From positions 1,632,001 to 1,696,000 of the forward strand of contig OY729427.2 in assembly GCA_963422375.2 (NCBI GenBank): 64,000 nt of DNA. The letters run 5' to 3'. The DNA comes from Bryobacterales bacterium (GTDB lineage Bacteria; Acidobacteriota; Terriglobia; Bryobacterales; UBA6623). This document shows, piece after piece, positions 1 to 64,000 of this stretch. Position 1 is the first letter of the stretch; every line of letters starts with the position of its first letter. The notes under the pieces were generated by a model, which was not told the origin of the DNA, did not search any database, and saw only the letters and a program-made list of their open reading frames with translations. The position numbers were made by a program, and so were the translations under genes.

Positions 1-923
1 TCCGCGCCCGCGCGCTTGATGCATTGCAGGCTCTCGATGATACACTTCTCGCCGTCCAGCCAGCCGTTATGGGCGGCGGCCCGCAGCATCGCGAACTCGC
101 CGCTCACCTGGTAGGCGGCGGTCGGGACGCCGAACCGGCGCTTCGCTTGCGAAAGCACGTCGAGGTAGGGCATGGCCGGCTTGACCATGACCATGTCGGC
201 CCCCTCCTCGAGGTCGGCGCGAATCTCCCGCATGGCCTCGCGACGGTTGGCGGGATCCATTTGGTAGCTGCGGCGGTCGCCGAACTGCGGCGTCGATTGC
301 GCTGCGTCACGGAAGGGGCCGTAGAAGGACGAGGCGTACTTGGCCGCGTACGACAGGATTGGGACCGCGGTCAGCCCGGCGCCGTCGAGGGCGGAGCGGA
401 CCGCGCCGACGCGACCGTCCATCATGTCGGAGGGCGCGATGATGTCGGCTCCGGCCCGCGCCTGCGACACGGCCGCCTTGCTGAGGAGCTCGAGGCTTGG
501 GTCGTTGACGACGTCGCCGTCCTCGACGATTCCACAGTGCCCGTGGTCGGTGTACTCGCACAGGCACGTATCGGCGATGACGAGCAGTCCCGGCGCTTCG
601 CGTTTCAGCGCGCGGACAGCTTGCTGGACGATTCCGCTCGCGTCGTACGCTCCGCTGCCGACAGGGTCCTTGGCGGGAGGTATCCCGAATACGATCACTC
701 CCGGGACGCCGAGGCGCGCCGCGGTCCGGCATTCCTCGACCAGGCAGTCGACCGAGAAATTGAAGATTCCCGGCATCGAGGGAATCGGTACGCGGCACCC
801 CTCGCCGGGACAGACGAAGACCGGATAGATCAGGTCGGCCGGCGAGAGCCGGGATTCCCGGACCAGCGAGCGCAGCTCCGGGCGGCCGCGGAGCCTGCGC
901 AGCCGGTGGGTCGGGAAGGCCAC
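1..923 (-). CDS. hemB: Porphobilinogen synthase (delta-aminolevulinate dehydratase); 3' end runs off the window
   Basis: Not in the ORF track. Manual minus-strand translation gives [11 protein letters not shown]..., the Zn site [42 protein letters not shown] and [13 protein letters not shown] start at 923 (alternative ATG at 932). Confidence 0.96.
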
Positions 924-1031
924 CGGCCCCATTCTACTAGCCGGCTCCCGGCGAGCGGCGGTCGGTCTGATATGCTCTAATCCAGATGCCGCGGGGTGCC
1001 TCGGAGGGGCCCGCGCAGCTCGGCGATTCCC

Positions 1032-1780
1032 ATGTCCGGCCACTCGAAATGGGCGACCATCAAGCACAAGAAGGCCGCCACCGATGCGAAGCGCGGCAAG
1101 GTGTTCACTCGACTGATCCGCGAGATTCAGGTTGCTGCCAGGGAGGGCGGACCCGACCAGGATTCCAACCCGCGCCTGCGCACGGCGGTGGCGGCGGCCA
1201 AGGCCCAGTCCATGCCCGGGGAGAACATCAAGCGGGCGATCATGCGCGGCAGCGGGCAGCTCGAAGGGGAGACCTACGCGAGATCGTCTTCGAGGGGTAC
1301 GCGCCCGCCGGCGTTGCCGTCATGGTGGAGACGGTCACCGACAACCGCAATCGTACCGTGGCCGAATTGCGCCACATCTTCGCCAAGAACGGCGGGAACT
1401 TGGGAGAGAACGGCTGCGTTTCGTGGATTTTCAGCAAGCGCAGCGTGGCGGTAGTGGCCAAGGAGGTCGCCGGCGAGGACGAGTTGATGGAGACCGTGCT
1501 CATGGCCGGGGCCGACGACCTAATCGACGATGGCGATCAATGGGTGGTGCATTCGCCCCCGGAGGCCCACGACGATATCGTCGGCGCGCTGCGCGAAGCC
1601 GGCATCGAGCCCGTGTCGGCCGAAGTCTCCCGCGTTCCGGAGAACACCGTGCGGGTAGGCGGCAAGCAGGCCGGCAGCGTGGTTCGCATGATCGAGAGGC
1701 TCGAGGATCAGGACGACGTGCAGAGCGTCTTCGCGAACTTCGATATTGACGCGGGGGAACTCGAGGCGCTTTCCTCCTAG
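1032..1780 (+). pseudogene. yebC: YebC/PmpR family protein, split by a 1-nt frameshift near 1278 (real or sequencing error)
   Basis: [14 protein letters not shown]...GETY in one frame, [26 protein letters not shown]...LEDQDDVQSVFANFD in the other. Canonical yebC-ruvC order. Confidence 0.9.
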
Positions 1781-1790
1781 TGGCGTTCGC

Positions 1791-2264
1791 GTGCGGATAC
1801 TGGGCGTCGACTGCGGGTCCCGGATCACGGGCTACGGGATCATCGAGAGCGACGGCCGCTCCCACCGCGCGCTAGCGTACGGCGCGATTCGGATGTCGCA
1901 GCGACAGGCCTTCGAGCAGCGGCTGGCGAAGGTAGCGGACGGGCTGGACGCGGTTGTCGGGCGCTACAAGCCCGAGGAAGCGGCGGTCGAGGACGTTTTC
2001 GCGCACAAGAACATGCGCAGCGCCCTCGCTCTGGCCCACGTGCGCGGCGTGGCGTTGCTGAGCGCGTCGCGGGCCGGGCTGCGCGTTGCGACGTACTCGC
2101 CATCCAAGATCAAGGCGAGCGTGGTCAGCCACGGGGCAGCGGGGAAGCAACAGGTCCGCATGATGGTCAAGCTGCTGCTCGGCGTGCAGGAGGAGCTCGA
2201 TCCGCTGGACATCTCGGACGCGCTTGCGGTGGCCTACTGCCATGCCAGCCTCAGGGGGAGCTGA
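1791..2264 (+). CDS. ruvC: Holliday junction resolvase RuvC
   Basis: MRILGVDCGSRITGYG, AAVEDVF, DISDALAVA acidic catalytic motifs; GTG start. Confidence 0.95.
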   Translation: MRILGVDCGSRITGYGIIESDGRSHRALAYGAIRMSQRQAFEQRLAKVADGLDAVVGRYKPEEAAVEDVFAHKNMRSALALAHVRGVALLSASRAGLRVATYSPSKIKASVVSHGAAGKQQVRMMVKLLLGVQEELDPLDISDALAVAYCHASLRGS

Positions 2265-2268
2265 GGTC

Positions 2269-2883
2269 ATGTACGCTCGGCTGCTCGGGATCGGCGCGGC
2301 GCTCGCCTTGGCGGCGGTGGCGCAGGAGACGATCCATTTCGAGCGCGAGTTTCCTGGGGCGGCCCCGGAACGCTTCGAGGTGCGACTGGGGCGTGACGGC
2401 AGCGCGGTCTATGCCGAGGAAGGGGACGACCCGCTGGAGCTCTCGATCGGAGCGGAGACGGCCGGCGAGGTCTTCGAGCTTGCATCGGCCCTGGACTACT
2501 TCGCCAGGCCGCTCGCCAGCCGTCGGCGGGTCGCCTCCACCGGGCGCAAGGTGATTCGGTACGAGAAGGACGGGGCTGTCCGGGGGGAGGCGGAGTTCGA
2601 CTACTCGGACCTCCCGCAAGCCCGCGAGATTGCCGCGTGGTTCGTGAGGCTGAGCGCGACGCAGCAGCACCTGCGGGAGCTCGAGCGGGCCTACCGGTTC
2701 GACCGGCTGGGAGTCAACCAGGCCTTGGTGCATCTGGAGATGTCCTACGAGCGGAATCGGATCGTCGCGCCGGAGCTGCTCGAGCCGGTCTTGGGGCGGA
2801 TTGCGGCGGAAGGGCGTATCGTGCATTTGGCGCGGGCGCGCGCCGAGGGCCTGCTGGAGCGGATCAGAGCGGCGCGAGAGTAG
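2269..2883 (+). CDS. Exported hypothetical protein
   Basis: Starts 4 nt after the ruvC stop, signal-peptide-like N-terminus (MYARLLGIGAALALAAVAQ), host-like codon usage. Confidence 0.7.
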   Translation: MYARLLGIGAALALAAVAQETIHFEREFPGAAPERFEVRLGRDGSAVYAEEGDDPLELSIGAETAGEVFELASALDYFARPLASRRRVASTGRKVIRYEKDGAVRGEAEFDYSDLPQAREIAAWFVRLSATQQHLRELERAYRFDRLGVNQALVHLEMSYERNRIVAPELLEPVLGRIAAEGRIVHLARARAEGLLERIRAARE

Positions 2884-4525
2884 GCTCGCTTCTCGACGGG
2901 GCGTTCCGGGCGCGATTGTCCGGATCGCGAGGGTGCCTGATTCGACGCTCGGGCCTCCCGCAGATGGGTTCCTCCGCCGGTCCGCGGGATCCCCGAAGAA
3001 CCGCCCCAGCGCTCGATCCGGAGATTCTCGGGCGAGGTAGCCAGCCACCGGTGCATGATGCGCGCTAGGGAAATCGGGTCGGTCTCGGGCGAAGTTCGTC
3101 CAAGCTCTCGATCGCTCGGTGATCGCTTTCGCTAGGGAGAACGCCGGGATAGAGAGGGTAGTGGTACAGCCTGTCAAAGTGATCGTGATTGAATTGGAAG
3201 CTTCCGGCAGGGCCCCTGACGCCGTCGTGATTTCGGTCCGCTTGCCTGGGATTTGCAGTTGATCTCTGCCGGTCCGAGATCCGTCTTTGACAGCGGTGAT
3301 TCGCAGTCAAGCGAGGCGCGGCTAATCGACTTCGTCACCGATTGTCGCCACGATTCGCGTTGGAGGCTGGGCAGGACGGAGGTTCCCTCCCGTCTCGGTT
3401 TCGGCAAACGTTCCCGGGTTTCTGAGAGCATCACTCCGATGGAATCTGCACCAAGGTCGTCCATAGCCCTCGTACGATTTCTGCTTCCGGACCGCCAGAA
3501 GGTGCCGAGGATTCTTGCAGGCAGCTACTTGTCTCACGCTTCGGCTGATTGCGAGCCTGTTGCTTCGAGCAAGGGCGAGCGGGTCGTCTGCGACGAATCC
3601 GATGTTCTCCTGCGTTCTTGTCATTTCAACGCAGGCGTAGCGCTAGCGCTAGGAGATGACCTTGGCTTGGCGCTCGCACGACGAGGACGCCACGGTCCCA
3701 AGGCGCCTCACGTGCTGCCCTCTTGGTGTCAGGCTCGATCTCGAGCGCAGTCTCCTCACTCTGCCTCCGTGCGGTTTCCAGTAGAGCCGTCGCGGCACCT
3801 GAGCCGGGAGGGGATCGTGCCCGCGGTAGGACTGACCGCCTGAGGATGCCTGGGCGGCGGGTCAAGGGCGATGCAGTCGATTTCGCATCGATCGTCCGGA
3901 AGGGTCCGCAGGTCAGCGTCGGCGACGTGATCTGTCGCGAGCGCTCCCTAGCGGTGAGGCATAATACGCTTCTGGAACGCTGCTTGAGCGTAGGTACTGC
4001 CGGACTCGACGCTCCCGGGAGCCGCATATGCGTGCAAGTCCTGAGAAGAGAGGTATCCGTTCGATCATGGGCTCTCTCCAAGGATGTGTTCGTTGAACGG
4101 CAAGATATTATCCACGAAACTATTTCGTCGAAGTGAGCGTGGATCTTGGTCTGGTATAGCGGCCGGATAAGGCTCCAATAGCTTGAACTAATCAATGTGA
4201 TCAGTGACGGAATCCATGCCTGCATTCATAGTCTCGTTCCGTAGGTCGGAAGTATCCTGGTGTGGCGATCACTCCAGCATGAAGTCCTGACCGGGAGACG
4301 AAATCAGGCTCGGTTCATGTCGAAATCGCTCCGCTCTATCTCGTCATCCTCCGAATTGAGCGTTGGATAGGCGACCGGGAGAAACGCTCGACATGCTTGG
4401 ACTGCTGCACGCCGGAGCTGGCTTGGCGCTTTGGCCTTGCGCAACGCAGGCAAGTCCTGTGCTCCTTTATGTACCCGATACTGGTTCCGTCGCGGGCCGG
4501 TCAGTTGTCCGCGAACCGCCCGTCG

Positions 4526-5404
4526 TTACGTGGGTGCGCCGACGATACGGTCGTAGATGGACGAGAGTTCTTCGTCGGAGGAGAACGAGATCTCGAGGAC
4601 GCCCTTGCTGCCGCGCTGGCGAAGGCGCACCGGGGCTTGCAGGAACCGTTGGAGTTCTTCGACCGCCGCCACCGCGCTCGCGTCCACCGATCGCTCGCTG
4701 CGCTTGCGTGCCGGCTTCTGGATCTTGCGGACCATGCGCTCGACTTCCCGGACGGACAGCTGGGACCTTGCCGCGTGCTCGCCCAGCGTCTCCTGGTCTT
4801 CCCGACTGTCCAGTGCCAGCAGGGCGCGAGCGTGGCCCATTTGCAGGCTGCCCTGCAGCAGGAAGTCCTGCAGGGACGGAGGCAGCCGCAGGAGGCGCAG
4901 GTGGTTCGTGATCGACGCCCGGCTCATCCCCGTGCGGGTGGCGAGCTCCTCGTGGATCAGGTCCAGCTCGTTGCTCATGCGGTTGAGCGCCAGTGCGATC
5001 TCGATCGGGTTGAGGTTGTCCCGCTGGATGTTTTCGATCAGCGTGACCTCGAGCAGCCTGTCGGGAGCGATCGTGCGGACGATGGCCGGGATCGTGGTCA
5101 GCCCGGCGAGGCGGCACGCCCGCAGTCGGCGCTCGCCGACGATCACGGTGTAGCGGTCGCCGTTGCGCGAGACCAGAATGGGCTGGAGGACGCCGTCGGA
5201 TCGGATCGACGTGGCCAGCTCGCGAAGGGATTCCGGATCGAAGCCGGACCGGGGCTGGACGGGATTGGGATCCGCGCTCTTGACAGGGATCTGCTCCACG
5301 GACTGGCCGGCTTCGTCCCCGACCGAAGGCGCTCCCGGAAGGAGGGCGCTGAGGCCCTTTCCCAAGGCCTTGCGCTTGGGAGGGCTGGCTGGCGTGTCTG
5401 GCAT
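4526..5404 (-). CDS. parB: Chromosome partitioning protein ParB
   Basis: ALGKGLSALL, NPVQPR, GVLQPILV, GERRLRAC, LIENIQRDNLNPIE. Confidence 0.97.
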   Translation of the reverse strand: MPDTPASPPKRKALGKGLSALLPGAPSVGDEAGQSVEQIPVKSADPNPVQPRSGFDPESLRELATSIRSDGVLQPILVSRNGDRYTVIVGERRLRACRLAGLTTIPAIVRTIAPDRLLEVTLIENIQRDNLNPIEIALALNRMSNELDLIHEELATRTGMSRASITNHLRLLRLPPSLQDFLLQGSLQMGHARALLALDSREDQETLGEHAARSQLSVREVERMVRKIQKPARKRSERSVDASAVAAVEELQRFLQAPVRLRQRGSKGVLEISFSSDEELSSIYDRIVGAPT

Positions 5405-5408
5405 CGAA

Positions 5409-6200
5409 TTAGTTCTTGGCGGCGGTCTTGCGACTCGCGCGGGCGCGGGCGAGCACCTCCCGCGCGAGATTCAGGTAGCTTTGCGCGCCCTTGGAGCGCA
5501 CGTCGTATTGGAGAACGGGCATTCCATAGCTCGGCGCTTCGGCGAGCCGCACGTTGCGCGGGATCACGGTATCGAACAGAAGCGAGTCGAAGTGGGCCCG
5601 CAGCTCGGCAGCCACCTGCTTGGTGAGGGACGTGCGCCCGTCGTACATCGTCAGAAGCACGCCCTCGATGGCGAGCTCGGGATTGAGCGTCGCCCGGACG
5701 GAGTCGAGCGTGCGCAGGAGCGAGGAGACTCCCTCGAGCGCGAAGTACTCGCAATGAATCGGGATGAGAACGGAATCGGCGGCGGCCAGCGCGTTGAGCG
5801 TCAGAATGTCCAGAGACGGGGGGCAGTCCAGCAGAAGGAAGTCGTGGCTCGAGTTCGCGACGTGCCGGTTCGCCTTGAGCCGCAAGGCGCGGTCCTCGAG
5901 ATCCGCGAGCTCGACGTTCGCCCCGGCCAAGTGCCGGCTGGAGGGCAGGATGTCCAGTCCGGCGAAAGTGGTCGGTAGGACGGCCCGGTCGAGCGGCACG
6001 CCGTCGATGAGGACCTCGTAGAGGGTCGGCCGGCGCGTGTCGGGCGGGACGCCCACGCCGCTGGAGCAATTGCCCTGCGGGTCGCAGTCGACGAGGAGAA
6101 CCCTGCAGTCGGCCGCGGCGAGCGCGGCGGCGAGATTGATCGCAGTCGTGGTCTTGCCGACCCCGCCTTTCTGATTCGAGACTGCGATCCACGTTGCCAC
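5409..6200 (-). CDS. parA: ParA/Soj ATPase
   Basis: NQKGGVGKTTT, DCDPQGN, DCPPSL, IPRNVRLAEAPSYG. Confidence 0.97.
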   Translation of the reverse strand: MATWIAVSNQKGGVGKTTTAINLAAALAAADCRVLLVDCDPQGNCSSGVGVPPDTRRPTLYEVLIDGVPLDRAVLPTTFAGLDILPSSRHLAGANVELADLEDRALRLKANRHVANSSHDFLLLDCPPSLDILTLNALAAADSVLIPIHCEYFALEGVSSLLRTLDSVRATLNPELAIEGVLLTMYDGRTSLTKQVAAELRAHFDSLLFDTVIPRNVRLAEAPSYGMPVLQYDVRSKGAQSYLNLAREVLARARASRKTAAKN

Positions 6201-6241
6201 GAGAGCACCGTCAAGATCAGGCTAGCATGAACACGCTCGAA

Positions 6242-6257
6242 TGTTTCACGTGGAACA
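6242..6257. promoter_or_regulatory. parS: parS site 1
   Basis: TGTTTCACGTGGAACA, one mismatch from the TGTTTCACGTGAAACA consensus, just upstream of parA. Confidence 0.93.
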
Positions 6258-6881
6258 TTGCCGTCGTGCCATTGTTCCACGTGAAACATTGCCCGTCGCT
6301 GAGGCCGACAAGGCGCGGCCCAGCCAGAGGTTCCGGCGGTCGCCCCACGGCATCGGCACTCCTTCCCAGTGCCCGAAGCCGCACCGGCCGGGCCGGTCCG
6401 TCCCGAGGACTGCCGCGCGCGGCACGCGGCCCGCGATGCGGGGCAGGACGGAAGGCGGGGAGACCGCCCGGAGGAGCGCCCACTCGGCCCGCCCGCTCCA
6501 GTCCTCGATCCGGCACCCCGCGACGGTAACGTTGGCGACCTCGCGCGTAGATTCGCAAAGAAACGCTGCTTTCTTCTGTTTTGATTCGACAAGAGTGACG
6601 CTTGCGCCCGGCCGGAGCACCGCGAACGGCACGCCGGGAAAGCCGGCCCCCGATCCCACGTCGACGGCCGACGCGGTCGCGGGCAGCTCCCGGTGCAGGA
6701 AGGCCGCCTCCCCGTAATGCCGCCTCGCCGCCGCGACCGGGTCCCGGATGGCGGTCAGGTTCACGCGCCGGTTCCAGCGGCATAGAAGGCCGAAGTGCGC
6801 GCAGAGGCGCTCGATCTGCGCGGCCGTAGCCGCCACGCGCAGATCGCGTAGCGCCTCGCGCAGCGCCGCCTCGAACGTCAC
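6246..6881 (-). CDS. rsmG: 16S rRNA m7G527 methyltransferase RsmG/GidB
   Basis: C-terminal part of the 6246..9404 [40 protein letters not shown] start overlaps the mnmG stop (GTGA). Confidence 0.92.
6273..6288. promoter_or_regulatory. parS: parS site 2
   Basis: TGTTCCACGTGAAACA, exact reverse complement of site 1. Confidence 0.93.
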
Positions 6882-8743
6882 GCGCTCAGATGCATGTCGA
6901 GAATGCACACCGCGGCCGGCGTCACGCCAGGGATGCGGCCGGCCTGTCCGAGCGTTCGCGGCCGCACGCGCTCCATCTTCTCGACGGCCTCCCGCGAGAG
7001 GCCGGGCAGGCCGCGGTACTCGAATCCCGGCGGAATCCGGCGCTGCTCGGCCTGCTGCAGGCGCTCGATCTGGCGGCGCTGCTGGTCCAGGTAGCCCGCG
7101 TACTTGAACTCGGCCTCGATCGCCTTCCAGTCGGCCTTTCGCAGCGTCTGGCCCACGCCGGGCGGGAAGGCCGGCCGCAGCTGCTCGATGCCCACTCGCG
7201 GCCTGCGCAGGAGCCGGGCCAGGCTGGTCCTCCCGCCCGGAGGCGGCGCGAGCGTGTCGTACAGGCGATCCGAGAGCGGCGGCTTGTGGCGCTCCAGGAA
7301 GCGCACCGCGGCGTCCCGCGCGGCGCACCTGGCCTCGAACCGCCGCCAGTCCTCGTCGCCGACCGTTCCCGCCCCGCGTCCGATGGGAGTGAGCCGGCGG
7401 TCCGCGTTGTCGATCCGCAGGTGCAGGCGGAATTCCGCCCTGGACGTGAACATCCGGTAGGGCTCGTCGGTGCCCTTGGTGATCAGGTCGTCGATCAGGA
7501 TGCCGATGTAGGCGTCCGTGCGCGCGAGCACCACGGGATTGCCGCCGCCCAGGGCGCTGGCGGCGTTGACGCCAGCGAGCAAGCCCTGGCAGGCGGCTTC
7601 CTCGTAGCCGGTCGTGCCGTTGATCTGGCCCGCCAAGTAGAGACCCGCAACCCTCTTGGTTTCGAGCGTGGCGAGCAGCTCGGTCGCGTCGACCGAGTCG
7701 TACTCGATCGCGTAGCCGGGCCGGATCATCTCGGCGCGGTCCAGGCCCGGGACGGAGGCCACCATGGCTTCCTGTACGTCGATCGGCATGCTGGTCGACA
7801 TGCCGTTGGCGTACACCTCGTTCGTGTCGAGGCCTTCCGGCTCGAGGAAGATTTGGTGGCGCCTGCGATCCGGGAACTTGACGATCTTGTCCTCGATCGA
7901 CGGGCAGTAGCGCGGCCCGACCCCCTCGATCTGGCCGCTGTAGAGAGGCGACCGGCGCAGGCTCTCGGACAGCACGCGGTGCGTCCGCTCGTTCGTGTGG
8001 GCGATGTGGCAGCTGACCTGGGGCCTGTCGATGGCCTCCGTCCGGAAAGAGAACGGAGTGGGCTCGGCATCGCCGGGCTGCGGTTCGAAGACGTCCCAGT
8101 CGATGGTGCGGCCGTCCAGCCGCGGAGGGGTGCCCGTCTTGAGCCGGCAGCAGCGGAACCCCCGGGCCCGCAGCACCTCCCCGAGCATCACCGACGCCTG
8201 CTCCCCGCTCCGGCCGGCCCGGAACGTGCGCTCGCCGATATGCACGAGCCCGTTCAGGAAAGTGCCGGTGGTGACGATGACCGCGCCGGCGCCGAGCGAC
8301 CGGCCGTCCAGGAGCTCGACTCCGCGGATCCGGTCCTCCTCGACGCGGAGGTCCACGACCTCCGCCTGCTTGATGTCGAGGCTGGGCTCGCGCTCGAGCA
8401 GCTGGCGCATGCGAATGCGGTACTGTTTCTTGTCGCACTGGGCCCGTGGAGACCAGACCGCCGGCCCGCGGCTGGTATTCAGCAGCCGGAACTGGATGCC
8501 GACCTCGTCGGTTACCCGGCCCATCACGCCGCCCAGCGCGTCGATCTCGCGAACGAGATGCCCCTTGGCGATACCCCCGACCGCGGGGTTGCACGACATC
8601 TGGGCGACGAGGTCCAGGTTCAGGGTCACCAAGGCGACCCGCGCGCCGATGCGGGCCGCCGCGACCGCGGCCTCGCAGCCGGCGTGGCCCGCCCCGACGA
8701 CGACGACGTCGTAGCGCTCGGACGCCCTCGAACTCGCCGCCAC
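6878..8743 (-). CDS. mnmG: tRNA uridine-5-carboxymethylaminomethyl synthesis enzyme MnmG/GidA
   Basis: [62 protein letters not shown]. Confidence 0.98.
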
Positions 8744-8817
8744 CGCCCCGGTCGTTCCCTTCCTGATATTCTATGCCTTGGATCGCTCGCCGGATCTCCC
8801 GGAGGCGTCGCAACGGG

Positions 8818-10107
8818 ATGAGGGTCTTGGTGATCGGCGGCGGTGGCCGCGAGCACGCGATCGCTTGGCGGTTCGCGGCGGACGCCCCCGCGAACCGCGC
8901 CTTCTGCGTCCCCGGCAACGCCGGTATCCAGCGGGATGCCTCGTGCGTCGCGGGCGACATCATGGCTGTCGAGGAGATGGCCTCGCTCGCGGAGTATCTC
9001 GGCGTCGACTGCACGGTGGTGGGTCCCGAAGCGCCGCTTGTTGCGGGCATAGCCGACGAATTCCGCGCCCGCGGCCTGCCGGTCGTCGGTCCGTCGGCCG
9101 CCGCGGCGCGGCTCGAGGGGAGCAAGGCCTTCGCGAAGGCCTTCCTGCGGGCCTGCGCCATCCCGACGGCGGAGTCGGTGCTGCTCGAGAGGCCCGAGGA
9201 CGTTGCCGCCGCGGTCGGCCGCTTCGGCTTTCCGGTCGCTCTGAAGGCGGACGGCCTTGCCGCGGGCAAAGGCGTCGTGATCGCGGGCGACATGGACGAG
9301 GCGGTGCGCTGCGCGCAAGGCATGCTTTCGGGTGACATGGCGGGCGCCGCGGGCCGGCGCATCGTGGTCGAGCAGTTTCTCGACGGGGAAGAGGTCAGCT
9401 TCATCGTGCTGAGCGACGGCCGCGGCTATTGCCTGCTGCCCGCGACGCAGGATTACAAGCGCGCCTTGGACGGCGACCTCGGGCCGAACACCGGCGGCAT
9501 GGGGGCCTACTGCGACGACTCGATCCTGCCGGACGCTACGCGGGACCGGATCGTCGAGGAGATCGTCGAGCCCGCCCTGACGGGAATGCGGCGTCGAGGC
9601 ACGCCCTTTTCCGGCTTCTTGTACTGCGGCCTGATGATCACGGCGGACGGGCCCAAGGTGCTCGAGTTCAACGTGCGCCTCGGTGATCCCGAAGCCCAGC
9701 CGATGCTGTATCGCATGGATCCCGGGTTCGCCGAACTGCTGCACGGCGCCTCCCGGGGAGCCTTGGACCGGTCGCTGCTGAAGACCGGCGCTCCGTCCGC
9801 CGCGTGCGTGGTGCTGGCGTCCGGAGGTTACCCCGGCAAGTACGACACGGGCGCGCGCGTCGACGGGCTGGACGCGGCCCGGTCTCCGGAGGCTAAGGTC
9901 TTTCACGCGGGCACCAGGCTTTCCGGGGGCGTGCCGGTCACGTCCGGGGGCCGCGTCCTCGGCGTCACGGCTGCGGGGAACCGCCTTGACGAGGCACTCG
10001 GGCGCGCCTACGCCGCCGCGGGCTCGATTCGTTTCGACGGCGCCCGTTACCGTCGCGACATCGGACGGCGGGGCTTGGCTAGGGCCGGAGCCGGAATTCA
10101 GGGATAG
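8818..10107 (+). CDS. purD: Phosphoribosylamine--glycine ligase
   Basis: MRVLVIGGGGREHA, LEGSKAFAK, KADGLAAGKGV, GPNTGGMGAY, EFNVRLGDPE. Confidence 0.97.
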   Translation: MRVLVIGGGGREHAIAWRFAADAPANRAFCVPGNAGIQRDASCVAGDIMAVEEMASLAEYLGVDCTVVGPEAPLVAGIADEFRARGLPVVGPSAAAARLEGSKAFAKAFLRACAIPTAESVLLERPEDVAAAVGRFGFPVALKADGLAAGKGVVIAGDMDEAVRCAQGMLSGDMAGAAGRRIVVEQFLDGEEVSFIVLSDGRGYCLLPATQDYKRALDGDLGPNTGGMGAYCDDSILPDATRDRIVEEIVEPALTGMRRRGTPFSGFLYCGLMITADGPKVLEFNVRLGDPEAQPMLYRMDPGFAELLHGASRGALDRSLLKTGAPSAACVVLASGGYPGKYDTGARVDGLDAARSPEAKVFHAGTRLSGGVPVTSGGRVLGVTAAGNRLDEALGRAYAAAGSIRFDGARYRRDIGRRGLARAGAGIQG

Positions 10108-10115
10108 GAGCGGCG

Positions 10116-11129
10116 ATGCGAGTCGGACTGGTCGGGACGGGAGCGATTTCCCACAAGCACGCGGAGAGCTACCGCGAGATCGGCTACGAGCTGGTGGCCT
10201 GTTCCAACCGCGGCCGGGAGAAGGGCGAGGCTTTCGCCGCGCGTTACGGCTGCGAGTTCGTGCCCAACCATCGCGACCTTTGCGCGAGGCCCGACATCGA
10301 TTTCGTCGACGTCTGCACCTTCCCCGATTCGCGCGGGGAGATCTGCGCCGCGGCGGCGGCTTGCGGCAAGCACGTGCTCGTGCAGAAGCCCATGGCGCTG
10401 ACGATGGAGGTTTGCCGCGGGATGATCGAGACCTGCGAGGCGAGCGGAGTCGGCTTGGGCGTGGTGAGCCAGCACCGCTTCGACGAGAGCGTCGTGTTCC
10501 TGAAGCGAGCCATCGGCGACGGGCGCTTGGGACGGCTGCTCCAAGTCGACGGCTACGTGAAGTGGCACCGGCCGCAGGAATACTACGACCGCCCGGGCAA
10601 GGGCAAGTGGGCCGTCGAGGGCGGCGGGGCCCTGATCAACCAGGGCATTCACACCGCGGACGTGATGCAGTTCTTGGCCGGCCGGGTCCGGCGGGTCTAC
10701 GCACACTGGCAGCTCGGCGGTGCCCACAGGATGGAGGCCGAAGACTGGGTGAGCGCCGTCCTCGTCTACGGGAGCGGCGCGAGCGGAGTCTTACAGGCCT
10801 CTACCGCCGCGTGGCCCGGCTATGCGGAACGGATCGAGATTCATGGCACGAAGGGGACCGCCGTCATCACAGGGGACCAGCTGACGGCGTGGGAGGTCCC
10901 CGGGGACCCCGGAGACGACGCCCCGCTGTCCGCCGGAGTCGATTCGGGCGCGTCCGACCCGATGGCGATCTCGATCGTGAACCTGCAGCGCCAGCTGCTC
11001 GATTTCGGGGAGGCGGTGCGTCTCGGCCGGGAGCCTCTGGTGAGCGGCGCGGAGGGCATGGCCGCGCTGCGGCTGGTCCTGTGCGTCTACGAGTCGGCGC
11101 GCGAGGAGCGTCCGGTCGGGCCGCTGTAG
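10116..11129 (+). CDS. Gfo/Idh/MocA family oxidoreductase
   Basis: GLVGTGAIS, GKHVLVQKPMA, GGGALINQGIH. Confidence 0.9.
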   Translation: MRVGLVGTGAISHKHAESYREIGYELVACSNRGREKGEAFAARYGCEFVPNHRDLCARPDIDFVDVCTFPDSRGEICAAAAACGKHVLVQKPMALTMEVCRGMIETCEASGVGLGVVSQHRFDESVVFLKRAIGDGRLGRLLQVDGYVKWHRPQEYYDRPGKGKWAVEGGGALINQGIHTADVMQFLAGRVRRVYAHWQLGGAHRMEAEDWVSAVLVYGSGASGVLQASTAAWPGYAERIEIHGTKGTAVITGDQLTAWEVPGDPGDDAPLSAGVDSGASDPMAISIVNLQRQLLDFGEAVRLGREPLVSGAEGMAALRLVLCVYESAREERPVGPL

Positions 11130-11250
11130 CGCGCGGGCGAGGGCAAACCGTATAATTCCTAGTAGGGTCCGCGGTAGGCTCTTGGTAGGCTAGGCGTCCG
11201 GAGCGTTCCGGGCTGACCGCCCCGGGCTAGCGGCCGGGGCGCTCTAGGAA

Positions 11251-11724
11251 ATGGCCATGGAGTTGCAAGTCATAGAGAAGCTCGAAGCCGAGATCAGGAA
11301 AATCGAGACGGAGCTTCACGACACGCTCCCGAAGGAAATCCAGAAGGCGCGTGAGCTGGGCGACCTGAGCGAAAACGCCGAGTACTCGGCCGCGAAGGAG
11401 CGCCAGCGGCTTCTGAATGCCCGGATGGCGCAACTGTCGGAGCGTCTGGCGAAGCTCAAGCTCATCGATCTCTCGAAGATTCCGACCGATGCCGCGGGCC
11501 TGGGTTCGACGGTGGTCCTCATCGACCTCGACGAGGACCGCGAATTGACCTACGAACTGGTCACGACCGAGGAATCCGATGTGCCCGCCGGGAAGATTTC
11601 GACTTCCTCGCCGATCGGCAGGTCGCTTCTCGGAAAGCGCGACGGCGACGAGGTGGAGGTCAGGACACCCGGGGGCCTCAAGTCATTCGAGATCGTGAGC
11701 GTGGTGACCATCCACGCGAAGTAG
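11251..11724 (+). CDS. greA: Transcription elongation factor GreA
   Basis: ARELGDLSENAEYSAAK, ISTSSPIGRSLLGK. TATAAT at 11151 upstream. Confidence 0.93.
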   Translation: MAMELQVIEKLEAEIRKIETELHDTLPKEIQKARELGDLSENAEYSAAKERQRLLNARMAQLSERLAKLKLIDLSKIPTDAAGLGSTVVLIDLDEDRELTYELVTTEESDVPAGKISTSSPIGRSLLGKRDGDEVEVRTPGGLKSFEIVSVVTIHAK

Positions 11725-11747
11725 GAGTTCGTGCGAGAGGCCTCGAG

Positions 11748-12428
11748 ATGTCGTTCACGAAGGCGATAGGGAGGGTGCTCGGCTTCGTCCTGACGCGCTT
11801 GGTGCGGCTCCTAACCCTGAGCGGCGTCCATCCCAACGTCCTGACCCTGATCGGCTTGGTCGTGAACGGGGTCGCGGCTTGGATCCTGGCTCGGGGCGAG
11901 TTCCTCTACGCGGGTCTCGTGATTCTCGGTGCCGCGGTCTTCGACCTCACGGACGGGGCGGTGGCGCGGAGCGCCAACAAGGTCACGCGCTTCGGGGCGT
12001 TCCTCGATTCGGTAATGGACCGCTATTCGGACCTGATCATTCTGACCGGGCTGCTGGTGCATTACGCCCGCATCGACCGGTTCAGCTACATCGTCCTGAC
12101 CGCCGTGGTGATGATAGGCTCGGTTCTGGTCAGCTACAGCCGGGCCCGCGCCGAGAACCTCATCGAATCCTGCAAGGTGGGATTCCTCGAGCGGCCCGAG
12201 CGGATCGTGCTGCTGCTCATCGGAGCGCTGTTCGACAGGATGGCGGCCGTGCTTTGGGTGATGGCGGTTCTGTCCAACGTCACGGTGATTCACCGGATCG
12301 CGCATACGTGGAACGAGAGCCGCCGCGCCGGGGACGGCGCCGAGCAGGACGCCGAGGAGGCGGATGAATCCCGACTGGCGGAACCTTCGGGCCAGGCGGA
12401 GCTGCAGGAAGGCTATCGGTCCGTCTGA
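11748..12428 (+). CDS. CDP-alcohol phosphatidyltransferase family protein
   Basis: HPNVLT, DLTDGAVAR...FGAFLDSVMDRYSD signature; hydrophobic helices. Confidence 0.93.
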   Translation: MSFTKAIGRVLGFVLTRLVRLLTLSGVHPNVLTLIGLVVNGVAAWILARGEFLYAGLVILGAAVFDLTDGAVARSANKVTRFGAFLDSVMDRYSDLIILTGLLVHYARIDRFSYIVLTAVVMIGSVLVSYSRARAENLIESCKVGFLERPERIVLLLIGALFDRMAAVLWVMAVLSNVTVIHRIAHTWNESRRAGDGAEQDAEEADESRLAEPSGQAELQEGYRSV

Positions 12429-12477
12429 CGCCGGCCGCGGTCGGCGCGCTCGTCGCTGGGTCGCGGCTTCGGATCCG

Positions 12478-14298
12478 TCAGTGCCCGGAGCGCGGCGGGT
12501 CCCGCCCGAGCATGCGATCCAGGCAGAATGCCGCGCTGATCAGTCCGAGATGGGTGAACGCCTGCGGGAAGTTCCCGAGCGCCTGGCCGCTCGGCCCGAT
12601 CTGCTCCGCGTACAGCCCGAGCGGGTTGGCGTAGGTGAGCATCTTCTCGAAGATCAGCCGCGCCTCGTCGATCCGCCCGGCGCGAGCGAGCGCCTCGACC
12701 AGCCAGAACGTGCAGACGCTGAACGTGCCTTCCGAACCCGACAGGCCGTCCCCGGCGCCCTTGCCGATCTCGTAACGGTACACCAACGAGTCCGAGACCA
12801 GCTCCCCCACGGTGCGGTCCAGGGTCGCCAGCATCCGCGGGTCCGTGGGCGACACGAATCGCACGAGGGGCATCAGGAGGTTGCTCGCGTCGAGCGCCTC
12901 GGCGCCGTAATACTGCACGAACGCCTGCCGTTTCGGATTCCAGCCGTTCTTCATGACCGACTCGTAGATCCGGTCGCGCGTGCTGCGCAGCCACTCCCGG
13001 TTGTTCGGCAGCCCGCGCTTCAGCGCCAGGCGCAGCCCGCGGTCTAGTGCGACCCAGCACTGCATCTTCGAGTAGACGAACTGCATCCGCTCCGCCCGCA
13101 CCTCCCAGATGCCCTCGTCCGGCGACTCCCAGTGACGGGCGACCCAGCGCAGCATGTTGCGAATCTGAATCCAGAGATCGTAGGAGACCGGCGTCACGTA
13201 CTTGTCGTACAGGTAGATCGAGTCGATCAGCTCGCCGTAGATGTCCAACTGCAACTGCCCGGTCGCGGCGTTGCCGACTCGAACGGGGCGCGACTCCCGG
13301 TAGCCCCCGAGATGCGGCAGCTCCAGCTCGGGTATGTCGGGGCTGCCGTCGATGCGGTACATGATCTGCAGCGGGCCGGTGGGGGCGTCCTTCTCCTGGA
13401 CCCGCGTCTGCAGCCAGTGCATGAAGTCAGCCGCCTCCTCCCCGTAGCCGAGGCGCAGGAAGGCATAGATCGTGAAGGCCGCGTCGCGAATCCACGTGTA
13501 GCGGTAGTCCCAGTTGCGCACCCCGCCGATTTCCTCGGGCAGGCTGCAGGTGGGCGCTGCCACGATCGCGCCCGTCGGCTGGAACGTCAGCAGCTTGAGC
13601 GCGAGCGCGCTGCGCTCGACCATTTCCCGCCAGCGGCCCTCGTAGCGTCCGCGGTTCAGCCACTTGCGCCAGAACCTCGTCGTCCGGTGCAGCGCCTCCG
13701 CGCCGTTGATCGGAGCTGCCAGCAGGGCCGCGCCCGTTCCCGGCTCTCCGTACCGAAACGCGAATACAGCCTGTTCGCCGGGCTGCAAGTTGAACTGCGC
13801 GCACACCCCGCCCTCTGCCGGGCGGAGCGGAACGGGGCTGAGCAGCGCGAAGTCCGCTCCGGGGTAGCGGAAGGCGGCCCCTTCCGGCCGGAGCGCTGTA
13901 TCGTGCCTGGCCCGGGCGTAATCGTAGGCGGGCTTGCATTCGAGACGGCACGGCAGCGTGCCCCGGACCGAGTGGACGATCCTCACGATCTCGTGCAGCT
14001 TCGCTCCGCCCTTGGGCACCACCGGCATGAAGTCGATGACCTCGCCCACGCCCTCCTCGCTGAGGAACCGGGTGATCAGCACGTTCGTTTCGGGAAGGTA
14101 CAGCTGCCTGTGCGAGCTGTCGCGCTGGACGGCGATCTTGAAGTAGCCGCCCTTGGCCTCGTCGAGAATGGCGGCGAAGACGCTGGGGGAATCGAAATGC
14201 GGCAGGCAGCACCAGTCGATCGAACCGTCGTTCGCGACGAGCGCCACTGAATGCAGGTCACCTACGACACCGTAGGACTCGATCGGCTTGTAGGGCAT
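12478..14298 (-). CDS. Glycoside hydrolase family 15 (trehalase/glucoamylase-like)
   Basis: [48 protein letters not shown]. Confidence 0.93.
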
Positions 14299-14703
14299 GC
14301 CAGCTAGAGGGAACCAGGTGCCGCTCGACGGAGCGGTCGGTTCGCGACTCGCGAAACATCAAGAATAGCCGCCCCGTCCGACGGGTCCTTCCTCGGGTTC
14401 CCGCTCGCCTGCCGGGCGGGACCGGAGACCCGCCGCAGCCACGGGGCCGTGCCTTCGTTCCGGCCGATCCCCTTTCTCGACGGGATTGGACGGCCGCCCG
14501 GAAGGCCGTGCAGGCGCGCCGGCCCGATGGCGCGCCGGGCTCGGACCGGCTGGCCGCTTGCGTGTCCCTCGGGGGGCGGCCGCGCCCTTGCGAGGGCTCT
14601 GGCGGCCTCGCAAGGGCCCTCGCCTCCGCCGTGCTAGACTGCGGGGGTCGCCCGGCGCTTCCGAGGCCCCGCGCCCGGAAAAGCCCGTTAGAGGTCTCAT
14701 GCC

Positions 14704-16683
14704 GTGCTACTGACGTTGGAAGTGCGCCTGAAGGCGGCGCTCTCCGCGCACATCAAGCAGCAGTACGGTCTCGCCACGGACGTGGTCGTCGAGCTGCCCA
14801 AGCACCCCTCGCACGGGGACTTGGCGACGCCGGTCTGCTTCAGCCTCGCCAAGGCGTTGAGACGCGCCCCGCGGCTGATCGCGAGGGAAATCGCGATTCA
14901 GCTGCCGCCCGTGGTCGGAATCCGCTCGCTGGAGGTCGCCGGAGGCGGATACATCAACGCTCGCTTCGACAGGGCGGCGTACGCGGAGGGGGCCTTCGCC
15001 GGCGCCGAGCCAAGCCCCGCCGACACCTCCAAGGCCATTGTCGAGCACACCAACATCAATCCGAACAAGGCCGCCCACATCGGGCACCTGCGCAATGCGG
15101 TGCTCGGGGACACCTTGGTCCGGATGCTGCGCGCCCTCGGCCGGCCGGTCGAGACGCAGAACTACATCGACAACACCGGCGTCCAGGTGGCCGACGTCGT
15201 GGCGGCGCTTCGGTTCATGCGGGGCATGGACGCCGAGGGCGTGCGGAGGCTCGCGCGCGAGCCGGGGATCCGGTTCGACTTCTACTGCTGGGATCTGTAC
15301 GCCGAGATCTCGCGGCTTCTGACCGCGAAGGATCCCGAGGCGCTGCGCTGGCGCAGGGACACTCTCCGGGCCCTCGAGTCGGGCGAGGGCGAGCTCGCCG
15401 CTATCGGAGCCGTCGTAGCAGACACCATCGTGACCTGCCACCTAGCCACGATGCGGCGCATCGGAGCGGACTACGACTTGCTGCCGCGGGAGAGCGAGAT
15501 CCTGAAGCTCCGCTTGTGGTCGTCGGCGTTCGAGCTGCTCAAGGCGCGCGGCGCGGTCCGGCTCGAGTCTTCCGGAAGGAATGCCGGCTGCTGGGTCATG
15601 CCGGCGGCGATGTTCCGGAACGCGCCCGCGGGCGGGGCGTCTCCCTCCGATCCGGATGGCTCCCTGGACAAGGTGATCGTGCGTTCAGACGGCACCGTCA
15701 CGTACGTCGGGAAGGATATCGCCTACCAGTTGTGGAAATTCGGCCTGCTGGAGGGCAAGGACTTCGCGTACGTTCCGTCGGGCGGATCGGCCGGAGGCCG
15801 TCCCTGGGTGACGACCTCGGGGCCGGGCGCGGCCGGCGCCCCCCGCTTCGGCGGCGGCTCCGAGGTCTTCAACGTGATCGACGTGCGCCAGTCGTACCTG
15901 CAGGACGTGGTGCGCGCCGCCCTCGCCGCCCTCGGCTTCGTGGAGCAGGCCAGGCGCAGCGTTCATTTCTCGTACGAGATGGTCGCCCTCACGCCGCGGT
16001 GCTGCGCGGAGCTCGGAATCCGGCTCAGCGAGAGCGAGAGATCCAAGGCCTACGTGGAGGTCTCGGGCCGCAAGGGCTTGGGCGTCAAGGCCGACGACCT
16101 GCTGGATCTGCTCGTCGACACCGCGCTCGACGAGGTCCGCGGCCGGCACGGGGACTTGGAGGATGCTGAGTGCCGCCGAATCGCGGAGCAGATCGCGGTC
16201 GGAGCCCTGCGGTTCTTCATGCTGCGGTTCACGCGCAACACGGTGATCGCGTTCGATTTCCAGGAGGCGCTGGCCTTCGAGGGGGAGACCGGCCCGTATG
16301 TTCAGTACGCGGCCGTCCGGGCGCGGAACATCCTGCGCAAGCACGCGGCGGCGCGAGGCCCTTCCGCTGCGGCGGCCGGCGTTCCGTCGCGCGACGCCCT
16401 GGAGCGCCATCTCGGGGACGACCGGCTCTGGCAGCTGGTACTGGCGATCTCTCAGTCGCGCTGGGCGGTGGCGAGGTCCCGCGCCGCCGGCGAGCCCGCG
16501 CAGGTTGCCCGCACTGCCTTCCAGGCCGCCCAGGCCTTCAGCAACTTCTACCACCAGACGCACGTCCTGACAGAGGAGGACCCGCAGCGGCAGGCCGTGC
16601 AGGTTGCCGTCGTGCGCCTCGCTCTGGACGAGCTCTCCTTCCTGATGGGCGTGATGGGCATTCCCGTGCCCTCGCGCATGTGA
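14704..16683 (+). CDS. argS: Arginine--tRNA ligase
   Basis: [18 protein letters not shown] (HIGH), [32 protein letters not shown]. Confidence 0.96.
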
Positions 16684-16698
16684 CTGGAACCCGTCGTC

Positions 16699-17862
16699 AT
16701 GCGAGATTCGACCTTGGAGCGCTGCCGGGCCATTGTGGATCTGCGCGCAATCCAGGACAACTTCGTCCGCCTGCGCGCTCTGGCCGGCGAGGGGATCGCC
16801 CTGTTGTGCGTGATCAAGGCCGACGCCTACGGGCACGGCGCCAAGCCGGTGGGCCGTGCCCTGTGGAGCGCCGGCGCCCGGCACTTCGCGGTGACCTCCG
16901 TGGACGAGGCGGTCGAATTGCGGGACGGCGGTCTCGGCGGCTCGATCGTGGTGCTCTGCGGGATCCATCCCGACAGGGAGAAGGAAGCCGCCGTTCGCGG
17001 CATCGAGCCCATGGTCGGCTCGGTCGGCCAGCTGCGCGCTTGGGACGCCGAGGCGAAGCGGCTGGGGCGCAGGCTGTCCTGCCACCTGCTATTGAACACG
17101 GGCATGAACCGGCTGGGCGTCGATTTCGAGCCCGGCCAGGCCTCGGGAGCGAGCGGCCTGCTCGAGACGCTGGCATCGTGCGAGTGGATCGCCGTGCGAG
17201 GCATAGCGACGCACTACGTCGCGGCCGAGGACCTGGCCTCGGGGCAGACTGAGCGGCAGGCCAGCCAGTTCGCGCGGCAGGTGGAGGCCTTGCGGAACGC
17301 GGGCGTGACGCCGCGACACGTGCATGCCGCCAACAGCGCGGCCATCGTTCGCGGCCTGTGCGGGGCCCGCGAGACGCTGGCCCGGCCCGGGCTCGCCCTG
17401 TACGGGTACGTCAACCGGCTCTCGGATCGGTCGGCCCCCGCCGCCGACCCGGGCCTCCGTCCCGCCTTGGAGTGGCGCGCGAGGCTGCAGGTCGTCCGCG
17501 ACGTCCCCGCGGGCGCCGCGATGGGTTACGGCGCGACGTTCACGGCAGACCGCCCGATGCGAGTCGGGGTCCTGTCCGTCGGCTACGGGGACGGCCTCGA
17601 CTGGCGGCTGTCGAACCGCGGAGCGGTGTCGGTCGGCGGGACGCTGTGCGCCATCGTGGGGCGGATCAGCATGGATCTGACGATCATCGATCTGAGCGAC
17701 GCGCCGGACGCCGAAGTGGGCGACGAGGCCGTGCTGCTGGGCGGCCCTGCGCTCGACGCCCAACGCCTAGCCGAGTTGGTCGGCAGCATTCCCTACGAAG
17801 TGCTCTGCCGCATCTCGCGACGCGTGCCGAGGGAGTACGTCCGACGGCCTATCGGCCGATGA
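16699..17862 (+). CDS. alr: Alanine racemase
   Basis: VIKADAYGHGA (PLP Lys), TGMNRLG, HAANSA, VGRISMD, SIPYEVLC. Confidence 0.95.
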   Translation: MRDSTLERCRAIVDLRAIQDNFVRLRALAGEGIALLCVIKADAYGHGAKPVGRALWSAGARHFAVTSVDEAVELRDGGLGGSIVVLCGIHPDREKEAAVRGIEPMVGSVGQLRAWDAEAKRLGRRLSCHLLLNTGMNRLGVDFEPGQASGASGLLETLASCEWIAVRGIATHYVAAEDLASGQTERQASQFARQVEALRNAGVTPRHVHAANSAAIVRGLCGARETLARPGLALYGYVNRLSDRSAPAADPGLRPALEWRARLQVVRDVPAGAAMGYGATFTADRPMRVGVLSVGYGDGLDWRLSNRGAVSVGGTLCAIVGRISMDLTIIDLSDAPDAEVGDEAVLLGGPALDAQRLAELVGSIPYEVLCRISRRVPREYVRRPIGR

Positions 17863-19807
17863 TCAGGTCGACCGCGTTGCTGGCGCGTCCGTCCGCTCGC
17901 AGCACGAGGCACGCCCGTCCGGGCGGCGTGTCTGCCGGCACGGCGACCTCGACGAGATAGATTCCCACGTAGCCGGGCGCGAGATGCGCCGAGCGGACGG
18001 CCGCGGCGGAGCTGCCGACGGCAGCTTCGATGCGCGCCACCGCGCGCGGCGGGGAGGCGTGCGGCGAGGGCAGGCCCGCGGGCCACGGGGGCTCGACCTC
18101 GCCGAGCCCCGTGGCCATGACAAGAACGCTGCTGCCGGGAGGGGCGGGCACGTTCCAGCCGACGAGCGCGCCGGTGCCGGCTTGGAGGATGAGGGGCTCG
18201 CCCGCGACCACGAACAGCGCCGGCGAGACTTCTCGCAGCGGCAGCTCCAGCACGTGGCTGGCTTCGGAGGCGTCCAGCCGGAGCTGCACGGAGCGCCCTC
18301 GCACCGCGAACGGCACCTGCAGCTGGGTGCGACCCTGCGCGGCGTCGAGGATGGGCGCGGGCCGTCCGTCGGCGCGGGCTCGTAGCGCCTTGGTTCCGAA
18401 AATCGTCAGCAGGCTGCCGGGAGCCGCGGGCCGCTCCGACAGGTCGGCCGCGCTCAGGGCTCGCAACGCGCTCTCGACCTGCGGCGTCCGCGTCCAGTAC
18501 ACGCCGTGGCCGGGCAGCGCCACGTAGATCCGGCCCCGCAGCGGCTCTAGGGCCAGATCGCCGATGTCGGTCGACGGCAGGTTCCCGCCGATCTCGTTCC
18601 ACTCCCCGGGCGGGCCCGGCTGGCGCAGGTCGACATGCGCGAAGAACACGCCTCGCGGACCGGCGACGTAGGCGGCGCCCGCCTCCGGGTGGCCCTCCAC
18701 CGCCGTCCAGCGGGCTGGGGGCAGGTTGGAACTGATGTCCAGCCAAGACGCGCCGCCGTTGGTCGAGCGCAGCAGGTGTCCGCCCGCCAGCGCGAGAGCG
18801 GACGCGGGCGCGCCGGTGTCCGCCCAGATGCTCGTGACGTCGCCCTCGGCGGGATCGGTCCACGACAGGGACCATGTTGCGCCGTCGTCGCTCGAGACCC
18901 AGATGCGGCCGTTCGACGTGCCGGCCCAGAGCTGGCCGTTCGAGGCGAAGGAAACGATCGAATGCCCGGCGCACGCGGCCCGGCCGCGGCACTCGGTGAG
19001 GTCGTCCGAGAGAGGCTCCCCGTGCCGCCAGACTCTGTTCGAGACGTCGTACCCGTCGGGGAGGCTTGGCCGGGGCGCGCGCTCGGGCCGGGGAGGAGGC
19101 CTTCGGGGAGGAAGCCGCCCGTCCGCCGCCAGCCACGCGGTCCCGCCCGCCGTCCGGACCAGCTCGAGCGTGCCCAGCGAGTCGGCCTCCAGGCTGGGAG
19201 AGGTCCCCGCGCCGGAAGGCAGGAATCGGGCCGGCGGGAAGTTCGGGAGCGCTCCGTTGAGGCTGCTCCAGGTCACGCCGGCGTCGTGCGATTGCCACAG
19301 CCCCATCGCGTTGCCGACCGCGACCAGCTCGGGGTCAGTCGGCGAGATCGCCAGCACGTCCTGCCATCTCCCGATGACCGACTCGCCCCCGACGGCCGTC
19401 AGGTTCGTCCATTCGGCCCCGCCGTCGTCGGAGCGGTAGAGGTGCTCGCCCAGTGCGTACAGGACGCCGGTACGGTAGGGATTGCGCAGCACCTTGGCGG
19501 ATCCGCCGAAGCCGTCCTGCGGATCGGGTGCGGCGCGGGGCTCGCCGGGCACGCTTTGCGCAGGCCGCCACGCGCCGCCGCCGTCCTCGCTGGCCCAGAG
19601 CGCGCCTCCTTGCAGGCGCGCGTACAGCCGCCGCCCGTCCGCCGAGAACCAAGCGTCGTCGACTGGTCGGCCGACCGGCCCCGCGAGACCCGCGGAGACG
19701 CCCGTGCCGCCGATCCGCTTCCAATCTGCGAGCTCGGCGGGCGTTGCGGGCAGGAACGCGACTAGCGCCCAAGCCGCGCCCGCCAGCATCGCTCGGACGT
19801 GCCGCAT
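17849..19807 (-). CDS. Secreted BNR/Asp-box beta-propeller protein with Solibacter-type (TIGR03437-like) C-terminal domain
   Basis: Signal peptide; repeated Asp-boxes (SEDGG, SDDGG, SHDAG, SSDDG, STNGG); C-terminal APGSLLTIFG...QVPF...ATGLG...LAPGYVGIYLVEVAVP. Confidence 0.8.
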   Translation of the reverse strand: MRHVRAMLAGAAWALVAFLPATPAELADWKRIGGTGVSAGLAGPVGRPVDDAWFSADGRRLYARLQGGALWASEDGGGAWRPAQSVPGEPRAAPDPQDGFGGSAKVLRNPYRTGVLYALGEHLYRSDDGGAEWTNLTAVGGESVIGRWQDVLAISPTDPELVAVGNAMGLWQSHDAGVTWSSLNGALPNFPPARFLPSGAGTSPSLEADSLGTLELVRTAGGTAWLAADGRLPPRRPPPRPERAPRPSLPDGYDVSNRVWRHGEPLSDDLTECRGRAACAGHSIVSFASNGQLWAGTSNGRIWVSSDDGATWSLSWTDPAEGDVTSIWADTGAPASALALAGGHLLRSTNGGASWLDISSNLPPARWTAVEGHPEAGAAYVAGPRGVFFAHVDLRQPGPPGEWNEIGGNLPSTDIGDLALEPLRGRIYVALPGHGVYWTRTPQVESALRALSAADLSERPAAPGSLLTIFGTKALRARADGRPAPILDAAQGRTQLQVPFAVRGRSVQLRLDASEASHVLELPLREVSPALFVVAGEPLILQAGTGALVGWNVPAPPGSSVLVMATGLGEVEPPWPAGLPSPHASPPRAVARIEAAVGSSAAAVRSAHLAPGYVGIYLVEVAVPADTPPGRACLVLRADGRASNAVDLIIGR

Positions 19808-19934
19808 AGAGCAGGGAACTCGTGACGTCCCGACAACCTCAGCCTATCACCCGCTTGGGCCGGGGCGGTCCGTCGGTGCCGCCGCCCGTGCGCCCCGGCC
19901 GGCCGGGGCGCGCAGCGCGACATATAATACCTCT

Positions 19935-20828
19935 ATGTTTTGGGTGGTGCTGGTCGGACTCGGCATTCTGGCGGGGACCGGTTGCGGGCCTCACCTCCGG
20001 GACACCCGGGACGCGGATCGATCCAGCATGGTGCCCATCGAGGGCCGGGAATTCCTCATGGGCACCGACGACGGCGAGCCGTTCGAAGGGCCCGCGCACC
20101 GGGTGAGCCTCGACTCGTTCTTCATAGACGAGCACGAGGTCACGAACGCCCAGTACGCCCGGTTCGTCGAGGCTACCTCCTATGTCACCGACTCCGAGCG
20201 GTTCGGCTGGTCGGGCGTGTTCGACCCGCAGCAGAAAGGCTGGACGCCGGGCGACGGCGCGGACTGGCGCCATCCCCACGGTCCGGGCTCGTCCTACGAG
20301 GACATGCTCGACTTCCCGGTGGTGCATCTGTCTTGGCGCGACGCGGACGCCTACTGCGCGTGGAAGGGAGCTCGCCTGCCGACAGAGGCCGAGTTCGAGT
20401 TCGCCGCGCGGGGCGGCCTGGAAGGCGCTAAGTACGCTTGGGGCGACCAGCTGACGCCGGGCGGCGTCTATCAGGCCAACTTGTGGCAGGGGGCGTTCCC
20501 GTACGAGGACCGCGCGCTCGACGGCTACGGCAGCCACGGACCGGTCAAGCGGTTCCCAGCCAACGGATACGGGCTGTACGACATGACGGGCAATGTCTGG
20601 GAGTGGGTGAACGACTGGTTCGCGCCGGACTACTTCGCTGCGTCGCCGGCGATCAACCCTCTCGGACCGGCCTCGGGCACTCAGAAGGTGCAGCGCGGGG
20701 GCAGCTGGCTCTGCAGCGAGAACTACTGCCAGGGCTACCGGGTCGCCGCGAGGATGATGACCGATAGCGACTCGGGCCTGAACAACCTGGGATTCCGCTG
20801 CGCCGCCTCCGACCCGTCCGCCGACTAG
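19935..20828 (+). CDS. Formylglycine-generating enzyme (SUMF1/FGE) family protein, probable lipoprotein
   Basis: HEVTNAQY, PVVHLSWRDA, RLPTEAEFE, GNVWEW, RGGSWLCSENYCQGYR, GFRCA; lipobox-like LAGTGC. Confidence 0.9.
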   Translation: MFWVVLVGLGILAGTGCGPHLRDTRDADRSSMVPIEGREFLMGTDDGEPFEGPAHRVSLDSFFIDEHEVTNAQYARFVEATSYVTDSERFGWSGVFDPQQKGWTPGDGADWRHPHGPGSSYEDMLDFPVVHLSWRDADAYCAWKGARLPTEAEFEFAARGGLEGAKYAWGDQLTPGGVYQANLWQGAFPYEDRALDGYGSHGPVKRFPANGYGLYDMTGNVWEWVNDWFAPDYFAASPAINPLGPASGTQKVQRGGSWLCSENYCQGYRVAARMMTDSDSGLNNLGFRCAASDPSAD

Positions 20829-22207
20829 TCCGGCCCCGGCTGCAATGCCTGCTTCCGGCTGCCGCCGAATGCAAGCTTGAGCAGCGGCGGCGTTACCAGC
20901 GTGGTCGCCATGACCATCGCGACGATCGAGGAGAACGTGTCGGGGCTAAGCACGGGGCTGCCCGCGATCAGCACCGACGAGCCGATGCCCGCGAAGATCA
21001 GTCCCACCTCGCCGCGCGGGATCATGCCCACGCCCACGGCCCAGCGATTCAGGCCCTTCTCGAGCACGCCCAGCGCACAGGCGAGCTTGCTGACGATCGC
21101 GACGATGCTCAAGATGCCCGCGAAGACCAGCACTTCCGTGAAGGCGAACGAGACTAGGTCGACCCGCATGCCCATGTAGACGAAGAAGACGGGCACGAAG
21201 ATGGCGCTGATGGGGGCCACCAGCCCGTCGATGCGGAACTTCTCGCTCTGCTGGCCGAAGTGTCGCGAGATCGCGTCGTCGATCACCAAGCCTGCGGCGA
21301 AGGCTCCCACGATGTCGGCGAGGCCGACCAGCTCCGCCAGCGCTGCCATGCCAAAGCAGTACGAGATGGCGAGGGCGATCGGCATGGACGTGGAGCGGGC
21401 CTTGCGCACGATCGAGATCAGCGGCTGGATGACCCACCGCCCCATCAGAACCGCTCCCGCGAGGAATCCGATGGCTTTCGCCACGCTCCACAGGATCGGC
21501 AGCGCCCCGATCTCCGTGGCCGCGCCAGCGTCCACCGACCGGACCAGGCCGAGCACGAACGCGAGGACGGTCAGCCCGAGGATGTCGTCCACTACCGCGG
21601 CGCCTAGGATCACCTTGGATTCCGGCGCGCCCATGGCGCCGAGGTCTTTCAGCACGCGGGCCGTGATGCCGACGCTGGTCGCGGCGAGGGTCGCGCCCAC
21701 GAACAGGTGGACATGCCATTCCGCGTCCTCCGGCATGAAGGCCGCCGACGCCGCGTAGCCCAGGCCGATCGGCGCGACAACGCCAAGCAAGGCTACGGTC
21801 AGCGCCGACGGGCCGACCGCCAAGAGCTCGTCGAGGTCGCTGTCCAGGCCCACCTCGAACAGCAGGAGAATCACGCCGATCTCCGCGGCGATCTCGAGGA
21901 ACGGCGCCTCGCGGAGAGTGTCCGCGAAACCGAATCCGGCCAGCCCGAGATTCCCGATCAGGATGCCGAACACGAGCTCTCCCAGGACCGAGGGCTGGCC
22001 GAGGCGGTCGAAGAGCTCGCCTCCGACTTTGGCGCTGAGCAGGATGGCGGAGATCGCCAGCAGGAACCTGGTCACGTCCCCGTTGTGGGCTCCCATGTCG
22101 GCCGCGTCGGCCACGGCCCAGACACCCGCGCCGACGGCGGCTACCGTCAGGAGACGGCCGACCGCCAGCTTGCGGAAGAATCGGTCGGAGGAGAGAAGGG
22201 AAGGCAC
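20825..22207 (-). CDS. Cation:proton antiporter (CPA2, NapA/Kef-like)
   Basis: GQPSVLGEL, ATSVGITARVL, GAAVVDDILG, GMIPRGEVGL; many TM segments. Start uncertain. Confidence 0.92.
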   Translation of the reverse strand: MPSLLSSDRFFRKLAVGRLLTVAAVGAGVWAVADAADMGAHNGDVTRFLLAISAILLSAKVGGELFDRLGQPSVLGELVFGILIGNLGLAGFGFADTLREAPFLEIAAEIGVILLLFEVGLDSDLDELLAVGPSALTVALLGVVAPIGLGYAASAAFMPEDAEWHVHLFVGATLAATSVGITARVLKDLGAMGAPESKVILGAAVVDDILGLTVLAFVLGLVRSVDAGAATEIGALPILWSVAKAIGFLAGAVLMGRWVIQPLISIVRKARSTSMPIALAISYCFGMAALAELVGLADIVGAFAAGLVIDDAISRHFGQQSEKFRIDGLVAPISAIFVPVFFVYMGMRVDLVSFAFTEVLVFAGILSIVAIVSKLACALGVLEKGLNRWAVGVGMIPRGEVGLIFAGIGSSVLIAGSPVLSPDTFSSIVAMVMATTLVTPPLLKLAFGGSRKQALQPGPD

Positions 22208-22454
22208 TGATGGCCTCCTTGGGGAGGGAAGGCTGCTGCAACGGGCCCGTCGCGGGGCACCGGGTCAGGAGGCAGCCGTCAAGTCCCATCCTAGCGAACT
22301 CGCGACGGTATTCGCAGCGGCTAAGGCGGGGACAGCGCGGCCGAGAGGATCTAAGTCCTTGCTTCTCAACGCAGGGATTTCTTGCGGCTATGACTTGACT
22401 TCTGCGAAGCCAATTGCCAGCCTATTCTCTGGCCGAGCCCCGCCGACGGACTGC

Positions 22455-24455
22455 ATGGACCCGCGCATCGAAAAGCTCAAGTCGACCACTTTTTTCGGGC
22501 ACCGCCTGACGCGCAAGCAGATCGCCGGCATCCGGGAAACCGTGGAGACGTTCCCGGCCCTCAGCCGCACCGAGCTGGGCCACACGATTTGCGAGCACTT
22601 GCGCTGGCAGACGCCCGGGGGCAACAATCGCATCCAGCTGGCCCTGCGCCTGCTGGAGGCGCTCGAGGGCCTCGACATCGTGCAGCTGCCGCCGTTGCGC
22701 GAGGGCCCCAAGCGCGGCAAGGAAGCCCCGCCCCGCTGGACCAGCCGCAGCGACCCGCGGCCGCCCGTCGAGGACTCTCTGGCCGACCTGACGCCGCTCC
22801 AGCTGCAGGCGGTCTGCGCTCCGGAGAAGGTCGAGGAGTGGAAGGAATGGCTCGACCGGTACCACTATCTGGGCTATCGCCATCCGTTCGGCCCCCACCT
22901 GCGCTACTGGCTCCTAGACCGCCGCCAGCGCAAGCTGGGCTGCATGCTGTTCGCCTACGGGAGCAAGACGCTGGCTTGCCGCGACGAGTGGATCGGCTGG
23001 CAGGGCCAAGCCCATCGCAAGCAGCTCGACCTGGTGCTGGGCCAAGCGCGCTTCCTGCTGTTCCCGTGGGTGCGGGTGCGCAACCTGGCCTCGAAGGCCT
23101 TGGCGCTGGCGCTGCGGCAGCTGCCGGCGGACTGGGAGCGGCTGCACGGCCGCTGTCCGGTTCTCGTGGAGACCTTCGTCGACCTGGAGCGCTTCCACGG
23201 CACCTGCTACCGGGCCGCCAACTGGCAGTTGCTGGGCACCACCAAGGGCCGCAAGTCAAGCGGGAGAGCGCCCGCCCAGCCCCCCAAGGGCGTCTTCGTG
23301 CGACCGCTGCACCCGCGCTGGCGGCAGATTCTGCTCGACAGGCCGCGGCCCTCGGCCAAGCCCGCGCGGAGGTCGGCCAAGGAGGCTGCGAGCGAGCCGC
23401 CGAGGGTGAGCAACGAGTTCGTGCAGCTGTGGCGGGGCGTCGTCGGCACACTGACGAGCGTGGCAAACGCCTGGGACCGGACCTGGCTGAAGCGCCAGCG
23501 CAGCATCAACACCCTGCTGGTGATGATGTTCGTCTACCGCCTGGCGCTCGCGCCCGACCGCCAGCGCTACGCGCTGACCCTGTCCGAGCTATGGGAGCAG
23601 TGCCGACAGCTCGGCATCGCTCTGCCGCAGGCGCGACCGGTCGCGGCCTCGTCCATCTGCGCGGCCCGCTCCAAGGTCGGCGAGGAGGTCTTCCGCACGT
23701 TCCACCGCGCCCTGCTGGAGCAAGCCCGCCAGGCCGTGCCCGAGCGCTTCTGGCACGGCCACCGCGTCTTCGCCGTCGACGGCTCCAAGCTCAACCTGCC
23801 CCGGCCTCTGCTGGACGCCGGCTTTAGCACGCCCGGGCCCGAGGCGCAGTACCCGCAAGGCCTGCTCAGCTGCCTGTACCAGTTGCAAGCCGGCCTGCCG
23901 GTCGATTTCGACCTGCTGGCTCGGGCCGACGAGCGCGCCGCCGCCCGCGGGCATCTGGCGGCGCTGCAACGCGGCGACGCGGTCGTCTACGACCAGGGCT
24001 ACTACTCCTTCCGCCTGCTGCACGCCCACGCCCGGCGCGGCGTGCATGCCGTCTTCCGCCTCGAGCGCAACGCCAACGACCCGTTCCAGGCCTTCGCCGA
24101 CGGCGACCGCGACGACGCCCTGCTGCTCCTCGCGCCCGGTGCCGACTTGCGTCGGCGCCATCCCGAGGAGGACCTGCGGCCCTGCCGGCTGCGGCTGGTA
24201 CGCTACACGGTCGCCGACAGCCCCTACGCGCTGGCCACCACGCTGCTGGACCCCCGGCGCTACCCGGTCGGCGCGCTGTCCAAGCTGTACCACGGGCGCT
24301 GGAGCATCGAGGAGTTGCACGAGATCTCGAAGCAGCTGCCGGACGTGGAGGCCTTTCACGGCCAGAGCGAGCGCACGGTCCGGCAGGAACTGTACGCCCG
24401 CTTCAACCTGATCGCGATGATGCGGCTGTCATCCAACCGCAGCGAGGCGGACTAG
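22455..24455 (+). mobile_element. IS4-family DDE transposase with N-terminal DUF4338 (DruA-like) domain; C-terminus probably truncated
   Basis: DUF4338-type YHYLG, RFLLFPWVRVRNLASKAL, VETFVD..GTCYRAANW, then DDE core FAVDGSKLNLP, VYDQGY, YHGRWSIEE. Transposase-like coding appears to continue past the stop in another frame. Confidence 0.85.
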
Positions 24456-24481
24456 CGCGCCGCAGGGCATGCAGGGGACCT

Positions 24482-26844
24482 TCAAGCACGGCCCTCGGAG
24501 CGTAGCGCGCGACCTCGAGGCTCTGTTCCTGCGTCAGGCCAGCCTGGCCGGGGGGCCGGCAGCCGCATCCTCGACGCTCTCCCCTCCAGCCGGCAGCGGC
24601 GGTGCCTCGGCTGGGAGCGGCCGTCGAAGGGAACCGGTCGGTCAGCGATTCGCGTGCTGTTGCCGCCGTGGACCGAAGGCTCGGCGCACCACTGCCGCCG
24701 CAGCAGATCCAGCCCTTCCTCCAAGCCCGCGTCGAGCCCTAGGACGCTCGCCGGCCCGAACGGCAGGCCCCGGTCGAGGACCTTGCGGCTCTCGTCCCGC
24801 CAAGCCTCGTTCGCGGGTCGCATATTCCTCGCCATGCCGTCCTTGAACAGGGCGCGGCAGCGATCCAGCTGCCCGTCCGTCAGGGTGCGCGGGTCGAGCA
24901 CCGGCAGCCCGGGCAGGCCGGTGCTCGTAATCATCGAGCGGCCCGACTGCTGGCGCGTCCCTGTCCACGAATGCATGAGCAGGCCCGGCGTCGAATTGCA
25001 CCACAGCAGCAGCTCGTAACGCTCGCGGGCCGGCAGGACGGTCGGCCACGCCCTGCCTCCTAGGCACGCATCCTCCGAGAGGCACATTGCGAGGCTTTGG
25101 GAGTTCAATCGGAAGTCGCGGCTGGCGTGCAGGCGGGACGCCGCACGGTTCCAGCGCTCCAGCGCCCGCTCCTCGTCCCCCGGGCGGGGATCCCCGCACG
25201 AGTCGGGCGGCACGACGAACCGGCGCTCCCGCTCGGCGGAATGCGTCCACAGCATGGGGTACGTCGGCACTTCGCCGGGGCGAACGCGCCGCACGACGAA
25301 GGGGCCTTGCGGAGGTCCCGTCTTGTTGCGATCCGTGGGACCTCCGCTGATGTCTCGGTCGACCAAGCCCCGCTTGGCGATAGTGCCGAGCGTCGTGACC
25401 GCCAGTTCGACCGCCTGCGTCGTCCGGGGCAGACGGAGCTGACCCGCAGCCAGGCTGCGGGCCGCCTCGATGACGCTCGCGGACCGAACGCCCGCCGGGC
25501 CTGCGTCGAGGATGCTGCCCCGCACGGCAGGGCCCCCGGTGTTCTTCGCCTCTGCCGCGGCTTCCAGAAGGGAAGAGGGCCGTGCCGCCAGGTTGAAGTA
25601 CGTCGTCTCGCCTCCGCCGCCCTTCGTGGCCACCACCAGGCATTCGGCCATGCCGGTGTCCGTGGAGAACGCCCGCGCCGTTGAGCCGCTGGCGACGATG
25701 GATGTGACCTGAATGTCCTTGTAGCGCGCCCTCAGCGCCTGTCGCGCTCGCTTCCACGACCTGCTCCTGGCGAACGCGAACGGCAGGACCGAGGCCAGCG
25801 CGCCGCCGTCCTTCAGCTTGCGGTGCGCCAGGTCCATGAAGTTCGACGCCAAGCCGGCATGGCCGCTGCCGAAGAGGGACCCGGACTTTCTGAGACGCCG
25901 CCCCATCGCCTGCTGCTCCTCGCTCGACGTGCCGAAGCCCGCGAACGACGGTACCGGGATTCCGGCGCGGGCGGATTCGTGGTTCGTGGGGCGCGTGAAC
26001 GGCGGGTTCATGATCACTAGATCGCAGGAGCCGTCCCTGACCGTGACGCTGTGCTGCCCGTGGCTGGCTGATTCCGTGCCGCCCACGGCCGCGGCGAACA
26101 GCGAGTACGCGTGCTCGGAATCCAGCAGATCCAGCGCCCCGATGTGCGTCCCGCCGCCGTCGATTCCGTAGGGCATCGTGAAGATTCGGGAATCTCCGTA
26201 GGCCAGCGCCGGGTGAGCGCTGGACAGCATCGAGCAGGTGAGATGCGTCGCCGCGGGCATGATGTCGAGCCCCGTCAGGACGCGCTCCATTAGCGCCCGG
26301 TGCAGGTCCTTGTCGTCGCCGTTGCCGCGCCGGTAGCGCCGGCACACCGCCCGCTGCGCTGCCGAGAGCAAGGCTTCGTTGCCGCAGGCGAAGTCCGCGA
26401 TCCGCAGATTCTCGATCGTGGCCCGATCCGACCAGTCCTGCTTCAGCCGCCCGCCCGCCAGCTCGGCCAACAGGCCGGCCGACTCGGGCAGGGTGTAGAA
26501 GGTGGCTAGGAACTTGCGGTCAGCGATCAGCGTCTGGAGCATCCTCCCGGTGAGGTCGTGATAGCTGGTCGCGCCTAACCCCGCAAGGGCGGCGAGAGAC
26601 TCCGCGACGTGCTCCATGACCGGCGGGACGGCCCTGAGCGGCATCTCCCGGACCAAATCGCGGGCGATGCTGAAGACCGGCCAGTAGTTGATCGCGAGAA
26701 TCGCATTCCAACTGTTCAGGAATGCGTCCTTGCAGATGGAACCTGTCGGCGGAACGGGCGGGATCCCCGGCTGCCCCTCGATCGCCGCGTGGAACACGAA
26801 GGCAGAGACGAAGATGGCGGCCGCCATGCGCTCGGTCTGCTCGC
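24482..26844 (-). pseudogene. Type IIG-like restriction-modification enzyme (N6-adenine MTase and TRD region), N-terminus removed by an IS
   Basis: FYTLPES, degenerate motif I DFACGNEALL, motif IV VIMNPPF. The frame runs into the IS terminus at 26845. Natural stop probably near 24640. Confidence 0.75.
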
Positions 26845-28560
26845 CAGCGATTCTCAATTTGGGCATTTGGGGATTTCCAGAGTGTCTGAGAAAGGTGTCG
26901 AAGGCAGTCTGGCACTTGACTTTTCCTAGCGGAATGTGTGGGCTGGGGTGAATGCCCCATGTCCTGGATTCGCTGCCGAGCGCCTTCCGCGAGACGGCCG
27001 CCGGCCTGCCCGACCGGCGCGAGGGTCGCAGCAACAAGCGCTACGAGGTCAGCGACGCCGCCGGTTGCGCCCCGGCCTGCTTCTGCACCCGGTGCGAGTC
27101 GTTGCTCGCGTTCCAGCGGCGCATGGAGCGGGACGGCTCCCGCTGCAACTGCCGGACCCTGTTGGGCGCGGGCCGCATCCCCTGCGACAATCGGATCCGC
27201 AACTTGCTCGACGACCGCGACCCGGCCGCGTTCGACCCGCCGTTCCGGCCGTGCCTCGAAACCGTGGCCGCGCAGGGCGCGCTCGCGCCCTTCCAGCGCC
27301 TCGACGAGCGCCTGCCGGCGGCTCCGGACGGCGTCCGGTTCCACCGCTCCGACACGGTGCATTGCCCGCAGTGCTCGGTGCGGCGCGTCGGCAGCGAGCG
27401 CCGGCCGCATCACTTCCGCACCATGGCCGTCGGCCACCGCGGTGGCCGACGGCCACGCCACCGTCCTGCCGCTGATGCCCGAGTTCGCGCGCCCGCAGCA
27501 GGACGCGGCCGCGACCCGCGCCGACATGAGCGAGGACGAGCGCAAGCGGGACTGCGAGCGCAACGCCGCCAAGCGCTGGCTCGCCGCTCACGGCGCCTGG
27601 CTGCAGGCCTGCCGCCCCGTCCTGCCGGGCGACGACCTGCACTGCTGCCAGCCGGTCTGCGAGGCCGCCGCGGCGGCCGGCATGGACTGCATCCGGGTAG
27701 GCAAGCCCGGATCCCGCAAGCACTTGCACGAGGTGCCGGAGAGCCGGCGGGCGAGCGGCGCGGTGCGCTCGACCGGCTGGCTGCCGCGGCGCGGGAAGGG
27801 CAAGCGGTCCGAGCGGCACCGTTTCCGCCGGACGGCCGCGGCGCCCCTGCGCAAGGGCCGCGACGCCCTGCAGGGCACTTGGATCGAGTACGCCGTGGAG
27901 CGCGACGGCAAGCGCACCTGCGCCAGCAGCTTCTTCGCCGGTCTCGCGGTCACCGCGGACAACGCGGAGCGGATCGCGCGGGCCGGCCGGGCGCGCTGGA
28001 AGATCGAGAACGAGGGCTTCAACTGCCTGGCGCGGCACGGCCGCAACTGCAAGCGCAACTTCGGGCACGGCAAGGAAGGGCCGGCCAACGTGCCGGCCGT
28101 GCCGAACCCGTTCGCCTTCGCGCTCCACGCCGTGCTGCAGTGCGTCTGCGCGCTGTGGCAGCAGTGCCGGCGCCAGCCGGTCACGCGCCGCGCCCTGTTC
28201 CGGGAGCTGCAGGTCGCGCTGCGCTGGTTCCGCTTCCCGGACCGGCCGACGCTGCTGGCGGCGGTGCGCGCCGGACGCGCGCCTCCGGGCTGCCAGGCAG
28301 CCGGGGCCTGGACTCCGCGCAGTTTCGTGCCGGCAGCGTCCGGCCAGCGGCCGGCCGTCAAAGCCGGCTACCGCCGGAGTGCGTCCGGCCGCGGGCTCGG
28401 CACTCGGCGGACCCGCGACGCGGGCCGCGCCACGGCCCTGCCCGCCGTCCGACGCTCCCGCGGGGCGGCCTCGGGAGCGCAACCTCTCGGTCAACTTATT
28501 CACCTCATCCTCCGAAACAACGTTCACGCACCCCCTTGACGGCTAAACTTAGAACCGCTG
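26845..28560 (+). mobile_element. ISNCY-like insertion sequence with frameshifted transposase
   Basis: Imperfect TIRs CAGCGATTCTCAATTTG / revcomp CAGCGGTTCTAAGTTTA. Transposase from 26952 with HCPQC, DCERNAAKRWL, GRARWKIENEGFN, NFGHG; frameshift near 27430. Confidence 0.8.
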
Positions 28561-28933
28561 GCAAGTTGCGGATCTGGTTGTCGCAGGGGATGCGGCCCAC
28601 GCCGAACAGGGTCCGGCAGTTGGAGCGGGAGCCGTCCCGCTCCATGCGCCGCTGGAACGCGAGCAACGACTCGCACCGGGTGCAGAAGCAGGCCGGGGCG
28701 CACCAGGGCGCAACCGGCGGCGTCGCTGACCTCGTAGCGCTTGTTGCTGCGACCCTCGCGCCGGTCGGGCAGGCCGGCGGCCGTCTCGCGGAAGGCGCTC
28801 AGCAGCGAGTCCAGGACATGGGGCATGCACCCTAGCTCACAAATTCCGCAAGGAAAAGTCAAGTGCCAGACTGCCTTCGACACCTTTCTCAGACACTCTG
28901 GAAATCCCAAAATGCCCAAATTGAGAATCGCTG
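28561..28933 (-). mobile_element. Inverted partial copy (left end and 5' transposase) of the ISNCY-like element
   Basis: Near-identical reverse complement of about 26845-27205, ending GAGAATCGCTG at 28933. Confidence 0.9.
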
Positions 28934-29745
28934 CCGCAACCCGCAGCCACTGGACTGCCTGTTCGATCTTCAGCCTGCGACATCTCGCTGCTGGACGGCG
29001 GGCGCCCGCCCGCGGCAGCCCGCCCGAACCCGCCAGGCCCGGGGCTGGGGCAAGACCCACCAGGCGAGATCCTCCCGGTCAGCCTCCCGCGCGGACGCCA
29101 GCCCCTCCGCTGGCCGCGCGCGAGACCGGCAACCTTGCAGGAGTCCTCCTGGCGCATTCGGACTGCCGACCGCAACACCCGGTCCGGACCTGCCCGACCG
29201 TATCCTGCAACCCCTATCGGCGAAGACCAACTCGCAAGACACCAGTCCACGACCGCGTTCCCTCACGCCCCCTCCTCGCGTCGGACGGCCCAACGCGCAC
29301 GCCGAGCTCTCCCTAGCCCGCAACCGCCCGCAAGCAGAATCGAGAATTCCGCCTTCCACGAGGTTCCCGCGGCCATCCTAGCCAGCGGAACCGGAATCCC
29401 GGGTCTCGATCGAATCGACCCAGCGCACGGCTCGACGCGCAAGCCGGTCGACTTCGCCGGACATCCTGCCTGCGTGGCGCATGGGCAGCAAGGGCCTTGT
29501 GCCGGAACGACTCCACCTCGAGGGATCGCAGAGCCTCCGCTCGTCGAGAGAGCAGCGAAGCGCCAGGCCCCAGGCTGCGGCAGCCGACACCGGGCCCCGT
29601 CCACGACCTCTGAGTGCGGCCGAGCCGCAGGCTCCCGTCGGAGGGACACCGGCGGGCCTACTGCCGGGATTCCGCCCTCCGCGCAGTCCGAGACCGCACC
29701 GGCGCGCTGTCGGGGGTGCCGGGAGGGACCGGTCGCAGGGAGCCC

Positions 29746-31443
29746 TCAATCGACCCCGCCCCCTGACACTCGCCTGTATTCGAGGAGCGCGGACGGCCCG
29801 GCGATATCGACCACGCGAACGATCCGTTCGCGACCGTCCGAGCCGGCCAGGTGCACTTCCTCCCCGAGATCGAATCGATACGGCTGCCGTTCCCCGCCGT
29901 TCACGGCGACCCTGTCGGCCCGAAGGTACTTCCTGCGATGCGCGTCCGACGAAACCTTCAACAGCCCCTTCAACGCCGGGACCTCTCCCTCCCCGTTCGG
30001 AAACAGGACCGCGCCGCCGTCCGAGAGCGGTTTCAGCGTGACAGGCAGGGCGCGTTCCGCAGGGATCCATTCCTGCTCCACGTGAGCCGCGAAACCTCCG
30101 GCCGCCACGTAGACCGTCACGGGCCGATAGGGCGTGTGCAATTGGAAGCGGGCCTCGCCGCTTGCATTGGTGACCGCATGCTTGCAGTCCGCGTTCGGAA
30201 CGACACCCAGCACGTCGGCATCGGCAACGGGTCGGTCGTTCGCGAAGACCGTCAGCGATAGCTCTGCACTCCGCATGCCCACCCCGCGCGCCATGGTCCA
30301 CGGCACGAGATCCCCGTCGGCTCGCTGCTGGTACTCGTCCCCTCCGTAGACGACCTGCATGGAGCAGTCTCCCGGCAGGTCGGAGAAGAGCCGTCGCGTG
30401 CGCCCGGCGCGAGCCAAGAGACTCCTTGACGGCGTCGCGGACGACTTGGCCTCCACCAATCGCAGGCCGTCCGCATGCTCGATGACAAGATCGACCTCCG
30501 CGCCGCTACGGTCGCGGAAGTACGTCAGCCCTCCGGACTCGCCTAGATTCATCCGATTCTTGACGATCTCCGAGACCACCCACGTCTCGAAGATCGCCCC
30601 CCGCAGCGGATGCGAACGCACCTGTCCGGGCTCGCGGATGCCGAGCAGCCAACACGCCAAGCCCGTGTCGTGGAAATACAGTTTCGGCACCTTCACGAGG
30701 CGCTTGCGGATGTTCCGGTGAAACGCGGGCAGGCGGAAGACGATGAAGCTCGCCTCGAGGATGCTCAGCCATGCCTTGGCGGTCGGCTGCGAAACGCCGC
30801 AGTCGCCCGCCAGCGACGAGTAGTTGATCATCTGCCCGGTTCGACCGGCGCAGAGTTCAAGAAATCGCTGAAACGTTACTAGATCGCCCACATTCTTGAG
30901 CGCTCGCACGTCACGCTCCAGATAGGTAGCGACGTACGAGCGCAACCACCCTGGCGCTTCAAGATTCCGGTCGAAGATGCGCGGGTACGCCCCGGCGTGC
31001 AGCGCTTCCTCAATGCTCCCGGGTGGATTCTCGAATCGCCTGATCTCGCCGAGCGCCAATGGCAGGAGGTGGTAGACCGCAGTGCGGCCTGCAAGGGACT
31101 GGCTGACCGACCCGAGCAACGAAAGGTTCTGCGACCCGCTGAGGATCCATCGCCCGGGCGTGCCGTCGTCATCAATCATGCCTTGCAAGTAGGACAGCAG
31201 GTCCGGGACGCGCTGCACTTCGTCAAGGACGGCACCTTGCGGGAACTGAGCCAGAAATCCTCTAGCATCTGTCTCAGCGAAGGCACGGGCGTCCGGTGCC
31301 TCCAGCGTGACGTACGGATGACTCGGAAACAGCATCCGGCACAGCGTCGTCTTCCCGCTCTGACGCGGCCCAGTGACGGTGACCGACGGCATCTGAGCCG
31401 CCGCTCGGAGCAGTTCCGGTGCTAAATCGCGGGCAATCGTCAC
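29746..31443 (-). CDS. AAA_14 ATPase with DUF4143 (PD-(D/E)XK-like) domain and an extra C-terminal domain
   Basis: GPRQSGKTT, LDEVQ, SLAGR, PKLYFHDTG, EVDLVI...VEAK; about 170 additional C-terminal residues. GTG 31443 preferred over ATG 31452. Confidence 0.88.
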   Translation of the reverse strand: MTIARDLAPELLRAAAQMPSVTVTGPRQSGKTTLCRMLFPSHPYVTLEAPDARAFAETDARGFLAQFPQGAVLDEVQRVPDLLSYLQGMIDDDGTPGRWILSGSQNLSLLGSVSQSLAGRTAVYHLLPLALGEIRRFENPPGSIEEALHAGAYPRIFDRNLEAPGWLRSYVATYLERDVRALKNVGDLVTFQRFLELCAGRTGQMINYSSLAGDCGVSQPTAKAWLSILEASFIVFRLPAFHRNIRKRLVKVPKLYFHDTGLACWLLGIREPGQVRSHPLRGAIFETWVVSEIVKNRMNLGESGGLTYFRDRSGAEVDLVIEHADGLRLVEAKSSATPSRSLLARAGRTRRLFSDLPGDCSMQVVYGGDEYQQRADGDLVPWTMARGVGMRSAELSLTVFANDRPVADADVLGVVPNADCKHAVTNASGEARFQLHTPYRPVTVYVAAGGFAAHVEQEWIPAERALPVTLKPLSDGGAVLFPNGEGEVPALKGLLKVSSDAHRRKYLRADRVAVNGGERQPYRFDLGEEVHLAGSDGRERIVRVVDIAGPSALLEYRRVSGGGVD

Positions 31444-31463
31444 TTGGCGCATTCTAGCACGAA

Positions 31464-31502
31464 ATGCGGCTGATTCAAAATCTCATTTTGAATCAGCCGC
31501 AT
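31464..31502. promoter_or_regulatory. Perfect 18-bp inverted repeat over the predicted -35 of the ATPase promoter
   Basis: ATGCGGCTGATTCAAAAT-ctc-ATTTTGAATCAGCCGCAT. Minus-strand TTGAAT (31478-31473) N16 TAGAAT (31456-31451). Confidence 0.75.
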
Positions 31503-32404
31503 CTTGGCCCGGCTGCTCGGTGCCGGAGTCCAGCCGCTCGGGGGAGAGTTGCCTGACGAATGCGCGCCGCCGCCCCACGCATTCGCCGACTCAGACGCGG
31601 GCCGAGGGCGTGTCGCATGCTCTCGCGGAGCGGTCCGGGAGCCGGAGCGAACCGATGGTCACTCGGTCGCTGCCTGCGCTTAGATGCGGGCTCCCTCTCC
31701 GGCGGCGGAGCGAAGAGCTGCTCGTGACGTCTGGCTGCGGTCTGAACACCGTCCCGTTGCGAGATCCTGATTCCGAGCTCCTTGCGGAGGGCGGTCACCC
31801 AGGCGCAGTCCGCCATCACGGCGTGCGGACGCGACGCCAGCGCGTCTTCCGATCTGCAAGTGCGACTCTGGATGCACGGACGGCCGGCTGTACACCGCTC
31901 GCTGGCCCAAAGGCCTGCCGGTTCTCGGTACTGATCGTTGGCGAGCGCCTAAGCCTCTCGCAGCGAGTCGCGCCGCACCAAGGAGAGATCCATCACCTCC
32001 GTCAGTCATGGCCGGGTCCCGGAACCGCGATGATCTCGCACGTGCCCAGCTGACAGTGGAGTCGTCGATTGCGAGCCTTGCAGCCGCGGGGAACCTCGAC
32101 GACGGCAGTTTCTCAGCAATGCCCTGCCATATCTCTCCCGTCGGTATGCGGTGCCCAGACTTCTGGATATCGACAGATTTAGGATGTCGCGGGTTTCGAG
32201 CGGGACACCCGGTCCGAGAGCGGGTTCCGGGCCGGCTCAGGCGGGCGGGGGCTCGGTTCCGGGCGCGCTCGGGGAACCGCCCGCCAGCGGAAGCGGCGGG
32301 GAGGGCGCGGGCGGCTCCGGCGCGACTAGCAACTCGTAGACCAGGCGCAGGCTGCCTTTCGCCCAGAAACTATGGCTTGACAAAAATGACGGGAAGTGTT
32401 CTCA

Positions 32405-34421
32405 ATGAGGCCTGCACCAGCAGCACTGCATCCTCGAGACTCTGACCCTTCCGGAGTCCGTCGCGCGCGTCAAGGCCCTGCAGGAGGACGAGGACCTGCC
32501 CCGGCGCAGCGACATCGCCCGCCGCGTCTGCACCGAGTTCGGCTTCTTCGACGCCTTGGGCCGTCCCCAGCTCGCCAGCTGCTCAAGGCCCTGCGCATCC
32601 TCGACGACCGCGGCCAACTCGAGCTGCCCGCCCCGCTCCACAAGGGCGGGCACGGCTCCCCGCGCCGCCTCGACCGCCCCGTCCCGCCGCCGCAAGGCGT
32701 CCCCGCCAGCGTCGAGGACGCGCGCGGCCTGGCCCTCGAACTCGTCGCCGCCGCCGAGCGCCGCCTGGTCTGGAACGAACTCGCCGCCGCCGAGCATCCC
32801 CAGGGTGCCGTCTGCCACGCCGGCGCCCGGTTGCGCTACCTGCTCGTCTCCGACCACGGCATCCTCGGCGCCCTCGGCTTCGCCGCCGCCCTGCAACTGG
32901 CCGACCGCGACCGCTGGATCGGCTGGGACGACTTCCAGCGCCGCCGCCTGCTGCACCGCGTGGCGGCCCTCGGCCGCTTCCCGGTGCGGCCCGCCGCGCA
33001 GTGCCGCAACCTCGCCTCCAAGGCGCTGGCCCTCTGCCTGCGCCGCCTGCCGGACGACTTCCGGCGCCGCTACGGCTACGAGCCCCTGCTGCTCGATACC
33101 TTCGTCGATCGCAGCTGCCACGACGGGGCCTGCTTGGTCGCCGCCAACTGGATCGCGGCCGGGCGGACCGCCGGGCGCGGCCGCTTCGCCCCGACCGGCA
33201 CCGCCGTGCCGCCCGAGACCGTCTTCCTGCTCCCCCTGCGGGCGGACTGGCGCGCGGAACTCGGCGTGCCCGCGCCGCGCCTGCCCGCCCTCGACCCCGC
33301 CGCAGGCCTCGACCGCGACGCCTGGGCCGCGCAGGAGTTCGGCGGCGCCCCCCTCGGCGATGTACGCTTGACGCAGCGCCTGGTGCGCTGCGCCGCCGTG
33401 CAAGCCGACGTCCCGCGCTCCTCCTTCCCTTCCGCCGCGCAGGCCGACAAGGCCCTGGTCAAGGGCTACTACCGCCTGCTCGACCGGCCCGCCGCCGCGC
33501 AGGTCACGCCGGCGAGCATCCTCGCCCCGCACCGCGCCCGCACCCTGCAGCGCATGCAGGGCCAGGACACCGTGCTGTGCCTCCAGGACGGCACCGACCT
33601 CAACTGCACCGAGCGGCCCGGCTGCGCCGGGCTGGGCTTGGCCGGCCAGAACGCCAACTCCAAGGGCACGAAGGGCACGCCGGGCCTGCACATGCATTCC
33701 ACGCTGGCGGTCAACGGGGAGGGCCTGCCGCTGGGCGTGCCGCTGATCCAGTTCGACGCGCCGGACGGCAAGGCGCGGAAGGACGAGCCGCCCGCGGAGC
33801 GCAAGACGCAGCGCCGGGTGCGCGGGCTGCGCGACTGCGCCGACCTGGCCGCGCAGCTGGACCTGGCGCTGGTGCACGTGCGCGAGTACGACGCGCCCGC
33901 GGGCGTCGAGGAGGTCGAGGAGCTGGAATGGTTCCTGCTGACCAGCCTGCCGGTGCGCGGCAAGGCCGACGCCCCGCGCTCCCGAGCGCCTGCTGCGCTG
34001 GTACGGCCTGCGCTGGCGCATCGAGGACTGGCATCGCGTGCTCAAGTCCGGCTGCAAGATCGAGGGCCCGTGCAACCGCCGGGCCGAGCGCATCGAGCGC
34101 GCCGTGACGATCAACGCGGTGATCGCCTGGCGCCTGCCGGCCATGACGCTGCTGGGGCGCGACACGCCGGAGCTGCCGGCGGAGATCCTGTTCTCCGACT
34201 TCGAGCTCGGAGCACTGCGCGACTTCGCCCGGGACCGGCGGCTGCCGGTCCCGGGCGGCTACCTGTGGCGCCCCAACGCGGGGCCGCCCGGCCACGAGAT
34301 CGTCTGGGAGGGCTACACGCGCCTCGTGGCCATCGCCCAGGCCTTCGAGCGGGCGGTGCGACTGGAACGGAACTCCGATCTGTACCACCGTCTACGCCCA
34401 GACAAGACTTCTGGGCCATAG
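32405..34421 (+). mobile_element. DUF4338 fused to an IS4 (IS50/Tn5-group) transposase; frameshifted and internally deleted
   Basis: CRNLASKAL, YGYEPLLLDTFVD..GACLVAANW; Tn5-type WAAQEFGGAPLGDVRLTQRL, LCLQDGTDLN, EWFLLTSLPV, RWRIEDWHRVLKSGC in shifting frames. Confidence 0.85.
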
Positions 34422-34589
34422 GCAGGGCGCGGAGCCTGACTCTTCGAAGTGGCGCACCGACATCTTCTTCCCCGTGCGTTCCGCCGCCGAAGTCCCGCAA
34501 GTGGAGCCCGTTTCGCCTCTGGCTTGCGGCGACAGCTCCTGAAGCCCGCGGGCGTCGCAAGGTGGCCGGGCGGTGCCTGCGGCCTTGGT

Positions 34590-34796
34590 CGCGGCGGCTC
34601 TCCGCTGCGATAAGACGAAGAGCGATTCGATGCGTGCCGTCAGGTCAGTGTATCCCTCGCCCTCGCGGGCAACGATGGGTGACCCGAATTCGATCCGTAC
34701 GGAATCCCGTCGCGGCCGCGAATCGTGACGTGACAGGATCTCGTAGAGTCCTTGGAGGCGTACAGGCACGACAGGCGCTTCGATCCCCAGCGCCAT
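34590..34796 (-). pseudogene. C-terminal fragment of a PlsC-type acyltransferase domain
   Basis: LALGIEAPVVPVRLQGLYEIL...VRIEFGSPI resembles a PlsC C-terminus; upstream part replaced by an IS remnant. Confidence 0.4.
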
Positions 34797-34814
34797 CTGT
34801 CCGATGCTTCTGCA

Positions 34815-35132
34815 ATTGCTTCGGCGAGGAGGTCACCGTGCCGCATTTCTCCGCCGGTGCGCCGAATTGGAACACCATCGAGCACGGCCTGTTCAGCGCC
34901 TTCAGCCGCAACTGAGCCGGCTGTCCGCTCACCAAGTGGAAGACAATCCGCATCTACATCCGCACGCGCCCCGGGCTCCTGTCGATCTCCTGTCGATGCC
35001 GAGCTCGTCGCCGACACCTGCGAGACCGGCGCGAAGGTCTCCGACAAGCAGATGAAGCAACTCGCGATTACCTACCACGACCGCGTGCGCAAGTGGCAGT
35101 ACACGATCAAGCCGCATTCGGCCCAAAGTTGA
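34815..35132 (+). mobile_element. ISAzo13-family transposase C-terminal remnant
   Basis: HFSAGAPNWNTIEHGLFSAFSRN and ETGAKVSDKQMKQL...WQYTIKP match the ISAzo13-type C-terminus; stop and frameshift present. Confidence 0.7.
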
Positions 35133-35200
35133 GAAGGTACTTCTGCGTGACCCCTTAGGCACGCGGGGAATCGCGCCTGACCGCTGGAGTGGCCCGCCGC

Positions 35201-36616
35201 TCAGGCCAGATGCATCACGACCATCTTGGTCTCGGTCATCTCCTCTACGGCGTATTTCGGTCCCTCCTTGCCGAAGCCGCTCTCCTTCAGTCCGCCGTAG
35301 GGCATCAGGTCCGCGCGCCACTGGGTGCCCCAGTTGATGTGGATGTTGCCCGAGTCGACCTCGCGCGCGAAACGCATTGCGTTGTCGAGGCTCTCCGTGA
35401 ACACCGCCGCCGAGAGTCCGTAGTTGGTGTCGTTGGCGCCCGCGATCGCCTCGTCGATCGAATCGAAGCGGGTCAGCCCGACCGCCGGGCCGAACAGCTC
35501 GTCGCACGAGATGCGCATGTCGCTGCGCACGTCGGCCACGATCGCCGGCTCGACGACGGCCCGTTCGCGCGAGCCGCCCGTCAGCACGCGGCCGCCCGAG
35601 GCGGCGGCGTCCCGGATCCACTGCTCGACCCGCGCCGCGTCGGATTCGCGCACCATCGGCCCGACCCGCACGCTCTCGTCGAGCGGGTCGCCCGTTCGCA
35701 GCGCGCCCACGCGGGGCCGGAGGCAATCCAGCAGGTCGCTGTAGACCTTGCCGTGGGTCAGGATGCGCTGCGCGCTGATGCAGACTTGGCCCGCGTTGGA
35801 ATAGCCCGTTGCCACGATTGCGCTGGCGGCCTTGTCGAGGTCGGCGTCCGGCAGCACGACGACGGGCGAGTTGCTGCCGAGCTCCATGGTGACCTTCTTG
35901 AGCCCGGCGGTCTTGCAGATGGCCTCGCCGACGTCGCGGCTGCCCGTGAAGCTGATCTTGCGGATGCGCGGGTCGGCGCACAGCTGGCGCCCGATTTCGC
36001 CGCCTGATCCCGTCACGACCTGGATTGCCTCGGGCGGCAGGCCGGCATCGAGGAGGATCAGCGCGAATTTCAGGGCCACTAGCGGCGTGTCCGTCGCGGG
36101 CTTGAGGATGACGCTGTTCCCGGCCGCGAACGCAGGTCCGACCTTGTGGCAGACGAGGTTCAGCGGGAAATTGAACGGCGTCACCGCCAGGACGACGCCG
36201 CAGGGCACCCGCAGGGTGAACCCGAAGCGGTTGCCCGCGCCCGGGGCGCCGTCGAGAGGGACGACCTCCGAACCCAGCCGCTTGGCTTCCTCGGCGGAGC
36301 CGACGATGGTCTCCCGGGCGCGATCGACCTCCATGCGCGCCTCGCCGATGATCTTGCCCTCCTCGAGGGTGATCGTCCGCGCGAGATCCTCGAGACGCTC
36401 CTCCATCAGCGCGGCCGCCCGCATGAGGAGCTTGGACCGCTCGTAGCCGGGAATCGCCCGGACGCGCTTCGCGCCCTCGGCGGCGTACGCGACGGCCCGG
36501 TCGACGTCTTCGCTGGACGCACTCGGGATGGTGTCGACCTCGCTCCCGTCGTAGGGGTTCAGTACGGGGATGGTACCGGCCCCTCGGGCCCAGTCGCCGG
36601 CGATCAGCATTTCCAT
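35201..36616 (-). CDS. Aldehyde dehydrogenase family protein
   Basis: TPFNFPLNL, KPA, SFTGS, ELGSNSP, GQVCIS, ELFGP, PYGGLKESG; GGGAGG before ATG 36616. Confidence 0.95.
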   Translation of the reverse strand: MEMLIAGDWARGAGTIPVLNPYDGSEVDTIPSASSEDVDRAVAYAAEGAKRVRAIPGYERSKLLMRAAALMEERLEDLARTITLEEGKIIGEARMEVDRARETIVGSAEEAKRLGSEVVPLDGAPGAGNRFGFTLRVPCGVVLAVTPFNFPLNLVCHKVGPAFAAGNSVILKPATDTPLVALKFALILLDAGLPPEAIQVVTGSGGEIGRQLCADPRIRKISFTGSRDVGEAICKTAGLKKVTMELGSNSPVVVLPDADLDKAASAIVATGYSNAGQVCISAQRILTHGKVYSDLLDCLRPRVGALRTGDPLDESVRVGPMVRESDAARVEQWIRDAAASGGRVLTGGSRERAVVEPAIVADVRSDMRISCDELFGPAVGLTRFDSIDEAIAGANDTNYGLSAAVFTESLDNAMRFAREVDSGNIHINWGTQWRADLMPYGGLKESGFGKEGPKYAVEEMTETKMVVMHLA

Positions 36617-36774
36617 GTGCGGCCTCCCGCGCCGCTCCCGGCGCGAATACTGAATCATGGCGAGTTTTCGGCGCGGCTGTCAAGAAGGGGCAGCCGCCGG
36701 CGGGAATGTACAATCGCAAGTTCGCGCGGGCTGGCCCGGATGCTCTCCGGCTGTCGTCGCGGCGGCCCGCTCGC

Positions 36775-38235
36775 ATGTCCGAGAATTCCCAGGCCGGCGG
36801 CCGCAGGGTCGTGGCGGTCGGTCCCATGCCGCCCGAGAAGAGCGCCTACGCGCTCGCGCGCTACAGCCGGTCACCCGACTCGATCCGCGCCAGCTTGGAG
36901 TGGGTGCGCAGCCGCAGCTCGGAGCGGTTCCTCGAGAGCTTCTACTTCCAGTACGGGCATGCGTCGATCGCGGATCTCGGGCACTGCATCTTCTGCTTCG
37001 AGGGCGTTTCGGAACTCGCGGCCATCGAGATCGAGGACGAGCGGCTATGGGACGGCCAGGCCAAGTCCAGCCGCTACCAGGACTTCTCGCTCGGAAGCGT
37101 GGTCGTGCCCGACGAACTGCGCGGCATGCCCTTGGAACGGACCTACCTAGAAGCTGCCGGCAGACTCCTGCAGGCCTACCGGCAGGTCAGGGAAGCGGTC
37201 CGAGGCCATCTGGAAGAACTCAACCCCAAGCCCCGGGGCATGCCCGCAAGGGCGTACGCCCGCGCGCTGACGGCCCGCGCCTGCGACGATGCCCGCTACC
37301 TCCTGTTCGGGGGCATCCCGACGAATGTCGGCCAGGTCTCGAGCATCCGGACGCTCGAGAAGCAGATGCGGCGCATGGGAGTGTCCGAGTACGGCGAGGT
37401 GCGCTCCCTCGCCGCCGAGATGCACGAGGCCTGCGCGCGGCCCCCGGCCTTCGGCTGGGACGAGACGCCCGCGAGCGAGCCGATCGCGCCGACGCTGGCC
37501 CGGCACGCCGACCCGGACCTCCCCAGGGCCGCGGCGCTGGATCGCGTGGCGGCTTGGGCGCGCCAGAACTTTCCCGCCGGCGACTCCTCCCCGGTGCGCG
37601 ACGTGGACCTTGTCGTGCCGGAGGACCCGCTGGACGAGACGGTGGCGACCTGGCTCTATGCGGTAACGGACCTGCCTTTCCGGCTGATACTGGACGAAGT
37701 GAGCAACTGGAGCCGCGCGCGCCGGGCGGAGGTGCTGGACGTCGCTCTCGAGGGGCGCGGCCGCCGCGACGAGCTGATGAACCCCTTCCGCAGCGGCTAC
37801 CGCTACGCCTTCGACATCGTCTGCGACCTAGGGGCGTATCGCGACCTGCACCGCCATCGCCGCTGCCAGCAGGTCCGGCAGAAGTTCGGCGACGCGCTGG
37901 GTTTCGACGCCCCGGACTGGGTCGGCGCCGCCGGTGTCGCGGGAGTGTTCACGGCCGCGGTGGCGGCCGCGCGAGAGGCTCGCGGGAAGGTCCGGGCGGT
38001 TTCGGAGGAAGCCGGACACTACCTGCTGCCGTTCGCGACGAGATGCCGCTCCCTCTTCAAAATGGACTTCGCGGAGGCGGAATACATCGCCCGGGTCCGG
38101 TCTGGAGTCAAGGGTCACTACTCGTACCGCCGGATCGCGTGGGAGATGCGGGAGCGCGTCTCCGAGTTGGACCCGGAGCTGGGGCGGCTGATGCAGGCCA
38201 CCCCTCCCTCGGAGAAAGACCCGCTGACTCGCTGA
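36775..38235 (+). CDS. thyX: FAD-dependent thymidylate synthase, tandem-domain ThyX type
   Basis: ALARYSRS, YGHASIADL, KSSRYQDF, and C-terminal RDLHRHR. Confidence 0.82.
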   Translation: MSENSQAGGRRVVAVGPMPPEKSAYALARYSRSPDSIRASLEWVRSRSSERFLESFYFQYGHASIADLGHCIFCFEGVSELAAIEIEDERLWDGQAKSSRYQDFSLGSVVVPDELRGMPLERTYLEAAGRLLQAYRQVREAVRGHLEELNPKPRGMPARAYARALTARACDDARYLLFGGIPTNVGQVSSIRTLEKQMRRMGVSEYGEVRSLAAEMHEACARPPAFGWDETPASEPIAPTLARHADPDLPRAAALDRVAAWARQNFPAGDSSPVRDVDLVVPEDPLDETVATWLYAVTDLPFRLILDEVSNWSRARRAEVLDVALEGRGRRDELMNPFRSGYRYAFDIVCDLGAYRDLHRHRRCQQVRQKFGDALGFDAPDWVGAAGVAGVFTAAVAAAREARGKVRAVSEEAGHYLLPFATRCRSLFKMDFAEAEYIARVRSGVKGHYSYRRIAWEMRERVSELDPELGRLMQATPPSEKDPLTR

Positions 38236-38250
38236 GCCGGGCTGGAACCG

Positions 38251-38904
38251 ATGATCCGCGGCGCGATCTTCGATCTCGACGGGACTCTGGGCGACACCCT
38301 GCCGGTGTGCTTCGCGGCGTTCGCTCGCGTTCTCGGCCGGCGGCTCGGCCGCGCCTTCGCCGACAGCGAGATCCGTGCCATGTTCGGCCCGAGCGAGGAA
38401 GGGATACTGGGCGGGCTCTGCGGCGACGACCGGGAGGCGGCCGTCGCGGAATACCTGCGCGAGTACAGGCTGGCGCATGCCATGTGCCCGCGGCCGTTCC
38501 CGGGCATGCGGGAGGTGCTCCAGATGCTGCGCGAGCGGGGCGTCGAGCTGGCGATCGTAACCGGCAAGGGAGCGCGCAGCGCGCGCATCTCGTTGGAGAT
38601 CTTCGGACTCGAGGGCGTCTTTCCGGTGGTGGAGGCCGGCTCGCCCGCGGGCGGGGTCAAGCCTCAGGCCATGCGGCGGGTGCTCGACCGCTGGCCGATG
38701 CCGCTGTCCGACGTGGTGGCGGTCGGGGACTCCCCGTCCGACATCCGGTCCGCAGCGCGGGTGGGCGTCGCGAGTGTCGCGGCGGCTTGGGCGCCAGGCG
38801 CGGACGCCGCGAGGCTGGCCGCCTGCCGCCCCGGCCGCCTGTTCCGCGAGGTCGGCGAGCTAGGTGCTTGGCTGGAGGAAGCCGTCGCGCCGGTCAGACG
38901 ATGA
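38251..38904 (+). CDS. HAD family hydrolase (phosphoglycolate phosphatase-like)
   Basis: FDLDGTL, VTGK, KP, VGDSPSD. Confidence 0.9.
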   Translation: MIRGAIFDLDGTLGDTLPVCFAAFARVLGRRLGRAFADSEIRAMFGPSEEGILGGLCGDDREAAVAEYLREYRLAHAMCPRPFPGMREVLQMLRERGVELAIVTGKGARSARISLEIFGLEGVFPVVEAGSPAGGVKPQAMRRVLDRWPMPLSDVVAVGDSPSDIRSAARVGVASVAAAWAPGADAARLAACRPGRLFREVGELGAWLEEAVAPVRR

Positions 38905-39937
38905 GCATGCAGTCGCCGTACGAATAGAAGCGGTAGCGCTTGCGCACCGCGTGGGCGTAGGCCTCCAGGACGAGCTCCGTTCCCGCGAACGCCGCCACCA
39001 GCATCAGCAGGGTCGACTTGGGCAGGTGGAAGTTGGTCAGCAGCCCGCCGGTCGCGCGGAAGCGGTGCCCGGGCGTGATGAACAGGTCGGTCTTGCCCCT
39101 CGCCGGTCCCAGCGGACCCTCGGTCCGTGCGGCCGCGGACTCGATCGCCCGCACCGCGGTGGTCCCGACGGCGATGGTTCGCTGCGCCGCCCGCAGCGCT
39201 GCGCACGCTTGCGCGGATACGTCGAAGCGCTCCGCATGCATGCGGTGATCCCGGACCCGCCGCACCGCTACCGGCCGGAAGGTGCCTGCCCCGACGTGCA
39301 GCGTGATCGCGGCGACGGCGACGCCTCGGGCGCGGACGGCCTCCAAGACGGCCGCGTCGAAATGCAGCCCGGCGGTGGGGGCCGCGACCGACCCGCCCCG
39401 TCGTGCGAACACGGTCTGGTAGCGCTCGCGGTCGGCTCCGTCGGCCTCCCGGCGGATGTACGGGGGCAGGGGAACGCGGCCGCGCTCGGCCAGCAGCCGC
39501 TCGACGCCTGCCGCGTCGAGACCCGGGAACTCGACGATCCGGATCCCGTCTCCGAGGCGGTCGAGGATCCGCGCCTCGATCCCTCCCACGTCCACCGTCG
39601 CGCCCTCCGGCAGCTTCCGGCCCGGGCGCACGAGCGCTCTCCAGCGTGGGGGCGTACCGGGCACCGGCTCGAGCAGCAGGAGCTCGGCCGCTCCGCCGGG
39701 CCCCGCGGCCGCCGGCGGCCGCCGGCGGCCGCGCAACCGAGCCGCCAGAACGCGGCTGTCGTTCACGACGAGGCAGTCCCCGAGGCCGAGGCGGTCCGGC
39801 AGGTCGCGGAACAGCGCGTCCTCCCACGTCCCCGCACCCCGGTCGAGCACCAGCATGCGGGCACCCGAACGCTCCGCCGGGGGGCGCTGAGCGATCAGGC
39901 TGGCGGGCAGGTCGTAGTCGAAGTCCGACGCCTGCAA
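38894..39937 (-). CDS. queA: S-adenosylmethionine:tRNA ribosyltransferase-isomerase
   Basis: DFDYDLP..LIAQRP, PLPPYI, YQTVFA, AAPTAGLHF, TNFHLPKSTL, YRFYSYGD. Confidence 0.97.
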   Translation of the reverse strand: MQASDFDYDLPASLIAQRPPAERSGARMLVLDRGAGTWEDALFRDLPDRLGLGDCLVVNDSRVLAARLRGRRRPPAAAGPGGAAELLLLEPVPGTPPRWRALVRPGRKLPEGATVDVGGIEARILDRLGDGIRIVEFPGLDAAGVERLLAERGRVPLPPYIRREADGADRERYQTVFARRGGSVAAPTAGLHFDAAVLEAVRARGVAVAAITLHVGAGTFRPVAVRRVRDHRMHAERFDVSAQACAALRAAQRTIAVGTTAVRAIESAAARTEGPLGPARGKTDLFITPGHRFRATGGLLTNFHLPKSTLLMLVAAFAGTELVLEAYAHAVRKRYRFYSYGDCMLIV

Positions 39938-39975
39938 GCCCCATTCTAGGAACGATCGCGGCGCCTGCCGCGGAA

Positions 39976-40030
39976 TTCACAGACCCTTAATCAACCTGAC
40001 ACCTGCGGTTAACGCCCTGCGCGCTAGCCT
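39976..40030 (+). promoter_or_regulatory. Pho-box-like 11-bp-period direct repeats with a -10 element
   Basis: TTCAC (39976), TTAAT (39987), GACAC (39998), TTAAC (40009), then TAGCCT (40025), upstream of the PhoB-like regulator. Confidence 0.55.
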
Positions 40031-40044
40031 CGATTTAAACGCTG

Positions 40045-40731
40045 ATGTCGCCGAAGGTCGTGGTCGTCGAAGACGACAGGGATCTGGCCGGCCTCCTCCG
40101 CTATGCGTTCGAGCAGGAAGGGTTCGCCTTCGCCGACACGCACGACGGCCTGACCGCGCCGGAGTTCTGCCAGCGCGAGCAGCCGGACGTGATCGTGCTG
40201 GACGTCATGCTGCCCGGCCTGGACGGATTCTCTGTCTGCCGTCTCATTCGCCAGGTCCCGTGCCTGCGCGAGACGCCGGTCGTTTTCCTGACGGCCCGCT
40301 CCGCGGAGGCCGACCGGCTCCGCGGCTTGGAGATTGGCGGCGACGACTATGTCGTCAAGCCCTTCTCCGTCCGCGAGCTCGTCGCGCGGGTCAAGCTCCG
40401 GTTGCGCGGCCGCGGCGGGCTCCAGACGGTGTACCGTCTGGGCGCGCTCGAGCTCGACCAGGAGCGCCGAGAGGTGCGCTTGCGCGGCCGGCCCGTTGGG
40501 GTGACTGCCACGGAGTTCCAGATCTTGGAACGGATGCTGCGCCAGCCCGGCCGCGTCTTCAGCCGCGACAGCCTGCTGAACGCCGTGTGGGGCGTCGCCT
40601 GCAACGTCACGGACCGCACGGTGGACGTGCATATCCGGCGCTTGCGCCGGAAGCTGGAGAAGGACCCATCGCGGCCCAGGTACATCCGCTCGGTGCGCGG
40701 CTTCGGCTACACCGTGCGCGACGCGGACTGA
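40045..40731 (+). CDS. OmpR/PhoB-family response regulator
   Basis: VVEDD, LDVMLPGLDG, DDYVVKPFS, RTVDVHIRRLRRKL, VRGFGY. Confidence 0.95.
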   Translation: MSPKVVVVEDDRDLAGLLRYAFEQEGFAFADTHDGLTAPEFCQREQPDVIVLDVMLPGLDGFSVCRLIRQVPCLRETPVVFLTARSAEADRLRGLEIGGDDYVVKPFSVRELVARVKLRLRGRGGLQTVYRLGALELDQERREVRLRGRPVGVTATEFQILERMLRQPGRVFSRDSLLNAVWGVACNVTDRTVDVHIRRLRRKLEKDPSRPRYIRSVRGFGYTVRDAD

Positions 40732-40847
40732 GCTGCATGGGAGCGTTGCGCGGACGGACGCGGCGACGAGAGCGTCGGGATCAGCCCGAGACGTAGCCGG
40801 GCGGTCCCGGCCATGCGATTCGGGGGAATGAGCGAAGGGACTCTGCA

Positions 40848-43646
40848 ATGCGTGTTTTCATTTTCAAGCTCGCGCTAGCAGCGCTGGTGGCGCTTCCGGG
40901 CGTGTCGCCGCTGCCGGCGCAGGACAGCGGCGGAACGGTGCTCGGATTCGTCTACGACGCGTCCACGGGCAAGGCGATTCCGCAGGTCGAGGTCGAAGTG
41001 ACGGGCGAGGTCACCGTGACCGCGGTCACGACCGTCGAGGGCAGCTTCATGATCGACGGCGTGCCCGCCGGGGTCTACACCGTCAGCTACCTGTCGGAGA
41101 ACCACCAGGCCGTGAACGTCGAGGGCTTGGAGGTCCTTGCGGGCGAGGTCGCCGACGCCAGCACCGTGATGTCCGCCAGGGGCGAGAAGACGGTGGTCGA
41201 CGTCGTGTCGACCGTGGCGGCCTCGGTCGCCACCCAGGAGGCCATGCTGGTCGAGCGCAGGCTCGCAGCGACGGTCTCCGACACGATTAGCGCGGAAGAG
41301 ATCCGTGGCGGCACGGCGTCCGACGCGTCCGAGGCCATCGAGAAGGTGACCGGCGTCACGACCATGAACGACTTCGTCTTCGTGCGGGGCCTCGACCCGC
41401 GCTACAGCGGCACGACGCTGAACAACGCCTTGCTCGCGAGCACCGAGCCCGAGCGGCGCGTCGTTCCCTTGGATCTATTTCCCGCCAGCCTGATCGACAG
41501 CATCAAGGTGCAGAAGACCTACTCCCCCGACCTGCCCGGCGAGTTCTCGGCGGGCCTCGTGCAGGTGGAGACGACCGAGTTCCCGACGCGCCCGACGCTG
41601 ACCGTCAGCTACTCGATCGGGTACAACACCCAGACCCAGGGCCGCAGATTCCTCGACTATCCCGGCGGGGCTAGGGATTTCTTCGGCTTCGACGACGGAT
41701 CCAGGGCCCTGCCCGCCGTCATTCCGGCCGACAAGCGCGTGGACCGTCTCACCTTCAGCCGCGACGAGCTCCGGGAAATGGGGCGCGCCTTTTCCAACAA
41801 CTGGGAGCGCGCGCCGGTGGATCTGAGCCGACCCGCGATGAGCTGGAACGTCGTCGCCGGCAACTCGTTCGGGAAGCTGGGCCTGGTCGGCGCGCTAACG
41901 TTCTCCAACTCGCTGAGGTCGATCTTCGACCAGCGGCGCAACTACTACCTCCCCAACCCGCAGGCCGCGCTCGGCGAGGCCAACGCGGGGCCGCCGGTGC
42001 TCGCCAGCGAGTTCGCCTACGACGAATCGACGGAGTCGGTGCGGCTCGGCGGCGTCCTGAACCTGTCCTACCAGTTCGCCCCGGCTCACAAGCTGTCGCT
42101 GCGGAACTTCTTGTCGCGGGACACCGACGACGCGACGCGCTACTACGAGGGCTTCTACCAGGACTTCAACACCGATATCCGCAACCAGCGCCTGCGCTAC
42201 ATCGAGCGCACGATCCGGAACTCGCAGGTCGAGGGTGAGCACCTCTTCACAGGCCTGAACAACAGCGTCTTGACTTGGGCCATGTCCTACTCGAAGGCCA
42301 CGCGCGACGAGCCCGACCTGCGCGAGAGCCTGCAGATCTACCAGCCGCGCACGGACTCGTTCGTCTTCTTCGACGATAGCCAGAGCGCGTTCCGCATGTT
42401 CAACGACTTGGACGAGACCATGCTCAATCCGTCTGTCGACCTGCTGGTGCCCTTCTACAGGGGCTCGTTCAGCGGTGCCGTCAAGTTCGGAGCCAACTAC
42501 GCCTCCCGGGGCCGCAACTTCCGCTCGCGGCGCTTCCGCCTGAACCTGCGCAGCTCGCGGGGCATCGATCTCAAGCTCCCCCCCAACGACCTGTTCTCGG
42601 AGGAGCACATCCGTCCCCGCGGCTTCGAGCTGAACGAGACGACCCGCGTAACCGACGCCTACCGCGGCACGCGCGACGTGCTCGCGTATTACGGCATGGT
42701 CGAGCTGAACCTGGCCTCTCGGTGGCGCGTCATCGGCGGCCTGCGGATCGAGGACGTCGACCAGGACGTCACGACCTTTAATCAGTTCCTGCCGGCGACG
42801 GGCCGCGAGCCCGCTCCGTTTGAGACCACCAACGTCCTGCCCGGCGTCAACGCGATCTATTCGCTGACGCCCAAGCAGAACCTGCGCGTCGGCTACAGCC
42901 AGACCGTCTCCCGGCCCGACTTCCGCGAGCTGGCCCGCTTCGGCTTCCTGGATCTCGTCGGCGGCCTCCAGACGATCGGCAACCCGGAGCTGGTCCAGAC
43001 CGACATTTCGAACTACGACGTGCGCTGGGAGTACTTCCCGGGGAGCAACCAGCTCCTCGCGGCCAGCTTCTTCTACAAGAACTTCGAGCGCCCGATCGAG
43101 CAGACGATGATCGCGGCCGTGGCCCTGCTACGCACCTACTCCAACGCGAACGCGGCTCGCAACGCGGGCTTCGAGCTCGAGTTCCGTCGCGGGCTCAACT
43201 TCCTATCGCCCATGATGCGGGAGTTCGCGGTCTCGTCGAACTTCACGTTCGTGGACTCGAACATCGATTTGGAGAACGTCGACGATACGATCGTCCTGAC
43301 GTCGCTGAACCGCCCGATGCAGGGGCAGTCCCGCTACGTCGCGAACGTGATCGGCGAGTGGTCCAGGCCGAAGGCGAGGAGCACCGCGCGCTACTACCTG
43401 AACTACTTCTCGAGTCGGATCACCGATGTCGGTGCCTTCGGCCTGCCCGACGTAGTCCAGGACGGCCTGGCGACGATGGACCTCGTCTACGAATTCACGC
43501 TCAAGGGCGACGACCGCTGGAAACTGCGGTTTGCCGCGGAGAATCTCAACAACGCCCGCTGGTTCCTCACGCAGGGCGGCGAGACGTTTCTAGCCTATCG
43601 CGAGGGACGGACGCTCACGGTCGGCACGAGTTTCCGCGTCTTCTAG
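40848..43646 (+). CDS. TonB-dependent receptor with N-terminal carboxypeptidase-regulatory-like domain
   Basis: Signal peptide, GFVYDASTG, plug VRGLDPRY..PLDLFP, RPDFREL, GNPEL, C-terminal Phe. Confidence 0.92.
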   Translation: MRVFIFKLALAALVALPGVSPLPAQDSGGTVLGFVYDASTGKAIPQVEVEVTGEVTVTAVTTVEGSFMIDGVPAGVYTVSYLSENHQAVNVEGLEVLAGEVADASTVMSARGEKTVVDVVSTVAASVATQEAMLVERRLAATVSDTISAEEIRGGTASDASEAIEKVTGVTTMNDFVFVRGLDPRYSGTTLNNALLASTEPERRVVPLDLFPASLIDSIKVQKTYSPDLPGEFSAGLVQVETTEFPTRPTLTVSYSIGYNTQTQGRRFLDYPGGARDFFGFDDGSRALPAVIPADKRVDRLTFSRDELREMGRAFSNNWERAPVDLSRPAMSWNVVAGNSFGKLGLVGALTFSNSLRSIFDQRRNYYLPNPQAALGEANAGPPVLASEFAYDESTESVRLGGVLNLSYQFAPAHKLSLRNFLSRDTDDATRYYEGFYQDFNTDIRNQRLRYIERTIRNSQVEGEHLFTGLNNSVLTWAMSYSKATRDEPDLRESLQIYQPRTDSFVFFDDSQSAFRMFNDLDETMLNPSVDLLVPFYRGSFSGAVKFGANYASRGRNFRSRRFRLNLRSSRGIDLKLPPNDLFSEEHIRPRGFELNETTRVTDAYRGTRDVLAYYGMVELNLASRWRVIGGLRIEDVDQDVTTFNQFLPATGREPAPFETTNVLPGVNAIYSLTPKQNLRVGYSQTVSRPDFRELARFGFLDLVGGLQTIGNPELVQTDISNYDVRWEYFPGSNQLLAASFFYKNFERPIEQTMIAAVALLRTYSNANAARNAGFELEFRRGLNFLSPMMREFAVSSNFTFVDSNIDLENVDDTIVLTSLNRPMQGQSRYVANVIGEWSRPKARSTARYYLNYFSSRITDVGAFGLPDVVQDGLATMDLVYEFTLKGDDRWKLRFAAENLNNARWFLTQGGETFLAYREGRTLTVGTSFRVF

Positions 43647-43987
43647 CCTCGCCGGCCTGACGGGGCGCGGAGCTGCGCTTCAACCGGCGAGGAATCCAGT
43701 ACTTTGACTCCGTGCAGGAAGGCTTGACGGTTCGATATCCCGTCCTCCGGACGGTTCATTCCAGCCAATAGGACTGCTCGGATGACGCCGGTCGTCGCAG
43801 GTAAGCCGACACGTTTAGCCGCGCAAATCATGGTCCGCGTTTCCCCGGGTATAGAGGACAGGACCTGCCGACGGAGGACGGATTCGACAGGCATTCGGTG
43901 AGGGACGCGGATCCGGTCGGCCCAATCGGATCCCGTCGCACGGTGCGGCGGTCGATGCGCCGATCGGTGATACACTTCCATTTGGCA

Positions 43988-45382
43988 ATGAACTACGACG
44001 TATTGGTCATCGGCAGCGGGCCGGGCGGCTACGTGGCCGCCATCCGGGCTGCCCAGTACGGACTCAAGGCCGGCGTGATCGAGAAGGAGCCCCACCTCGG
44101 GGGGACCTGCCTGCACGTGGGATGCATTCCGACGAAGGCCCTGCTGCATTTCGCGGAGGTCTACGAAGCCGTCCTGCACGGCGACGAGATCGGCATCCGC
44201 GCCGAAAATGTCGCGGTCGACCTCGAGGCGATGGGGCGCCGCAAGGGCGCGATTGTCGGCAAGCATGCCCAGGGCGTCGGGCAGCTCCTCAAGAAGCGCG
44301 GCATCGACGTGATTCGCGGCTACGGCACCCTGCGCGGCGGCGGGACGGTCAGCGTCGCCGGCGACGGGGGCGAGCGCCGGTTGCAGGCTTCGCACGTGAT
44401 TCTCGCGACCGGCTCCGAGGCCCGCATGCTGCCGGGCTTGAATCCGAGTTCCGGGCGGGTACTGACGAACGTGGAGATCCTGGACCTCAAGCAGGTGCCC
44501 GCCTCGCTCGCCGTCATCGGCGCCGGAGCCGTCGGCGTCGAGTTCGCGTCGATCTTTCGCAGCTTTGGCTCGGAGGTGGCGGTCTTCGAGATGCTCCCGC
44601 GCATCGTGCCGCTGGAAGACGACGAGGTCTCGGCGGGGCTGCTCCGAGTGTTCCGGTCCCGCGGGATCGAGGTGTTCGCCGGCACCGCCGTGGAGCGGGT
44701 CGAGGAGACGCCCGGCGGCATCGCGCTGACCTTCAGCGGACCGGACGGCGGCAAGCAGGTGCGGGAGTTCGAGAAGCTGCTGGTAGCTGTCGGCCGCAAG
44801 CCCAACACGGACCGGGTCGGCCTCGAGAACACCGCGATCGAGACCGAGCGGGGCTTCGTGCCGGTGAGCGGCTACATGGAGACCGCCGAGATGGGAGTCT
44901 ACGCGATCGGCGACATCGTGGCCGGCTCGCCGCAGCTCGCGCATGTCGCCTCCGCCGAGGGCCTGCTCGCGGCCGCCCGGATCGCGGGCAAGGACGCGAG
45001 CCCCATCGACTACAACCTGAATCCCAACTGCACCTACTGCGAGCCGCAGGTCGCCAGCGTGGGCCTCAGCGAGCGGGCGGCGCGCGACTCCGGCCGCGAG
45101 GTCCAGGTGTCCAAGTTCCCGTTCGCCGCCAACAGCAAGGCGTCCATCCTGGGAAGCCACGCCGGCTTCGTGAAGGTCGTCGCGGACCGGGAGTTCGGAG
45201 AGATCCTCGGAGTCCACATTCTGGGACCGCAGGCGACCGAGGTGATTCACGAGGCGGTCGTGGCGATGCAGAGCGAGGCGACGGTGGATTCCATGCGCGC
45301 CACGATCCACGCGCACCCGACCTTGTCCGAGGCCGTGCTCGAGGCCTTCAACGGCATCTACGGGCAGGCGATCAATGCCTGA
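43988..45382 (+). CDS. lpdA: Dihydrolipoyl dehydrogenase (E3)
   Basis: IGSGPGGYVAA, GGTCLHVGCIPTK, HAHPTLSE. Confidence 0.97.
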   Translation: MNYDVLVIGSGPGGYVAAIRAAQYGLKAGVIEKEPHLGGTCLHVGCIPTKALLHFAEVYEAVLHGDEIGIRAENVAVDLEAMGRRKGAIVGKHAQGVGQLLKKRGIDVIRGYGTLRGGGTVSVAGDGGERRLQASHVILATGSEARMLPGLNPSSGRVLTNVEILDLKQVPASLAVIGAGAVGVEFASIFRSFGSEVAVFEMLPRIVPLEDDEVSAGLLRVFRSRGIEVFAGTAVERVEETPGGIALTFSGPDGGKQVREFEKLLVAVGRKPNTDRVGLENTAIETERGFVPVSGYMETAEMGVYAIGDIVAGSPQLAHVASAEGLLAAARIAGKDASPIDYNLNPNCTYCEPQVASVGLSERAARDSGREVQVSKFPFAANSKASILGSHAGFVKVVADREFGEILGVHILGPQATEVIHEAVVAMQSEATVDSMRATIHAHPTLSEAVLEAFNGIYGQAINA

Positions 45383-46091
45383 ACCGGCCGCGGCCCTTGC
45401 CGGCGGGCCTCGGCCGTCGCCTGTCGCGCAGGGCCCGCCCTGCGAGATCCGTGATCTCGGGCGGGTCGCGTTCCGGCAGGCGTGGGATCTGCAGCTGGAA
45501 CTGGTGCGCGCCCGCAAGGCGGGTTCGGCGTGCGACCAGCTGCTGGTCGTCGAGCACCCTCCGACCATCACTCTGGGGCGCAACGCGCAGGCGGCGCACG
45601 TCCTGGCCGACCCGGCAGTGCTCCGTCGCATGGGGATCGAGGTCGCGGGGACCGACCGCGGCGGTGACGTGACCTATCACGGTCCCGGCCAGGTGGTCGT
45701 CTATCCGATCCTAGACCTGAGGGAGTGGCGCAGGGATGTCGGCGCCTACCTGCGGGCGCTCGAGTCGGTCATGATGGCGGTCTTGCTCGACTTCGGCATC
45801 CGCTCGCGACGGCTCGAAGGCATGACGGGCGTGTGGGTCGGGGACTCCAAGATCGGGGCGCTAGGCGTCCACCTGAGCCGCTGGGTGAGCTCCCACGGTC
45901 TCGCGCTGAACGTCAGCACCTTCCTCGCGCATTTCGACCTGATCGTGCCTTGCGGCCTGGCTAGGCCGGTCACGTCGATGGAGCGGGTGCTGGGCTGGGC
46001 CCCGGGCCGGGCAGCCGTCGTCCGCGCGCTTTGCGCCCGATTCGGCGAGGAATTCGGGCGCACCATGACCCGCGCCGGGTCCGCAACCTAG
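45375..46091 (+). CDS. lipB: Lipoyl(octanoyl) transferase
   Basis: EHPPTITLGR, DRGGDVTYHGPGQ, HGLALNV, IVPCGL. Confidence 0.95.
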   Translation: MPEPAAALAGGPRPSPVAQGPPCEIRDLGRVAFRQAWDLQLELVRARKAGSACDQLLVVEHPPTITLGRNAQAAHVLADPAVLRRMGIEVAGTDRGGDVTYHGPGQVVVYPILDLREWRRDVGAYLRALESVMMAVLLDFGIRSRRLEGMTGVWVGDSKIGALGVHLSRWVSSHGLALNVSTFLAHFDLIVPCGLARPVTSMERVLGWAPGRAAVVRALCARFGEEFGRTMTRAGSAT

Positions 46092-46130
46092 AATCGCAAG
46101 TAGGAGCTTGCAGGGAGAGGAAGAGCCGCA

Positions 46131-47381
46131 ATGGCCGATGTCGTAATGCCCCAGATGGGCGAGAGCATTGTCGAAGGGACTATCACCAAGTGGCTGAAGG
46201 GTCCGGGAGACAAGGTTGAGCGCGACGAGGCGCTCTTCGAGATCTCGACCGACAAGGTCGACTCGGAGGTCCCCGCGCCCGATTCCGGGGTACTCGAAGC
46301 GGTCTTCTTCCCCGAGGGCGAAACGGTCGAGATAAATACCGTGGTCGCCGTCATCGGGGACGGATCCAGGGTCGGAGAGCACAGCGCGCCGACCGCGGCG
46401 GCCGTGCCGGCGCCGCCCGTCACCGCTCCCCCCGCGTCGGCACCTGTGGCGGAACCGGCGGCTCCCCCCGCGCCTGCGCCCGAGCCGGGCAAGCGCATCC
46501 GCAGCTCGCCGCTGGTCCGTCGCATCACCAAGGAGAGGGGAATCGACCTTGCCCTTGTCGGCAAAGGCAGCGGGGCCGGGGGCAGGATCACCAAGAGCGA
46601 CATCCTCTCCCACATCGAGACGCAGGAGCGCGTCGCCGCCTCGGACCAGTCGGCCAGCGCCTTCCCGGCCGCGCCCGAGGCCCGATTCGGCGACTTCGAT
46701 GTCGAGCCGCTCAGCGCGATGCGCGTGAGCATCGCCGAGCACATGATCCGGACCATGCGGGTGGCCCCCCACGTCTCGACGGTGCATGCGGTGGATTGCA
46801 CGAAGATCGCCAGCCTGCGCAGAGCGGCGAAGGACCAGTTCTTGGAGCGCAACGGCACCAAGCTGACATTCATGCCATTCTTCCTGCAGGCCGTGGCGTC
46901 CGCTCTGAAGGCCTATCCCACGGTGAACGCCTCGCTTGACGGCAAGAACCTCGTCAGGCACAGGGAAATCAACGTGGGCGTCGCCGTGGCCTTGGACTGG
47001 GGCCTGATCGTGCCGGTGATCAGGAACGCCGACGAGAAGAGCCTGGTCGGTTTGCAGCGATCTGTCAACGACCTCGCGACGCGTGCGCGCGCGAAGGCGC
47101 TCAAGCGCGACGAGATCTCGCAGGGGACATTCTCGATATCGAACTACGGCAGCTACAACTCGCTGCTGGCAACGCCGGCCATCAACCAGCCGCAGGTGGC
47201 GATCCTCGGGATCGGCGCGGTCACCAAGGCGCCCGTCGTCATCAACGACGCGATCGCGATCCGTTCGATTTCATACCTGACGCTCAGCTTTGATCACCGC
47301 GTGATCGACGGGGCTGTCGCGGACTTGTTCCTCGAGCACATCAGAGAGATCGTGGAGAACTGGAACGCTCCCGTCCTGTAG
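46131..47381 (+). CDS. 2-oxoacid dehydrogenase E2 dihydrolipoamide acyltransferase (SucB/PdhC-like)
   Basis: Lipoyl STDKVDSE, E3-binding SSPLVRR..GRITKSD, catalytic SFDHRVIDG. Confidence 0.93.
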   Translation: MADVVMPQMGESIVEGTITKWLKGPGDKVERDEALFEISTDKVDSEVPAPDSGVLEAVFFPEGETVEINTVVAVIGDGSRVGEHSAPTAAAVPAPPVTAPPASAPVAEPAAPPAPAPEPGKRIRSSPLVRRITKERGIDLALVGKGSGAGGRITKSDILSHIETQERVAASDQSASAFPAAPEARFGDFDVEPLSAMRVSIAEHMIRTMRVAPHVSTVHAVDCTKIASLRRAAKDQFLERNGTKLTFMPFFLQAVASALKAYPTVNASLDGKNLVRHREINVGVAVALDWGLIVPVIRNADEKSLVGLQRSVNDLATRARAKALKRDEISQGTFSISNYGSYNSLLATPAINQPQVAILGIGAVTKAPVVINDAIAIRSISYLTLSFDHRVIDGAVADLFLEHIREIVENWNAPVL

Positions 47382-47685
47382 CGGGCCCGACACCTTCGAG
47401 CGGGCTCGGGGGAACCTCGGCGATGAGTGCGCGGGCGTGCCCAGCCGAGCCTGCTTCAAAGGGGTCGCGCTCGATCCCTTCAATAGCGGCAAGAGCGTGG
47501 CGCGACGCTGAGGGTCGCATCTCTCCCCGGACGTGCGGGAGTCAGGAACCGGAGCGAATTATCCCAGCAGGCCCGTCGTCGGTGGACCGAGCGCCGTCCT
47601 TCGACACGACACCGTGATCGGGGGCTGGACGGTCGTCGACCAAGAGTCGCGAGCGACACAGAACCGAGCTGTACGCAAATACCGT

Positions 47686-48599
47686 CCTGATTACCCACAA
47701 GACTCAGCCAAGGTTAGGAGGCGGAAAGGCATGGGCGGGGTGCGCACGGAGGCGTGGAGCAGGCGGGGGACCAGCGCCTCCAGGTCGTAGCGGCGGTTGA
47801 AGCGGTAGCAGAACGCGGCGAGGTACCGCGGCAGGTGCTTGCCGTCGAGCGCATGGCAGGTTCCCGCCAGGGACTGCTTGACGTTCGCCAGCATCGTTCT
47901 GACCCGGACGAAGCGGGAATCCCCGCAGCTCCGCTGCCCGCCTGCGGTGACGGTCGGCACGTGCTCGCAGCCGGCGCCGGCCACGCCCCGGAAGCAGGCC
48001 GGGCCGTCGGAATGCACCTCCGTGCCGGGCTGCAAGTGCCGCCCGGCCCATGCTGCCAGCGTCTTCTTGCGGAAGCCCGCCACGCTGCTCAGGCGCATCC
48101 TTGCCGGCTGGCCGTCGGCGCTGACCTGCACGGCGGCCACGAACGGCGTCTTGCCCGCCGCGCCGCGCCCGCGCTTGCCGCCGCTCCGCTCCCCGCCCCG
48201 GCAGGCGTCGTCCACTGGCACGATGCCGTGCAGCGGCACGCGCTCGTCGCGCTCCTTCAGCACTTGCAAAAGCTTGTGCTTCATCTTCCAAGCCGTGTTC
48301 CGGCTGACCCCCAGCTGCCGCGCCAGTTCCAGCGACGAAACGCCGTGCTGGCCCTGCGTCAGCAGGTGGAGCGCCAGCAACCGGACGGTCAGCGGCAGCT
48401 TGGTGGCGGCGAAGATCGTGCCGGCGACGAGGGAGGTCCGGCGGTGGCAGGCATGGCACTGCCGGAGCTTGCGGGAGCGGATGCGGCAGTGCCGTCGGGA
48501 GCCGCACTCCGGGCAGCGGAAGCCGTCCGGCCAGCGGGCGTTGCAGACGGCCTGCTCGCATGGCCCCTCGCTGCCGTAGCGCTGCCCGAGACATGGCAC
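47686..48599 (-). mobile_element. IS1595-family transposase, degenerate, left end apparently missing
   Basis: RWPDGFRCPECG zinc ribbon, GTIFAATKLPL, GKRGRGA, HSDG, YLAAFCYRFNRR; terminal CCTGATTACC at 47686. Confidence 0.85.
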
Positions 48600-49142
48600 T
48601 CTGCTAAACTATGCTACGATACAAGGTTTGGCATGGGCGCTGCCCGTTGCGACTGTTACTTCAAGCTGGAGCTCGGATCAAATTTGTCATGGGGAGACAG
48701 CGAGCTACGCGAGACGATTACAGGGAATATTTCGGTCTTCCCGCATCCGGTTCGCCACCGCTCGGGTTCTCGGCTTGGGCCCGACGGTCAGTCGCTCGGG
48801 TCGAGGCAGAGATCGGAGGAAGCTGCCTCTCGGATGCCCAGAGGGAATCACTGCTGGAGGGCCTCCATCGAAGCATGGCATTGCTAGGTGCGGACAGGCC
48901 GAGGGCCGGGCAGCAGCAGGGACGTGACGTCTGCGATGCGGCGGGGACGGTGGCGAGGCCAAATCGGGAGGGTGCGGTCTCGGTCGACCCGCTCGGGGCG
49001 CGGTGGGTGTTGGGTCACCAAGCCTTGGAAGTTCTCTTGGCGGGGCTCGTTCGTGTGCTGGCGGGGTCGTCGGAGCGGGTCGGAAACGAATCCGTCGCTA
49101 AGGCAGTCATGAATAAGGAGCAACCTGAGCAGCGCGTTTTAC

Positions 49143-49586
49143 GTGTTCCGGGCCGCGAAAGTCTGCCTATTGCGATCAAAATCGCCCTGTTTTGTGACGA
49201 TTGGGCTCAGCCCGGCGGACGGAGTGCGTGCGGCTGGGAACGTGGGAGCATACTCTGTCGCAAAGCTCGGGCTCCAGATGCTGACAAGGACGTTGGCGTC
49301 CGAGGTCGCCCCGATGGGGTTTCGGATCAACTGTGTCGCGCCCGGGCTGATCGACAACGGCCATCTCGAGGACGCGCAGATGCGGTGGATGTCGAAGAGA
49401 GTGCCGGCCGGGCGTCTCGGCCGCGTTGAGGAAGTTGCAGCATGCGTGAGCTTTCTGTTGCGCCCGGAATCGTCTTACGTTAATGGGGCGACGCTAGCGG
49501 TGAGCGGTGGTTGGGACTGGTTTGATCGCGACTCAAGTTACGATACGGCCGTGAAGGAAACCTTCGCTGAGGAGATCCGACGCTGA
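49143..49586 (+). pseudogene. SDR family oxidoreductase, C-terminal half only
   Basis: YSVAK catalytic motif, RINCVAPG, PAGRLG, YVNG; no TGxxxGIG found upstream. Confidence 0.75.
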
Positions 49587-50752
49587 TGCCTGCCGCTGCT
49601 CTCAGTCTCAGGGGATGTCGCTTGGACGAATATGTGCGCGAGCATTTTCGGAATTCGCTGCTCGATTTTGCAACCGGCTCGCCCATGGAGACCCCGCCTA
49701 GCCTCTTGAGAGTTGAGGCGGTGGGTGCGGTCTTGAAGGCTCTGCAAGAGCGAAGCGATTCTTCGGGCTTGCAGGCCTTACGCGACGCCGTGGAGTCGAA
49801 GCTAGTCGCTAGCGGCCTCAGCTCGAATGCAGAGTACGAGATCGCCATTACCAACGGGGCGACGGGGGGCCTGCAGGCAGCGCTCTTTGCTGCAGTCGGG
49901 CATGGTGACGAAGTGCTTGTGCCCGTGCCGGGCTATCCAGTCTTCGACGCTATCCGCTTGGCAGGTGCCACACCCGTTGCAGTCGCACTTGAAGCACCCA
50001 GTTGGACGCTGAGGCCCGAAGCCCTGCTTTCCGCGATTACGCCGAGAACGCGTGCAATATACATCAATCAACCGAGCAACCCGACCGGGCGCGTACTCAC
50101 GGCGTTTGAAGTCGCCCTAGTCAGGTCGGTCTGTCTGGAGCGGAAGCTGTACGTCATTGAGGATGCGACGTACGAAGAGATCTACTTTGCCAAGCAACCG
50201 GTGGCCTTGGGATCCGAAGATCGGATAAGCGAGCGAGTCATCCGAGTCGGAAGTTTCTCCAAGACATACAACGTCCCAGGCTGGAGATTGGGGTATGTGG
50301 TGGGTTTGGGGGACGTTGGCCGTCGCGTTAGGCGCGTCAGCGAGACTGTCACGGGAGGCATTTGCACGCCGTTGCAGGAGGCGATGGTCGCGGCTTCGTT
50401 CGCTACCTTGATTGACTTGGATGCGATGCGCACGCGATATAGGAAAGTGCGAGATTGCTTTGTTTCCGTGCTAAATCGGTTTGGATTCCAATTCGAAAGA
50501 CCGGACGGGGGCATCTACGTTTTCGCCAATTGCCCAGCCGGTCTGGGCCCGGAAGATTTGCTGCGCAAGGGCGTGGCCACGATGCCCGGTTGGTTGTTTT
50601 ACCCAGACGAGGGGCGGCATTCTTCGCGAACACGGTTCTGCTTCACTCGGCCGAGGGCGCGTCTCGGAGAGCTTCGTGCAGTGTTTTGCCGAAGCGTCGT
50701 CGCGGAGGTAGGGCCCGATACAACCTGCAGGGGGAGGGGGTCTGTCGCGTGA
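49586..50752 (+). CDS. PLP-dependent aminotransferase class I/II
   Basis: ITNGATGG, NQPSNPTG, EDATY, SFSKTYNVPGWRLGY; TGATG overlap with the SDR. Confidence 0.9.
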   Translation: MPAAALSLRGCRLDEYVREHFRNSLLDFATGSPMETPPSLLRVEAVGAVLKALQERSDSSGLQALRDAVESKLVASGLSSNAEYEIAITNGATGGLQAALFAAVGHGDEVLVPVPGYPVFDAIRLAGATPVAVALEAPSWTLRPEALLSAITPRTRAIYINQPSNPTGRVLTAFEVALVRSVCLERKLYVIEDATYEEIYFAKQPVALGSEDRISERVIRVGSFSKTYNVPGWRLGYVVGLGDVGRRVRRVSETVTGGICTPLQEAMVAASFATLIDLDAMRTRYRKVRDCFVSVLNRFGFQFERPDGGIYVFANCPAGLGPEDLLRKGVATMPGWLFYPDEGRHSSRTRFCFTRPRARLGELRAVFCRSVVAEVGPDTTCRGRGSVA

Positions 50753-51447
50753 GATTCGTTGTGCATAAGGGAATCCGAGATGCGTTCCCGGGGATGAAGC
50801 TTGCCGTTGGGTACGGTACGGGCTTGGATAACACGGGTCGTGGCCGTCGCATTCTCGAGGCACTGAGATCCGAAGAGGAGCGTCTCCGTGACCGCTGGGC
50901 ATATTCGAACGCGCAGTCACACCCCAGCATCGCTTGCTGGAGGACGGCGATGAAGCGGAACGGAGTGAAGGCTGCGATGTTCCCGAGTGCGATCGAGAGC
51001 TTGGTCAGGCAGGTGATCACCGGGCGTCACCTCGCGAACATCAACCCGTTGGTCAACCTTGGCAATCTCGTGGCGATCAGGCACCTGACCCCGGTCGGGC
51101 TCTTCTCGGCGAGTGTCGAGATACACCTGCGGCATACAAGAAGCGGCGAGCGCTTCACGGAAATCGGTCGGTCGGAGTCGGTGGGGCTCAACGAAGGGGA
51201 AATTTGCTACGCCACGCCGAGTGCGGTGATCACGCGACACTTCGTTTGGCGGCAGGGCGAAGAAGCCAAAGTAACGCCCGGTACACGGGATTTCTTCTTT
51301 GTTAGCGAGGTGCTTCCGGAGCTTGAACCGGTGACGGCGAGTAGGGTCCTAGACGACTTTGTACAAGATGTCGGTCGGTATTTCAACATTCGGATGAGGG
51401 CCGGGATGCTGACATCGCAGCCCAGTGAATGGAGCTTCGCGGGTTGA
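50749..51447 (+). CDS. Stand-alone B3/B4 domain protein (PheRS-beta editing-like)
   Basis: HPSIACWR, PSAIESL, INPLVNLGN, GEICY, WRQG...KVTPGT; GTGA overlap with the aminotransferase. Confidence 0.82.
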   Translation: MRFVVHKGIRDAFPGMKLAVGYGTGLDNTGRGRRILEALRSEEERLRDRWAYSNAQSHPSIACWRTAMKRNGVKAAMFPSAIESLVRQVITGRHLANINPLVNLGNLVAIRHLTPVGLFSASVEIHLRHTRSGERFTEIGRSESVGLNEGEICYATPSAVITRHFVWRQGEEAKVTPGTRDFFFVSEVLPELEPVTASRVLDDFVQDVGRYFNIRMRAGMLTSQPSEWSFAG

Positions 51448-51470
51448 GCATCTTGAAATCGCACGGAACG

Positions 51471-51989
51471 ATGCCTGTCGAATATCATGTTGCGCAGTTC
51501 AACATTGCGCGAATGAAACGACCACTTTCCGACCCGGCGATGGGCGGTTTCGTTGGTCATCTCAAGCCGATCAACGCGCTGGCGGACCGCAATCCCGAGC
51601 ACATTTGGAGGTTGCAGGACGAGGATGGCGATGCCACGGCGATTCGTGCGTATCCGGAGGACCCTTCCTTGCTTGTCACGCTTTCAGTATGGACGTCGAT
51701 CAACGCCCTTTTCGACTTCGCGTACTCGAGAGAACACGCAGCTGTGATGAGGGGTCGAGCACAGTGGTTCGAGGAAATTGACGAGCCCTACATCGTGCTC
51801 TGGTACGTCAGAAAAGGCACAGTCCCGTCTCTTGACGAGGCGAAGATGCGCCTCGCCTACCTGAGGGTGCATGGCTCAACTCCGCGAGCCTTCAACTTCA
51901 AGAATCGCTTTTTGCCTGAAGAGGCGGCGGAGTTGGAGGCGTTCCACGAGGGCCGGATAGTGGCGCGGCAGTCGACACACGCTAGCTAG
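51471..51989 (+). CDS. DUF3291 domain protein (dimeric alpha+beta barrel)
   Basis: HVAQFNIAR, INALAD, WRLQDEDGDAT, LSVW, WF..IVLWYV, HGSTPRAFNF. Alternative TTG start at 51444. Confidence 0.82.
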   Translation: MPVEYHVAQFNIARMKRPLSDPAMGGFVGHLKPINALADRNPEHIWRLQDEDGDATAIRAYPEDPSLLVTLSVWTSINALFDFAYSREHAAVMRGRAQWFEEIDEPYIVLWYVRKGTVPSLDEAKMRLAYLRVHGSTPRAFNFKNRFLPEEAAELEAFHEGRIVARQSTHAS

Positions 51990-52016
51990 GCAGCTGTAGG
52001 CTAGTCGGAGTGGACT

Positions 52017-53240
52017 ATGGCTAAGGTATTCATCGAGTTCAGTGCTGGTATTGGACCGCTTATTCGCTGTCTTCCGATCTCTCGAGAGTTGCGAAAGATG
52101 GGCCACGAAGTTCGATTTTTCGCAAGAGATCGCGCCGGTGACTATATGAAGCTTGAAGGGTTCGAGGCAATTGACCTTGATCCGGACAGCGTTGCACTCG
52201 AGAATAAGATCAACCCCAGTTGGGTTACAATTGATGAATTCTACGGAATGATGGGATTCGACGATCTGGCTTGGCTGAGTGATCGCCAAGATAAATGGCA
52301 AGCAGCGCTCTTGAGCTGGATGCCAGATCTAATTGTTGCGGATTTGGGTGCCCTCTCAATGATTGCTGCTCGCGTTTTGAAAATACCACTAGTTACGATC
52401 ACTCAGAGTTGCTATCACCCGCATCTGAAACTTGAAAGAATTCAATATTGGGCTCCTAGAGCGAGCCAGACTCCACGTTGTCTTGAGGTAGTGAACACGT
52501 ATTTCTCGAAATCAGGTGTCCCTGCAGTCCGCTGTTTTCAAGACCTGCACATCGGTACAGGAGCGACAGTGATTCCCGGATTTCCAGAATTCGACAAGCT
52601 TGTACCTAGCTGGGAGTCTCAGACTGTATACGCCGGACCGGTCTTGGCAAGTGATTTTGGCCATGGGAAGAGACGGCCTCTTCACGGAGGTGAGCCTATG
52701 CATGGGAAGCCACCTCGATTGTTTTGCTACACGGGCCGCCTCCGGGACTGGGCAGGAAATAGCGGTATGTTCCTATTCGATTCCGTTGTCTCTGCTCTCA
52801 AGGGGACTGAGTGTCAGGTGGTCTTTTCGACAGGAGGACTTGACAGTGATTTGCCACGGGTAGCGGGCACTGGTTTGGCAGAAGTGACAATTACGAACTG
52901 GATCCCGATGGACTTGGCGTATACACGCAGTGACTTGGTAATTCATCATGGCGGCCACGGCAGTTGCATGGGTCTGTTTTGGTACGGCGTACCGGGTCTT
53001 GTCTTACCCACTCACACAGAGCGCGAGTACAACGCTCGCATGGTCCAGCATCTTGGTTGTGGCAGATATATTTCTAGGGAAGATATATCAAGGAGCGCGA
53101 TCACCGAGACTCTCCACGCAATGCTGGAGGACCCTTCGTCTCGCACAAGGGTCCGAGCATACCGAGAAATGTTGCGCAAGAAGTATCCGAACCCTGGACA
53201 GATTGGTGCCGATGCAATTGCAAAGGTCATTCAAGCGTGA
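52017..53240 (+). CDS. GT-B glycosyltransferase (GT1/UDP-sugar small-molecule type)
   Basis: GHEVRF, PDLIVAD, WIPMD, IHHGGHGS, GVPGLVLP. Confidence 0.87.
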   Translation: MAKVFIEFSAGIGPLIRCLPISRELRKMGHEVRFFARDRAGDYMKLEGFEAIDLDPDSVALENKINPSWVTIDEFYGMMGFDDLAWLSDRQDKWQAALLSWMPDLIVADLGALSMIAARVLKIPLVTITQSCYHPHLKLERIQYWAPRASQTPRCLEVVNTYFSKSGVPAVRCFQDLHIGTGATVIPGFPEFDKLVPSWESQTVYAGPVLASDFGHGKRRPLHGGEPMHGKPPRLFCYTGRLRDWAGNSGMFLFDSVVSALKGTECQVVFSTGGLDSDLPRVAGTGLAEVTITNWIPMDLAYTRSDLVIHHGGHGSCMGLFWYGVPGLVLPTHTEREYNARMVQHLGCGRYISREDISRSAITETLHAMLEDPSSRTRVRAYREMLRKKYPNPGQIGADAIAKVIQA

Positions 53241-53416
53241 CCTGATTCCCTACTAGCATCGTCCGATCCGGGAGATTGGTTGGTTGCAAGCGGTCGGCAA
53301 GGACGCCCTCCATAGCGACTCTCAGACCCATAAGGGCCTAGGGCTCCAGCTGCATGCCCTGCGCTAGGGCCCGAAACGACGGGGCCGTAGCGGCGAGGGC
53401 AGGTGTAACGTTACGA

Positions 53417-54155
53417 CAGCGGTTCTAAATTCGGCCATCAAGGTGGTGAGTGAACGTTGTCTCGGAGGATGAGGTGAACAAGTTGACCGAGAGGTCGCGC
53501 TACTGAGTGCGCCCCGAGGGAGCGTCGGATGGCTGGCAGGGCTGTGTCGCGACCCCGCGACGGGACCGCCTAGTGAGGGGCCCGCGGCCGGACGCACTCC
53601 GGCGGTAGCTGGTTGCCGCGGGCTGCCTTGTACCCATGAGTCTTGGTTGAGGGCAGGTTTCGGTGCAAGTTTCTGGCTTGGTCCAGGCCGATCAGCCGCT
53701 CGTACGTCTGCGTGGCCGTAGCGAGTCGCGTGTAGCCCTCCCAGAGAACCTCGCGCCCGGGCGGGGGATCGTGCTTGCGGTTGAGATAGCCGCCGAGCAT
53801 CGCCGTGGTGAGCGCTGCGCGCCCTAGGTTGTCGGGTGCCGGCAGCTGGCGAGCCTTGGCGAAGTCGCCCGGCGCCCGCAGCTCGGCGTCGGAGAATTGA
53901 TCGCGTGGCGGCAGTTCGGGCGTGTCCCGGCCCGGCAGCGTCATCACGGTCAGGCGCCACGCGATCGCCGCCTTGATCGTGACCGCCCGCTCGATCCGCT
54001 CGCCGCGGCGATGGCCGAGGTGTTCCGCCCGGCAGCCGGACTTGAGCACCCGGTGCCAGTCCTCGATGCGCCAGCGCAGGCGATACCAGACGAGGATGCG
54101 CTCCGCGTCCGCGCGCGTCCGCACCGACAAGCTCGCCAGCAGGAACCATTCCAGC
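53417..54155 (-). mobile_element. IS4 (Tn5-group) transposase C-terminal fragment with the ~200-bp end module
   Basis: LEWFLL..YRLRWRIEDWHRVLKSGC..GGYLNRKHDPPPG; inverted near-duplicate of 58355-59049; begins CAGCGGTTCT. Confidence 0.85.
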
Positions 54156-54499
54156 CTTGGACCTTGACAGGCCGGAGAAGGCCGTGGTGGCCACAATCCA
54201 CCGTGCCCGGAAGGCCCTCGCTGACGGACCTAATGCCGGTCACTTGCGAGACGCCACGCTAGCGCAGCCCGCGGTCCGCCAACTGCCCGAAGCTGAATGC
54301 TTGCCACAGTAGTCAAGTTCAATCGTTGGGATGCGCAATATGGTATAGTACCTGAAGTGCCTTGGGAGCTGAGCCGCACTTGGCGAAGGTCGGCGCGTAG
54401 CGGGACGTTCCCGCTACGCATCTCGCGGTGGTCGCATTGGGGTCTGCTCGCTTGATCGCCTCCCTGCTATCTGGAGTGGTGACTTTGCAACGCCCGCTG

Positions 54500-54870
54500 G
54501 CTGGCTCGGAGGCGCAGCTGAAGAAGCAGCGCACTCGGGCGGAAGTGGCGGAGGGACCGTGCGCCTTCCTGCTGCCGTGCGTGGTAGAGCTTGAACGGTA
54601 GCTGTTCGGACGCAGGAGCGATGCGCGGCCAGCGAGGCCCGGCGAAAGCACTGCGGCAGGCGGAGCAGCAAGATCGGCATGTCGAATCCGGAACGCACGA
54701 GCAACTTCCGCTGGCCGCTGCAGATGTATGTGCGGCGCGTTGCGACGGACGTTCGCCACTGTCCACAGTTCGGAAGGCCTTGGACGCTTGGGAAGGCGAA
54801 GATACTCCCAGAAGGGCGGTGAGGATGCGGGTCAGGTACTCCGGAGGAAGTTCGGCGGCCTTGTGAAGCG
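54500..54870 (+). mobile_element. Possible IS66 transposase N-terminal remnant
   Basis: ELER*LFGRRSD and a CPQ-containing segment in broken frames; weak. Confidence 0.3.
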
Positions 54871-55201
54871 ACGGTCGGTTAGAATTACGCGCCACGCTGT
54901 CGAGACGGCCGGAAGCAATTCAGCTCGCTGTCGAGCCTCGCATCCGGCGGATGTAGGCTGTCGTCTTGCGACCGGGACATCGTTCGATGAGCGATATCCT
55001 AAGCGAGGCGACGGCGCGATTCCTTTAGCTGGCATCATCCTTTTTGTGCCCGTCCCTACTAGGATAAATGGAGGTAGCCTTATGTCCGCCCTCACTGAGA
55101 TTGGATATGCGCGAGAGTGTTGCACCGTAACTCAACCGTCGCTACCCTATCGAGGTTCGCGGATCTTATTGCGGCTATTAGTCTTCTCGTAGGTTGAATA
55201 A

Positions 55202-56068
55202 GTGGCACCAAACGAGCGCATCAACAGGGCCGCCGTCCAAGCACACCAGCCTGTCTTCATACTGGGAAGTCACAGATCTGGTACAACGCTTCTGAGATAT
55301 CTCCTTGATAGTCACGACAATATTGCATGCCCACCAGAGACTAAGTTCATTGCAGGACTACATGCGGCCATGTCCTATCCACAAGTACAGAGTGCATTGA
55401 ATGGCTTGGGTACTACAAGGCAGAGATTCTATCACCACCTGCGAGTCTTGATTACAGCAATTCTTACTGATTACACAATAAGCAAAAATAAGAAGCGATG
55501 GATTGATAAGACACCAAATTATTTCCGCTATATCGAATTTATAGATGAACTATTTTCTGCCCAAGCTCTGTATATCATTATAGCCCGTCATCCGTTTGAT
55601 ACAGCTGAATCTCTACGTCAATTCTCCCGACGTCTGCTTGTATCGGATTCACCCGATCCTGAGTTAATCCGTGCCGCCAAGCGATTCGGTACTGGACGCT
55701 ATGGATGGTTGAAACATTGGGCGGATGTTTATGACCGGCTACTTGCGTTTTCGGCAGGTTGCGAAGACCGTTGTATTGTGATCAAGTATGAGGACCTCGT
55801 CAACGATGCTTCGCCAACATTGGCCCGTGTGCTAGAGTTCATAGGCGAATCGCCTTGCGATGACCTGATTGAGCGTGCATTTTCGTTGCCTCACGATGGA
55901 GGATACGGAAGATATCAAGATCCGACTATCCTTACTAAGACACGAATTGAGAAGGGAAGTGTCGGTAAGTGGAGGGCATGGCCCTCATCCGAGTGCAGAG
56001 TTTTATGGCCGATTGTCGCATCATTGGCAGACAGTCTCGGCTATTCTTCCCCTGAGCTGGGTGGTTAG
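55202..56068 (+). CDS. PAPS-dependent sulfotransferase (Sulfotransfer_3/TPST-like)
   Basis: FILGSHRSGTTLLRYLLDSH (5'-PSB), CPPET, DKTPNY, RHPFD..S, YEDLV, GKWR; AT-rich. Confidence 0.9.
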   Translation: MAPNERINRAAVQAHQPVFILGSHRSGTTLLRYLLDSHDNIACPPETKFIAGLHAAMSYPQVQSALNGLGTTRQRFYHHLRVLITAILTDYTISKNKKRWIDKTPNYFRYIEFIDELFSAQALYIIIARHPFDTAESLRQFSRRLLVSDSPDPELIRAAKRFGTGRYGWLKHWADVYDRLLAFSAGCEDRCIVIKYEDLVNDASPTLARVLEFIGESPCDDLIERAFSLPHDGGYGRYQDPTILTKTRIEKGSVGKWRAWPSSECRVLWPIVASLADSLGYSSPELGG

Positions 56069-56114
56069 AGCACCTTGCATTCACAATCATTTTCAACTTG
56101 GAGGGATACCGGCA

Positions 56115-56807
56115 ATGATTGTGCATGATCTTAGTTGCGTCTTTGTACACGTTCCAAAGACTGCCGGTCAAAGCATTGAGCAAGTATTTCTTGATCTGGC
56201 CGGTCTGACGTGGTCAACACGGGCACCCCTCCTATTGAGATATAACGAGTTCCCCCAGTTGGGACCCCAGTCACTTGCACATCTCACAGCCGAGGAATAT
56301 ATTATATATAAATATCTTTCTCGCGCTCAATTCAAGAGCTATCTTAAGTTCGGATTTGTTCGCAATCCTTGGGATAGAGCAGTTTCGGAATATTACTACC
56401 GGAAGTTCGACATGAAGTTTGACTTTCGTCAGTTTCTGTTAGATTACATTCCTGCGATGGATTTGAGCAATCTGTATCTTGACTCACACCGACACATCAT
56501 TCCTCAGGCTAGGTTTCTATATGATGACAATGGTGTAAAGCTAGTGGACTATATTGGCAGATTTGAATTCCTTGACCGTGATTTCGCGAGAGTCTGTGAC
56601 TTAGTTAAGATCGAACGAAAGACATTGCCACACCGCAATCGGTCAGCTCCAGTTAGACCATCGTCATCTAATTCGATTCATACGGATTCTCTCCACTCCT
56701 GTCTATCTCGTGTGGAGTTTTATCGATCACACTATGACAAGGAATGTCGACAATTTATTAGAGATTTCTACGAAGACGATATCACGCTGTTTGGATATCG
56801 TTTCTAG
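56115..56807 (+). CDS. Sulfotransferase family 2 protein
   Basis: FVHVPKTAGQSI, FVRNPWDRAVSEY, PQ, IGRFE, D..LFGY; GGAGG upstream; AT-rich. Confidence 0.88.
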   Translation: MIVHDLSCVFVHVPKTAGQSIEQVFLDLAGLTWSTRAPLLLRYNEFPQLGPQSLAHLTAEEYIIYKYLSRAQFKSYLKFGFVRNPWDRAVSEYYYRKFDMKFDFRQFLLDYIPAMDLSNLYLDSHRHIIPQARFLYDDNGVKLVDYIGRFEFLDRDFARVCDLVKIERKTLPHRNRSAPVRPSSSNSIHTDSLHSCLSRVEFYRSHYDKECRQFIRDFYEDDITLFGYRF

Positions 56808-57052
56808 TTGGCGACTCGTTCTACTGGAAAGCGCTACGGGATGGATCGGCCTCACCCCTCATAGCCGCGGACGGACGCAGTAGCGGTCCCGCTGCGAGGT
56901 GATGTGCGAACAAGGGCTCTGCCGCAGGGGCCGGAGCAACTCCTGTACAAGTTAACGCGGACACCCGGACGGCGGGAGACGCTCGGCCGACATGGCAGAA
57001 CCTGCCTCCGAGCAGCCCTGCCCGATCTAGGAAGGACACAGGGAACACACCC

Positions 57053-57210
57053 ATGGCATCGAAGAACAGGCCCGCCTCCAAGCAGCAGGGCAAGGAGGCG
57101 GCCGTGATCGGCATCGACATCGGTGATTACAGCGTCCACAGGGTCGGCGTGGACCGGCACCGCGAGCCGCTGGTCAGGGGGAAGCTCGGACACGGGGTGC
57201 GATTGATCCT
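57053..57210 (+). mobile_element. IS110-family recombinase N-terminal remnant
   Basis: VIGIDIGDYSVHRVGVDR resembles the first DEDD motif; truncated. Confidence 0.55.
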
Positions 57211-57252
57211 CCAAAGTACGTCAAGCCCTGCGTCAGCCGGACAAGACCGACC

Positions 57253-59049
57253 CAGCGGTTCTAGATTTGGCCATCAAGGTCGTGGGTGAACGTTGTTTCG
57301 GAGGATGAGGTGAACAAGTTGACCGAGAGGTCGCGCTACTGAGGCCGCCCCGAGGGAGCGTCGGATGGCTGGCAGGCCTGTGTCGCGACCCCGCGACGGG
57401 ACCGCTTGGTGCCGGGCCCGCGGCCGGACGCACTCCGGCGGTAGCCGGCTGCCGGCAGCGCTACGGCTACGAGCCCCTGCTCGTGGAGACCTTCGTCGAC
57501 CGCCGGCGCCATGCCGGCACCAGCTTCAAGGCCGCCAACTGGATCCATGTCGGCCGCACCGCCGGCCGCGGGCGCTGCGCCCCGACCGGCACCACCGTGC
57601 CCGTCAAGGCCGTCTTCCTGTATCCCCTGCGGCACGACTGGCGCCGCCAGCTGGGCGTGCCCGCGCCCCCGCCCGTGCCGGACCTCGCCGCCGGGCCGGA
57701 CCGCGATAGCTGGGCCCGGCGCGACAGCTGGGCCCGGCGCGAATTCGGCGGGGCTCCGCTGGGAGATGTACGCTGGAGCCGCCGCCCGGTGCAATGCGCG
57801 GCCGCCATGGCCGCCGCGCCGCGGGCCTCGTTCGTCTCCGCAGCCCAGTCCAACGGCGCCCTGATGAAAGCCTGCTGCCGCATGATCGACCAGCCGGCCG
57901 AGGCCGCCATCACGCCCGCCAGCATCCTCGCCCCCTGCCGGGCGTGCCGCTGATCCAGTTCGAGGCCCCGGACGGCCGGGCCGACAAGCACAAGCCGGCC
58001 GAGCTGCGCAAGACGCAGCGCTGGGTGCGCGGGCTGCAGGACACGCCGAGCTGGCCGGGCAGCTGCGGGGGACCCGGCCGGTCGCGGTCATGGACCGCGA
58101 CCGGCCGGGTTCGAGCCGTGCGCCGAGCGCCGGCGGCTGGACGGGATCGACCTGCTGGTGCGGGCCAGGCACAACCGCAGTCCCGGCAAGGCCCGGCCGA
58201 AGCTCTTGGACTGCCTGCGCGCGGCCGAGGTGGCGCTGCGCTGGCAGACGGTCCCGCTGCCGGCGCCGGCCAAGGGACCCGAGCGCGGGAGCGAGCCGAT
58301 TCGCCTGAGCACGGTGCACGTGCGGGAGGACGCGGCCCCGGACGGCGCCGTGCCGCTGGAATGGTTCCTGCTGGCGAGCTTGCCGGTGCGGACGCGCGCG
58401 GACGCGGAGCGCATCCTCGTCTGGTATCGCCTGCGCTGGCGCATCGAGGACTGGCACCGGGTGCTCAAGTCCGGCTGCCGGGCGGAACGCCCCGGCCATC
58501 GCCGCGGCGAGCGGATCGAGCGGGCGGTCACGATCAAGGCGGTGATCGCGTGGCGCCTGACCGTGATGACGCTGCCGGGCCGGGACACGCCCGAACTGCC
58601 GCCGCGCGATCTGTTCTCCGATGCCGAGCTGCGGGCGCCGGCGACTTCGCCAAGGCTCGCCCGCTGCCGGCACCCGACAACCTAGGGCGCGCGGTGCTCA
58701 CCACGGCGATGCTCGGCGGCTGTCTCAACCGCAAGCACGATCCCCCGCCCGGGCACGAGGTTCTCTGGGAGGGCTACACGCGACTCGCTACGGCCATGCA
58801 GACGTACGAGCGGCTGATCGGCCTGGACCAAGCCAGAAACTTGCACCGAAACCTGCCCTCAACCAAGACTCATGGGTAAAAGGCAGCCCGCGGCAGCCGG
58901 CTACCGCCGGAGTGCGATCGGCCGCGGAGTCGGCACTAAGCGGACCCGCTCTGGGGGACGCGCTAGCTCGACCTCTCGGTCAAGTGGTTCATCTCATCCT
59001 CCCAACCAGCGTTCACGCACCACCTCAATGGCCAAAGTTGGCATCGCTG
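57253..59049 (+). mobile_element. Deleted DUF4338-IS4 transposase bracketed by two inverted copies of the ~200-bp end module
   Basis: CAGCGGTTCT at 57253; YGYEPLLVETFVD..GTSFKAANW; Tn5-type C-terminus; ends GCATCGCTG at 59049; several frameshifts. Confidence 0.8.
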
Positions 59050-59062
59050 CCCACCGGAACAA

Positions 59063-59300
59063 CCGTAGCGGCCATTAGGCACAAGGAGCTGCGGAAGGTG
59101 GAGCGTTGCTTCCGCGAGTCGCAGTTGCTGCTGGGGACACGCCCGGTCAATTACTGCACGGACAAAGCCGCCCGGGGCACGTGAGTGCATGCGAATACGC
59201 AGGAGGTGCTTCGGAATCCATGCTGCGTGCGTATTGGATGTCTTTGCCCCAAGACGGAGTGATCAAGGCGGAGATCCTGCAGAAAGTCACCGTTGATCTA
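59063..59300 (+). mobile_element. IS1634-family transposase remnant
   Basis: HKELRKVERCFRESQLLLGTRPVNYCTD..RGHV resembles the IS1634 VExxFR..RP...IRGHV region. Confidence 0.55.
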
Positions 59301-60866
59301 CTAGCCCGGCCGAGTTCCTCGCGTCCTGTCATAAGCTGCAAATGCAAGAACCAGCGGGATGGCAAGAAGAAATAGGATCGAATACTGACGGAACATCCGC
59401 GTAAGAGCCAAGGATTGAGCCTGTACTTGCAACAAGTTGAGAAGCCTCTCGTATCGACTCAACCACTGAGTTTGATTTGGGTCTCGAAGAAAAGGGTAGA
59501 AAACTATAGCGGGTCGATTATGGCTGCTAATCTGGTCTCCTAGATCGCTGATGATGCGTCGGACCGAACGATACAGGAGAGAAATCGATATAGCAATGCC
59601 CGAGCCACCTCCAAGATTTCTAATCAATGTAAAGATGCTCGTTGCATCCTGCAATCGCGATTTTGGCACTGAACGCATGGAATATGTCGTAAGTGGAACC
59701 CACAGAAGCGAAAATGCGAAGCCCTGTAGCAATTGCGGCCACAAGAAGTCTTGGGGACCGGCGTCGAGCGAAAGATTCGATAAGCTAAAGAGCGTCCACG
59801 CCCCCAGTGCCATCCCTGTACATATGAGCGTCCTCGGACCGACTGGCCCAAGAATCCGCGCGACGACAAACAATCCACAGAGAGTACCTAGGCCTCGAGG
59901 AGCGAGCGCCATCCCAGCCTGCAACGGAGGATACTCGAGCACAACTTGCATCCAAAATGGAAGCAAGAGTAAGCTCCCATAGAATACCGAACTTAGGACA
60001 ATCATCAATAGACAGCCAAGCGCGAAAGACTGACTTCTCAATACACGAAGATCAACCACGCTAGACGGGGTCTGCCATTCATGTAGGACAAACAATAGAA
60101 ACACTGTACCACTAACCAAGAACAATCGAATTATGTATAAGGAATCAAACCAATTCTCATGATGGCCAAGAGTAAGAGCCAATTCCAGTGGGGCCACCCA
60201 CGCAACAAGTAGGACAAATCCAATCCAATCCAACTGATTATCCTGCGACTGGCGAATCTGAACATCTGACGCGACTAGAGAATTTAATATGAGGGACAGA
60301 ATGCCTAATGGAAAATTGATAAAAAAGATCCATCTCCAGCTATAGTTCTGAAGGATCCAGCCTCCAACGACTGGTCCCAACAATGGTGACATGACGACCC
60401 CAATACCTATGAAGGCCATAGATTTACCGCGAAGATCGATCGGGTACTCTTCGAGTAGCATCGCTTGCGACAGGGGCTGAAGTGGACCGTTTGAAAGGCC
60501 CTGAACGATCCGGAAAATCACTAGACTTAGAAGCGTCGGAGAAAAACCGCACAAGACGGACGATGCCGTGAATGATATGATGGATACTTGTAGGACTATT
60601 CGTCGTCCATAGAGCCGTGCAAGCCACGCAGTAGCCGGAACCGTAATCGCACTTGCAACTAGATATGCTGTCACAACGCCCGTGGACTCTTCAGAAGTAG
60701 ATGATAATGCACCAGCGATATAGGGAAGAGCGATGTTTACGACAGTAGCATCCAATGCGCCCATAAAAATCGTAACGGTAGCCGTAATTGCAAGAATCCA
60801 GAAACTTACCCAGCGCTTCACAGGGCCAGCTATACTCCACATGACTTGGGGTAGGGAATACGACAT
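59301..60866 (-). CDS. DHA2 (EmrB/QacA) MFS efflux permease
   Basis: LDATVVNIALP, YGRR, FRIVQG, GPVVGG..WRWIFFINFPLG, RNLGG; AT-rich. Confidence 0.93.
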   Translation of the reverse strand: MSYSLPQVMWSIAGPVKRWVSFWILAITATVTIFMGALDATVVNIALPYIAGALSSTSEESTGVVTAYLVASAITVPATAWLARLYGRRIVLQVSIISFTASSVLCGFSPTLLSLVIFRIVQGLSNGPLQPLSQAMLLEEYPIDLRGKSMAFIGIGVVMSPLLGPVVGGWILQNYSWRWIFFINFPLGILSLILNSLVASDVQIRQSQDNQLDWIGFVLLVAWVAPLELALTLGHHENWFDSLYIIRLFLVSGTVFLLFVLHEWQTPSSVVDLRVLRSQSFALGCLLMIVLSSVFYGSLLLLPFWMQVVLEYPPLQAGMALAPRGLGTLCGLFVVARILGPVGPRTLICTGMALGAWTLFSLSNLSLDAGPQDFLWPQLLQGFAFSLLWVPLTTYSMRSVPKSRLQDATSIFTLIRNLGGGSGIAISISLLYRSVRRIISDLGDQISSHNRPAIVFYPFLRDPNQTQWLSRYERLLNLLQVQAQSLALTRMFRQYSILFLLAIPLVLAFAAYDRTRGTRPG

Positions 60867-62168
60867 CTAGTCTAACCTCACCTGCGCCGTCACCGACATA
60901 CCGGGGCGCAATATATTGACCGAGTTTCGAGTAGTTTCCACCTTAATTCTAACTGGAATTCTCTGTACGACCTTGACAAAGTTTCCGCTTGCATTCTCGG
61001 GAGGAAGCAGACTAAACTTCGCTCCAGTTGCCGGAGAAATGCTCTCGATCCAGCCAGAGATATCGAGTTCTTCGTAAGCATCGACCTTGACAATAACTGA
61101 TTGGCCTTGCCGCATTCCAGCTATTTGAGTTTCCTTAAAGTTCGCGGTAATCCAAATGTCGTCCAAAGAAACGACTGTGAGCAGTGGTTGGCCCGCTACA
61201 ACAACCTCTCCCTGTTCAACGCTTAGGTGAGTTACGATCCCGGGAACCGGCGACCTTAGCTTCGTACGAGTCAAATTGAATTGTGCTTGGGCCAATTCCG
61301 CTCTTGCAAGCCCCTGCAGTGCCTGCGCGGCTGATAACTCTGATTCACTTAGGTTAAGCTGGTCGGAGACCGTTTCAGCTCGGATTAGTTGAGCACGTGC
61401 TTCGGCAAGAGCAGCTTCAAGGGTTTCCAATTCACTGTTACGTGCTTCGAGACGAACACTTCGGGCCTCCATAGATGCACGTGCGGCCGCCATTCTCTTC
61501 CTTGCGATTTGCTCCAACTCCGTGGCCTCTTGCAGTTGTTGGCGTGATAGAAGACCATTCTGAAATAACCGCCTAGCGGTATTCAGACTTCGAGTAGAAC
61601 CCTCCACAACGACTTGAGCTTCCGCAAGAGTTGCCTTGGACTCTTCGAGCTCTGCAGAGGATTGAAGATGGGAAAGCCGAGCTGTCTCAAGACTATGGAG
61701 GACTCGCTGTACTCTAGATTGCGCCTCCTTGAGAATGGAAGAGGCTCTGATCGATACAAGAGCGATCTCATGCTTAGCTCTCAGGACATTCGATTCGCTT
61801 TCTTGTACCCTTGCATTTGCTTCATCAATGGCCATCCTAAAGGGGATGTCATCGATCTTGAGCAATAAGTCACCAGAGCTAACACGTTGGTTCTCGTTTA
61901 CATGTACCGAGTACACGGTTCCTCTGACTGATGCGCTTATTGCATGAATGCGACCATCAACTTGCGCATTGTCTGTGGATTCAATTGAAGGCCCCAATAC
62001 AATCCATCCAAACGTGGCACAAGCCGCGGCCGACACCACGACAATTAGTCGATTCCGCGTGACCGGACTCACCGTGTGACCTCGGGGTGTCTTGGATCGG
62101 ACCTTGCGGCCATGGCTAGTAATGCTCGCAACGGAGAAGCATATCCTCTCCAGACTTTGATCGGCCAA
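60867..62168 (-). CDS. HlyD/EmrA-family membrane fusion protein (start may lie near 62072)
   Basis: TDNAQV, WITANFKETQ, SPATGAKFSLLPPENASGNFVKVVQRIPVRI, LRPGMSV; stop abuts the MFS ATG. Confidence 0.93.
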   Translation of the reverse strand: MADQSLERICFSVASITSHGRKVRSKTPRGHTVSPVTRNRLIVVVSAAACATFGWIVLGPSIESTDNAQVDGRIHAISASVRGTVYSVHVNENQRVSSGDLLLKIDDIPFRMAIDEANARVQESESNVLRAKHEIALVSIRASSILKEAQSRVQRVLHSLETARLSHLQSSAELEESKATLAEAQVVVEGSTRSLNTARRLFQNGLLSRQQLQEATELEQIARKRMAAARASMEARSVRLEARNSELETLEAALAEARAQLIRAETVSDQLNLSESELSAAQALQGLARAELAQAQFNLTRTKLRSPVPGIVTHLSVEQGEVVVAGQPLLTVVSLDDIWITANFKETQIAGMRQGQSVIVKVDAYEELDISGWIESISPATGAKFSLLPPENASGNFVKVVQRIPVRIKVETTRNSVNILRPGMSVTAQVRLD

Positions 62169-62579
62169 TAGGGTCTGGGCGGAGGTCGTAGGAATACCGT
62201 CATTCGCCGCGAGCGGTCCTGCCCACGTAGCAGGTCATCTGTTGAGGCGAAGCCGCGCGAGAGCAAGTGGGGCGAGCACATGGAATGAGTGACCTATACG
62301 CTTGTGAGATCCGCGCCTCTGCAGCCGCGGGCCCCAGCCGATCTTCAACGACCTCGACTTAGGCGAGGATAGCACACTGTGAAGATACACCTTCCAGGTG
62401 GGTCTGGGGGCAATCAGCGTGGCACTGGGGCGACTGCTTAGGTGCCTCTACGAGTGACTGCGGTTATTGCGGTCGGGCAAGCTGCGTGGCGGAGACCACA
62501 GACTGTGTGCAATCGAGCCCAGCTGGAAGAATCAGTTCTTGCGCTAGGTGCCGGATGGGCGCGCGGCGAGCCCAACGGC

Positions 62580-63000
62580 CACATCCCGCCATCCGCACCT
62601 TGCACGATATGCTCATCGACATCGTCATCAAAGAAGTCGAGCGGCTCGCGAGCGCCCGGATGGCGGGCAACGTTCCGGTCGGTACCGTTGATCGCGACGA
62701 CCACGGCGACGAGTTGCGGGACCAGCCACCCTGGCAGCACCTTACCGCATTCGCCATCGATATCAGGGTGGTGGTCGGCCACCTCGGCGTCAGCGGCTGG
62801 AAGTACGCGGCCGAAGGGGCGCCCTGCGAGCGCAGCTCGACTCGCTAGCACGGCCCCGGGCGCTGCGTTCTGGCCGACGCGCTGCACGCGCAGCGGCAGG
62901 CCGCGGTGAAGAGCGACGTTCTTGGGATCGACTATTCCCTGCAGATCGAGGGCAATCAGCCGACGCTGCGCAGCAACGTGCAGTCAGTGGGAGCGTAGCG
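62580..63000 (+). mobile_element. ISAs1-family transposase remnant
   Basis: VLADALHAQR and DYSLQIEGNQPTL match ISAs1 DAxHxQ and KGNQ motifs; internal stop. Confidence 0.55.
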
Positions 63001-63226
63001 GGACGGATCCGCGGAGCGACGCCTGCCGCCTAGATCCACGGCTGATTCATAGAGTCTTTTCTCCGAAAGCGATAGGCCTTGGAGACACAGCCCCACGGTT
63101 CCGCCCCGGTGAGACGTTTCTACGGCCGGGTGGTTGGATTGACGTCAGGGACCGGCGCGGGGCGCCGTTCGCGCGGGCTTCCCCTTCGCTCGCGCTGAGC
63201 GACCGGGCACCCGGGTTGGCCCCGTC

Positions 63227-64000
63227 CTAGGAGAGTGCCGGCCGCTCAGCCGCTCCGGACCCCGGCTCCAGGGCCGGAGCGGACTCGGCCGGCCGCCACT
63301 TCTCGCGCCCGACCTGCTGTCGCAGCAGCTCCGCCTGCACGCGCCGCGCCACCTCCGGCAGCAGCTCCGCCTTGCGCACCATCCGCAGCCGACGGGACAG
63401 GCTCTTGCGCGCCGTCAGCGCTTCCGGGTCGACGACCGGATCGCGGTAGGGCACGCCGTCGCGCCGTATCGCGAACGCGATGCTCAGGATCTTGTGCCCC
63501 GGCGTCACCACCGCGCGCCCCGTGCCCTGCCGCGCGGCCAGGGCGCGCTTGCGCGGGCCGAACTGCGTGTCCTTGGTGCGCGTCGCCGCGTGGGCGACCT
63601 CGCACGGGATGCGCCGCATGTACGCGTTGCCCTTGCGCCTGCGGCCCCCGCGGCTCTTGCCGGCCGACTCGCGGTTGCCCGGGCACATGCCCGCCCAGCT
63701 CGCCAGGCGCCGAGCCGAACCGGCTCATGTCCGCCCCGATCTCCGCCAGCAGCGCCGTGGCCGCCACCGCCCCGATGCCCGGGTGCGTCTGCAGCAGCGT
63801 CCAAAGCACCTCGCAGTCGCGTCGCACCGTCTCGAGAATGCGCGCTTCCAGCGTCCTGACGGCCTCCTCGGCGGCGTCCGGCAGGCTTGGCAGGAGCGCC
63901 AGCGTCTCGCGCGAGACGTGCTCCAAGCCGCCGTGCAGCGCCTCCGGCAGCTCCGGGATCTTCTGCCGGGCTTTGCCCTTGACGCCCGCCTCCAGCAGGC
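63227..64000 (-). mobile_element. IS110-family recombinase, frameshifted, runs off the window
   Basis: LQTHPGIG..LLAEIGADMSRFGSA, then shifted LASWAGMCPGNRESAGK..GN. Confidence 0.88.

Follow-up and report, generated by a model that had tools for sequence, protein, structure and literature searches.

A composite genomic island in a Bryobacterales bacterium with a candidate cassette, broken at its 5′ end, for a hydroxylated aromatic amino acid

In the 64,000-nucleotide stretch of Bryobacterales DNA analyzed here (the window), a foreign island of ~19.1 kb lies between sucB and ackA at roughly 47382-66539 (window numbering), which takes it past the window end. In 10 of 10 genomes of the same genus, the ackA match follows the sucB match within about 30-130 nt, with no insertion. 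The island is larger than the 13 kb of the original prediction, and all nine genes that had been named in it were recovered in place by ORF and Pfam analysis. The island contains the following features:

47382..64000, no strand: insertion between sucB (ends 47381) and ackA (~66540, past the window end)
47669..48586, minus strand: IS1595-family element (Pfam DDE_Tnp_IS1595; many ~95% copies in the genome)
48689..49112, plus strand: probable remnant (5′ part) of a TyrH/SfmD-like, heme-dependent aromatic hydroxylase gene (motif, HMM, BLASTP; moderate evidence)
49113..49586, plus strand: 3′ half of an SDR, a pseudogene (Pfam adh_short_C2, 126-235/236)
49586..50752, plus strand: intact class I PLP aminotransferase, aromatic/kynurenine/glutamine-transaminase-like (Pfam Aminotran_1_2)
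50749..51447, plus strand: stand-alone B3/4 protein, a putative aminoacyl-tRNA deacylase of CtdA fold whose amino-acid pocket is altered (Pfam B3_4)
51471..51989, plus strand: DUF3291 protein, ABM-like dimeric alpha/beta barrel (Pfam DUF3291)
52017..53240, plus strand: GT1-type glycosyltransferase (Pfam EryCIII-like_C; NCBIfam MGT below cut-off)
53411..54164, minus strand: IS4-like transposase remnant (Pfam DDE_Tnp_1; repeat map)
55202..56068, plus strand: sulfotransferase 1 (Sulfotransfer_3; both PAPS-binding motifs; best relative 52%)
56115..56807, plus strand: sulfotransferase 2 (Sulfotransfer_2; PAPS-binding motifs both present, the first having Q instead of the usual T/S)
57244..59183, plus strand: IS4-like remnant with flanking repeats (Pfam and repeat map)
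59301..60866, minus strand: EmrB-like DHA2 MFS permease (TIGR00711, 358 bits, cut-off 230)
60867..62168, minus strand: EmrA-like periplasmic adaptor (TIGR00998, 216 bits, below 391; TIGR01730 above cut-off), its start uncertain between TTG at 62168 and GTG at 62072

Insertion sequences separate the three gene blocks, as had been proposed (Pfam, repeat map); 6966 of 19400 bp are repeated elsewhere in the genome, and about 7 kb is IS DNA. None of 49 intergenic frames reached the Pfam cut-off. Contigs from sequencing run X2, possibly related to the source sample, match 48577-53491 and 54097-57200 without a difference, and so does a 266-nt piece of run X6, from another study, across the SDR break; because of these matches, the island sequence is not an assembly error.

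The SDR had been described as truncated, and both profile coverage and motifs agree: the fragment covers only profile positions 126-235 of 236, with YSVAK present and the Rossmann motif absent. Its alignment with the SDR of another locus, L136 (52% identity over 159 aa), runs through the in-frame TGA at 49110-49112. That intact relative is a fusion of an ABM domain with a TmpR/dihydropteridine-reductase-like SDR; TmpR (NF012208) is its best NCBIfam model at 257.6 bits (next 204), but neither it nor the window fragment (77 bits) reaches the TmpR cut-off of at least 325 bits over a full-length protein. The segment upstream, 48689-49112, had no entry in the gene list of the original prediction. 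It contains RWVLGHQ at 49001-49021, a TyrH family motif with a single occurrence among the genome's 10.94 million six-frame residues, just where it was predicted. The segment ranked first of 1072 window segments with an 18-sequence TyrH HMM (E 0.01) and matched the TyrH-like locus L205 by BLASTP (E 0.003). With a 16-sequence TyrH HMM it had an E value of 0.2, and other genome segments reach higher bits by chance; hhalign gave a probability of 10-13%, phmmer found no match in the PDB, and similarity to the L136 TyrH-like protein was not significant (101 of 300 shuffles). Judging from motif and profiles, we consider the segment probably a TyrH remnant. Neither a PF00351 hydroxylase nor a significant TyrH-profile match is present in the 96%-complete genome, in which no intact enzyme making the amino acid was found, only this weak TyrH-like remnant. 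Since a probable TyrH-like 5′ remnant is joined to an SDR 3′ half, the pathway appears crippled in the window, and production has very likely been lost in this genome. Known heme TyrH-type members feed the saframycin pathway, whereas the window gene is a fragment; other known members feed lincosamide and pyrrolobenzodiazepine pathways. The RWxxGH helix motif of TyrH, LmbB2, Orf13 and SfmD (PDB 7kqr; PMC8179489) is shared by the L136 ORF and, weakly, by the window remnant.

Downstream, the tight coupling described earlier is present, with a TGATG overlap between SDR and aminotransferase, a GTGA overlap between aminotransferase and B3/4, and gaps below 30 nt (23 nt from B3/4 to the DUF3291 ATG at 51471, and 27 nt from DUF3291 to GT1). 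The aminotransferase, in which K226, D193 and N165 are invariant, belongs to a clade with 10 relatives at 50-54% identity (the next relative is at 38%), and its top PDB match is, by a small margin, an aromatic aminotransferase. Its score with NF041364, the model of the GntC guanitoxin cyclodehydratase, is 194.6 bits, short of the cut-off of 415. The B3/4 protein is a single domain of 232 aa, modeled with a pLDDT of 92.5, and its best Foldseek matches are CtdA structures (9f7e/9mkl, TM 0.81-0.83). Its N106, G117 and Q169 correspond to the catalytic N105, G116 and Q173 of CtdA, a mapping read off the alignment, in which the residue numbers of the chain and of the paper apparently differ by two. 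Fold and residues thus bear out the proposed CtdA type, and the protein is likely an aminoacyl-tRNA deacylase. At the place of CtdA E118 stands F119, as in its 8 closest relatives, and at that of C166 stands T162, a residue also found there in 9 of 18 unrelated B3/4 proteins of the host's phylum. The DUF3291 model is of low confidence (pLDDT 65.5) and resembles ABM-type barrels; the family is among predicted heme binders (bioRxiv 10.64898/2025.12.11.692455), and this member may possibly be a heme oxygenase or cyclase.

Two aminotransferase-profile scans yielded 160 loci, among which two distinct and unrelated ones, L001 and L136 (L031 is the same contig as L136), carry the full order aminotransferase-B3/4-DUF3291. 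The L001 contig is cut off at the aminotransferase start, which limits the view to genes from there onward; identities to the window are 51% (aminotransferase), 62% (B3/4) and 66% (DUF3291), and a PhhA-like hydroxylase (NF008877, 292.8 bits, cut-off 247) and a Rid-family ORF lie 3′ of DUF3291. In L136, a TyrH-like ORF and the ABM+SDR fusion precede the aminotransferase (34% identity, outside the close clade of the window protein), B3/4 (40%) and DUF3291 (55%), and a broken PLP decarboxylase follows. The TyrH-like ORF matches PDB 7kqr (E 4.5e-6) and the 16-sequence TyrH HMM (49.5 bits), and Atlas assigns it as L-tyrosine 3-hydroxylase with a score of 0.92; the ABM domain is 47% identical to that of a TyrH-like/ABM/PLP-decarboxylase operon on plasmid pFiD188. 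Two unrelated hydroxylase families adjoin the same cassette. In 6 of the 10 close aminotransferase clusters, the longest contig equals a B3/4 relative's in size, an indirect match that counts the L001 pair itself as one of the six. No B3/4 or DUF3291 gene was found within 10 kb of L002, a close aminotransferase relative (51%), and no match to B3/4 turned up in ~3.5-8 kb around 21 TyrH-like loci (L203-L208, L210-L225 set; search covering L199-L225). With two distinct loci seen as DNA and these six clusters, the three genes form a conserved cassette, as had been expected, and their neighbors point to a non-proteinogenic amino acid. With a putative deacylase beside amino-acid-modifying enzymes in more than one genome, the cassette shows a defining feature of a tRNA-deacylase-marked ncAA cluster. 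The scaffold enzyme said earlier not to be visible seems to have been an aromatic amino-acid hydroxylase, whose gene is probably broken here.

CtdA (PDB 9f7e, 9mkl; PMC10018355, PMC12449066) is likewise a stand-alone B3/4 protein and about 230 aa long, but it has 17-22% identity to the window protein, in which E118 is replaced by F, C166 by T, I189 by V and RRW by RHF, and its neighbors serve canavanine catabolism whereas those of the cassette B3/4 are aromatic hydroxylases. According to PMC12449066, CtdA mutants of N105, G116 and Q173 are inactive, and the members of the stand-alone family characterized so far are canavanine editors; Salmonella CtdA and its mutants gave no protection from m-Tyr, which argues against a hydroxylated aromatic substrate. 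Of the features of CtdA-1, the window protein has the fold and the equivalents of N105, G116 and Q173 (or E), but T162 and F119 take the places of the strictly conserved C166 and the conserved E118; C166 is missing or replaced in the CtdA-2 clade, and it is replaced in the window protein. The B3/B4 editing domain of the PheRS beta-subunit (Tyr-, m-Tyr-tRNA-Phe) is of the same fold family and matches the proposed substrate class, but its structural match is lower (TM about 0.5, E 5e-8), and it has H265/G318 where the window protein carries CtdA-type G116/Q173 pocket residues (PMC12449066). Clusters for host-made amino acids are marked by tRNA deacylases according to PMC13149037, where the FthB, BesG, AlfB and FuzB clusters combine a free-standing editor, presumably for self-protection, with a hydroxylase and tailoring enzymes, like the cassette. 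That survey mined the AlaX family, whereas the cassette's editor is of B3/4 type and its hydroxylase aromatic, and the main text does not mention DOPA, PheRS, CtdA or heme. Our best reading is that the cassette's B3/4 protein is a CtdA-like editor of changed specificity.

From the two loci, we see an even chance that a hydroxylated aromatic amino acid, either L-DOPA or m-tyrosine, is the substrate, and our confidence is equally balanced for the overall explanation, a rare mobile cassette for such an amino acid, decaying here, plus a separate low-GC layer. The core would be a mobile cassette of the form (hydroxylase)-(ABM+SDR)-aminotransferase-B3/4-DUF3291. When intact, a heme TyrH-like enzyme would convert Tyr to L-DOPA, or a pterin enzyme Phe to Tyr or m-Tyr, with a TmpR-like SDR possibly recycling the cofactor; the product would then undergo decarboxylation, transamination and ABM/DUF3291 chemistry, while the stand-alone B3/4 would clear it from tRNA-Tyr or tRNA-Phe mischarged with it. 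A point against this is that the PheRS of bacteria edits Tyr and m-Tyr in any case. In the genome studied here, the hydroxylase 5′ part would have become joined to the SDR 3′ half by a deletion, probably ending synthesis of the product, and the aminotransferase, B3/4 and DUF3291 would persist as intact frames, either as residual protection or in decay. GT1, the two sulfotransferases and EmrAB would form a second, lower-GC layer and not a conserved cassette part. More tentatively, and somewhat against the balance of probability, a CtdA-fold B3/4 clade may have switched to L-DOPA- or m-tyrosyl-tRNA for self-protection in an undescribed bacterial pathway to catecholamine-like compounds with a heme or pterin hydroxylase, to which this lineage may have added glycosylation, sulfation and export before decay.

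The B3/4 clade, with its link to aromatic hydroxylases, supplies a direct candidate for a trans-editing enzyme against L-DOPA or m-tyrosine. L-DOPA can be misincorporated in place of tyrosine (PMC12262335), and an L-DOPA editor, if real, would be useful where this is troublesome. The cassette also offers a way into the uncharacterized chemistry of DUF3291, as well as a marker of a small-molecule pathway that would be new; with its first two genes broken, the window copy is less valuable than its intact relatives.

The original prediction placed GT1, the sulfotransferases and EmrAB in the same conserved pathway, and a single 13-kb route, with EmrAB exporting the hydroxylated aromatic product after its glycosylation and sulfation, would agree with the position of GT1 just after DUF3291, behind an RBS-like GGAG of its own, and with the confinement of all parts to one insertion absent at that site from the congeners. 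Phenols and catechols, typical GT1 and sulfotransferase substrates, would suit it, the host encodes APS kinase, and EmrAB has the makings of an efflux pair, with a DHA2 permease above the TIGR00711 cut-off and an adaptor adjoining without a gap. Low GC had been noted for all the genes, and it is real (21/60 G+C at 55441-55500), but that statement concealed two layers: the SDR fragment, aminotransferase, B3/4 and DUF3291 have 58-61% GC and a GC3 of 0.68, while GT1, the sulfotransferases and EmrAB have 43-51% GC and a GC3 of 0.47, 0.42 and 0.46, respectively (host genes, 0.89). These later genes are alike in composition (mutual p 0.09-0.58), as one pathway would have it, but the change in composition lies between DUF3291 and GT1 (Fisher p 3e-12) and not at the ISs, and unrelated compositions, which the prediction itself had named as evidence against it, are thus found for this part. 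The best relatives of GT1 are at 49%; in L001 and L136 other genes come after DUF3291, and neither locus has a match to GT1, either sulfotransferase or EmrA. None of 88 GT1-relative and 13 ST1-relative contigs matches an aminotransferase or B3/4 contig in size, and the single ST1 relative among 76 family genomes lies in another low-GC island without cassette genes. The island is a composite of two layers and not a single pathway; the second layer is probably of separate origin, and the 13-kb route is quite unlikely.

It is also unlikely, though conceivable, that the cassette detoxifies an external aromatic analogue (e.g., plant L-DOPA or m-tyrosine), with B3/4 editing the tRNA while the aminotransferase and SDR convert the analogue to keto and hydroxy acid. 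CtdA itself precedes canavanine degradation operons (PMC10018355), a Rid-family ORF follows in L001, and the three intact window genes outlived the hydroxylase; but each of the other two loci has a gene whose product would yield the hydroxylated amino acid, L136 has a decarboxylase, and the SDR is broken here. Editing of an arginine-type or other non-aromatic analogue, with hydroxy-arginine as the substrate of a GntC-like PLP enzyme, would fit CtdA as the nearest solved structure and GntC as the top NCBIfam model of the aminotransferase. We consider it improbable, given that the GntC score misses its cut-off and ordinary aminotransferases stand at 172-179 bits, that F and T replace E118 and C166, and that neither L001 nor L136 showed any arginine-oxidizing gene. 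The IS content, the two broken genes and the empty intergenic frames would also suit a mosaic brought together by chance from unrelated, IS-shuffled leftovers that lack a common function. This is very improbable overall and largely refuted for the first layer, whose aminotransferase-B3/4-DUF3291 order is kept in the unrelated loci L001 and L136, the latter having the SDR in front.

All nine genes in the original prediction, which proposed an amino-acid-analogue tailoring cluster with tRNA-editing self-resistance and export, were found where it placed them by ORF calls and Pfam or NCBIfam matches. The tight coupling was also confirmed: the short SDR fragment and the class I aminotransferase (AT) share a TGATG overlap, the AT and the stand-alone B3/4 gene share a GTGA overlap, and the following gaps are 23 and 27 nt, while EmrA directly abuts EmrB. 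A recount again gave 21 G+C in the 60-mer 55441-55500. Contigs from run X2, possibly related to the source sample, match 48577-53491 and 54097-57200 with zero differences; short stretches of identical sequence were also recovered from runs of three further studies, one of them crossing the SDR break, so the window sequence here is no assembly artefact. In all 10 same-genus genomes fetched, the acetate kinase gene lies almost immediately after sucB. In the host it starts at about window position 66540, beyond the window end, which makes the island a 19.1-kb insertion (approximate size). Of the 19400 bp examined, 6966 bp are repeats that also occur at other places in the genome. The insertion sequence load is very high, with dozens of ~95%-identical IS1595 copies (the window copy at 47669-48586) and many IS4-like ends genome-wide. 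No tRNA gene was found in the window, 49 intergenic frames gave no Pfam match above cut-off, and scans for promoters (9 vs 5.5) and terminators (11 vs 14.2) were near chance.

Ten AT relatives lie at 50-54% identity, after which identity drops to 38%. Two AT-profile scans yielded 160 loci, and in two distinct ones B3/4 and DUF3291 stand directly after the AT, in the following gene orders:

Locus L001: AT (51%), B3/4 (62%), DUF3291 (66%), PhhA-like pterin-dependent hydroxylase, Rid-family ORF; the contig begins at the AT
Locus L136 (same contig as L031): TyrH-like heme hydroxylase, short ORF, ABM+SDR fusion, AT (34%), B3/4 (40%), DUF3291 (55%), broken PLP decarboxylase

In these two loci, co-occurrence holds for the AT, B3/4 and DUF3291 genes and not for GT1, the two sulfotransferases (ST1, ST2) or EmrA, which gave no match in either. 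The PhhA-like hydroxylase scores above its curated cut-off. The best model for the L136 SDR is TmpR dihydropteridine reductase at 257.6 bits, below the cut-off of 325, with the next model at 204; the ABM domain shares 47% identity with that of a TyrH-like/ABM/decarboxylase operon on plasmid pFiD188. As an indirect sign of co-location, 6/10 close AT clusters match a B3/4 relative in the size of the longest contig, one of the six being the L001 pair. Counting against the cassette, locus L002 carries an AT at 51% with neither B3/4 nor DUF3291 within 10 kb.

Searches closer to the host returned little. The B3/4 profile gave 23 matches in 400 host-phylum genomes, none with DUF3291 within 1.5 kb and one with a distant (26%) AT; the close AT clade was not found in 36 same-family genomes at 1e-80. 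Two AT-profile matches in the host order lack B3/4 and DUF3291 in the fetched flanks, and the two in 401 genomes from the phylum of genome G498 lack the cassette. A DNA search of 60 family genomes (4 candidates scored per genome) returned host genes and insertion sequences alone among the matches listed. A single-sequence B3/4 search of the genome contig collection had no match, and a plasmid search returned 149 records, the 25 listed of them at 24-31% identity.

Composition divides the island in two. GC3 is 0.68 in the genes up to DUF3291, 0.47 in GT1, 0.42 in the sulfotransferases and 0.46 in EmrAB, against 0.89 in two host genes. The shared composition expected of one cluster was found within GT1, the sulfotransferases and EmrAB (p 0.09-0.58) and did not extend to the genes up to DUF3291, which differ from GT1 (Fisher p 3e-12). 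The composition changes within the apparent operon, from DUF3291 to GT1, and not at the insertion sequences.

GT1, ST1, ST2 and EmrA had no matches in the AT-scan loci besides the window's own, apart from one 26% MFS match in locus L085, and none of 88 contig sizes from GT1 relatives (8000 candidates scored) and 13 from ST1 relatives (10 relatives looked up) equals one of an AT or B3/4 relative. In these comparisons the genes do not accompany the cassette. The GT1 clade was found in 0/76 family genomes, with a weak match alone (2e-8) for its profile in G498. ST1 was found in 1/76; the relative lies in another low-GC island, together with ABC/HlyD genes, a second sulfotransferase and an unrelated glycosyltransferase-like ORF, and none of the cassette genes is present there. 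Locus L229 (8491-16936, minus strand) of the same-genus genome G027 is a low-GC island comprising a tandem pair of sulfotransferases, ABC and HlyD genes, a weak M50-peptidase-like ORF and a glycosyltransferase-like ORF that lacks a Pfam match; by eye it looks like a peptide-modifying cluster. Since PAPS-binding motifs are kept in ST1 and ST2 and the host encodes an APS kinase, the window sulfotransferases could be active on an unspecified substrate. A 36-codon ORF at 55082-55192 (plus strand), preceded by GGAGG and in frame with ST1, ends 10 nt before it, and its product has two Tyr residues and a CC pair; its frame has no Pfam match, and it may encode a small peptide substrate or be what is left of an N-terminal extension. 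The idea of an RRE-fused sulfotransferase was dropped, as none of 12 ST1 relatives scanned has an RRE domain.

The predicted B3/4 structure (pLDDT 92.5) bears out the original likening to CtdA, the canavanyl-tRNA deacylase, which is its best structural match (TM 0.81-0.83, with PheRS beta lower at about 0.5). Residues N105, G116 and Q173, at which CtdA mutants are described as inactive (PMC12449066), are retained, as read from an alignment with an inferred two-residue numbering offset. The fold and these residues predict that the window protein acts as CtdA does, although it falls outside CtdA-1. In its pocket, F replaces E118 and T replaces C166; at the E118 position the window protein shares this F with its 8 closest relatives, 4 sequences have W, and 2 have I or Y. 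An RHF motif occurs in 15/15 window-type sequences and 0/18 host-phylum B3/4 proteins, a comparison covering 18 of 23 loci (the ORF picker missed 5) in which row L185 is misaligned. Of these 18, eight have a canonical-looking pair of an acidic residue and C, and nine carry T in place of C166, so that T by itself is not diagnostic. Nine host-phylum stand-alone B3/4 proteins (L166-L168, L176-L180 and L183) have H for E118 and T for C166, another non-canonical pocket type.

The window AT keeps its PLP residues and is nearest to aromatic/kynurenine-type transaminases; guanitoxin GntC was ruled out by a score far below cut-off. DUF3291 is modelled, at low confidence, as an ABM-like barrel, and the family is listed among predicted heme-binding families (bioRxiv 10.64898/2025.12.11.692455).

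The SDR had been called truncated, and indeed its homology to the L136 SDR begins near 49113, after an in-frame TGA, with the NAD(P)-binding half missing. The TyrH-like gene upstream of the SDR in L136 prompted a search of the 527-nt gap between IS1595 and the SDR. The frame from 48689 holds RWVLGHQ (49001-49021); the corresponding motif, built from residues seen in 18 family members and defined after the match had been seen, occurs once in 10.94 million six-frame genome residues (expected 0.11 genome-wide, 5e-6 in the gap). Among 1072 window segments this frame is the top-ranked one (E 0.01 by an 18-sequence HMM, 0.2 by a 16-sequence HMM); it is also 22% identical over 131 aa to the TyrH-like protein of plasmid locus L205 (E 0.003; 3/3000 shuffles), and shares the GC3 of the genes up to DUF3291. 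Phmmer against PDB finds no TyrH match for it, hhalign gives a probability of 10-13%, and pairwise comparisons with the L136 and L225 proteins are not significant. Taken together, the sequence suggests that it is probably a TyrH-like hydroxylase remnant. A deletion of roughly 1.7 kb, estimated from the L136 spacing, would have joined the hydroxylase 5′ part to the SDR 3′ half. Elsewhere in the 96%-complete genome there is neither a pterin hydroxylase nor a significant match to the TyrH profile, so product synthesis has probably been lost here.

We propose that an intact cassette would hydroxylate Tyr or Phe, with a pterin cofactor recycled where needed, and that the product would then be decarboxylated, or transaminated and oxidised further, while B3/4 would remove the hydroxylated amino acid from tRNA. 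TyrH-type enzymes act on tyrosine as hydroxylases (PMC8179489), and L-DOPA can be built into proteins in place of tyrosine (PMC12262335). Caution is advised for an aromatic substrate, as Salmonella CtdA and its pocket mutants gave no protection against m-Tyr (PMC12449066). The main rival is that the cassette detoxifies an external analogue, and the position of the CtdA gene before canavanine catabolic operons (PMC10018355) speaks for it. That GT1, the sulfotransferases and EmrAB form a single glycosylation, sulfation and export pathway with the cassette, as originally predicted, is possible in this lineage, but nothing in the comparison with other genomes supports it.

Deacylases as markers of clusters for non-canonical amino acids are a principle already published, in work that mined AlaX proteins (PMC13149037); the window would share the principle with a B3/4 protein instead. 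A literature search, with most subscription journals outside its scope, found no paper in which a stand-alone B3/4 protein is connected with DUF3291 or aromatic hydroxylases. The link of B3/4 with aromatic hydroxylases comes from two loci, and in the window the cassette is decayed.

Several related loci were also observed. L205 (2716-8039, plus strand; plasmid NZ_CP015236.1) encodes a DMT transporter, the unannotated TyrH-like protein, an ABM protein, a PLP decarboxylase, a cupin and a glutamine amidotransferase-domain protein, and may represent a DOPA/dopamine-type pathway. L225 (653-2244), from a Streptomyces-genus genome, has a TyrH-like ORF and, in divergent orientation to it, a frameshifted PLP decarboxylase. 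L002 (12-13372) is a different candidate amino-acid cluster: after the close AT relative come EamA and an amino-oxidase-like gene, with a PvcA-like isonitrile synthase and a class II aminoacyl-tRNA-synthetase-like ORF nearby. A trio of SIS/PGI-like gene, SDR and AT recurs upstream of the distant AT match (about 31-33%) in L008, L096 and L137, near an NRPS-like ORF in L096 and before a MetRS-like ORF in L137.
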